A stretch of 36,639 nucleotides of DNA, from positions 1 through 36,639 of IMG/VR virus record IMGVR_UViG_3300021579_000004; one strand, 5' to 3'. The notes under the pieces were generated by a model. That model worked only from the letters and a program-made list of their open reading frames with translations. It did no database searches and had not been told where the DNA came from. This DNA is from a virus. Below are positions 1-36,639 of this stretch, in pieces (the first letter of the stretch is position 1; every line of letters begins with the position of its first letter). The translations under genes were made by a program, and so were the position numbers.

Positions 1-127
1 AGAAACAAAGGCTTTCCCGCCTCTGACGAAAACCAATGTAACGCAACTAGCGTTACAAAAAGCGTACATGCGCGTTACGAAAACGTTACAGGTGCGTTAG
101 CTAGAGAAGAGAAGAGAAGAGAAGATA
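1..127. repeat. Terminal direct repeat identical to 36513..36639 (circular-contig overlap)
   Basis: The first 127 nt (agaaacaaaggctttccc...gaagagaagata) recur exactly as the last 127 nt. One ORF reads through the junction in frame. Confidence 0.95.
38..100 (+). promoter_or_regulatory. Candidate replication origin iterons (GCGTTAC-type repeats at ~11-bp phasing)
   Basis: GCGTTAC at 50-56 and 72-78, ACGTTAC at 83-89, GCGTTAG at 94-100, and degenerate GCGTAC at 62-67. An inverted GTAACGC at 38-44 forms a palindrome with 50-56. All lie inside the replication-initiator ORF. Confidence 0.55.
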
Positions 128-159
128 TAAAAGAAAAAGAAAAAGAGAAAAAAGAAAAG
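104..159 (+). repeat. Polypurine A-rich tract (GAGAA repeats, then A-runs) next to the iterons; candidate unwinding element
   Basis: agagaagagaagagaagagaagatataaaagaaaaagaaaaagagaaaaaagaaaag is almost pure A/G on the + strand. It encodes the charged linker REEKRREDIKEKEKEKKEKR. Confidence 0.5.
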
Positions 160-534
160 CGCGTTCGCGCTGCTGTGCCTGGCCGTCCCAGCTCTGTTCC
201 CGAATCCGTCTGGTCAGATTTTTTGGCTTTGCGGAAAGCCAAGCAGGCACCGTTGACGACGACAGCCCTGGGCAGCATCGAGCGCGAAGCTCGCAAGGCT
301 GGCATCTCGCTTACCAACGCCTTGACAGAGTGCTGCTCACGAGGATGGCGCGGATTTAAATCCGAATGGATAACAGAAAATAAAAAAGAATCTTTCCGAG
401 AACGTGACGAACGATTGGCAATGGATAAATACGAATCCATCACCGGTAAGATTCACCCAAACAGAATATCGCACGATGAACCAGAAATAATTGATTCATT
501 GCCTGATTATTTTTTGATTGGAAATGAATCATGA
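128..534 (+). CDS. Replication initiator / replisome organizer, 3' part (continues from 36177..36639 across the junction; 289 aa total)
   Basis: Frame 1 is open from nt 1 and in frame with the ATG at 36177. The C-terminal WSDFLALRKAKQAPLTTTAL...RGWRGFKSEW resembles DnaT-type C-terminal domains of lambdoid replication proteins. Confidence 0.7.
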
Positions 535-899
535 GCCTGCCAATGACATGGATTGACAAAATCTTCGAAAAGCTCACTTTGACCTACGGGCGAGAATTTG
601 TATCTCGTTGGGACAATTGCGGGATTCCAATCGCAGACGTTAAGGCAGATTGGGCGCATGAATTAGATGGATTTGAAAATCATGCTTATTGCATTAAACA
701 CGCTTTATCTAATTTAAATCCTGATAAGGCCCCAACAGTACTTCAATTTAAGGCTATTTGCCAGAAAGCACCACCACCAATTTTTAAATCCTTGCCACAA
801 CCCAAACCAGATCCAAACAAAGTAAAAGCAGAAATTGCAAAATTGAAATCCAAATTCACCACAACGAAAGCACACGACCATGACCAAAGACAAGATTGA
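531..899 (+). CDS. Lambda P-like replication protein (putative helicase loader), short form
   Basis: ATGA-coupled to the initiator gene. The segment DKAPTVLQFKAICQ resembles the PSPGQFVAWCR region of lambda P. Its position mirrors the O-P pair. Confidence 0.45.
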   Translation: MSLPMTWIDKIFEKLTLTYGREFVSRWDNCGIPIADVKADWAHELDGFENHAYCIKHALSNLNPDKAPTVLQFKAICQKAPPPIFKSLPQPKPDPNKVKAEIAKLKSKFTTTKAHDHDQRQD

Positions 900-1164
900 C
901 GCAAAGGCCCTAGGAGGAGATTGGTTCGATCAGGCGTCCACCATGCTACTGCTGTTCATAAAAACGCACCAAGGCCGTTTTAAGGCCGAACACGTGCGTG
1001 TTTGGGCTGAGGGGTGCGGCATGTCAGCGCCTCATGACCGTCGAGCATGGGGGAACGTGTTCAAGTCGGCAGAAAATGCAAAAATTATTTTTAGTTCAGG
1101 ATACGAGAAACAAGATTCACCTTCCTGTCATGGAAGCCCTAAAAACGTTTGGAAGAAAGCATAA
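880..1164 (+). CDS. Hypothetical protein (replication-module associated)
   Basis: 94-aa ORF in the operon. The motif RAWGNVFKSAENAKII recurs in small proteins next to phage or plasmid replication genes. Confidence 0.5.
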   Translation: MTKDKIDAKALGGDWFDQASTMLLLFIKTHQGRFKAEHVRVWAEGCGMSAPHDRRAWGNVFKSAENAKIIFSSGYEKQDSPSCHGSPKNVWKKA

Positions 1165-1166
1165 TC

Positions 1167-1400
1167 ATGAATGAATCAGCATTTCCTCTTGAAAATCAAA
1201 TTGCAGGCAATCATTACAAGAATCTAAAAATTCAGCCTATCGAGTACATCCATGCCAATGGAATTCCATTTGCAGAGGGCAGCATCATTAAATATGTGAC
1301 GCGCTGGAGAGATAAAGGTGGGATTCAGGATTTAGAGAAGGCAAAGCATTTTATTGAGATGCTGATTATTTTGGAATCACGCAATGATGAAAAATGCTGA
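1167..1400 (+). CDS. DUF3310-family protein
   Basis: GNHYKNLKIQPIEYI...GSIIKYVTRWRDKGGIQDLEKAKHFIEML matches the DUF3310 signature. The ATG at 1167 follows the upstream stop. Confidence 0.75.
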   Translation: MNESAFPLENQIAGNHYKNLKIQPIEYIHANGIPFAEGSIIKYVTRWRDKGGIQDLEKAKHFIEMLIILESRNDEKC

Positions 1401-1837
1401 TTTATGGCGTAGACCCAGGTAAAAATTGCGGGGTTGCAGTTTTTGAAGATTACAAGCTTACCAAGCTATTCACACTGCCCCCACTCAAATTGATGAGCTT
1501 CATTCAAGACACAAAACCAGACATTGTGTTTTATGAAGATTCAAGACTTCAATCTGTTGTCTTTAATCGAGGTGTGAATAGATTGTCTATGCTCAAGATT
1601 GCCAGGAACATCGGAGAGGTAGACGGCTACTGCGGCCTGATTGTTGGCGCTTGCGCCGATGCTGGATCCGTAGCCAATGGGATAAGCCCGAAGGCCAAGG
1701 GCCCCAAGCTGGACGCCGAAACGTTCAAGCGCATCACAAAGTGGGTAGATCTATCGAACCAGCATGAGCGTGATGCAGCTATGGTTGTCTTTCGGATGAT
1801 GAGAAATAGTAGGGTAAACACCAATCCATCGAACTAA
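1394..1837 (+). CDS. RuvC-like Holliday junction resolvase
   Basis: N-terminal LIYGVDPGKNCGVAVF (catalytic Asp motif), then VFYEDSR and a C-terminal QHERDAAMV; this is a RuvC/RNase H-fold pattern. Confidence 0.7.
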   Translation: MLIYGVDPGKNCGVAVFEDYKLTKLFTLPPLKLMSFIQDTKPDIVFYEDSRLQSVVFNRGVNRLSMLKIARNIGEVDGYCGLIVGACADAGSVANGISPKAKGPKLDAETFKRITKWVDLSNQHERDAAMVVFRMMRNSRVNTNPSN

Positions 1838-1886
1838 AAACATGGCCGTTCTGGCCATACAATCACATCACCACATTGGAGGAATA

Positions 1887-2642
1887 ATGGAAATCATTCA
1901 GCACGACATTGATACACATCTTGCGCCAACATCTGGCCACGCTAGTTCGCTATCCCTTCGCCAGGACAGTCCAGCCGCGATCATGCTCCAAGCCTTGCAG
2001 CATGGAACATCCATCGAGCAGATCGAGAAGATCATGGACTTACAGGAGCGGTGGGAGCGCAACGAAGCGGCCAAGCAATACAGTGCAGCGTTTGCCGCAT
2101 TCAAGGCCGAGGCAGTCGTCATCATCAAAGGGCGCAAGGTTACAGACGGCCCACTGAAAGGCCGTTCTTATGCCGAACTTCACGACATTGTGGACGCTGT
2201 GACGCCTGCACTATCTAAGCATGGTCTTAGCGCTTATTGGAAGGTGAGCCGAGATGAGCCCGGATGGATAGAGGTTACTTGCTCGATCAAGCATGTGGGC
2301 GGACACTCGGAGTCGGTCAGCATGGGCGGGCCTCCTGATGCTGGAGGTGCCAAGAACTCGATTCAGGCACGAGCCAGTACGATCACCTACCTGGAGCGCT
2401 ACACACTCAAAGCGATTGCGGGCATGGCCGAGGTTGACGACGATACAGATGGCAACGCACCAGGCAATGACAACCACTTGGCTGATTGGCTGGCGTCGAT
2501 TGATGCAGCACAGACCGAGCAAGAATTGAAAGCCATTCGCCGAGAGGCTGGAGCGTCATTCACCAAGCGTAAGGATGTGCCAGGCTATGCGAAGTTTGCA
2601 GCAGCAGCTACTGCCCGCGAAAAAGCACTGAAAGCGGCATAG
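1887..2642 (+). CDS. erf: ERF-family single-strand annealing recombinase
   Basis: YAELHDIVDAVTPALSKHGL...HVGGHSE...SIQARASTITYLERYTLKAIAGMAEVDDDTDGN is typical of ERF. A GGAGG RBS lies upstream of the ATG at 1887. Confidence 0.8.
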   Translation: MEIIQHDIDTHLAPTSGHASSLSLRQDSPAAIMLQALQHGTSIEQIEKIMDLQERWERNEAAKQYSAAFAAFKAEAVVIIKGRKVTDGPLKGRSYAELHDIVDAVTPALSKHGLSAYWKVSRDEPGWIEVTCSIKHVGGHSESVSMGGPPDAGGAKNSIQARASTITYLERYTLKAIAGMAEVDDDTDGNAPGNDNHLADWLASIDAAQTEQELKAIRREAGASFTKRKDVPGYAKFAAAATAREKALKAA

Positions 2643-2702
2643 GGAAAACACCTATAAATTTTTTGGGCCGGATGAAATTTTGGCCCGAAAAACACCGATA
2701 AT
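2642..2702 (+). promoter_or_regulatory. Conserved intergenic motif plus candidate sigma70-like promoter (copy A)
   Basis: GGGAAAACACCTATAAATTTTTTG lies immediately after the erf stop codon. It is followed by ATGAAA (2672-2677), 19 nt, then GATAAT (2697-2702). The same architecture occurs at 30424..30485. Confidence 0.35.
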
Positions 2703-2725
2703 TGAGTCACCACAAAGGAAGCGAT

Positions 2726-3028
2726 ATGACAGACAAACCGATGTTTTATCCATGGGGCCACGAGAAAGTACTAATCGATGGCGTCGAGCAGCCGACCTAT
2801 TTCAAGATTGAAGGCGGTCGAGGTTATTTTGATCCAGAAAATCCTGAACTTGGATTTGGCATTTATGGCTTTATGCCTCCTGAGGTCGCAAAGATTCTCG
2901 GCAACTCAAACGGATATAAATTCGCTCTTGAACAACTGCTTGATGTTGTCAAGCGGGAAATGCCTGACGATTATTGGACAAAAGACTTGTACGACGCGAT
3001 TGCAGACGCTCACACGGCGCTGATGTAA
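2726..3028 (+). CDS. Hypothetical protein
   Basis: AGGAAG RBS before the ATG at 2726. 100-aa ORF lying between erf and the exonuclease gene. Confidence 0.6.
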   Translation: MTDKPMFYPWGHEKVLIDGVEQPTYFKIEGGRGYFDPENPELGFGIYGFMPPEVAKILGNSNGYKFALEQLLDVVKREMPDDYWTKDLYDAIADAHTALM

Positions 3029-3681
3029 TGAAAGACTATCAATTCAGGCCGTCATCAGTTGGCAAATTGATGACAGAGCCAAAAACAAAAAGTGAAGGAC
3101 CGTTATCTGCTGGCGCTAAAACATATATTCGAGAGCTTGCAGCTCAATATATTTTTGGCGTTGATTTTGAAATTGAATCAAAGTATCTAGACAAAGGGAT
3201 TATCTGCGAACAACAGAGCATTGATTTGCTAAATGATGTTCGCGGATTGTATCTTGTCAAAAATGCAGAGCGAAGAACTAATGAATATCTCAATGGCGAG
3301 TGCGATTTGTTTGATTCATCAAGAAATATCGGACACGATATAAAGACATCATGGTCTTTGCAGACATTTCCAATCCTGGAGCGCGACTGTCACGACAAGT
3401 TATATGAATGGCAGATGAGAGCGTACATGATGCTATGGGATGCAAATGAATGGGAGATTAACTATTGCATGATCAATACACCAGAGGATTTGATTAAGTT
3501 CGAGCCATTGGAATTGCATGTAGTTGACCATATTCCAAAAGAGCATCGAGTAACAACCTGGGTTATTCAGCGTGAAAAAGAAAAAGAGGAAATGATGAAA
3601 GAAAAAATCATTTTTGCACGCGAATACATGCAGCAAGTTTTTAAAGAATTCGATTCAACCCACAAAGCGCTAACCTTTTAA
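3028..3681 (+). CDS. PD-(D/E)XK recombination exonuclease (YqaJ/lambda Exo-like partner of ERF)
   Basis: TAATG-coupled start. GECDLF...IGHDIKTSW gives a D...D-x-K nuclease motif. FRPSSVGKLMT at the N-terminus and the position beside an SSAP fit this call. Confidence 0.7.
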   Translation: MKDYQFRPSSVGKLMTEPKTKSEGPLSAGAKTYIRELAAQYIFGVDFEIESKYLDKGIICEQQSIDLLNDVRGLYLVKNAERRTNEYLNGECDLFDSSRNIGHDIKTSWSLQTFPILERDCHDKLYEWQMRAYMMLWDANEWEINYCMINTPEDLIKFEPLELHVVDHIPKEHRVTTWVIQREKEKEEMMKEKIIFAREYMQQVFKEFDSTHKALTF

Positions 3682-3697
3682 CCAAAGAAAGACATAA

Positions 3698-3862
3698 ATG
3701 GACAATTTTGCAATTAATCTTTTCTTGACTGTTGAACAGATGAATAAGATTCTGACAGGCCTGAGTTTGATGCCTTATCGTGAATCCGTCGATTTGATTC
3801 AAATGCTTAAGGCTGAAGGCGATCAGCAATTAAAAGAGCATCAACAAAAAACAGTTGATTGA
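3698..3862 (+). CDS. Small hypothetical protein (54 aa)
   Basis: ATG-to-TGA ORF (MDNFAINLFLTVEQMNKILTG...) below the ORF-track size cutoff. It fills an otherwise empty gap. Confidence 0.35.
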   Translation: MDNFAINLFLTVEQMNKILTGLSLMPYRESVDLIQMLKAEGDQQLKEHQQKTVD

Positions 3863-3863
3863 T

Positions 3864-3980
3864 ATGAGTGAATCAATATCAGCAATTTGTTTGACTGTCA
3901 TTATTGCTTATTGCACCATGTTCTATATGGATAACGCATTTTCAGCTAATGGCATGGGTTTGATTTTCATCATTCATTAA
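3864..3980 (+). CDS. Small hydrophobic protein (38 aa)
   Basis: MSESISAICLTVIIAYCTMFYM...GLIFIIH. It starts 1 nt after the previous stop and has one predicted TM segment. Confidence 0.3.
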   Translation: MSESISAICLTVIIAYCTMFYMDNAFSANGMGLIFIIH

Positions 3981-4057
3981 ATTTGCCGAAAGTCAACACA
4001 ATAGCCAGGGGTGGCGATTTGTGAAAATGATAAGTAGGCATTCTTCTAGAGGAAAAA

Positions 4058-4474
4058 ATGGCAAATATCTCAGGTGCATTTCGTATTGGCAAAGACGCAG
4101 AATTGCGAACCACACCGTCAGGTGATGGCGTTGTTTCGCTGGCGCTTGCGTTCAACTATGGCCGAAAGGGAGATGATGGCAAGAAGCCTTCTCAATGGAT
4201 TGAGGCTTCATTGTGGGGCAAGCTGGCAGAGGCTCTTGAGCCTTATTTGAAGAAGGGCGGCCAGATCTATGCGGTTATCACCGATCCGCACATCGTTCAA
4301 TTTGAGGGTAAGAATGGCCCAGGCAGCAAGCTCGTTGGCCGTATTACTGATATTGAATTGATTGGTGGCCGTTCGGTTGAATCTGCACCTGAGCCCGCTA
4401 CGAAACCCGTCCCAAAGCCTGCACCTAAGCCAAGCCGTCCGATCAATGATATTGATGATGATGTACCCTTCTGA
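4058..4474 (+). CDS. ssb: Single-stranded DNA-binding protein
   Basis: OB-fold N-terminus (GKDAELRTTPSGDGVVSLALAF...WIEASLWGKLAE), a Pro-rich linker and the acidic tip DDDVPF. Confidence 0.9.
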   Translation: MANISGAFRIGKDAELRTTPSGDGVVSLALAFNYGRKGDDGKKPSQWIEASLWGKLAEALEPYLKKGGQIYAVITDPHIVQFEGKNGPGSKLVGRITDIELIGGRSVESAPEPATKPVPKPAPKPSRPINDIDDDVPF

Positions 4475-4482
4475 GGTGAAAA

Positions 4483-4896
4483 ATGAACATTGATAAAGAA
4501 TGGATTGAAGCTAATTTGACGTTTGTTCAACGTCAAGTACACAGCGTAGCGGCTGGGTGCGGATGGTGGACCAACCTGGAGACGGGCGAGTCATTGCAAT
4601 GCAATATGCGTAAAGGCGAAAAGCCAAAGCGGAATGTTGCTGAGCTTCTTTGCTTGGTTCATTCCGAGATCAGCGAGGCGATGGAAGGTCACCGTAAGGG
4701 CCTGATGGATGACAAGCTACCCAAGCGACCCATGCTTGAAGTTGAACTCGCAGACGCTCTAATCCGAATCATGGACATGGCTGAAGGTCTTGGCCTTGAT
4801 CTGGGTGGCGCTGTGGCTGAAAAACTGTCCTACAACCTGAAGCGGGCGGACCATAAGCCAGAGAATCGCATGGCCGAAGGTGGAAAGAAATTCTAA
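4483..4896 (+). CDS. MazG-like nucleotide pyrophosphohydrolase
   Basis: LVHSEISEAMEG...EVELADALIRIMDMAEGLGLDLGGAVAEKLSYNLKRADH matches the all-alpha MazG metal-binding pattern (E-x2-E ... E-x2-D). Confidence 0.75.
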   Translation: MNIDKEWIEANLTFVQRQVHSVAAGCGWWTNLETGESLQCNMRKGEKPKRNVAELLCLVHSEISEAMEGHRKGLMDDKLPKRPMLEVELADALIRIMDMAEGLGLDLGGAVAEKLSYNLKRADHKPENRMAEGGKKF

Positions 4897-5171
4897 TGTC
4901 TGATGCTCAAAAATTCGTGACATATATGCAGTTTCAAAAGCTGCTATTCCGTATGCTTCCAGAATGGTCGCGTGATATGCCAGAGTCAAAACTAATTATC
5001 GCGATCATTGTTCAAGCCTGGACGGATGGAAATGAAATTCCATCGAAGCGATTTTTTGAGAATAGAAATGGGAATCTCGAGCGCCTTTGTGATGCGTGTG
5101 GTCTTGATTGGGAATCAATTCTAGAAATCTACCAAAATCACAATCAAGCTGCGCAAGAAGGCTATTTGTAA
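4896..5171 (+). CDS. Hypothetical protein
   Basis: TAATG-coupled 91-aa ORF within the operon. Confidence 0.55.
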   Translation: MSDAQKFVTYMQFQKLLFRMLPEWSRDMPESKLIIAIIVQAWTDGNEIPSKRFFENRNGNLERLCDACGLDWESILEIYQNHNQAAQEGYL

Positions 5172-5386
5172 TGAAATGCGCTCGCTGTAACCGTGAATTA
5201 GACAAGCCTGCGCTGCTGATTGGCAGCACAGCGATTGGCCCAAAATGCGTCAAGCTCATTGGCCTGAGCATTGATAAATTCAGATTCAGCGAGCGCGTTC
5301 GGTTTGCAATTAAGGCTTCGCACGCCGATAAGCCATCCAAAGACCAGATTGGGTTATTCGATGACGACAATCTTCATACTCAATGA
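5171..5386 (+). CDS. Hypothetical small Cys-containing protein
   Basis: TAATG-coupled start giving MKCARCNREL...GPKC, a possible zinc ribbon. The longer track ORF from 5108 overlaps the upstream gene. Confidence 0.5.
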   Translation: MKCARCNRELDKPALLIGSTAIGPKCVKLIGLSIDKFRFSERVRFAIKASHADKPSKDQIGLFDDDNLHTQ

Positions 5387-5753
5387 TGAAAAGCAGGCGC
5401 AGAATTTATGGCAAATGCTGCGCTGTAAATGGCGAATTATGGCGCAGAATGGCAAGCCATTATCTGTCACTGTTTCTGAATATAAAGATAAGCGCAGCCA
5501 GGAGCAAAACCGTTTGTACTGGGCGATGCTTGGAGAGATAGCGGAATCAGCAATTGTCAATGGCCAAAAATTCGGCGCTGAATCATGGCATGAGTTCTTT
5601 AAGCGGTATTACATCGGATGCGATGACTTGCCATGTGGCGGAGTAATTGGCATGTCAACTACCAAACTGAGCATTGTTGAGTTTTCGGAATACGTTGACA
5701 AAGTACAAGCCTATGCAGCTACAGAGCTAGGAATGTGGACAAGCCATGATTGA
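5361..5753 (+). CDS. ninB: NinB/Orf-family recombination mediator
   Basis: PLSVTVSEYKDKRSQEQNRLYWAMLGEIA...ESWHEFFKRYY matches the lambda NinB signature. Confidence 0.8.
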   Translation: MTTIFILNDEKQAQNLWQMLRCKWRIMAQNGKPLSVTVSEYKDKRSQEQNRLYWAMLGEIAESAIVNGQKFGAESWHEFFKRYYIGCDDLPCGGVIGMSTTKLSIVEFSEYVDKVQAYAATELGMWTSHD

Positions 5754-5970
5754 CACATACTCACAAGAATGGCGCAGGATATGCGAGGCTCGCTGGGTTA
5801 TCCGAGAGTGCGAAAACGAAGTCGAATACATGGCCGGAATCCTCAAAACTAGGGGTAAACACGGATGCAAAATGCTTGATGACGATGTGAAAATGCTCAG
5901 GCCGCTCATGGATCGATTCACAAAAAAAGTCGCGGCAGAATTGATCGAACATATGAAAAAGAAGGATTAA
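5746..5970 (+). CDS. Hypothetical protein
   Basis: 74-aa ORF overlapping the ninB end by 8 nt. It contains the motif EWRRICEARWV. Confidence 0.55.
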   Translation: MIDTYSQEWRRICEARWVIRECENEVEYMAGILKTRGKHGCKMLDDDVKMLRPLMDRFTKKVAAELIEHMKKKD

Positions 5971-5971
5971 T

Positions 5972-6328
5972 ATGGCATTGGTTCTAGGTTTATTGATGGG
6001 CGTATTTGCATGCTTGGCAATGTTTTATGCCTGGTTCAGCATGCACCACGACGAAAACATCCCGAGCGCATGCAATCGAAACTGCAATCAAGGTCGGCAA
6101 TGCTCCTGCCAGCCATTGCGCCAGGAATTCACTTTAGATGCGCCGCTGCCCTCTGATTACTCGCGCTGCAGCCCCACCGATCCTGATGCATTTTGCCGTA
6201 ATTGCAAGCGCTGGATGCAGCTGCCAGGCCAAACCATCACCGAACAAACTATCGTTTTCACGCACCCACTGAACAGTCTGGACAGTAGTTGTAGGTACAT
6301 CAGCGCAAACAATGGAGTGCGGAAATGA
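5972..6328 (+). CDS. Cys-rich membrane-anchored hypothetical protein
   Basis: N-terminal TM (LVLGLLMGVFACLAMFYAWF) followed by the CNRNCNQGRQCSC cysteine motif. Confidence 0.55.
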   Translation: MALVLGLLMGVFACLAMFYAWFSMHHDENIPSACNRNCNQGRQCSCQPLRQEFTLDAPLPSDYSRCSPTDPDAFCRNCKRWMQLPGQTITEQTIVFTHPLNSLDSSCRYISANNGVRK

Positions 6329-6564
6329 AAAAATGGAAAGACGGAACGATCAAAAGCACAGGCAACGCCTTTGACTGGAAGAACTACCGCGAAGGCGATT
6401 CCATCGTGTGTGACTTGCAAAACGGCGCATTGCATAGCATCCGGGCAAGCAAGGTCGTGAATGACAAGCGCATGAAGGGCGTTGATATTTCTCACATTAA
6501 TGGCTTGAGCAAGAAGCCGTCAGGCATCAAGAAGAATATGAAGGCATTTGTGGTAAAGCCATGA
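6325..6564 (+). CDS. Hypothetical protein
   Basis: ATGA-coupled 79-aa ORF. Confidence 0.5.
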   Translation: MKKWKDGTIKSTGNAFDWKNYREGDSIVCDLQNGALHSIRASKVVNDKRMKGVDISHINGLSKKPSGIKKNMKAFVVKP

Positions 6565-7019
6565 GGAAAAAATCCAAATACAAGCCGAAGCCTGTCATCA
6601 TGGACACCATGTCCCATGTGAAACTCGGCGTCACAAAAATCACGGCATTCACAACTGGGCTCCTAAACCTAAAGATCAAAAGCCACGGTTATATGCTTGA
6701 TTTGGTAGAAGGCAGAGCAACCAAAGACGATGTGATTATGTTGATGCAGTCCGTTAATGTGGCCGCTGCCATTGCCAAAAATGGTGTTGGAGAAGATCAC
6801 ATTGACGAATTCGTGGAGGCACAGCAAGCGTTAGTTGACATTGTGACGTATGGCGATGCACACAATGGCCAATATGTAGGCAGGCCACAGCAGCTAGCCG
6901 CCATCAGTCGAGCGCTTCAAATCCACGATGCCCAGCTAGGGCACATCACGGTCGCTGATTTTGACGAGGCTGTGAAGTATGTAAACAAGCACGTACTAGA
7001 AGCCAAAAAGAAGCTCTAA
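6561..7019 (+). CDS. Hypothetical protein (last gene of the + arm)
   Basis: ATGA-coupled 152-aa helical ORF with a basic N-terminus, MRKKSKYKPKPV. Function not recognised. Confidence 0.55.
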   Translation: MRKKSKYKPKPVIMDTMSHVKLGVTKITAFTTGLLNLKIKSHGYMLDLVEGRATKDDVIMLMQSVNVAAAIAKNGVGEDHIDEFVEAQQALVDIVTYGDAHNGQYVGRPQQLAAISRALQIHDAQLGHITVADFDEAVKYVNKHVLEAKKKL

Positions 7020-7168
7020 TACTGGTTGCGCTTTTGCTGGCGCAAGTCTTTGTATTTGTCGAAAATTTTCCCAAGTTCATCAGGAGTTCGAAAGCGCCGC
7101 ATTTTCCGGCGCTCTTCTTTTTCCTTAATGCGTTCCAAGTCTTCGATTCTGCGAAATGTACGAACCAT
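7016..7168 (-). CDS. Small highly charged protein (50 aa), uncertain
   Basis: Its ATG lies 1 nt after the endolysin stop. The product is MVRTFRRIEDLERIKEKEERRKMRRFRTPDELGKIFDKYKDLRQQKRNQY. It has no TM or lipobox and overlaps a hairpin. Confidence 0.3.
   Translation of the reverse strand: MVRTFRRIEDLERIKEKEERRKMRRFRTPDELGKIFDKYKDLRQQKRNQY
7026..7045. terminator. Hairpin at the convergence point of the two arms
   Basis: TTGCGC-ttttgctg-GCGCAA, followed on the + strand by a T-rich stretch (gtctttgtatttgtc). Confidence 0.35.
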
Positions 7169-7169
7169 G

Positions 7170-7613
7170 CTACACCATTGAGGCTTCGGTTTTTCTGCGG
7201 ATTGTCAGGCCTGGAAGTACTCGACCTCCGGCCTTGTTCCATTTCATAAGCTCTGCCGGGACGGATGCCCAATCGCCAGCATTGGCCCGTTTGCGTAGTG
7301 TGCTGGCCTTCAAATTTCCAGCGCCTAGATTGAAGGTGAAGTCAATCAGGGCCGCCAGCCTATCGGCATTGTCGATTCCTGGACATAGGCGCAGGACAGC
7401 GGGCAGGTAGACGGTTTTTACATGCCACTGCAACAGGGCCTCGGCACGTTCGCGGGTGATTGGAGGGTCAGTGAGTTGCACCCGGGTGCCATCTTCGTAA
7501 TGGGTGGCACCGATTCCGCATGTGACGATACCTGCTGGACAAATGTATGGCTTCAAATATACGCCCTCAAATCGGCGAATCATGGCACAGGCGATATCCA
7601 CCGCATCAGCCAT
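7170..7613 (-). CDS. Endolysin, GH24 (T4/lambda-type) lysozyme
   Basis: IRRFEGVYLKPYICPAGIVTCGIGAT carries the E...(D/C)...T catalytic pattern. FTFNLGAGNL and RRKTE motifs are also present. Confidence 0.9.
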   Translation of the reverse strand: MADAVDIACAMIRRFEGVYLKPYICPAGIVTCGIGATHYEDGTRVQLTDPPITRERAEALLQWHVKTVYLPAVLRLCPGIDNADRLAALIDFTFNLGAGNLKASTLRKRANAGDWASVPAELMKWNKAGGRVLPGLTIRRKTEASMV

Positions 7614-8077
7614 TACTTGCCCCGTTTTTGAAGGTTGCGGTCTGCCAAATAGATGCCAAGCGCGGCGCTACAAACGGCGGCCGCAAACTCTGTCAATACA
7701 ATCAACTTGAATTCAGATAGCGTCATCATTGCAATAGCCCAGGTTGCCACGCCAGGGCGAATCGTCGCATTCCACGCATCCACCCAGGCGATGCCGATGC
7801 GGGTTGTGGTTCCCTTTACAGCCTCAAGCCATCCCTGCGCCTCTAGCTCGTTGATGGCTGCCTCGGCCTGCACTTGGATGGTTTTGACGCCTAAGTCGGC
7901 CTGTACCTTAATTGCCTCCAGATTTCGAGCATGTTGCGCCGCCTCTAGCTCGCCCTGCAAGCGCATGCGATCAATCTCGTGGGAATGCTCTTGCTTGGCA
8001 GTCATCCAAGCTGCAATTTCCCCCCAAAGCATGCGAAAGACTGAGCCACCGAGAAAAGAGATAAGGGCAGATAACAT
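7613..8077 (-). CDS. Holin-like membrane protein (GTA-type 3-TM holin / DUF3154-like)
   Basis: TAATG-coupled to the endolysin. It has an N-terminal hydrophobic segment, a coiled middle (LEAAQHARNLEAIKVQADL) and C-terminal TMs (WNATIRPGVATWAIAMM...). Confidence 0.6.
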   Translation of the reverse strand: MLSALISFLGGSVFRMLWGEIAAWMTAKQEHSHEIDRMRLQGELEAAQHARNLEAIKVQADLGVKTIQVQAEAAINELEAQGWLEAVKGTTTRIGIAWVDAWNATIRPGVATWAIAMMTLSEFKLIVLTEFAAAVCSAALGIYLADRNLQKRGK

Positions 8078-8084
8078 TGAATCC

Positions 8085-8369
8085 TCACTTCAAACCATGA
8101 ATACGAAGGCCATCGAGCACAAGGGTTCCCAGGCCAACCAGTCCAGCCCAGGCAAGCCCCGCCAGGCTTTTCTCTATCACTGCCTTACGAAGCGCTGCGC
8201 GGTCAGCCTGCACCTTAATCGCCATTCGCACCCACTGCTGTTCCTCGTCGGTCAGGCAAGCGGGTTGTGGATAGTTCGATTTAACTGCCTCTACAATGGC
8301 TTCGACCAGATGGTCATGCGAACGGCTGCGGCGCTCTGGCCCGGTGTATTCAGTTCGGTTATCGCTCAT
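8085..8369 (-). CDS. Tail-anchored membrane protein in the lysis region
   Basis: GAGG RBS before the ATG at 8369. It has a single C-terminal TM (LAGLAWAGLVGLGTLVLDGL) and no signal peptide. Confidence 0.5.
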   Translation of the reverse strand: MSDNRTEYTGPERRSRSHDHLVEAIVEAVKSNYPQPACLTDEEQQWVRMAIKVQADRAALRKAVIEKSLAGLAWAGLVGLGTLVLDGLRIHGLK

Positions 8370-8376
8370 GTTGGCC

Positions 8377-8727
8377 TCAGATATGGTCACCGCTGGGGTC
8401 GAATGGGTCTAGTATAGGTTCAAACCAAAGTGCTACAGCCTTTGACCATGCGGAGCCCTCGGATTTATGTCGTTTGAGGCGGGATGTTACTGTGGTTTCT
8501 TGCGGCAATTCCCATAGAATCAGGGTCATAAAAGCCGCATTACAGAACCAGTCCAGACCAAGGCCGATAGCCACGACAGGCACGCCCATATAGTACGCCA
8601 GGCCCCGGAGCTTTCCCGCATCGTTGACGCGCTTGAGATTCATAGCGGCCAGGAAGAAAAGCCAGAGGATATAGAAAGAGCAACCTGCGGTCAGCATATA
8701 GCCCAGGATGAACAATGGCAAGTCCAT
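8377..8727 (-). CDS. Polytopic membrane protein (about 3 TM)
   Basis: AAGGAA RBS. Hydrophobic segments include LFILGYMLTAGCSFYILWLFFLAA, GVPVVAIGLGLDWF and AAFMTLILW. Confidence 0.55.
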   Translation of the reverse strand: MDLPLFILGYMLTAGCSFYILWLFFLAAMNLKRVNDAGKLRGLAYYMGVPVVAIGLGLDWFCNAAFMTLILWELPQETTVTSRLKRHKSEGSAWSKAVALWFEPILDPFDPSGDHI

Positions 8728-8736
8728 GGCTATTCC

Positions 8737-9969
8737 TTAACGAAGTTCATTCCATCCAGCCAGAGCGCCAGCACCAGCGCTTGACATGGAGCCATTGGCG
8801 GTCGATACACCATAAGTCTGACCCGGAGGCACAGTCACCGTGATAGCGCACTCAGAGCTACCAGCCACAGCCACACCCACACGGATATAAGTGCCGTTCA
8901 TGTTCATGTAGAAGTTCACCGTACCGCCAGCCGATGCCACGGAAGTCTGCACCTCGATTGGCCGCGCTGTGCTGTTGGTGTAGCTCGTCCCGATAGCCCG
9001 CGATCCGGTGACGTTTTGCCAGGTTTGGGATTGGGCGTATAGGTTGGTTCCGGTCACCGCCCCCGTGACAGCCAGGTTTCCTGATGTGTCCAGCGTACCC
9101 GCGCCGTTTTGGAATGCCAGCGTTGACGCAGAATTCAGTGAGATTCCTGTGGTGCCGTATTGGGTGATGGTTCCGACCGTTGCACCGTTGTATCCAAAAT
9201 ATGTGTAAACGCTTCCCGATGCATCGCCAGACTGGTGATTTTGCCCAAAGTATCCAGAACTATCAGCATAAAAACCACGTGAATTCAGGTTTCCAGATGA
9301 AGTCTGGCGAACCAACAAATTCCCACTCGCATCCAACGTCATCGCCTGCGTGAAGGTAATCGCGCCGCCTGCTGTGCCGGATGGGGCGGTGAACCATTGG
9401 TGAGCGCCGTTGCCTTGGATAGTGTAGCTTGCTGCTGCTGTGGTTTTATAAACCCAGTTCGTTCCGTTTTGATAAGCATTGGCAGCAACAAACGGATACA
9501 GCGCACCAATGCCGCTACCGCCTGTGGCATTTTGAAAATCAATCGCTCTCCAGGTTGAAGCCCCCCACGCACTAGGCACCACGCCGAGGCCAAGATTAGC
9601 ACCATCAAACGTCAGCGCCGCGCCGGAGGTTAGAACCTTCGAGGCGTTGAGATATGGAACGCCGTTGGCAGTTCCATCAGATACAGTCAGATTAGAAACC
9701 GATCCGCCCGTCGCATCCAATTTCAAAGCAAGCTGCCCAAAATGCACAGCATCTCCTGAAATCGTGCCGCTTGCCAAATTGGTGATTTTGAATCCGCCGA
9801 AATTCTGATGGCCAGTCATAACCGTCTGTCCGTCTTTCGACACAGATTGAGTTAATGCGGAGGCAATGTCATTCAGTGTATTATTGGCCCACGTCACCGA
9901 AATAGTCGTTCCCGACACCACCGGATTGCCTGATGGCAGTGAATAAATACCTGTTCCATTACGCGCCAT
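8737..9969 (-). CDS. Tail fiber protein
   Basis: The N-terminus GIYSLPSGNPVVSGTTISVTWANNTLNDIASALTQSVSKDGQ...DAVHFGQL is a classic phage fiber N-terminal adaptor motif. The remainder is Gly/Thr/Ser-rich and beta-type. Confidence 0.85.
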   Translation of the reverse strand: MARNGTGIYSLPSGNPVVSGTTISVTWANNTLNDIASALTQSVSKDGQTVMTGHQNFGGFKITNLASGTISGDAVHFGQLALKLDATGGSVSNLTVSDGTANGVPYLNASKVLTSGAALTFDGANLGLGVVPSAWGASTWRAIDFQNATGGSGIGALYPFVAANAYQNGTNWVYKTTAAASYTIQGNGAHQWFTAPSGTAGGAITFTQAMTLDASGNLLVRQTSSGNLNSRGFYADSSGYFGQNHQSGDASGSVYTYFGYNGATVGTITQYGTTGISLNSASTLAFQNGAGTLDTSGNLAVTGAVTGTNLYAQSQTWQNVTGSRAIGTSYTNSTARPIEVQTSVASAGGTVNFYMNMNGTYIRVGVAVAGSSECAITVTVPPGQTYGVSTANGSMSSAGAGALAGWNELR

Positions 9970-10116
9970 TTTTAACCCCTATTCATGACTGAATCACAAT
10001 CGTTTTATATCGCTCTGTTTTTGCGGCCATTTGCTTATCTCGGAATTGTCGCGTTTTTTCTTGCGATTCGCTTTGCTTTGTTGAAGCATTTGAAGCATGG
10101 ATGGCTGAAAAAACTG

Positions 10117-11961
10117 CTACTTCGCCGCATCATTTGAGCGAATCATTGAAGGCAGCGCCAGCGCCACAGACTGAGGCAGGGCCTTGATAATCTGCATGCG
10201 TTGAGATGGCTCAAGACGCGACAGCTCTTTGCTGATCAACTGCGCGACCTGCTGCGGATTGTTGGCTAGCATATCTTCCATATTGCGTATCATGTTTTGC
10301 TCTAACTTGTTGCCCACAGTGGAAGCGGCCATGGATGTGAGTTTCCCGGCAACGTCAGCGCCCGGAATCTTGCCAACCAAGCTCAAAATCTTGGAAGTAA
10401 TCGGAGCTTGTTCAGCGAAATACATCGGAATCATTTGATTTTGAGTGATTCGCCGGGCAGTTGGCGAATGTTCTCCCATTCCCAACTTCAAAGCCTCAGC
10501 GATTTTGCTCGCGTCCGAAGTAACATTCTTCACGGTCGACAATTGCTCAGGAGTCAAGACGTTTTCCATCTTCGCGCCCGAGAATTTCGTGGCCTGCTGC
10601 GCCATGCGGTCAGGGTTTCGCATGGCAGTCGCTAGGCTTGCGTAGTTCAGCGATGCGGGAATGTCGCCAGCCGTGGAGGGAATGAGTTTGTTTGCAAGAG
10701 CTTTGCCAAGTTCCATTTGGTTAATTGGCTCGCTCATTTTGCTGAATGTTTGGCGAGCAGCGTCATATGATTTACTAAACTCCCCCATACCATTCAATAG
10801 AGTCTCTTGAAGGCCTGTATAAGCTTTTGCTAGATCTTTATCGCCAGATACTTTGGCCTTGCTAATTTCGCTATCAATAGCCTTTTTAACCCAATGCATG
10901 CCTTGAATGGATGTTGAATTATCCATTGCGATGCCTTCAATTCCGGCTAGTTTTTTTGCTTTGTCCAAAATATCGTCAGGAATACGAGATTGCATATTCT
11001 GTTGAAATTTAGCAAGCCTATCCTTTGCTTCTGCCGTCAATGATGCCAAATCAATGCCTTCTGCTCTAGCTTTTCCGTATAGCTGTTCAGCCTTGGCGCT
11101 ACGTTCAGCCAGCGCCGCTGCCATATCCTCAGGAGTCTTAGCAATTCTTCTCAGCGCATCAGCCAGAGCCGCACGATTGGCTAGAGCAGAGCGATTCAGT
11201 TCACCATTGGGAACAACGTTCCGCAAAGCATCCTCAAGGGCTGCAAGGCCAGGATTGCCGGAGATTGTGGCGGCAGATAGTTTGACGCCTGGAGTAGCAC
11301 TCGGTGCGGCATTGCGAAGCGCTTCAGCCGCCTTCGCGGAATCTTGCCCGGATACTTTAAAGAGCGCCTCGCCGAGAATCTTGTTTTGTGCTGCAATAGG
11401 GTCGTATAAAATTGATTTTGCAGCTTTTCCAATACTAATTGCTGCTGGAATAATTCCACCAAAAGCCCCTCCAATAAGAGCATTACGAGAAACACTTTCA
11501 TCTCCCGTTGTAGGTTCTAATGCACTCATTGCAGCACCAGTCAATGCGCCGCCGACGACAGTATTTGCGCCAGGAAGTGCCATAGTTGCAGCGCCAAGAC
11601 CTAGATTGCCAATCAAATGACCAGCCAGGCCTGCGCCAGTTTTCATCAGGGCCGCATCGTACTTTTTGGTTTCCGCTACATCTTCGTCTTTCACCAAACC
11701 CAGCCTCTGACCTGTACCTTGAGCGAGGTCATATCCAGATTTTACGATACCAGCTACTAGGCGCTCAGGACCCGACATTCCCTCAATAGGAGAGTAATTC
11801 GGCTCAGGCAAAACAGGTCTAACCTTGGTATTTTGCGAAGCATCTCCCAAGCTTTTAAACTGATTTTGAGCGTAGGCAAGCACTTGGTCTTGAGTAGCCC
11901 CATCAGGAGCGGTAATCTCAAATGCTTGCCCATTGGGGGCGGTGATTCTGAATTTTTGCAT
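10117..11961 (-). CDS. Internal virion / ejection protein (614 aa)
   Basis: TAATG-coupled. It has glycine-zipper hydrophobic segments (GAGLAGHLIGNLGLGAATMALPG, ALIGGAFGGIIPAAISIG). It is the third large gene after the tubular proteins, matching the position of T7 gp14-16. Confidence 0.55.
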   Translation of the reverse strand: MQKFRITAPNGQAFEITAPDGATQDQVLAYAQNQFKSLGDASQNTKVRPVLPEPNYSPIEGMSGPERLVAGIVKSGYDLAQGTGQRLGLVKDEDVAETKKYDAALMKTGAGLAGHLIGNLGLGAATMALPGANTVVGGALTGAAMSALEPTTGDESVSRNALIGGAFGGIIPAAISIGKAAKSILYDPIAAQNKILGEALFKVSGQDSAKAAEALRNAAPSATPGVKLSAATISGNPGLAALEDALRNVVPNGELNRSALANRAALADALRRIAKTPEDMAAALAERSAKAEQLYGKARAEGIDLASLTAEAKDRLAKFQQNMQSRIPDDILDKAKKLAGIEGIAMDNSTSIQGMHWVKKAIDSEISKAKVSGDKDLAKAYTGLQETLLNGMGEFSKSYDAARQTFSKMSEPINQMELGKALANKLIPSTAGDIPASLNYASLATAMRNPDRMAQQATKFSGAKMENVLTPEQLSTVKNVTSDASKIAEALKLGMGEHSPTARRITQNQMIPMYFAEQAPITSKILSLVGKIPGADVAGKLTSMAASTVGNKLEQNMIRNMEDMLANNPQQVAQLISKELSRLEPSQRMQIIKALPQSVALALPSMIRSNDAAK

Positions 11962-13325
11962 TATTTGACAGGGGCAATACCCCACCCATTATTTTGAGGC
12001 ATTGCATCAATTGATGCATCTTGTGCCACGTTACGCAAAGCTTGATCGCTCTGCCAGCGCTGCAATACTTTTTGGCCTTTGGCGTGATTGGCGGCTGCGA
12101 CCTTTTCGGCCAGGGTTGCAACCCGGATGATGTTTTCCGGCGTGTCGGTAATCTGGCCGCTGATAGCGGATTCCAGAAATGCCCGATCTTTGTCCGTGAA
12201 GCCATTTCCAGCGCCAAGTCCGGATGTTTTGACGCCACCCAACGTCAGGCGCCCCAAGCCGGACATAAGCTCTTGTGTATTGGCTGCTTGGCCTGGACCA
12301 ACCAAACCAGCAGTCTCCAATGCCTTCTGAACCGCCAAGCGAGCCTCTGCCCCGGTTCCCGTAATCGCGCCATTGGCAATAGCCGCCTTGATGCTGCGCG
12401 CGTTTGCCACAAGTTCAGGGGCGGCCTTTGCTGCCTCAACTTGCGCCAGGCTTTCTTTGGCCAACCCTGCGCCTACATCCTTGTTGTATTGGTTTTCAGG
12501 GCCTGCAATGCTCACGGTCATATTCTGAGCGCCTGCGCGTTTCATGTTGGTCATGAATTGTTCAAGCGTGCCCTTATAGCCGTTGTTATTCTTGGCATAT
12601 TCGTACTCAGCAATGGCCGGCGGTAGGTCGAATTGCTTTGGAATCGCTGGGCCTACGAGTTTGCCACTTAGTTCTCCAACCGCCTGACCATTATTGATAA
12701 TAATCTTTTCCTTGCCCCAATTCGGAGCTTCTGCCATTTGTTTGGCGAAAGTTGCATCGCCGCCCGAGGCCAGGAACGATTGCAGATTGCCGCCAGTCTG
12801 GTTCCACAGGTCAGTATTGACTTTGCGCTGCTGCAAAGCCTGAGCGAGCTTCGCTTGGTCTTGCGCGGTGTTAACCATGCCTTGGAAGCCAAATTGTTGC
12901 ATGATTGGATTCTCGGAGTTCGAGGCAAACCGATATGCACCAGCAACATCAGGAGCCTGCATTTGCGTCTGAGCCTGCATTGGCGCATGGCCTTCAAAGT
13001 CACCGACAGACGCAACATTTTCGCTAGGCTTTCCCATCAAAAGCTCGGACAGCTTGCTCATTTCTTGGCGTGTCTTTTCGCGCTCACCTTGCAGCAAGGC
13101 TTTATGCTCGGCTTCAGCGCCTAGCATTTCCTGCCGTCCGAGGTGCCCGCGCAGCATTTGCGCCAAGCCCTGCGTCCAGCTTGGAGCCACGTAAATGCCA
13201 CCGACATTCTGACCCTCAAGCGGAGCCTGCGACTGCTGAATCAAGGATTCAGCCATCTTCTGACGCCGCGCAAGAGCCTGTAGCTCCGGGCTTTGGTCGA
13301 GTTGGTTGATAAATGGATTTGCCAT
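11961..13325 (-). CDS. Internal virion / ejection protein (454 aa)
   Basis: GGAGG RBS before the ATG at 13325. Helical, Gln/Ala-rich protein at a gp14-16-like position. Confidence 0.5.
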   Translation of the reverse strand: MANPFINQLDQSPELQALARRQKMAESLIQQSQAPLEGQNVGGIYVAPSWTQGLAQMLRGHLGRQEMLGAEAEHKALLQGEREKTRQEMSKLSELLMGKPSENVASVGDFEGHAPMQAQTQMQAPDVAGAYRFASNSENPIMQQFGFQGMVNTAQDQAKLAQALQQRKVNTDLWNQTGGNLQSFLASGGDATFAKQMAEAPNWGKEKIIINNGQAVGELSGKLVGPAIPKQFDLPPAIAEYEYAKNNNGYKGTLEQFMTNMKRAGAQNMTVSIAGPENQYNKDVGAGLAKESLAQVEAAKAAPELVANARSIKAAIANGAITGTGAEARLAVQKALETAGLVGPGQAANTQELMSGLGRLTLGGVKTSGLGAGNGFTDKDRAFLESAISGQITDTPENIIRVATLAEKVAAANHAKGQKVLQRWQSDQALRNVAQDASIDAMPQNNGWGIAPVK

Positions 13326-13329
13326 CGAC

Positions 13330-14787
13330 TTAACCTCCAAACAGGTTATTCAGGGCATTGCTTCCTGCGGTCGTGCCCAGGAATGCGCTACCCAGGCCAA
13401 ATAGACCATTGTTGATAGCGTTTTTCTGAGCCTGCCCTGCGTTGTATTGGCCAAGATTTGCCTGATATTGCTGACCCATGGCGTTTGAGTAGTTCGCGCC
13501 CTGCGGCGTTGCGCCAAATGTCGGGTTGCTCACTTGCGCCCCTGTTCGCAGCGAGTTCAGAGTGTTGATTGGTTCGCTACGCAAGAATGACTGTTCTTGC
13601 AGCGCCTGCTGTCGTGCCTGCTGCCCAAGGTTGATGCCCTGTAATGCCGCCTGAGTCGTCGCATCGTTGCGAGCGTTATTCAGGTCAGTCTGCGCTGCGT
13701 TCCATGCCTCGGTGCCGCGTGCGATACCCTGATTGGCCAACTGTGTCTCAAGCGCAGCCTGACGCCGGTCAAACTGAGGATTAAGGCGTGCCATGATAGC
13801 GTCCTGCGCCGTCTGTCCAGGGTTGATTTGTTGGGCAGGCAGAGCGCTAGTATCGAATGGATTCGCAAGCGATTGATTGACGTATCCCAAGCTCTTGTCA
13901 ATAGAACCGCCTAGCCCCAAGCTCGTTTGATTCTGCTGATTAAGTAGTTGCTGCTGGGCATCGCTGAGTTTCTGCGTTTGGGTGTAAATAGGATTGCCCT
14001 GAGCATCTACGCCAGTTTGGGCATAGGTAAGCGAGCCATAAGGGGTTACCTGGTTGACGCGATTAGCTGCCGCCGTAGCCTCTGCAGCCGCTTTGTAATC
14101 AGGAGTTGATGGCAGGCTAGTACCAGAGCTTGCAGCACTGCCAAGCAAAGCGCCAGCGCCCAATGCGGTGCCAAGCCCGCCTGGAATGGACGACAGAAAG
14201 CCACCTCCAGGTTTAGCCAAGCTCGCCGCCGCGCCAGATTCAGCCGCTTGCGTTGCACCACTGGCAATAGGCGATGCAGCAGCAGGAGCCGCACTAGCCG
14301 CAGCCGGAGCGCCAGCCATCGCAGCATCAGCGCCTGCCATAGCCGGAGCCGCGCCAGACATTGCAGGAGCGCCAGCGGCCAGATCAGCCATCGCCGCATC
14401 AGTGCCAGTCAAAGCCGGAGCCGCCGAGGATGCCGCGCCACTTCCAAGCCCCATCAAGCCACCACCCATCAGGCCAGCGGCCAAGGGAATAGGGCTGTTC
14501 ATGATATTGGAGAAAAAACCGCCCAATCCATTTTGATTTGGCGTAAAAGTTTGACCGGTCAATGGATCCAAACCCAATTGACCGTTGGGAGTTACAGCAG
14601 AAATAGGAGCGCCATTTTGGTTATAGGCGACATTGAATGTATTTCCATTTTGGGAAACGGCGCCAGATGCTGCGGGAGCTGTATTCAGGATTTGGCTGTT
14701 ATTCCAAGGAGAATTCCAAGCGGAATTGATATTTCCACTCCAAGGCTGCGCTACTGGCGCAATGTTAGACAAAGGCGAAAAGTCCAT
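13330..14787 (-). CDS. Internal virion / ejection protein with an Ala/Gly low-complexity core (485 aa)
   Basis: The central region GGLMGLGSGAASSAAPALTG...APAMSGAAPAMAGADAAMAGAPAAASAAPAAAS is flanked by Gln/Asn-rich regions. A GGGGGA RBS is present. Confidence 0.5.
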   Translation of the reverse strand: MDFSPLSNIAPVAQPWSGNINSAWNSPWNNSQILNTAPAASGAVSQNGNTFNVAYNQNGAPISAVTPNGQLGLDPLTGQTFTPNQNGLGGFFSNIMNSPIPLAAGLMGGGLMGLGSGAASSAAPALTGTDAAMADLAAGAPAMSGAAPAMAGADAAMAGAPAAASAAPAAASPIASGATQAAESGAAASLAKPGGGFLSSIPGGLGTALGAGALLGSAASSGTSLPSTPDYKAAAEATAAANRVNQVTPYGSLTYAQTGVDAQGNPIYTQTQKLSDAQQQLLNQQNQTSLGLGGSIDKSLGYVNQSLANPFDTSALPAQQINPGQTAQDAIMARLNPQFDRRQAALETQLANQGIARGTEAWNAAQTDLNNARNDATTQAALQGINLGQQARQQALQEQSFLRSEPINTLNSLRTGAQVSNPTFGATPQGANYSNAMGQQYQANLGQYNAGQAQKNAINNGLFGLGSAFLGTTAGSNALNNLFGG

Positions 14788-14798
14788 AATTCCCCCGT

Positions 14799-16355
14799 TC
14801 AGATAATCGCGCCGTTTTCATAAACGACGTCTGTTGATACCCAGCGCACATCAATGCCTGCCGATGCAATTCGCATTTGAGGAGCGCCATAATAGCCCAC
14901 TCCAGACACGCCCTGCCATGCCTGATAAATCGCCATATCAGCGCACCAAGACGACGAATCCCATATTGCGCTATCCCAGGCTGAAGTGAGATTGACAGGA
15001 ACCGACAGCGGAGCGCTGTTGTATGTCATGTCAAAATCGACGTTCATCGTACCCATAATCGACGGCACGCCATTCGAGCGCATAATGGGCCTAGTCATCG
15101 TCCAGCGCTTCAGATTCCCGGGTGCGCCATAGTTCGAGAAGGCTTGAATGCAGTTTGCATTGATGTTTGAAACATCATCTTTAAAGCCATCCCAAGCCTT
15201 CGCGACAAAGCCGTTAGCTCCGAAGAACATGGAATTTGAGAAAAGCTCCCAGCAATTCGCATTCCATCCGGTGAACCGCCCCCAGGATTGGTTAATGGTG
15301 TTCATCGCGTATTGCTCTTGAGAGGAGCCTTCAGCAATTGGCACATTCAGAATTAGCATGTTCTCAGGGGCGTAATACAGCACACACCAGCCGAAATTGC
15401 CGGCATACTGAGAAACGCTGCTAGAGATGGCGAATTGAATCTTGTCGGTGAGCGCAACCTTCGGATTCACGCGGGATGATTGCAGAGCGCCACCCAAAGG
15501 CACAAGCCCATCCTGCGAGATGTACAGCAAATCACCAGCGAATTTGTACAGGCATCGAGCGCCAACAGGCGAGCCAAGCTCCCAGACGCCGCGCAGCGCC
15601 CAGGTGGAAGCGCTGGCCGGGTCAGAGCCTTGATAAATGACGACCTCACCCTGAGAGGTGACAATCACATAGTAGTCATCGATTCCAACACCAGCGTCAA
15701 TCGTCCATGTGGCATGCGCAACGATGTGGCCGCCGCGCTGGGCCACCGATGAGATATCGATGGGGTTAGCCGCTCCACCTACAGAGGATGTAGGCAGATA
15801 CCACGTTTTCAGTGAGTTCTTGCCAATGAAGAAAACCCGGTTTTTGAATACTACAGGGCTATTCAGTAGCGTAGTTGTAACGCCTGTGATTGCCGGGGCT
15901 GAAACGGCATCAATAGCCGTCCATGTCGTGCCATCGTAGAGCAATGGCTTGTCTGTTCCATTGGCCGCGTACATGAAATTGCCGCCGCCAGTGGCGATGT
16001 TCACACTCTGCCACCTGGAGTTAGATTTGCCAGAAACGACAGCAGCGCCAACTGCACCAGCCGCGCTCACATCGTAGAAGTTGCCTCCAGATACCGCGAA
16101 GAGCTTTTCAGATGCGCCGCCAGCATAATCGAGTAGGCTTTCAACCTGCCCAGGCAGTCCGGTTGCCCACTTGGTGTAACCCTTGCGAAGCTGGCATTCG
16201 GTCGTCAGGGGAAACCAGTTTTCCATGACCGCAGCATCAGTCGGAGGCATTTCGGCCAAAGAGTCGCGGGCGTTCCAGCCGCCAACAGGAGAAGGCAAAG
16301 ACACGGATTGCGATACCGCGCTGCGACTGCCTTTGGTTCTTGCTGCTTGGCGCAT
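14799..16355 (-). CDS. Tail tubular protein B-like (nozzle)
   Basis: TAATG-coupled. The N-terminus SLPSPVGGWNARDSLAEMPPTDAAVMENWFP...LRKGY resembles podovirus gp12-type proteins, and it follows the gp11-like gene. Confidence 0.55.
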   Translation of the reverse strand: MRQAARTKGSRSAVSQSVSLPSPVGGWNARDSLAEMPPTDAAVMENWFPLTTECQLRKGYTKWATGLPGQVESLLDYAGGASEKLFAVSGGNFYDVSAAGAVGAAVVSGKSNSRWQSVNIATGGGNFMYAANGTDKPLLYDGTTWTAIDAVSAPAITGVTTTLLNSPVVFKNRVFFIGKNSLKTWYLPTSSVGGAANPIDISSVAQRGGHIVAHATWTIDAGVGIDDYYVIVTSQGEVVIYQGSDPASASTWALRGVWELGSPVGARCLYKFAGDLLYISQDGLVPLGGALQSSRVNPKVALTDKIQFAISSSVSQYAGNFGWCVLYYAPENMLILNVPIAEGSSQEQYAMNTINQSWGRFTGWNANCWELFSNSMFFGANGFVAKAWDGFKDDVSNINANCIQAFSNYGAPGNLKRWTMTRPIMRSNGVPSIMGTMNVDFDMTYNSAPLSVPVNLTSAWDSAIWDSSSWCADMAIYQAWQGVSGVGYYGAPQMRIASAGIDVRWVSTDVVYENGAII

Positions 16356-17065
16356 TAGACGTTCCAAGAGCCTGCCGGGATTGTTATACCGGGCATCACA
16401 TCATATTTGGTGTTAGATGTACTCAGCCAATCTTTAGAACCATCCTTGCCCATAGCGTCCATAGCCCGGCGCTCATAGGTGTTGAAGTCCTCGGCGTATT
16501 CAAAGCCTTTGAGCTTCTTCCAGCGCCAGATAGTTCCAAGAACCAGCAGATTCCACTCAAGGCGCGGGATATCCGTGTCTGCGCCCCATTCCTCACGGCC
16601 AGTAGCTCCAGTGGAGTCAGTCAGCCAGTTGCGGGTGCTGTATTCAAAAACGCATGTCTGCCCTGCGGCTGGCACTGGGTACATGTACAAACTTCCAAGG
16701 CGAATTCTGAAATTAGACCAAGGGCCATTGATAGCAAAAGCCTTGTTTTGCTGCCAACCCTGAGCAGTCTTCGGGCCATACACAGGACGACGCAGCGAGC
16801 GATTCCAGATCGTGTCGTTTGTGATGTAGCCTAGGCCAGGGGCAATAGTTTCGATTGCGCCCTGGTTTTCTTGCGCGACCGTGGTGTAAGTCGCTTCAGA
16901 TTGCAGCCCAGTCCATTCATGGCGGGCCGCAAGCTCTTGCCCTTCTTCGTTGCAGATTGCAAGGATGGTCTGGATTTGATTATCAGTGTTGCCAACAGCC
17001 TGATTAGGCACCGGCAAAGATAACCGACCACATATTGCTCTAACGATAGAAAGGCAAGTCGCCAT
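16355..17065 (-). CDS. Tail tubular protein A-like (adaptor)
   Basis: The N-terminus CLSIVRAICGRLSLPVPNQAVGNTDNQIQTILAICNEEGQELAARHEWTGL parallels the T7 gp11 N-terminus ([20 protein letters not shown]...QSRGWTFN). Confidence 0.5.
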   Translation of the reverse strand: MATCLSIVRAICGRLSLPVPNQAVGNTDNQIQTILAICNEEGQELAARHEWTGLQSEATYTTVAQENQGAIETIAPGLGYITNDTIWNRSLRRPVYGPKTAQGWQQNKAFAINGPWSNFRIRLGSLYMYPVPAAGQTCVFEYSTRNWLTDSTGATGREEWGADTDIPRLEWNLLVLGTIWRWKKLKGFEYAEDFNTYERRAMDAMGKDGSKDWLSTSNTKYDVMPGITIPAGSWNV

Positions 17066-17068
17066 TTA

Positions 17069-17683
17069 TCACCCCATAGGTTCTTCCGTCTTAGGCTTGC
17101 GCCCACGTTTCACCTGTTGAGGCTCGTCGCTATTATCTGATTTTTGCTCGATTTGCGCCAGCCTTTCTTCGAGCGCTGCGAGCTTCTTTTTGAGCGCTTC
17201 ATTCTCCAAGCTAGCGGCATCTTTGCCCTTGCACCACTCTTGCGCCTTCTGTTTCAATTCGCGGCCGCCCATGCCATAAGCCCGCATTGCGTCTTCGGTC
17301 ATAGAGGCCACATCTTCAATCGTCATGAGCTTCAAGGTAATCAAGTTTTCAGCCTGAGCAGGCGAGAGAATTGGCCACTCTTTAACCGAAGTGCCATCCA
17401 GCGGCATATCTTGGCCATCCTGCCAGGCTTTGAATTTCTTGAAGAACGCATCCACCCATTCTTGAGGATAAGCGCCCGGAATAGCGTTCAGGGCCTTGGT
17501 GCGGATCATGTCCAGCCAGTCCACGGCAACGCGCTCAACCTGGTCACGCGAGCCAGGCTGCATAATGAAAGCCATATCGAGGTCTTTCGTGACCCTGCGG
17601 CCCAATTCCTCGGAGCGCAGCTTGTCATGCACAGCAACGCGCTTGAATTCAACAAAAGGAGGTCGTGCTTGGTGTAGTTCCAT
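17069..17683 (-). CDS. Virion-module protein of unknown role (204 aa)
   Basis: Lies between the capsid and tail genes. It has a conserved-looking PPFVEFKRVAVHD N-terminus and a coiled basic C-terminus. Confidence 0.5.
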   Translation of the reverse strand: MELHQARPPFVEFKRVAVHDKLRSEELGRRVTKDLDMAFIMQPGSRDQVERVAVDWLDMIRTKALNAIPGAYPQEWVDAFFKKFKAWQDGQDMPLDGTSVKEWPILSPAQAENLITLKLMTIEDVASMTEDAMRAYGMGGRELKQKAQEWCKGKDAASLENEALKKKLAALEERLAQIEQKSDNSDEPQQVKRGRKPKTEEPMG

Positions 17684-17763
17684 GGTATCGCCTGTTTAGG
17701 TTTTCATTGCAGTGGACACATTGCATGCCCACTGGAATGAAAGGGGCCGAAGCCCCTCCCAGA

Positions 17764-18477
17764 TTAAACAACCTGACCTTGTGCAAAGGGGTTGTTGATA
17801 ATCGCGGCGCCATAGCCGGTGTAAGTACCCGTCAGGGTAATCGAACCGGTGGCAGTTGCCGTTTTGTCGATAGTACCGATGACGCTACCCATGTACACGG
17901 TGCGACCGTCCGGATCAAGAGCGGCCACAACCGTGGCAGCAGGAATACCGGTGCCAGTCAGCGCAGCGCCCAGGAACAGACCATCATAACCTTGAGGGCA
18001 AACCAAACGCGAAGAAGCGTTAACGGTAGTTGCCGTCTTGGTCACGGTGCCAGTGGCAGAGATGCGATTGCGGGTGTTCAGCAATTGCTTGCCAGCAGCC
18101 AGCGTGCCAGCGATGCCAGCAGCGGCCACAGCCACAGCGGTATCAGCGGCGACAGTCGCATTGGTTTTGTAGACCGCCAAACCCTCAGTCTGCAGCCAGC
18201 CATAGCTACCAGACGGGATCGCGTTCATAGCGACACCGAATTGGAAGCCCTGACCAGCGGTAGAAGGCAGCAGGGTACCGGCATAAACTTCGCTCCAGGT
18301 CACCAGCGAGCCCTTGAGGATGGCATCGGCTGATTTGACATAAACGAATTTGCCAGTGCCCCAATAGGGGTCAACGGCGGTAACAGTCATGCCCAGAGGG
18401 TGACGTTGGATGGTGTCCGGGGTGAACCAGTCGTTAAACGGCTGCGTGCCCAGGGTGGGAGAGATAGATGCAAACAT
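17764..18477 (-). CDS. Putative capsid decoration / accessory structural protein
   Basis: AAGGAAA RBS. A Gly/Ala/Thr-rich beta-type protein whose first half loosely resembles DUF2190-type decoration proteins. It sits next to the capsid gene. Confidence 0.35.
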   Translation of the reverse strand: MFASISPTLGTQPFNDWFTPDTIQRHPLGMTVTAVDPYWGTGKFVYVKSADAILKGSLVTWSEVYAGTLLPSTAGQGFQFGVAMNAIPSGSYGWLQTEGLAVYKTNATVAADTAVAVAAAGIAGTLAAGKQLLNTRNRISATGTVTKTATTVNASSRLVCPQGYDGLFLGAALTGTGIPAATVVAALDPDGRTVYMGSVIGTIDKTATATGSITLTGTYTGYGAAIINNPFAQGQVV

Positions 18478-18489
18478 GATATGTTTCCT

Positions 18490-19143
18490 TTAAAGATTGA
18501 ATTTTCTTTTGCGGTTCGGAGTCACAAGCGCCCTTTCAGGTTCCCATCCAACTTTGATGCGTTCATAAATTATTCTTGCACTTATATTGTATTGAGAAGA
18601 CCATTCATGCACTGATTTTGTTTCTCCGAAAGCTGTGACTTTCAACGTTTGGCGTTTGTTCTGTTCTTGCTCTTGTTTTGTGGCCCATCTGCAATTTTCA
18701 GGAGTGTAATTGCCATTAACATCAATTCTGTCTAAGGTTTTGCCTTCAGGCCTCAATCCCATGTCAGACAAAAAATTGTCAAAGCTATTTATCCATCTAT
18801 TACAAATAGAAATGCCACGGCCCCCATATCTGCAAAAATCAGGTGCTTTTGAGTTTAAGCATCGTTGCTTCATGCTATCCCATGATTTAAAGGTTTTTGT
18901 GCCCGTCATGTTATGAGTGTGCGCATGTTGCTCACAGCCGCATGATTTAGAAGTGTTCCTAATCAAATTAGCTGCTTTGACTTTGCTAGTGTTACCACAA
19001 TCACAAACACAGTTCCATAAAACTTCGCCATGCTTGCTTCTGATTGCGTTTTTATCAATCACCATCCATTTGCTGAATCGGAGTCCAGTCAAATCTATAA
19101 CAGTTCGGCTCATAATATGCACCATCAAGTTAATGATTGACAT
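18490..19143 (-). CDS. Free-standing homing-endonuclease-like protein (HNH_3/AP2-type family)
   Basis: LTGLRFSKWMVID...WNCVCDCGNTSKV...SCGC, then WDSMKQRCLN...YGGRGISICNRW...FLSDMGLRPEGKTLDRIDVNGNYTPENCRWATKQEQEQN. The gene is visibly AT-rich compared with its flanking structural genes. Confidence 0.7.
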   Translation of the reverse strand: MSIINLMVHIMSRTVIDLTGLRFSKWMVIDKNAIRSKHGEVLWNCVCDCGNTSKVKAANLIRNTSKSCGCEQHAHTHNMTGTKTFKSWDSMKQRCLNSKAPDFCRYGGRGISICNRWINSFDNFLSDMGLRPEGKTLDRIDVNGNYTPENCRWATKQEQEQNKRQTLKVTAFGETKSVHEWSSQYNISARIIYERIKVGWEPERALVTPNRKRKFNL

Positions 19144-19178
19144 ATTATGAACCGTTTACGCCATAATGTCAAATAGCT

Positions 19179-20060
19179 TTATGCTTTCCCGACCCCTTGC
19201 CTTGCTCGATTTGAGCAAACAAGGTTACCTTGGAACAACACAGGAATCACGATGGCGTCTTGGTTGACGCTACGCAGTTCCGGCATGATTTCCATGTTGG
19301 CGTCTTGGTGAACCACCAGTTCCATGAAGTCGGTGTTCAGGAAGTACATGTGGTTGGCGGGGATGCCCGAGGCGCTGGAGTCGAAGAAGACATCAGCTGT
19401 TTTGTACTTCATCGAGATCATGCCGCCCTTGCCTTCATCGGTCGGGGCGTAGCGCTTCAGGGAAGTCTGTGAAGCCTCGAAGAACGAGAAGTAGTTGGAA
19501 TCCATGACGATGGTGTCGGGCGTGTCGTTGCCACGAGTACAAGCCAGCCACAGAGGCAGCATCATGCCTGCTTCGATGGTGGCAGCGCTCACGGAAACAC
19601 CAGCAGCAGCGGCGCTCAGCACCTGGTTCTGCCAGAAGGCGAACGCGGTGGAGTTGATGCCGCCCACAGTGCCAGTGCCCAGGTCAGAGACCAGCGCTTG
19701 CACGCCGTTGATCTGGTTGGCAGCGGTGCCATCAGAGTACAAATCGCCGGACAGACCGTTAGCCATCGAGCGCTGGGCATTTTTCAGCTTCGTCTTCACA
19801 AAGTTGATGATGCGATTGGAACCGCTGTTGGTGCGAATTTCCAAGCCAGAAGCGGCAACATTGACAGCCACTTGACGCCAAGCGAACTCAGCAGCCGAGA
19901 TGACGTCCACAGCAGACACGTTCAGCGTGTCAAAGCCGCTGTAACGTTGGTACGTGCTGTTTGCAGCGTAGTCCAGAGGCGTGACGATGGACAAGCCGCC
20001 GTCTTCCAAGCGAATGCGGCCTTTATCGGCGATGCGGCGATAGAGTGCATTGTGATTTGA
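19179..20060 (-). CDS. Major capsid protein, exon 2 (293 aa)
   Basis: It begins SNHNALYRRIADKGRIRLEDGGLSIVTPLDYAANSTYQRYSGFDTLN and ends ...NQDAIVIPVLFQGNLVCSNRARQG. The position after the scaffold and the ~325-aa spliced size fit an HK97-fold epsilon15/BPP-1-type coat protein. Confidence 0.85.
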   Translation of the reverse strand, partial: SNHNALYRRIADKGRIRLEDGGLSIVTPLDYAANSTYQRYSGFDTLNVSAVDVISAAEFAWRQVAVNVAASGLEIRTNSGSNRIINFVKTKLKNAQRSMANGLSGDLYSDGTAANQINGVQALVSDLGTGTVGGINSTAFAFWQNQVLSAAAAGVSVSAATIEAGMMLPLWLACTRGNDTPDTIVMDSNYFSFFEASQTSLKRYAPTDEGKGGMISMKYKTADVFFDSSASGIPANHMYFLNTDFMELVVHQDANMEIMPELRSVNQDAIVIPVLFQGNLVCSNRARQGVGKA

Positions 20061-20355
20061 CTTTCTGTTACCGCACCGGCTCTTTATCCGATGCTTCACT
20101 AGCTTTCGCATAATGCTCAGACTATATCATCAGCAATTTTTATTGCTGTACCGCGCTCGTGGTGCTTTACTGCCCGTTCTGGGCTCCATGCACTAGTCGT
20201 TGAACCTTCAGCCTATTCCTAGGCCGCTTGGCTGCTGATTGCCCAATCTTTCATCTTTTCTAACCTTCGCATTTGCCATTACTAGCTCTGCTGTGGTGAT
20301 GGAAGCTCTAAGGGGTTTCCAGCAATTCACGGTATTTTACAACGTCTCAAACTCA
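20061..20355 (-). ncRNA. Group I self-splicing intron (295 nt, no internal ORF) in the capsid gene
   Basis: P AAUUGCUGGAAA (20316-20327), Q AAUCAGCAGC (20231-20240), R GUUCAACGACUAGUG (20191-20205), S AUGAUAUAGUCUGAG (20116-20130). The guide sequence UUGA-GACGUU pairs with both exon ends. The 5' exon ends in U and the intron ends in G. Confidence 0.85.
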
Positions 20356-20451
20356 AACGTTATCAGCAACCTCTTTTTTGTGGTTGCGATAGGTCGTGCT
20401 CACCAGTTCGGTGAACGTATTAAACAGGGTGCTTTGACCGGGAGAGGCCAT
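20356..20451 (-). CDS. Major capsid protein, exon 1 (32 aa)
   Basis: GGAGAAAATC-ATG lies 14 nt after the scaffold stop. The exon encodes MASPGQSTLFNTFTELVSTTYRNHKKEVADNV, and an in-frame TGA follows the 5' splice site immediately. Confidence 0.8.
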
Positions 20452-20464
20452 GATTTTCTCCTAA

Positions 20465-21502
20465 TTAAATGAGACCCAGCGATTTGGCTGTTTCTCGGAT
20501 TGTGTCGTCTATACTGCCGACTGGTTTCGTGGCAGGCAATGCGCCCCGTCGAGCAACATTGACCGCACTGGCCTGTCGTGCAGCTTGTGCCTTTTGAGTA
20601 GCCACCGCCTTACGTTCTGCCTCGGCCTTGGCTTGCTGTTCTGCAAGCACCTGAGCACGGACAGCCGGATTGGCATAAATGGCCTTTTCATAGGCATCAC
20701 GGAGGTCGGAGGCAAGACCAGCCTGTAAAAGGCCTGCCATGTCTTCACGAACTGCCGCAAAATGCGCGTTTGCAGGGTCATTGGAAAACCGCTCAATTTC
20801 GCTGTTAAGCGTCGCGTTTTCCCGCTCCTGATGCGCTTGGCTCTGTTGTGCTACCCAGCCTTCAAGCTGATTGAGCTTTTGTTGCAGGGCATACGAATTT
20901 TGGTCAAAAGGTTGCGCCTGAGTCTGCGCGACCTGTTGAATGTTGATTCCATAATCAGATGCCAACTTGTGCAGCATCTGGATTTTCTGATCTTGGCTGC
21001 CCGTCCGAAGCATCGAGTCAGCGTTGAAAAGCGCTTGAATGGCAACATCAGGCGTGACACCAGCCGCCTGGATGGTTCGCATGTAAGGGGCAATGGCTCG
21101 ATTGATCGAATCGCCAAATTGTGCCTTTTCGCGATATTGCTCAAGCCCTCTGTGCATTTCATCACTGCGCCGGATGAATTCTTGCATCACCACCGGGTCT
21201 TTAGCGATGGCCTGAGCTGCCTCTTTACGCAAGCCCAGGCGCTGCAATTCGGTAGGTATGGTGGCCTGTACTTCAGTCGGCTCATCCTGCTTTACTTCAG
21301 GCTCTGGATTATCCTCGGCCTTCGGAGTTTCAGGTGTCTTCGGCTCTTCGGGCTTGTTCTTCGGAGTGAATCGGCCATTATCGTCACGATTTTCTGTGCC
21401 GCGAGATTCAATCTCCTCTAGGGTTTTACGGAGAGTATCCTCCATAGAACCAGATTCGTTGTTAATGTCTTCCTCTGTAGAGAGGACTTCATTCTCATCC
21501 AT
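20465..21502 (-). CDS. Scaffolding protein
   Basis: It lies immediately upstream of the capsid gene. It has an acidic N-terminus (MDENEVLSTEEDINNE) and the motif RDDNGRFTPKNK, and it is long, helical and Gln/Ala-rich. Confidence 0.65.
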   Translation of the reverse strand: MDENEVLSTEEDINNESGSMEDTLRKTLEEIESRGTENRDDNGRFTPKNKPEEPKTPETPKAEDNPEPEVKQDEPTEVQATIPTELQRLGLRKEAAQAIAKDPVVMQEFIRRSDEMHRGLEQYREKAQFGDSINRAIAPYMRTIQAAGVTPDVAIQALFNADSMLRTGSQDQKIQMLHKLASDYGINIQQVAQTQAQPFDQNSYALQQKLNQLEGWVAQQSQAHQERENATLNSEIERFSNDPANAHFAAVREDMAGLLQAGLASDLRDAYEKAIYANPAVRAQVLAEQQAKAEAERKAVATQKAQAARQASAVNVARRGALPATKPVGSIDDTIRETAKSLGLI

Positions 21503-21534
21503 TTATCAAACTCCCAAGTTTCGCGAATAATACA

Positions 21535-21933
21535 TTAAAGAGAATTTTCGAGAGCGCGTTTTTTATCGTCGCCCAATGAATGCCAGGCAGCTACAGCCGC
21601 ATTTTCAATAGCTGCATCGCTGGCCTTTTCTTCTGCCTTGACGCGATCTTGTGCCACTTTGCGCTCAGATTCAATGCCCTCCCATGGGCGTGAGCCACTA
21701 CGTGCCAAATCTTCCCTGCGCTGTGCAGGAGTATCAATCCATTTGCCGGTTATTGGCGAACGATAAGACGGCATCACGCGCACAGCGGCAGAACGAGGCG
21801 GGAAAGCGTGCATTTCCAGCTTTTTATTCCATGCATCCTCAATATCAGCATAGTGATGTGCGTTATCCTCACACCATTTCGCCTTCACGGCATCAGAAAA
21901 TCCGACAATCTCTTGCAGTTTTTTGTAGTCCAT
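21535..21933 (-). CDS. Hypothetical virion-module protein (132 aa)
   Basis: Directly abuts the upstream repeat-protein gene (its stop at 21934..21936 adjoins the start codon at 21931..21933, no overlap). It contains SYRSPITGKWIDTPAQRREDLARSG and a charged helical tail. Confidence 0.5.
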   Translation of the reverse strand: MDYKKLQEIVGFSDAVKAKWCEDNAHHYADIEDAWNKKLEMHAFPPRSAAVRVMPSYRSPITGKWIDTPAQRREDLARSGSRPWEGIESERKVAQDRVKAEEKASDAAIENAAVAAWHSLGDDKKRALENSL

Positions 21934-22815
21934 TTAGTACCCCATCAACATCAAAACCTCTTCATCATCCTCATTATCTGATTCGATGCGCTGTTTTATC
22001 TGGTGAATCTCTTGGTGAAGCCATTCTGTAAACTTGCGTTCGCTTGAATAATCGATTGTGGCAATTTCAGCCTTAGCCTCTTGCTTTATTTCCTCGATTA
22101 TCTCAGGCTCAGGCTCAATGCCCATAATCCGACGATATTCAGCCTCGATAGTGGCCTGGATAGCTTGCTCACGGCTATTGCGATGCGCCCATGCCTTCTT
22201 ATTCCATCCCGTGTGTTTGTGGGGATGGTGGAAGGCATCGTCGCCTCCATGCTTCTGATTTGCCTGCGTTACAGTCAATGCGGCGGATTGCCCATTAATC
22301 GTGTATGCGCCGGTATTCAGCGCCAGTGTATAGTTCTTTTGCGCCGTCCCGGGAACATATGCAAGCGTTGCATCGTTGCCAGTGATGGCATAAGAGCCAG
22401 GACTCAGCGCCAAACCACGCGCAACCGTCAGAGCCGCAGCCTGCCCGCTTATTGCATAGCTGCCAGCATTGAGCGACAGAACGTAATTAACCTGCCCAGC
22501 GCCAGGCACATAAGACAGCGTGGCGTTCTGGCCTGCAATCGCATAAGCGCCAGCAGACAATGCAAGTTTGCGTGATACCGTGAATGTTGCAGACTGTCCG
22601 GCGATTGAATAAGCGCCAGTGGCCAGCGACAGTTTGCGGGCAACAGTAAGCGCCGCAGACTGCCCTGCAATGGCATAAGCTCCAGCAGCAAGCGGTAGAT
22701 TGCGACCAATCTTTAACGTCGCCGCTTGGCCGGATATCGCGTAGCTGCCAGCGGAGCAGGTCAGCGCATAATTGACCTGACCTCCACTGCCTGTTAAAGC
22801 AAGCAGCAGGGACAT
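21934..22815 (-). CDS. Repeat protein: at least 7 tandem ~20-aa beta-type repeats plus an acidic helical C-terminal domain
   Basis: The unit L-x-L-x2-G-x-Y-x-I-x-G-x2-A-x-L recurs (for example LSLATGAYSIAGQSATFTV, LALSAGAYAIAGQNATLSY). The C-terminus is ...IMGIEPEPEIIEEIKQEAKAE...SDNEDDEEVL. Confidence 0.6.
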   Translation of the reverse strand: MSLLLALTGSGGQVNYALTCSAGSYAISGQAATLKIGRNLPLAAGAYAIAGQSAALTVARKLSLATGAYSIAGQSATFTVSRKLALSAGAYAIAGQNATLSYVPGAGQVNYVLSLNAGSYAISGQAAALTVARGLALSPGSYAITGNDATLAYVPGTAQKNYTLALNTGAYTINGQSAALTVTQANQKHGGDDAFHHPHKHTGWNKKAWAHRNSREQAIQATIEAEYRRIMGIEPEPEIIEEIKQEAKAEIATIDYSSERKFTEWLHQEIHQIKQRIESDNEDDEEVLMLMGY

Positions 22816-22822
22816 TTAGTGT

Positions 22823-24379
22823 TTACTCCCAGTCGAAGTCGAACGAGATCGAGTGCTGCAATGTCCCCGCCGTGATCGCTGTACCGATGATGTTGTGCGT
22901 CACCAGTTTCACGAATTCACCGGGGTTGATGTAGATCGGAGACAGCAGCGGGACTTGAATTGCGAAGTTACCGCTTGGTAGCGTACCCGCAGCCTGCGCC
23001 GCCGCATATGCCTGGGCAATCGGCAACTGAATGCGCCTGTCAGCCTTAGTGATCGCAGTATCAGCCGCCACACCGGCCAGGGACACACTGGTGGACCCGT
23101 ATGCAAGATAAAACATCTTCACAATACCGCCGCCAGTCAGCGCCGTCTGCACGCACGATGCGATGTTCACGCCCTTGATCTTCAGTCGCTTCTGGGGTGC
23201 GTAAGTCGCAGCAGCCGCAGTGGGAAGCGCCGCATTCTGATAGGCCATCAGGATGGTATCCGTACCCGCCGCAGCAGTCGGCGTCTCCAGCACAATGCCA
23301 GACAGCGAAGTCACCAGCGACGTGGTATTTGAAGGCACAGCCGCAGTCGGTCGCGTGATCGACCCCGTGGTGATCGTCTGGTTGGCCGTCGTTGTCAGCG
23401 TGCCGGGGGAGTTGATGCCCTCGCAGGCCCGACCGTTATAGTCACCCACGCTGGATGCGATGATCTGGCCACCACGGCGCACCGAATACCGCGCCAGGCG
23501 GAAGCTGGCCGCAATGGTGGGCGCAGTCGCCTGGTAGTGTCGAACCACAAACTGAGCAGAAGGGGCACCAACAGGAGCGCCATACCCAGTGGGGGAGTTA
23601 CCGTTCGCAGCCAGCCAGATTTGGCCCGTTACCGGGTCGCTAATCCACAGTTGCGTGGAGCGCGTGCTCAAGTAGATGATGAACTGATACACCCGGTTGT
23701 TGACCGGCTGCCAGGTGTTCGTGCCCAGGCCATCAGGTGCCAGCAGCAAGCCAGACGACCATGTATCCGTGCCGGAGTTGTTCCGCAGAACCAGATACGC
23801 ACCCGCATTGGTCAGCCGGATATACGCGCCGTCGAACCAGTCATAGGGTGTAGCTGTCGCAACCAAACCGCCACCGGCCTCAATCACCTGGTTGGCAGGC
23901 AATGTAGTACCCGAAGCCCAGGAAAACGCACCTTCGAAGTCGTAGGACAGCGTTTCAGTGCCGCTGATCGAGAACGTTTTGTATGTTTTAAACGCCACAG
24001 CTGCGCCAGCAGTCAGCAGGGAAGTCGGGTTCGTCTGGAACCCCGTAGCTGACCATGAAGGCACAAACGTGGTCGCCGCCATGCTGTGTTTCGTGAAGTT
24101 CTGAGCGGTGTAGTCGATGGTTTCCTCATCCAGCACCGTATCGTGCTCCACGCGGGCACGGAATTCGCCGGACACTTCAGGCGACAGCAGGTAAGGTGCA
24201 GAACTTCCCAGGCCGAACGCCAGCCCCTGGTCGATCTCAGAGAAGTTTCGGGAACCGCCGATGTTCTTGCCGTTGTTCGCAGCATCCGTCTCCGAGATGA
24301 TTTTAAGCTGATCTGAGCCAGTACCAGCCACGCCAGCAGTGCCGCTGGCCAAACCCTTGATGTTGATATCCTGTGCCAT
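22823..24379 (-). CDS. Large beta-rich protein of unknown function (518 aa), probably virion-associated
   Basis: Its start shares one base (24379) with the upstream stop (TGATG: TGA at 24381..24379, ATG at 24379..24377). It is Thr/Ala/Gly-rich and I recognise no enzymatic motif. It lies between the portal and scaffold genes. Confidence 0.5.
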   Translation of the reverse strand: MAQDINIKGLASGTAGVAGTGSDQLKIISETDAANNGKNIGGSRNFSEIDQGLAFGLGSSAPYLLSPEVSGEFRARVEHDTVLDEETIDYTAQNFTKHSMAATTFVPSWSATGFQTNPTSLLTAGAAVAFKTYKTFSISGTETLSYDFEGAFSWASGTTLPANQVIEAGGGLVATATPYDWFDGAYIRLTNAGAYLVLRNNSGTDTWSSGLLLAPDGLGTNTWQPVNNRVYQFIIYLSTRSTQLWISDPVTGQIWLAANGNSPTGYGAPVGAPSAQFVVRHYQATAPTIAASFRLARYSVRRGGQIIASSVGDYNGRACEGINSPGTLTTTANQTITTGSITRPTAAVPSNTTSLVTSLSGIVLETPTAAAGTDTILMAYQNAALPTAAAATYAPQKRLKIKGVNIASCVQTALTGGGIVKMFYLAYGSTSVSLAGVAADTAITKADRRIQLPIAQAYAAAQAAGTLPSGNFAIQVPLLSPIYINPGEFVKLVTHNIIGTAITAGTLQHSISFDFDWE

Positions 24380-24672
24380 CAATCACTCCAAACCCAGCGA
24401 AGGGCGTATTGGCCACGCATCTTGTGCGGGCTCCGTGCATAAATCGTAAAACCAGTCCCAGCAGTCGGGGTACCACATGTGAAGGCTGCAAGCGCTGGCA
24501 GGTACCGGTGGTCATTGTCCGTGTGGTCTGCCGTCGAATCGTCGCCCATTACCCAGGCTTCACACTTACTGGTCGCGCTAATACCCGTCTGCCCTGTCAC
24601 AGCCACACTCGCCTCATTCGACCCAGGGTGCGCCCCGAAATTGATGGTCGCCGTACCAATCGCGTTAGCCAT
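24379..24672 (-). CDS. Hypothetical small beta-type protein (97 aa)
   Basis: Tightly packed ORF: MANAIGTATINFGAHPGSNEASVAVTGQ...GFTIYARSPHKMRGQYALRWVW. Confidence 0.5.
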   Translation of the reverse strand: MANAIGTATINFGAHPGSNEASVAVTGQTGISATSKCEAWVMGDDSTADHTDNDHRYLPALAAFTCGTPTAGTGFTIYARSPHKMRGQYALRWVWSD

Positions 24673-24675
24673 CTA

Positions 24676-24993
24676 TCAGACCTTCGGAGCGTCAGCCTGT
24701 GCCCGCAGCGCTTTGTACAGGGAATACAGCAGCACCTGCACCTGGTCATGCGACCCCATCGCGCCCAGCGAAGTGTCGTCCAGCGGGTTAATCAGCGGGA
24801 AAGTCGCGCCATGCTGGAAGTTGGCCAGGCAGCCTGCCACATTGTTTTTCAACTGCCGACCATCAGCCAGCGTCATCACTTCTTCTTCAAAGAACGTGAT
24901 ATTCGGAACGCCGCCTAGCGGGTTATTGATGACAACCTGATAGGCCCGCTGATACGCAGAGCCGGTCACAGAGGTTTCTTTGTAATTAGCCAT
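24676..24993 (-). CDS. Hypothetical protein (105 aa)
   Basis: Packed ORF in the late operon. Confidence 0.5.
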   Translation of the reverse strand: MANYKETSVTGSAYQRAYQVVINNPLGGVPNITFFEEEVMTLADGRQLKNNVAGCLANFQHGATFPLINPLDDTSLGAMGSHDQVQVLLYSLYKALRAQADAPKV

Positions 24994-25003
24994 TCATCCC
25001 CCA

Positions 25004-25429
25004 TTAGGTCACGGTGTAGGTGCCATTCGTGGCGTCCAGAGTTGGCGTAAACGTATCGCCATTTGCGCCATTCATTGCCACGCTAGAGCCATAATCCCAA
25101 TATCCGATACATTGAGTGCGCGTCAGGTTATACAGAATCACGTACCTGAAAGTGAATCCACCACCGGATGCAGTCCAAGTCGGAGAGGCCGGTGCAGCAA
25201 GAACCAGCTTATAAACGCCACCTGTCTGAGTAGCGCTTGTGATCGTGCAATTCACGCCACCAGCCGTATAGCCGCCGCCCGTAGACAATTCAGTAGCGCT
25301 CGCCGCCGTGGTGTCTGAGGCCACATTAGGCGCGGTATTGGACAGAATAAGCTGCCAAGTGTCAGTTGCAGCATTTGCCGCCTCTTGCAGGACTTTCGTG
25401 CCTATCTGATATTTGACGTATGCAGCCAT
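25004..25429 (-). CDS. Hypothetical small beta-type protein (141 aa)
   Basis: TAATG-coupled to the portal gene. Thr/Ala/Gly-rich. Confidence 0.5.
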   Translation of the reverse strand: MAAYVKYQIGTKVLQEAANAATDTWQLILSNTAPNVASDTTAASATELSTGGGYTAGGVNCTITSATQTGGVYKLVLAAPASPTWTASGGGFTFRYVILYNLTRTQCIGYWDYGSSVAMNGANGDTFTPTLDATNGTYTVT

Positions 25430-27738
25430 TATTCAGTCACCTCAATCATTCCAGTTGCTCGGCCACTAATCGGGTCGCGTTGCAAAACCCGCTTTTTGGG
25501 TTTATTCATCTCGCCCATTGTGTTCACAATCGATTCGGCTATTTTCCCAAAATGTTCTAGTGCCTGCATGACATTTTGATTCGATTGCTCTTGTCCGGAT
25601 TTTACTTGCTCCACAATTCCGCCAGTGTCCATATTAACGGCAGGCTTTTCGGCGGCTTGAGCATTCATCCCGGCAATCTGCAGCTTGGTTTCAGCATCAA
25701 TCCGGGCTTTCATTTGAGCGCGTTCAGTCTCAGCCTGCTGTTTGAATTGCTCAGCCTGGACTGCGAATTGCTGCTTAATGCGCTCAAGCTCAAGAGCCTG
25801 CTGGCCTCGCAGTTGCTCCAGTTGCTGTGCGTTTTGGAGCTTGATTTGCTCGATTTGCGAGCGCGCGGCCTCGACCTGTTGGCTGTGCTGAAGATCCATC
25901 CGCTTAATCTCAAGAGAGTGATCTACTGGCTGTTGCTGCGCTGGAGGTGGAGGCGGCTGCTTTATTTTGTCGATGGCATCTTCAACTGCGTTGCCCATCT
26001 TGGCGCGGCGGGTGATAGCCAACATGATCTCTTTCATGGCCTCGACAGGCATAGCGCCCATTTGGACCGCAGGCACAAAACCCTGGATTACCTGAGAAAG
26101 CGTCATCAGAACATCTTTCATTCCGGCCATGTCGGTCTCAACGGACGCGGCCACCGTGGAATCGGTCTCCACGTCAATCTTGAATGTGCGCTGCTTATCG
26201 CTGCGTAGGATGCCAATGATGTCATCCCAGGAGGGAGGCAATTGAGGCTGTGGAGGCGGCTGCTGGCCCTGCATTTGGGCCATTTGCGCCTGCTGCTGCC
26301 ACTGCATCATTGCCTGCTGATTCTCTTGAGCCGAAGGGAATTTGAGCCCGGTCATCTCCATCAGGGTCTCAGGCTGGAAGCGCTCACCGATGATCTCAGC
26401 CTGCAGTCGCAGCAAGTCACGAATGAAATTAGCGCAGTCCGTTTGCATTCGCTTCAATCGAGCACTTCCCCATTGGCTCTTTATCTGCTGCGCCCCCAGG
26501 GTCTCATTCGGGTTCGTAGAGCCACGAAGAATATCCGAGATACCAGTGATTTCGTAAATGACCTGCTTGGAATTCTCACGCTGAATCTGGAGGATTTGCA
26601 GTACTTTCGCAGCTTGCTCAATAGGCATGAACCAAATAGCCTTTTCAAGCCCGCCGCGCTCCAATAGAGCCGTGACATTACTAGCCGGAATAAGGTCATT
26701 ATCCTCACCTCGCATCAATTCAGACAATTCTGACAGTGTGGAGTCATAAATCCCCCGCATCTTCAGGCCCTTGACCAAGATGTTAATCCGGCGGGTCACA
26801 GAATCCAATTCGTCAGCTTGCTCTTTGTAATACTCGAACAAAGGCGTAGGAATCATCGATCCACTGTCTTCACAGGCATAAAGCGGCCTTGGATTAGGCC
26901 AAAACCCGGACAAATTCAGCGGATCGGGCAAAGTCAGCAGCGGTGACTCTTTATAGCCTGGAGCGATAAAAAGAACTTCTTTATTCTCTTTGTGCCATAT
27001 CTCCCAAACCTCGGCGGTCTTGAAAGCGTCGGCCACTTCGGGGTCCTTTTCGCTCTCAACATCCTGGTCATTGGTTTTATCCAGCGGCACCAAAGACCCC
27101 AATTCACCAAAGCGCTCCTCTAATTCCTCGCGGGTAAGACGATGCCGGAAAGCCTCCCAGGTGATAGCGCCCCAATCATCACCAGCAGACAGGCGTAAGT
27201 CATCCCACTGCACATGCTCAATAACGACCTGCTCCCAAGCGAGCTCTTCGTCTTCGCCCTCCATAGCCTCCTCGGCCATTGGTTCGGACTCTGTGGCCTC
27301 CTGCATTGGCTGAAAGGTCGGGACATAGCGCACACGAGCCAAACCACGGCCAGGCAGCAGCATATCAATGACTGATGCCCGGATATGCGCGTCAAAATCA
27401 GTCGTGTCAGTGGAGTAAACAAGGCACCGAGCCAAGATTTCAGAAACCGCTTTACCAATCGGGTCGGCATCCTGATATCTGCGCCGCACATCAGGCTTGG
27501 GCAGGCTGTTATAAATAGCAGGGCGCATGGTCTCAGTGTTTGACCAGAGGATATTGAAGGAATGGCGCTTGACTTCCTTCTGGCGATACCGGTTCATGAC
27601 CTTTTCGCCCTTTTTGCGCCATTCGGCCTCACGTTTATCGGCGAGTTTCAACTCAAGAAGCCACCGACGAACAATTCCAGCCTTGCCAGGACCTGTATCG
27701 TCTGGTTTTTCTAGCGCTCCTGATTCATAATCCATCAT
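25429..27738 (-). CDS. Portal protein with a long C-terminal Gln-rich helical extension
   Basis: ATGA-coupled to terL. It contains NRYRQKEVKRHSFNILWSNTETMRPAIYNSLPKPDVRRR, a portal-type motif. The last ~250 aa are Gln/Pro runs followed by Q/A/E-rich coiled sequence. Confidence 0.8.
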   Translation of the reverse strand: MMDYESGALEKPDDTGPGKAGIVRRWLLELKLADKREAEWRKKGEKVMNRYRQKEVKRHSFNILWSNTETMRPAIYNSLPKPDVRRRYQDADPIGKAVSEILARCLVYSTDTTDFDAHIRASVIDMLLPGRGLARVRYVPTFQPMQEATESEPMAEEAMEGEDEELAWEQVVIEHVQWDDLRLSAGDDWGAITWEAFRHRLTREELEERFGELGSLVPLDKTNDQDVESEKDPEVADAFKTAEVWEIWHKENKEVLFIAPGYKESPLLTLPDPLNLSGFWPNPRPLYACEDSGSMIPTPLFEYYKEQADELDSVTRRINILVKGLKMRGIYDSTLSELSELMRGEDNDLIPASNVTALLERGGLEKAIWFMPIEQAAKVLQILQIQRENSKQVIYEITGISDILRGSTNPNETLGAQQIKSQWGSARLKRMQTDCANFIRDLLRLQAEIIGERFQPETLMEMTGLKFPSAQENQQAMMQWQQQAQMAQMQGQQPPPQPQLPPSWDDIIGILRSDKQRTFKIDVETDSTVAASVETDMAGMKDVLMTLSQVIQGFVPAVQMGAMPVEAMKEIMLAITRRAKMGNAVEDAIDKIKQPPPPPAQQQPVDHSLEIKRMDLQHSQQVEAARSQIEQIKLQNAQQLEQLRGQQALELERIKQQFAVQAEQFKQQAETERAQMKARIDAETKLQIAGMNAQAAEKPAVNMDTGGIVEQVKSGQEQSNQNVMQALEHFGKIAESIVNTMGEMNKPKKRVLQRDPISGRATGMIEVTE

Positions 27739-29036
27739 TCCTCCCGCCTGCGTCTGCCATTGTCTCTGATTATCTCAGAAATGGTGTGCTGATTTGGGAA
27801 TTTAGGCGGTACTGCGGCCTTTGGCTTCATTTCCTCACGCCAAATCAGACAGGCATATCTAAAGCAATCGCTGTAATGCGAAGTCCAATCATGGCGCGGC
27901 TTGTCTTTAAATGTGCGCTTTTCCTCGTCATATTCGCGCTGATATTGCTTGAGTGCGTCGATTCCCTCTGAGCATTTTGAATCGAAATAGCTTTCAGCCA
28001 GGCTCAAGCGTGCGGCCTGGATGCCATCCACTAGCCCCAATTCAGGCACAATACGCGGCTTCCAGCCAAGTGAACGGAATTGCTCTTCAATGCTTCGCCC
28101 CGTCTGAAGCGACTTAGCCCTAGCATCGTGTGGAAGCCAAAGCCAATCCCCATATGTGTATGGCTTGCTTTTCATCACCTCGTGATAATGCGAAATAGGC
28201 ATGCCATGGGTTGAATAGCAGTCAATCAGGCGTAGCTCTTTGCCAACCTGGAACCACCAAATAGCCGTATCGTCTGACCAACCCAAGTCCAGCACTGCAT
28301 GGGTTTTCAGGCTCGGGTCATATAAATTGGGCTTAACTCGCCCTTCATTCTCAGCCGCCCATAGCTCCTTGCCATAGATAGCGCCAGGCAATGCCGCATC
28401 AAAGTCGCACTCCATTTCCTGCCGCCAAGCGTCCTCGGTGAGCTCCAATCGCAGCGCATCAAGCTCTGAAGCTGGCAATAATCCTGAATCACTAGCCCGG
28501 ATTCGTAGCGCTAACCAGTCATCATTGACTCTGGCATGCTCATATATTTCCCAGAATTGATTGCGGCCCTTTGGAGTTCCGATAATGATTGCCCAGCCCT
28601 GCCTATCAGCCAAAGCAGGACGAATGACATAACCCCATACGCTAGGCTTCCAATCGCCATATTCATCGGCGACTAGCCCGTCAAAATAGAGTCCGCGCAG
28701 CGCATCAGCATTATCAGCACCAAATAATCGGATACTGCATCCATTAGGAAAAGTTACCCGAAGCTCCGATTCATTGATGGCAATGCCTGGAATTGGCGCG
28801 CTGAATCGTTTCACATAATCCCAGGCGACTGCTTTAGCCTGAGAATAAAACGGGGCAACATAAGCGAAGCGCCCATCATTGCCCCTAAATGTAAGCGCCT
28901 CTTTAATCAATTGATTAACACATGCGACCGTTTTCCCTGCGCGTCGATGCGCTACGACCACCGCCCAGCGCTGCTTTCGATTGTGAAGCGGCATGAAAGC
29001 CGCACGAGGCTTGTATGGGATGACAATTTGCTTCAT
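27735..29036 (-). CDS. terL: Terminase large subunit
   Basis: Walker A-like AHRRAGKT, Walker B LVADEYG and coupling motif IIGTPKG. Nuclease motifs are LDLGWSDDTAIWW, LPHDA and HDWTSHYSDCFRY. Confidence 0.9.
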   Translation of the reverse strand: MKQIVIPYKPRAAFMPLHNRKQRWAVVVAHRRAGKTVACVNQLIKEALTFRGNDGRFAYVAPFYSQAKAVAWDYVKRFSAPIPGIAINESELRVTFPNGCSIRLFGADNADALRGLYFDGLVADEYGDWKPSVWGYVIRPALADRQGWAIIIGTPKGRNQFWEIYEHARVNDDWLALRIRASDSGLLPASELDALRLELTEDAWRQEMECDFDAALPGAIYGKELWAAENEGRVKPNLYDPSLKTHAVLDLGWSDDTAIWWFQVGKELRLIDCYSTHGMPISHYHEVMKSKPYTYGDWLWLPHDARAKSLQTGRSIEEQFRSLGWKPRIVPELGLVDGIQAARLSLAESYFDSKCSEGIDALKQYQREYDEEKRTFKDKPRHDWTSHYSDCFRYACLIWREEMKPKAAVPPKFPNQHTISEIIRDNGRRRREE

Positions 29037-29347
29037 TCAACCCATTTGATTGTCATTGCAATGTCCTTGCCATCATCTCCAACATGCTCCTGACGGGCCA
29101 GCTTGGGAGTTGCGTATTCCGCCAACTTGGACATGATATCGAGTGCGCCTTTTGGGTCAGGCTTCAGTTGGTCACCATCGCCATAGGCGACCATTTCCAG
29201 CCATTTAGATACGTTGTCGGCGTTTTCCTCAAGAAGCATATTCACGGTTTCCCGGAATTGCCTAGTCGCCTTATTTAAAGACCCAGGAGGGCGACCAGCC
29301 TTTTTTCCCGAAGAACTGGATTTTTGATTTTCTTTAGCATTTTCCAT
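29033..29347 (-). CDS. terS: Terminase small subunit (putative)
   Basis: ATGA-coupled upstream of terL. It contains GKKAGRPPGSLNKATRQF and ...EYATPKLARQEH, typical of small terminase/DUF5681-like proteins. Confidence 0.6.
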   Translation of the reverse strand: MENAKENQKSSSSGKKAGRPPGSLNKATRQFRETVNMLLEENADNVSKWLEMVAYGDGDQLKPDPKGALDIMSKLAEYATPKLARQEHVGDDGKDIAMTIKWVE

Positions 29348-29374
29348 ATATCCCCGCTGTTAAGCAGAATGAAG

Positions 29375-29411
29375 GTGCAATTATGCTAAATATGCACTTG
29401 ACGTGCAATTA
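29375..29411. promoter_or_regulatory. Repeat cluster upstream of terS (candidate operator, late regulatory or packaging-related site)
   Basis: GTGCAATTA occurs at 29376-29384 and 29403-29411. The palindrome TGCAC-TTGAC-GTGCA lies at 29393-29407, within a 67-nt gap. Confidence 0.3.
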
Positions 29412-29414
29412 CAC

Positions 29415-29630
29415 TTATTTGAGCGTCAAATTCGTACGAATTAAAGCAGCCGCCTGAGCCGCTGTATTAGACTGGGGAATTTGCGTCCAGCCTGCCTTTT
29501 TGCTCGTGGTTCCGTTCATGTTTTGTACAAAAACATCGGTATTTGATCCAGTCGTCAGAAACTGCGTGACGCGAGCATTCAGGCCATCAGATGTGATTTG
29601 AGCCTGCAATTGTGCTTCAGTGAATGCCAT
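29415..29630 (-). CDS. Hypothetical protein (71 aa)
   Basis: GGGGGA RBS. It is the second gene of the - arm. Confidence 0.5.
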   Translation of the reverse strand: MAFTEAQLQAQITSDGLNARVTQFLTTGSNTDVFVQNMNGTTSKKAGWTQIPQSNTAAQAAALIRTNLTLK

Positions 29631-29638
29631 GATTCCCC

Positions 29639-29803
29639 CTATCGTTTACGGAGCAATGCCCCGAGCTTCTTCGGGGCGTCTTTAATTCCCTCGTTGGCCA
29701 TCTTCTGCGCTGTGGCCCGAGGAATCCCTGACTTGCGGGCGATGGCCGGATTGTGCGCTGCGGCCTCGAATAATCGGTGCTGTTTTGCAGTGTACGGCAT
29801 CAT
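29639..29803 (-). CDS. Small basic protein (about 54 aa), DUF3008-like
   Basis: AGGAG RBS before tandem ATGs at 29803 and 29800. The product is MMPYTAKQHRLFEAAAHNPAIARKSGIPRATAQKMANEG. Confidence 0.5.
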   Translation of the reverse strand: MMPYTAKQHRLFEAAAHNPAIARKSGIPRATAQKMANEGIKDAPKKLGALLRKR

Positions 29804-29827
29804 CGCTCCTGAAGTGTGACGCTCCAA

Positions 29828-29954
29828 TTATCCCATAAAGTCGTCATTACGCTAAAAAAACTTGCCTGACTATAGGGTAAACCCCAATTCACACACTTTT
29901 TTTTTCTGGCAGCATGTCGGATTTATGTAAACACAAGGCTATGGAGGGCTGGAA
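29828..29954. promoter_or_regulatory. Divergent control region between the two genome arms
   Basis: This is the only divergent gap in the genome. It contains a T9 run and AT-rich stretches. I could not place clean -35/-10 pairs. Confidence 0.4.
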
Positions 29955-30170
29955 ATGAGTCAGACGAAGATCGGTTCGCTGCTAGAGACGCTGGCGGGCA
30001 TTGCGATTGGTTTTGCGGTGTCGCTTGTCCTGACTGCAGTGGTGATGCCAGCATATGGGCACCAAGTAACAATGGGGGATAACCTGCAGATCACGGGGAT
30101 TTTTACCGTGGCGAGCATCGTGCGCGGGTATTTGGTGCGTCGTGCGTTTGTCGCATGGTGGCGCGGATGA
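29955..30170 (+). CDS. Small membrane protein (2 TM)
   Basis: GGAGGG RBS. SLLETLAGIAIGFAVSLVLTAVVMP...ITGIFTVASIVRGYLVRRAF matches a recurrent phage membrane-protein pattern. Confidence 0.6.
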   Translation: MSQTKIGSLLETLAGIAIGFAVSLVLTAVVMPAYGHQVTMGDNLQITGIFTVASIVRGYLVRRAFVAWWRG

Positions 30171-30424
30171 TCTCTGATGCTAACCAGGCGAAGCCACGCA
30201 AGAAGCGCGGCCCACGGTTCCCGGTTCGCGGCCAGAAGTTGCCACAGTCGAAGCTGACGAATCAGGACATACGGGACATTAAAAGTTCCAAACTGCAGCG
30301 GGAGAAGCTGCTGGAGTACATCCGTGAAAACCTGAGCAATGAAGCCATAGCGGCGCGGTTCGGTGTACACCATCGGACGGTGGAGAAGGTACTTCAGGGC
30401 CAGACCTGGCGGCACATCACCTAG
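30167..30424 (+). CDS. HTH DNA-binding protein (putative regulator)
   Basis: ATGA-coupled. SKLTNQDIRDIK...NEAIAARFGVHHRTVEKVLQGQTWRH is a helix-turn-helix pattern. Confidence 0.55.
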   Translation: MISDANQAKPRKKRGPRFPVRGQKLPQSKLTNQDIRDIKSSKLQREKLLEYIRENLSNEAIAARFGVHHRTVEKVLQGQTWRHIT

Positions 30425-30485
30425 GGAAAGCACCTAGAGAATTTTTTGCCGCGCATGAAAAAACCCCCAATTTTGAGCGCATAAT
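30424..30485 (+). promoter_or_regulatory. Conserved intergenic motif plus candidate sigma70-like promoter (copy B)
   Basis: GGGAAAGCACCTAGAGAATTTTTTG lies directly after the stop codon. It is followed by ATGAAA (30455-30460), 19 nt, then CATAAT (30480-30485). This parallels 2642..2702. Confidence 0.35.
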
Positions 30486-30518
30486 TTTCTCATCGCAACA
30501 CACCAAGGAGATTTAAAA

Positions 30519-30689
30519 ATGTTCACTACAAACCAAATCGTAAAAGCAAAGGTCGGCCACTTCATCGTGCTGGGTTACCGCACAGTGGCTGGCGAGCATC
30601 TGGTGCAGGTGAAGCCCTACAACCCGTCCACTGGCAAGGCTGGACGCGGGGAGATGGCCTTCCCTGAAAGCGCACTGCAAGCAATCTAA
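30519..30689 (+). CDS. Small hypothetical protein (56 aa)
   Basis: AAGGAG RBS 8 nt upstream. MFTTNQIVKAKVGHFIVLGYRTVAGEHLVQVKPYNP... looks like an SH3-like beta pattern. Confidence 0.55.
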   Translation: MFTTNQIVKAKVGHFIVLGYRTVAGEHLVQVKPYNPSTGKAGRGEMAFPESALQAI

Positions 30690-30722
30690 ACCAAGGGGGC
30701 CCGGAGAAATCCGGGCATTAGT

Positions 30723-30914
30723 ATGAGTCTTCAAGAGCACATTGATTACTTACAAACAGTTGGGCGCACTGGGTCAGAAGCTATTGCCCACCTAAATGCA
30801 TTGGTAAAAGCACTAGACCGAGCATTTATTTCATCTTGGCAATCCACTGCTGCATGGCAAATGGAATTAGACCAAGCAAGGGAATGGCTGGAAAGCATCA
30901 AGGAAATAAAATGA
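30723..30914 (+). CDS. Hypothetical protein (63 aa)
   Basis: ORF in the operon with ATGA coupling to the next gene. Confidence 0.45.
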   Translation: MSLQEHIDYLQTVGRTGSEAIAHLNALVKALDRAFISSWQSTAAWQMELDQAREWLESIKEIK

Positions 30915-31180
30915 CAAAAGACCAATTTCTGCACTTAATCGAGCGCCATCGCCACGCGGCAACAGGTAATGAGCTTTTCTATTTCCGTGACCTAATCCGA
31001 ATTGAGCTGGATCGGATTTATGATGCGCCGCGAGAATGGGTAGAGGCCGAGCCACACACAAAAGGGATGCGATTGCGCGATGTTCTGTCCGACAAAGCAA
31101 CGCGAGGCACCGTTATTTTTCACACCGATAAGCCATTCACTAAAAACCCAGTCTGGGAAGTGATTGGGGATTGTGATTAA
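30911..31180 (+). CDS. Hypothetical protein (89 aa)
   Basis: ATGA-coupled start at 30911. The longer track ORF from 30836 overlaps the upstream gene. Confidence 0.5.
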   Translation: MTKDQFLHLIERHRHAATGNELFYFRDLIRIELDRIYDAPREWVEAEPHTKGMRLRDVLSDKATRGTVIFHTDKPFTKNPVWEVIGDCD

Positions 31181-31194
31181 CCAAGGAGATTCAA

Positions 31195-31386
31195 ATGACA
31201 TATTGGAACAGCAGCTACACTGGCCGAGCACCGCGCACGATGGCGGAGGCGTTCGGGCCTTATGAGAGTGGCCCGGTTCTGGATCAAGCGCGGGAGATGG
31301 ACTGGCAGGACGTTGTTGTCCTGGCTGGGTCGGTTGCGGCTGCCGCTGTGATGGTGGTTATGGGTCTAGTGGGGTGGTTGAAATGA
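31195..31386 (+). CDS. Small protein with a C-terminal TM
   Basis: AAGGAG RBS. The C-terminus is VVVLAGSVAAAAVMVVMGLVGWL. Confidence 0.5.
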   Translation: MTYWNSSYTGRAPRTMAEAFGPYESGPVLDQAREMDWQDVVVLAGSVAAAAVMVVMGLVGWLK

Positions 31387-31655
31387 ATCAACAAGACCTG
31401 GCTGAACTGACGAAAAAATGGCAACTGGAAACGAGCTGCTTGAATGCAAGTGTCGATGAGGCTTTGAAACTTTCCCAAGACCATGCCTACGCACTCGGCC
31501 TGAAGCGCGGGCGGGCAGATTGTTTGAAGTTTGTGAATTTATTGATTGAATGCCATCGATTTGGAAGTGGAATCGCAAAAGACTATTTACCTTCAGATTT
31601 ACTCGAAAAAGTTCGTTTTGCTATCGCCAAATTCCAAGGAGAAAACCATGAGTAA
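31383..31655 (+). CDS. Hypothetical protein (90 aa)
   Basis: ATGA-coupled start. Confidence 0.5.
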   Translation: MNQQDLAELTKKWQLETSCLNASVDEALKLSQDHAYALGLKRGRADCLKFVNLLIECHRFGSGIAKDYLPSDLLEKVRFAIAKFQGENHE

Positions 31656-31953
31656 GCACACGCCGGGGCCGTGGGGTACCCCATATTTTGAGCAGGAAGA
31701 GGGGTATGGAAATTGGTGGATTCACAATGGAAAAATAGGATTTGAAGAATATGCTGTTGCCTGCACGTTTTCTTTGAATCCAAAGGCAGAAGCAGGCGCC
31801 CGCCTTATCGCCATGTCCCCGGAAATGTTTGAGGTGCTGCAAGCCATTGCAGGCGAAGGCATGTCTATGTACGGTTCTCCTACAGACATGCTGGAAAAGT
31901 TTCAGGATATGGCGCGTACTGTTGTGGCTAAAGTAACTGGAGATGCAAAATGA
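31648..31953 (+). CDS. HTPGPW-motif protein, paralog 1
   Basis: AAGGAG RBS. It carries MSKHTPGPW...ARLIAMSPEMFEVLQA...VVAKVTGDA. Confidence 0.6.
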   Translation: MSKHTPGPWGTPYFEQEEGYGNWWIHNGKIGFEEYAVACTFSLNPKAEAGARLIAMSPEMFEVLQAIAGEGMSMYGSPTDMLEKFQDMARTVVAKVTGDAK

Positions 31954-32240
31954 CTAAACATACGCCGGGACCGTGGGAATGGGATGGAAATCCAGCGGCT
32001 TATGATGCAGAAAATGAAGCTCCATGGCTTATGACGCATCCTTGGAAAAATGGAAAACCAATACTATTCGGACGCATAAAATGTGTTTTAGAAGCAGACG
32101 CCCGCCTAATCGCAGTTGCGCCTGAGATGTTTGAGGCGCTGAAGGCATTCCCGGGATTCACCAATGACGCAGCGATTGGAGATTTATGGATTGAAATGGT
32201 CCAGGACATCATCGCCAAAGTAACCGGAGAGGCAGCATGA
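31950..32240 (+). CDS. HTPGPW-motif protein, paralog 2
   Basis: It carries MTKHTPGPW...ARLIAVAPEMFEALKA...IIAKVTGEA, the same N- and C-terminal motifs as the upstream gene. Confidence 0.6.
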   Translation: MTKHTPGPWEWDGNPAAYDAENEAPWLMTHPWKNGKPILFGRIKCVLEADARLIAVAPEMFEALKAFPGFTNDAAIGDLWIEMVQDIIAKVTGEAA

Positions 32241-32800
32241 AAACCACGCTTAACAAAATTAGGGGACACGGCCCATGTATTAGTGGCTGGGCGAAACTTC
32301 TCAAGAACTTAGGGAAAGCACAAGCTGACGATGAACCGTTGGCTATAACTACCATCCTGGAAAGTAATGGATTAGATGACGCGCTGTGGTGCCTTCGGGC
32401 TGTTGATGGATATCAGCGCGAAATGCGGATGTTTGCAGTTGCGTGCGCTCGAAGCGTGCAGCACTTGATGAAAGATAAACGCAGCATTGATGCCATAGAT
32501 GTCTCTGAACGGCATGCTAATGGATTAGCTATGGATAATGAATTGGCAGACGCAAGTTCCGCCGCATGGGCAGCCGCATGGTCCGCCGAAAGGGACGCCG
32601 AAAGGGACGCCGCATGGGCAGCCGAAAGGTCCGCCACATGGTCCGCCACATGGTCCGCCGCAAGGGACGCCGCATGGGCAGCCGCATGGTCCGCCATATG
32701 GGCCGCCGAAAGGGACGCCGCATGGGCAGCCGAACGTGAAATCTATGCCACTTATCTCTGCATAATCTGCGCGGAGATTGAACAAGGGGAGGCAGAATGA
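32237..32800 (+). CDS. Imm5-like / AAW-AERD repeat protein
   Basis: The N-terminal DDALWCLRAV...MFAVACARSV is followed by 15 tetrapeptide repeats (AAWA, AAWS, AERD ...). It resembles proteins annotated as putative immunity proteins. Confidence 0.55.
   Translation: MKTTLNKIRGHGPCISGWAKLLKNLGKAQADDEPLAITTILESNGLDDALWCLRAVDGYQREMRMFAVACARSVQHLMKDKRSIDAIDVSERHANGLAMDNELADASSAAWAAAWSAERDAERDAAWAAERSATWSATWSAARDAAWAAAWSAIWAAERDAAWAAEREIYATYLCIICAEIEQGEAE
32561..32740 (+). repeat. 15 tandem copies of a 12-nt unit (consensus gccgcatgggca / gccgaaagggac), in frame
   Basis: The copies were counted directly from the sequence. The region has no stop codons in several frames on both strands, which produces multiple artefactual ORFs. 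Confidence 0.95.
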
Positions 32801-33243
32801 CCACAGACCGCGAACTGCTGGATATGGCGGCTAAGGCTGCGGGCTGGACAGGTTGGCGCAGCAAACATGGCTATTGGAATATAAAGTCTCCAGAAGGCGA
32901 TAAGCAAACATGCTGCACTGGATGGCAACCTTACGACCAATGGTCTGGAGAGAAACTTCCAGAGCCAACATTTGCGGATGCCCTTAGTGAGGTAGGGTGG
33001 ACCCCACTCACCGACTACAGCGATGCGATGGAGCTTGCCGTGCTTTGCGGAATTTCCATCATGCACTACCCAGTTTTCTCTATGCCAAAGCATTCAGTAG
33101 TGGCAACGCATTACAGAGAGATTGACCCGCTTGGTGAAAATAACCCAACTGAGTGCGTCGAGATGTATGGAGAAAAGGCAGTTATGGCAACATGTCGTGC
33201 CGTTGTTCGGGTCGCTGCTGAAATCGGGAGGGCGATGAAATGA
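32797..33243 (+). CDS. DUF2591/NinX-like hypothetical protein
   Basis: TDRELLDMAAKAAGW...GWTPLTDYSDAMELAVLCGISI matches a recurrent phage family pattern. Confidence 0.45.
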   Translation: MTTDRELLDMAAKAAGWTGWRSKHGYWNIKSPEGDKQTCCTGWQPYDQWSGEKLPEPTFADALSEVGWTPLTDYSDAMELAVLCGISIMHYPVFSMPKHSVVATHYREIDPLGENNPTECVEMYGEKAVMATCRAVVRVAAEIGRAMK

Positions 33244-33779
33244 AAGAGCGTCCTATTATTTTCAGCGGCAAGATGGTGCGTGCCTTGCTCGATGGAAGCA
33301 AGACGCAGACTCGGCGGGTGGTTAAGCCGCAGCCAAGTTTTTTCGGATCAATGACTAACCCAAATACACCATTCAAGACGATTGATTACGGACTGCATTG
33401 CCAAATTCGCTGCCCCTACGGAGAACCAGGCGACCGGCTTTGGGTGCGGGAGAACTGGCAATCACACTTGGGGCCATATGCAGAGTCGATAATTTACGCC
33501 TACAAGGTGACAGATGATGAGCGCCTTGGTCCATGGAAACCAAGCATCTATATGCCCCGCTGTGCCAGCCGCATCACGCTGGAGGTGACTGATGTGCGCT
33601 TGGAGCGCTTGCAGAACATCAGCGAGGCAGATGCACAGGCTGAAGGATTTTCCTATTCATCAATACCACTTGAGCAGTATCGGTGGGTATGGGAAATCGC
33701 CAACGGCTTGGGATCATGGGCTGTTAATCCGTGGGTGTGGGTAGTTAAATTTAAACGTGTTGATAAGGAAACCAAATGA
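33240..33779 (+). CDS. ASCH-domain-like protein
   Basis: PIIFSGKMVRALLDGSKTQTRRVVKP...CPYGEPGDRLWVRENW...PSIYMPRCASRITLEVTDVRLERLQNISEADAQAEG. Confidence 0.6.
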   Translation: MKERPIIFSGKMVRALLDGSKTQTRRVVKPQPSFFGSMTNPNTPFKTIDYGLHCQIRCPYGEPGDRLWVRENWQSHLGPYAESIIYAYKVTDDERLGPWKPSIYMPRCASRITLEVTDVRLERLQNISEADAQAEGFSYSSIPLEQYRWVWEIANGLGSWAVNPWVWVVKFKRVDKETK

Positions 33780-33904
33780 CCATCACCCTACCAATCTGGG
33801 CGCTATGGGCGCTTGGTGCCTGGGGCGTTGTTAGCCTCCTGGTGTGCGTGTTTCTGTTTTGGGTGTTCCTGGCTATTGCGCTGGGGATGCGCGGAGGGGT
33901 TTGA
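33776..33904 (+). CDS. Small hydrophobic protein (42 aa)
   Basis: ATGA-coupled. The product is MTITLPIWALWALGAWGVVSLLVCVFLFWVFLAIALGM. Confidence 0.4.
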   Translation: MTITLPIWALWALGAWGVVSLLVCVFLFWVFLAIALGMRGGV

Positions 33905-33905
33905 A

Positions 33906-34142
33906 GTGAAACTTGCAGATATCAAATTTGGGTTCGAACCGGACACGCACCGCGTATGCATCGGGACTGTGAGCGAACAAGACCCTGGCGTGTGGACAGA
34001 GAAGCGATATGTCGTGAACGAAATGTGCCATGTGATTCTTGGGTGGATCGGGCCGGATGGTGTTTTGGCAATTGAAGCCAAAAACGGCGCACGCTTCCGC
34101 TTCGAGGTGACGGTGAAACAGGTTGAAGCGGGAGAGATTTGA
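33906..34142 (+). CDS. Hypothetical protein (78 aa, GTG start)
   Basis: GGAGGGG RBS before the GTG at 33906. The track ORF from 33813 overlaps the small TM ORF. Confidence 0.45.
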   Translation: MKLADIKFGFEPDTHRVCIGTVSEQDPGVWTEKRYVVNEMCHVILGWIGPDGVLAIEAKNGARFRFEVTVKQVEAGEI

Positions 34143-34143
34143 A

Positions 34144-34395
34144 ATGGCAATAATCAAATGGTACAAGGGCAATCCGCCTAGTGTCGGGTGGTATTGGGGA
34201 TCAACGTCTAAGGGGGGATGGTACTGGAGGTGGTGGAACGGCTCTGTGTGGAGTCTGCCAGTGCTAGAAACCGATTCTCCACAGCACATAAACCGCCGTG
34301 CATCGTTTTTATCGCCTTTAAGCACAGACACTATTTGGTGGTCAGACTACTGGCCAGAAGGAGCCAGAGTGCCGGATACTAGGGGGTTGAAATGA
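34144..34395 (+). CDS. Trp-rich hypothetical protein
   Basis: The product is MAIIKWYKGNPPSVGWYWGSTSKGGWYWRWWNGSVWSLP. Confidence 0.5.
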   Translation: MAIIKWYKGNPPSVGWYWGSTSKGGWYWRWWNGSVWSLPVLETDSPQHINRRASFLSPLSTDTIWWSDYWPEGARVPDTRGLK

Positions 34396-34580
34396 CCATC
34401 TCATGCAAACACGGCAGCCTGCAAAGAAGCTGCGAGACATGCGAACTGGAAGCGCATTGTGCCCATCTGGAGCGTTTGCTACGGGAGGCATTTGCCGCTA
34501 TCTTTTATGCACACTATGAAAAAAACTTCGACACCAGAACACGAAAACTGATGGAAGAAATTAAGGAGGTTTTGAAATGA
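34392..34580 (+). CDS. Small Cys-motif protein
   Basis: ATGA-coupled. It contains CKHGSLQRSCETCELE. Confidence 0.5.
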   Translation: MTISCKHGSLQRSCETCELEAHCAHLERLLREAFAAIFYAHYEKNFDTRTRKLMEEIKEVLK

Positions 34581-34960
34581 GCGCAGCGCCTGCACTAGCA
34601 ATCAGCGCGTCGGTTCACGCAGCCGCTGCGAATCAACAATCGCATGAAGCGAAAGTGGTGGCCTGCAAGGCGTACCTACCAACGTTCAATGCGCAGACCG
34701 CCACCATCGCGGAGGCAAGACAGTACGCGGATTGTGTTTCGCTGGTGTATCCGCACCAGGCATCTGGCGAGACTGTGCTATTAGGCAAAGCGCTCATTGT
34801 GTGCCTGCTGGTTGGCGCTGCGGTCGGCGCAGTCAGAGGGTACAAAGAAGATGGCGCAGTAGGTTCCGCGATGTGTGCCGTTCTGTTTGCGGGGATCGTA
34901 TTTTCACTGGCGATAGCGCTGTGCCTGATTGTAGTGGGCGTAGGGTACCTGTTCACCTAA
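34577..34960 (+). CDS. Membrane protein (signal-like N-terminus, 2 C-terminal TM)
   Basis: MSAAPALAISASVHAAAA at the N-terminus, then LLGKALIVCLLVGAAVGAV and MCAVLFAGIVFSLAIALCLIVVGVGYLF. Confidence 0.55.
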   Translation: MSAAPALAISASVHAAAANQQSHEAKVVACKAYLPTFNAQTATIAEARQYADCVSLVYPHQASGETVLLGKALIVCLLVGAAVGAVRGYKEDGAVGSAMCAVLFAGIVFSLAIALCLIVVGVGYLFT

Positions 34961-34969
34961 AGGAAGCAA

Positions 34970-35668
34970 ATGAAAACAATCGCAGAAATCAAACTACTCG
35001 ACCACGGATACCTACGATTCATTGAATCCTGGGGCTCTGACGAGCGAATCATCGAAGCCGCCCGTATGTCCACGGACAAGGGCTTCCAAGGCTGGGACAC
35101 GGATATGCGCTTGCTGTCCTATCTGTACGACCATAAACACTCAACGCCGTTCGAGATGGCTGGCATCGTGGTCGAGGTCAAGGCTCCTCTCTTCATCTTC
35201 AGCGAATGGCAGCGCCACCGCACGCAGAGCTACAACGAGATGAGCGCACGATATATCCCCATACCGGATGAGCACTACTTGCCAACCATCGAGCGCATCA
35301 TGGAAGGCGCGAACACATCCACGACTAATAAGCAGGCGCAGGGGGTGACAGGCACACAAATGACATGGTCAAAGGCTGTTGATGCACAGAATGCTATGCT
35401 AGGTGCGTATTACACAACGCAACGCGCTTATGCTGGCCTGCTGGCTCTTGGCGTCACAAAAGAACTGGCCCGCCTTCCAATCACTGTCGCCCGATACAGC
35501 AAAATGCGGGCAAGCGCAAACCTACGCAACCGGCTGGCCTTCATGACCCTGAGAAGCGACCCGAGCGCACAGTGGGAGATTCGCCAGTACTCAGACGCGA
35601 TAGGGCAGCTTGTGAAAGAACTGTTTCCCCGCACTTGGTCAAAATTTGCAGAAGGCCAAACGAAATGA
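34970..35668 (+). CDS. thyX: FAD-dependent thymidylate synthase ThyX
   Basis: HSTPFEMAGIVVEVKAPLFIFSEWQRHRTQSYNEMSARY contains the ThyX RHR...S-x-N-E-x-S-x-RY motif. Confidence 0.9.
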   Translation: MKTIAEIKLLDHGYLRFIESWGSDERIIEAARMSTDKGFQGWDTDMRLLSYLYDHKHSTPFEMAGIVVEVKAPLFIFSEWQRHRTQSYNEMSARYIPIPDEHYLPTIERIMEGANTSTTNKQAQGVTGTQMTWSKAVDAQNAMLGAYYTTQRAYAGLLALGVTKELARLPITVARYSKMRASANLRNRLAFMTLRSDPSAQWEIRQYSDAIGQLVKELFPRTWSKFAEGQTK

Positions 35669-35685
35669 AAACGAAGGAGAAAGAA

Positions 35686-35841
35686 ATGGAACAAGCCAAA
35701 AAATCCGAGCTTTACAGCCGCCCAAACTACAAGCCTGAGCCATCCTATACCCGGCCTGGCTCTATGGACGCCTACGCGCTTCCAAGCCGCGCATTCGGCC
35801 AGCTGCGCTATCGTGATGGACGAGTTGAAAAAATCTCATGA
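35686..35841 (+). CDS. Small hypothetical protein (51 aa)
   Basis: AAGGAG RBS 6 nt before the ATG at 35686. An alternative ATG at 35665 is ATGA-coupled to thyX. Confidence 0.45.
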   Translation: MEQAKKSELYSRPNYKPEPSYTRPGSMDAYALPSRAFGQLRYRDGRVEKIS

Positions 35842-35945
35842 GCCATGAGCAGGCTATGCGCGTTCTGGATGCTGTGAAAGATGGGGTCTTGTATCCATCA
35901 CACATCGTCGATGAGGCGCTGAGATTGACGGGTGATCTTGAGTGA
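35838..35945 (+). CDS. Small hypothetical protein (35 aa)
   Basis: ATGA-coupled. MSHEQAMRVLDAVKDGVLYPSHIVDEALRLTGDLE matches a recurrent small phage protein pattern. Confidence 0.45.
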   Translation: MSHEQAMRVLDAVKDGVLYPSHIVDEALRLTGDLE

Positions 35946-35948
35946 AAC

Positions 35949-35969
35949 CCCGGGAGTTTTGCTCCCGGG
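35949..35969 (+). terminator. GC-rich hairpin after the last small gene
   Basis: CCCGGGAG-ttttg-CTCCCGGG. There is no U-tract after it, so it is weak as an intrinsic terminator. Confidence 0.3.
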
Positions 35970-36088
35970 ATTCCATGCCTTCACCACAAAGGAGTGCGGG
36001 AAAACCCTAACCCGCACCATAAATTTAGCATAACCTTGAATTGGCTGTGCAATAATTCTCCATCCCTTGGCGGGGATACATAGCAGCA

Positions 36089-36167
36089 AGCCCTAGACGG
36101 CACTCTGCTGGCGCTGCGCCAGTCCGCCAACATCGCAAGATGAGAGTGTCGCCTAGGGCTTTTTTTT
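36089..36167 (+). terminator. Long structured element ending in a stem plus T7 tract, just upstream of the replication gene
   Basis: AGCCCTAG (36089-36096) pairs with CTAGGGCT (36153-36160), followed by TTTTTTT. The inner hairpin is CTGGC-gctgc-GCCAG, with additional CACTCT/AGAGTG pairing. Confidence 0.45.
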
Positions 36168-36176
36168 GGGCTTTTT

Positions 36177-36639
36177 ATGGCTGGCGATTGGATCAAAATG
36201 CGCGGAAATTTGTGGGATGACCCAAGAATTTCCAAAATTTGCGACCTAACAGACCAGGGTGAAGCGGCCATTATTGGCGGTCTTTACTGGCTCTGGGCGA
36301 CCGCAGATCAGCACACGGAAGACGGGATTTTGCCCGGTTTGACCGCAAAATCTATCGATAGAAAGACAGGAATTGATGGTTTTTCAGATGCTTTAATCAC
36401 GATTGGATGGCTTGAAGATAATCCTGAAGGCGTGCAAATTATCGATTTTCACAAGCACAACGGCGTTTCGGCGAAGAAGCGTTCGGAAACCGCAAAACGC
36501 GTCGCAAGCCACAGAAACAAAGGCTTTCCCGCCTCTGACGAAAACCAATGTAACGCAACTAGCGTTACAAAAAGCGTACATGCGCGTTACGAAAACGTTA
36601 CAGGTGCGTTAGCTAGAGAAGAGAAGAGAAGAGAAGATA
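36177..36639 (+). CDS. Replication initiator / replisome organizer, 5' part (runs off the window end and continues at nt 128)
   Basis: First ATG after an in-frame TGA at 36141. The product starts MAGDWIKMRGNLWDDPRISKICDLTDQGEAAIIGGLYWLWATAD, and there is no stop before the window end. Confidence 0.7.
   Translation, partial: MAGDWIKMRGNLWDDPRISKICDLTDQGEAAIIGGLYWLWATADQHTEDGILPGLTAKSIDRKTGIDGFSDALITIGWLEDNPEGVQIIDFHKHNGVSAKKRSETAKRVASHRNKGFPASDENQCNATSVTKSVHARYENVTGALAREEKRRED
36513..36639. repeat. Terminal direct repeat identical to 1..127
   Basis: Exact 127-nt match to the window start. Confidence 0.95.

Follow-up and report, generated by a model that had tools for sequence, protein, structure and literature searches.

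A predicted self-splicing group I intron without an open reading frame in the capsid gene of an uncultured Mx8-like phage

The major capsid gene of the phage studied here is interrupted by 295 nt (20355..20061, minus strand) that are very probably a functional self-splicing group I intron of an IA-like phage type. The intron lies between capsid residues V32 and S33, and it is probably a derivative of a longer intron that lost its open reading frame (ORF). All coordinates refer to the window, i.e., the whole stretch of 36,639 nt that was analyzed. The assignment to group I is supported by the score obtained with Rfam model RF00028, the covariation of the helices and the combination of P1, P10 and a terminal G.

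The interrupted capsid gene

The elements of the gene, in the order in which they are transcribed, are as follows.

20458..20462, minus strand: ribosome-binding site AGGAG, 6 nt 5' of the capsid ATG (20451); read from the sequence
20356..20451, minus strand: capsid exon 1, 32 codons (MASPGQ...EVADNV); from the sequence and colinear with uninterrupted homologs
20061..20355, minus strand: group I intron without an ORF; from RF00028, with boundaries from protein colinearity and the U.G/terminal-G rules
19179..20060, minus strand: capsid exon 2, 293 codons plus stop (SNHNALY...GVGKA); from the sequence and homolog alignment

A first-pass annotation of this DNA had proposed an ORF-less group I intron of exactly 295 nt, and this proposal has held up, as has each of its statements about the sequence. 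The three checks that it named and that can be run by computer (covariance model, colinearity of the spliced protein and start of the homologs) all came out in its favor. The Rfam covariance model RF00028 gives the interval a score of 72.0 bits (gathering score 50, E = 1.5e-16), and model positions 1-253 are all matched. The limits of the Rfam match (20392..20097) differ from the splice sites because the P1 of the model was put in exon 1; the match ends after P9, 36 nt before the real 3' end of the intron. No Rfam match besides RF00028 was found in the 36.6-kb window. The intron starts with an in-frame UGA (20355..20353) directly after the last sense codon of exon 1, as the annotation had said, and it ends with a G at 20061. 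Its only internal ORFs encode 40 aa on the coding strand and 27 aa on the opposite strand, and it does not encode a homing endonuclease.

The strong ribosome-binding site that had been noted before exon 1 is present at 20462..20458. The translation of exon 1 is MASPGQSTLFNTFTELVSTTYRNHKKEVADNV, and the capsid frame restarts at 20060 with SNHNALYRRIADKG. Removing exactly 295 nt joins exon 1 (20451..20356) to exon 2 (20060..19179) and restores the frame for a 325-aa capsid protein, in agreement with the earlier reading of the ADNV|SNHN junction. The predicted spliced junction reads ...GAUAACGUU|UCAAAUCAC..., the predicted exon join is ...GCUGAUAACGUU to UCAAAUCACAAUGC... and the predicted tryptic peptide across the junction is EVADNVSNHNALYR. 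Residues 1-324 of the spliced protein align in one piece to the uninterrupted capsid protein of MW202489.1 with 60.7% identity, and the protein is also colinear with the capsid proteins of Mx8, BUCT555 and ppBjS10J-1. The residues D30, V32, N36 and A37 that flank the junction are invariant across the aligned capsids. In relatives, exon 1 has 87-90% identity to that of the window, and the N-terminus that it encodes is present in all of the homologs; none of them starts near residue 33 or near the internal ATG at 20111.

The public gene calls missed the intron, as the annotation had expected. They list only a 310-aa ORF, on six contigs, and its N-terminus, MRKLVKHRIKSRCGNRK, is spurious, being a translation of the 3' part of the intron (the P9/P9.1 region). 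Consequently, the public capsid record of this phage is wrong: it has 17 spurious N-terminal residues and lacks 32 real ones. The same misannotation is likely for the sister contigs. Errors of this kind carry over into phylogenies of the capsid, predicted structures and protein clusters.

Other explanations for the interruption, namely translational bypass, an intein or a group II intron, were dismissed based on the initial stop codon, the exact U|...G| boundary and the match to the group I model. A second intron was suspected at the C-terminus of the capsid gene from the odd tail ...NLVCSNRARQGVGKA and the endonuclease gene that follows it. This was ruled out because the homologs have the same C-terminus (GNxxxSNxxxQG) and the alignment reaches residue 324 of 325. 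A permissive Rfam scan of 17000-20700 found no further intron.

Structure of the intron RNA and predicted splicing

The intron RNA can be divided into the following elements.

20341..20352, minus strand: internal guide sequence; from the sequence, compared across six capsid-site introns
20149..20334, minus strand: P3, UACCGUG (20334..20328) with CGCGGUA (20155..20149); from covariation and the unconstrained fold
20233..20324, minus strand: P4 (UGCUGG/UCAGCA) and P5 (CCC/GGG); from the alignment and fold
20204..20232, minus strand: P6 (GCC/GGU) and P6a (GGCCUA/UAGGCU) with a GNRA-type loop GGAA; from covariation
20194..20199, minus strand: 5' strand of P7, CGACUA (R element); from the sequence and alignment
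20162..20193, minus strand: P7.1 (GUGC/GCAC) enclosing P7.1a (GCCC-AGAAC-GGGC); from covariation and the unconstrained fold
20131..20148, minus strand: P8 hairpin CAGCAAU-AAAA-AUUGCUG; from covariation
20118..20124, minus strand: 3' strand of P7, UAGUCUG (S element, one bulged U); from the sequence and alignment
20097..20115, minus strand: P9 with a GAAA loop; from covariation
20073..20094, minus strand: P9.1 with the loop AUAAAGAG; from covariation

The first-pass annotation had also described the core of the ribozyme, and a direct check of the sequence found the P, Q, R and S elements in all of their places. The P4 that it gave as UUGCUG/CAGCAG is in the same register as UGCUGG/UCAGCA here, and its P7 pairing, GACUA/UAGUC, is present. 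The two peripheral hairpins that it listed are P6a, with the GNRA loop, and P8. At the 5' splice site, the guide GACGUU (20346..20341) pairs with AACGUU, the last 6 nt of exon 1 (20361..20356), to form P1 with the U.G pair at the splice site. The P10 that was originally given as four pairs can be extended to 6 bp, with GUUUGA (20352..20347) pairing with exon 2 nt 1-6 (UCAAAU). The terminal G was correctly placed as well.

P3 encloses P4-P6, the 5' strand of P7 and P7.1, while the two strands of P7 (20194..20199 and 20124..20118) form a pseudoknot with P3. P5 carries a 67-nt extension (20311..20245) that is missing in L030/L031 and in some other family members. P7.1/P7.1a is an additional domain located between P7 and the 3' strand of P3, a feature also of subgroup IA introns, and GGUAACAGAAAG spans from P9.1 to the 3' splice site. 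The GAAA loop of P9 and a GAUAACA-like tail are kept across the intron family. The intron does not have a P2.

Covariation was evaluated with 20 related phage introns and 60 proposed pairs in 11 helices; the ORFs in the P8 loops were removed by a script before alignment. The features of the intron are far beyond chance. As many as 96.1% of the cells were paired, compared with 76.5% in shuffled alignments and 30-41% with slid partners, although the structure was derived from the window sequence, which inflates this value relative to the slid controls. The counts of two-sided changes, which are free of this bias, involve 35 of the 60 pairs. The covariation score was 0.465, compared with 0.126 after shuffling, and none of 500 shuffles reached the observed values. 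By helix, two-sided changes occur in four of seven pairs of P3 (with 95% of its cells paired), in all six pairs of P6a, in four of eight pairs of P7.1/P7.1a, in all seven pairs of P8, in six of seven pairs of P9 and in five of seven pairs of P9.1. The pairs of P7 are invariant across the 20 family members, as would be expected of the guanosine-binding helix; P4 and P7, being nearly invariant, are consistent with the model and uninformative for covariation. An unconstrained minimum-energy fold recovers P3-P6a, P7.1, P8, P9 and P9.1 (z = -3.0).

These elements suggest how the capsid RNA would be processed. The pre-mRNA would fold into the P3-P9.1 core, and GACGUU would pair with the end of exon 1 to place the U.G at the cleavage site. 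An external guanosine would then attack after the splice-site U of P1. Subsequently, GUUUGA would hold the start of exon 2 in P10, the terminal G would enter the guanosine site of P7, and exon ligation would produce the mRNA for the 325-aa coat protein. The UGA at intron nt 1-3 would presumably halt ribosomes on unspliced RNA before they reach the ribozyme. We infer the splicing activity and this role of the UGA, like the direction of the ORF change discussed below, from sequence comparisons. Few phage proteins are expected to be made in larger amounts than the capsid protein, which implies that an intron in the capsid gene is spliced very efficiently late in infection.

One might argue that the intron is a splicing-dead relic and that the gene either makes a truncated 310-aa capsid protein from the internal ATG at 20111 or is a pseudogene in a defective phage. 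The fact that gene callers pick the 310-aa ORF would fit this explanation, which we nevertheless find barely credible. All of the core helices are intact and the score is above the Rfam threshold; P1, P10 and the terminal G show no defect; and exon 1 keeps its ribosome-binding site and an intact, conserved 32-codon frame whose product is found at the start of every homolog. Moreover, no purine run resembling a ribosome-binding site is visible just 5' of the ATG at 20111, and nothing in the homologs corresponds to the 17 residues that this ORF takes from the intron. Finally, the identical ORF occurs on the six contigs, five of which are 20-50 kb, and this fits a circulating phage.

Mobility genes at the capsid locus

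The same 325 codons are uninterrupted in about 75 of 80 IMG/VR relatives (65-94% amino acid identity). In five other lineages (L030/31, L032/33, L205 and L213), a homologous intron occupies the identical capsid site, and all of these sister introns are above the Rfam threshold. All six capsid-site introns start with UGA, end with G and have an identical P1. The P10 guide covaries with exon 2 (UCAAAU/GUUUGA, AGU/ACU and ACA/UGU), with changes in L205 and L213. As a lineage probe, an R/P7.1 pattern was specific enough (25 matches, of which L215, L218 and L221 were chance matches and were removed). Two generic core motifs, GAATTGCTGGAAACCCC and GGGCAATCAGCAGCCAAG, were too general as lineage probes, with more than 120 viral contigs each among the matches listed.

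The sister introns in L030-L033, L205 and L213 have a 155-aa GIY-YIG ORF in the P8 loop (Pfam PF01541, 3e-9), exactly where the window intron has the loop AAAA. In a neighbor-joining tree, which has no support values and is based on about 220-270 aligned columns at about 80% identity, the core of the window intron groups inside the ORF-containing set. Because homologous GIY-YIG ORFs are present in the P8 of the sisters and the window core is nested among them, the window intron was most likely derived from a mobile intron that lost its GIY-YIG gene from P8. Lacking an endonuclease gene, the intron cannot home by itself.

The opposite order of events would have the ORF-less form as the ancestor and the GIY-YIG gene entering P8 later, in the lineage of the other capsid-site introns. 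In its favor, introns of the same family in other genes are often ORF-less with a short P8 (L207, L209, L212, L214, L216, L219, L220, L223-L225 and L227), and the window P8 loop has no trace of the conserved ORF leader CCAGAGAGGGGAAUCCCGAAUGGC. However, all five of the other capsid-site lineages, even the more distant L205 and L213, have homologous ORFs that share both the position and the leader, and the placement of the window core in the tree would make the ORF-less state secondary. ORF-deletion derivatives of phage introns are also documented for the S. thermophilus lysin intron, going by its citation in PMC8541194. We consider this order of events unlikely and continue to favor the loss of the gene.

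The closest capsid relatives of the window do not have the intron, and the intron carriers are only 81-83% identical. This patchy distribution implies either transfer or repeated loss of the intron. The only named genomes among the capsid relatives are Candidimonas nitroreducens and a Steroidobacteraceae MAG; both are intron-less, and at 69% identity they are too distant to name a host.

A second element that could be mobile follows the capsid gene.

19144..19172, minus strand: promoter-like site TTGACA-17-CATAAT, 11/12, directly upstream of the HNH-like ORF; a consensus match only
18490..19113, minus strand: free-standing HNH-like endonuclease-family ORF, 207 aa, 40% GC; PHROG 374, 2e-64

The public gene calls also give 207 aa for this ORF. 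The window contains an ORF-less intron together with an adjacent free-standing endonuclease-family gene. The ORF is an insertion that separates the capsid gene from the virion gene after it, and it is missing from the synteny of MW202489. Nothing significant was found for it in Pfam, NCBIfam and PDB sequence searches; the label 'HNH endonuclease' comes solely from PHROG families, and the protein is a putative nuclease.

Look-ups in a large protein database and of gene contexts placed the closest relatives of the HNH-like protein (75% and 71% identity) at the same intergenic spot, beside uninterrupted 325-aa capsid genes. The junction of the intron-less L328, GCUGAUAACGUU|UCUAACCAC, has only two synonymous differences from the spliced junction of the window. 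Since its closest relatives adjoin intron-less capsid genes, the HNH-like gene is apparently independent of the intron. Within IMG/VR, a comparison of this HNH lineage with ORF-less introns gave three distant matches only, which is uninformative for an association. More distant homologs occupy the same spot in at least seven further intron-less relatives; the spot after the capsid gene is a recurrent insertion hotspot for HNH-like genes, separate from the intron site.

These findings bear on strict collaborative homing, in which the HNH-like protein would cut intron-less capsid alleles where the intron inserts. By splitting this site, the intron would shield the genome that carries it, and both would spread together, a mechanism proposed for F-CphI and the psbA intron of S-PM2. 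The arrangement in the window looks suitable, with exon 2 flanked by an ORF-less intron on one side and, 917 bp away on the other, by a low-GC endonuclease-family gene that has its own promoter-like site, and there are published precedents (PMC10448857; PMC6083498). However, the 75% and 71% relatives occur together with intron-less junctions that are almost the same as the exon junction of the window, as do the distant homologs with at least seven more intron-less alleles, and the protein, a putative nuclease, matches nothing in Pfam or the PDB sequences. Strict collaborative homing is therefore very improbable.

A looser connection has a better chance, although we still regard it as doubtful. 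The intron might be mobilized in trans, either by co-conversion when the HNH-like cassette homes into a site of its own downstream of the capsid gene or by a GIY-YIG enzyme from a co-infecting relative; this would add to the ORF-loss explanation rather than replace it. A free-standing endonuclease-family gene about 1 kb from the intron, a precedent for trans homing (PMC2790892), the occurrence in environmental samples of GIY-YIG sister phages with the intron at the identical site, the phage-encoded recombination proteins (an Erf-like annealing protein, an exonuclease, a resolvase and an SSB) and the patchy distribution of the intron all point in this direction. On the other hand, no disturbance is visible around the junction in the nucleotide identity between the capsid gene and the L326/L328 backbones, so there is no sign of a recent co-conversion tract, and the HNH lineage occurs without the intron. 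The specific idea that the stripped intron persists or spreads by hitch-hiking on the homing of the HNH-like cassette, with the locus being a snapshot of HEG turnover, is more tentative yet, and the odds are clearly against it. If it were true, this phage group would be a tractable environmental system in which to compare 'collaborative homing' and 'HEG turnover' in a structural gene.

The favored reading, an intron that lost its GIY-YIG gene next to an apparently independent HNH-like gene, leaves the current understanding of group I introns unchanged. The finding is mainly useful for correcting the capsid annotation and as a natural example of the gain and loss of mobility genes in introns. 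A single capsid site exists in three states, namely empty, with an intron containing a GIY-YIG gene and with an ORF-less intron. This series illustrates cleanly the life cycle that a selfish intron passes through, and the persistence of ORF-less introns could be tested with it.

Comparison with known systems

The DNA polymerase introns of SPO1-like and Bastille-like Bacillus phages are assigned to subgroup IA2 in the literature, and this subgroup is marked by two additional helices, P7.1 and P7.2, that lie between P7 and the 3' strand of P3. The window intron has a covarying P7.1 and a nested P7.1a at this position. These polymerase introns are also its nearest annotated relatives, with 70-73% nucleotide identity over 57-65% of its length. 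The RF00028 phage introns, such as those of T4 td, nrdB and nrdD and the Bacillus polymerase introns, share with it the P3-P9 core with the P, Q, R and S elements, the U.G in P1, P10, the terminal G, the extra helix between P7 and the 3' strand of P3 and the stop codon at the start of the intron. Unlike them, the window intron is located in a virion structural gene of an Mx8-like uncultured phage of about 37-40 kb, P2 is absent and P7.1 is a single compound hairpin (P7.1/P7.1a).

We found no published report of this particular intron. The first-pass annotation stressed that introns in phage structural genes are uncommon; their rarity stands, whereas the novelty was overrated since capsid-gene introns have been published for lactococcal phage Tuc2009 and mycobacteriophage LittleE (Pope et al. 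2013, PMC3706429). For LittleE, RT-PCR and N-terminal sequencing demonstrated that the intron is spliced (PMC3706429). That intron is 819 bp, contains an endonuclease ORF and is only tentatively group I, whereas the window intron is ORF-less and securely group I. Both published cases differ from the window in having an unrelated capsid family and insertion site.

The lysin intron of S. thermophilus phages has deletion derivatives (Foley et al. 2000, as cited in PMC8541194). According to that citation, it resembles the series described here in that variants with and without an internal ORF occupy one site, and it differs in the host gene, the intron lineage and the endonuclease family. For an endonuclease-less intron that spreads with the help of a nearby free-standing HNH gene, the model is T4 mobE, which was shown experimentally to mobilize the defunct I-TevIII intron by trans homing (PMC2790892). 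That case concerns the nrdB locus of a myovirus, where the process was demonstrated, whereas in the window it is a possibility.

Finally, ORF-less introns beside free-standing endonucleases include S-PM2 psbA/F-CphI, the DNA polymerase introns of T3/T7-like phages and ICP1 terminase/T5orf172 (PMC10448857), and either 'collaborative homing' or 'HEG turnover' has been considered for such pairs (Barth et al. 2023, PMC10448857). Like these pairs, the window combines a group I intron lacking an ORF, located in an essential gene, with a free-standing endonuclease-family gene next to an exon, and, as the turnover model predicts, relatives with an intron-encoded endonuclease exist. Unlike these pairs, however, the closest relatives of its free-standing gene are located beside intron-less alleles with nearly identical junctions. 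Therefore, a partnership is unlikely, and two independent selfish elements that happen to be side by side would fit the observations better.

The interrupted capsid gene

The capsid gene lies on the minus strand, and its interruption is defined by the following features, the first three read directly from the sequence.

20462 to 20458, minus strand: AGGAG of the ribosome-binding type
20451 to 20356, minus strand: 32-codon frame opened by the capsid ATG (MASPGQSTLFNTFTELVSTTYRNHKKEVADNV)
20355 to 20353, minus strand: UGA directly after the 32-codon frame
20111 to 19179, minus strand: long capsid ORF of the mechanical listing, 310 aa, starting with MRKLVKHRIKSRCGNRK and continuing as SNHNALYRRIADKG from 20060

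The first-pass annotation had proposed that a 295-nt group I intron interrupts this gene. The interval from 20355 to 20061 has exactly that length, every motif quoted for it is found in its place, and the exon 1 frame does meet an in-frame stop at once, the UGA adjoining the codon that ends at 20356. The spliced protein was also expected to be colinear with homologous coat proteins, and it is, without a gap: the window reads ADNV|SNHNAL and the homologs ADNVSKNNAL, with D30, V32, N36 and A37 invariant around the junction. The 325-aa product matches residues 1-324 of the 'major virion structural protein' in MW202489.1, whose gene is uninterrupted, as a single tblastn piece (60.7% identity); further matches are capsid genes from Bradyrhizobium phage ppBjS10J-1, Myxococcus phages Mx8 and Mx9 and Stenotrophomonas phage BUCT555. 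The nucleotide junction could shift by one base because the intron and exon 2 both begin with U; of the possible junctions, only the one first proposed lets exon 1 end in U and the intron in G. As forecast, public gene calls are wrong here. The exact 310-aa mis-started ORF is recorded on six contigs, five of them 20-50 kb, and therefore the same phage has been assembled repeatedly and mis-annotated each time.

An Rfam scan of the whole window returned a single match, RF00028 (Intron_gpI), at 20392 to 20097 on the minus strand (72.0 bits against a gathering score of 50, E = 1.5e-16, all 253 model positions matched), which is what a covariance-model check on this region was meant to find; a permissive scan of 17000-20700 found nothing further. 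The intron reading is correct and the finding is real. The ends of the match differ from the splice sites, since the model stops after P9, 36 nt short of the true 3' end.

At the other end, the model sets its P1 on an exon 1 hairpin, GCAACC...GGUUGC (20392 to 20365, minus strand). Similar complementarity is visible in exon 1 of some relatives (L030, L032 and L205), but not of all, and the hairpin may be due to chance or may compete with P1 as another fold.

RNA structure and proposed splicing

Helices P3, P4, P5, P6, P6a, P7 (a pseudoknot), P7.1, P7.1a, P8, P9 and P9.1 were derived from the window sequence and scored, as 60 pairs, in an alignment of 20 intron-family members from which ORFs in the P8 loop had been excised. 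Standard pairs fill 96.1% of the cells, versus 76.5% in shuffles and 30-41% when partners are slid by 1-3 columns. Changes on both sides occur in 35 of the 60 pairs (24.1 in shuffles), and the covariation score is 0.465, versus 0.126 in shuffles and about 0.05 after sliding; none of 500 shuffles reached the observed values. In P6a, P8, P9 and P9.1 nearly every pair varies with pairing kept, and P4 and P7 hardly vary, which is the expectation for the catalytic centre. Folded without constraints, the 295 nt give all nested helices at minimum energy (-85.9 kcal/mol, z = -3.0).

All six capsid-site introns start with UGA, end with G and have the same P1, AACGUU/GACGUU with its U.G pair. Immediately 5' of the guide, the bases co-vary with exon 2 (window UCAAAU/GUUUGA, L205 AGU/ACU, L213 ACA/UGU), and these sequence co-changes support P10 and the 3' splice site.

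The proposed splicing steps are those of the standard group I pathway, mapped onto the pairings found. An external guanosine would attack after U20356 in P1, exon 2 would be aligned by P10, G20061 would occupy the P7 site and the exons would be ligated. By analogy with T4 introns, the UGA as first intron codon would release ribosomes on unspliced RNA before the ribozyme core. We infer these steps and the role of the UGA from the intact anatomy and the essential nature of the capsid gene.

Relatives and the ORF of the P8 loop

An IMG/VR scan gave 80 capsid loci with 65-94% identity, and about 75 of them, including the closest at 93-94%, have 325 uninterrupted codons. In four loci (L030-L033) the capsid match starts only at residue 32, exon 1 lies about 710-770 nt upstream and RF00028 scores 56-65 bits. 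A pattern scan for R/P7.1 added L205 and L213 (59 and 66 bits) to the capsid-site introns and also gave about 16 same-family introns in other genes. Some of these others have an ORF (L206, L210, L217) and some do not (L207/L208, L209, L212, L214, L216, L219, L220/L222, L223, L224, L225, L227). P4-P6, P7.1, a GAAA loop on P9, GAUAAAGAGCC as the P9.1 loop and a GAUAACA tail are common to the family.

A comparison of L030/L031, L210, L216, L217, L223 and the window shows a 67-nt P5 extension (20245 to 20311 in the window) in some members and a hairpin of ~12 nt in others. It differs even among capsid-site introns, L030 being short and the window and L032 long, and therefore this peripheral domain has been gained or lost as a module.

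Every capsid-site intron except that of the window, where P8 is simply CAGCAAU-AAAA-AUUGCUG, carries a P8-loop ORF of at least about 155 aa. Its leader is conserved, its last codons serve also as the P8 3' strand and J8/7, and the two ORFs tested (L030 and L032) match the GIY-YIG catalytic domain PF01541 (3e-9 and 3.5e-8). The window's core is nearest to ORF-containing capsid-site introns (80-81% to L226/L155, 79% to L213, 77% to L106), and a neighbour-joining tree without support values places it with L226/L155 and L106. Since homologous ORFs stand at one position in five lineages, it is more parsimonious to suppose that the window's lineage lost its GIY-YIG gene; an intron that was ORF-less from the outset seems unlikely.

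Possible intron mobility and known systems

The window is a phage genome segment, with terminase, portal, scaffold-like, capsid and tail genes on the minus strand and an early region on the plus strand; no tRNA genes were found in it. Uninterrupted capsid homologs (69% identity) sit inside bacterial genome records, a 557-kb Candidimonas nitroreducens scaffold (L333) and a Steroidobacteraceae MAG (L334), which suggests that this phage group has temperate relatives in Proteobacteria. The early region includes a recombination module (1394 to 4474, plus strand; Holliday-junction resolvase, Erf-like annealing protein, exonuclease and SSB); homing through double-strand-break repair would draw on functions of this sort. 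In places the GC content here is low, at 35-42%.

Two features follow the capsid gene.

19172 to 19144, minus strand: promoter-like TTGACA-17-CATAAT, sigma-70-like (11/12, consensus match only), directly past the capsid stop
19113 to 18490, minus strand: HNH-like ORF, 207 aa, 3' of this site, assigned by PHROG families

For this ORF, the PHROG hits are to families that bear the HNH endonuclease label (2e-64), and Pfam, NCBIfam and PDB sequence searches gave no match. The protein database contains at least 8000 members of its family, and the ORF is missing from MW202489 synteny. By eye, its motif region is LDRIDVNGNYTPENCRW, in which R replaces the first His of the classical HNH motif; with the PHROG label as its basis, a nuclease function is putative.

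An ORF-less intron and an adjacent HNH-like gene could form a pair, as in collaborative homing (PMC10448857), and the promoter-like site and the low GC of this gene (40%, versus 55% in the capsid exons) directly 3' of the capsid gene would fit. However, HNH-like homologs of 34-41% identity are found at this intergenic position in seven or more intron-less relatives. The closest ones (75% and 71%), from a search of 5.8 billion proteins, are placed likewise; the capsid genes next to them encode 325 aa without interruption, contain no intron and share 91-92% identity with the window's. The junction of one intron-less locus (L328), GCTGATAACGTT|TCTAACCAC, differs from the spliced junction by two synonymous changes only. 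Such a pairing is therefore very improbable, and the HNH-like cassette is best seen, from these comparisons, as another selfish element, independent of the intron, in an insertion hotspot used repeatedly. Mobilisation of the intron in trans is a tentative idea: it might occur by passive co-conversion as the HNH-like cassette homes (compare T4 mobE, PMC2790892), or a co-infecting relative might provide a GIY-YIG enzyme.

The hotspot, which separates the capsid gene from the following virion gene, holds free-standing HNH-like genes of diverse lineages, mutually 34-75% identical (window 18490 to 19172, minus strand; L019, L027, L035, L043, L044, L053, L084, L326, L328, L329/L330, L331). L030, a GIY-YIG intron carrier, also has an HNH-like homolog (1399 to 2034, 41% identical to the window's); it is located upstream of the scaffold-like gene, on the other strand from the capsid gene, and points against the structural operon.

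A literature search found no paper on this intron or on introns of this capsid family. Capsid-gene introns are known from Tuc2009 (reported) and mycobacteriophage LittleE (experimentally shown) (PMC3706429), and some jumbo phages have group I introns by the thousand (PMC12880540). Our intron matches those of cultured phages (Bacillus phage DNA polymerase genes; Staphylococcus, Lactococcus and Pseudomonas phages) at no more than 70-76% identity over at most 65% of its length, and this places it among the ordinary members of the large population of phage group I introns. Its value lies in a corrected annotation and in a tidy comparative series at one site.
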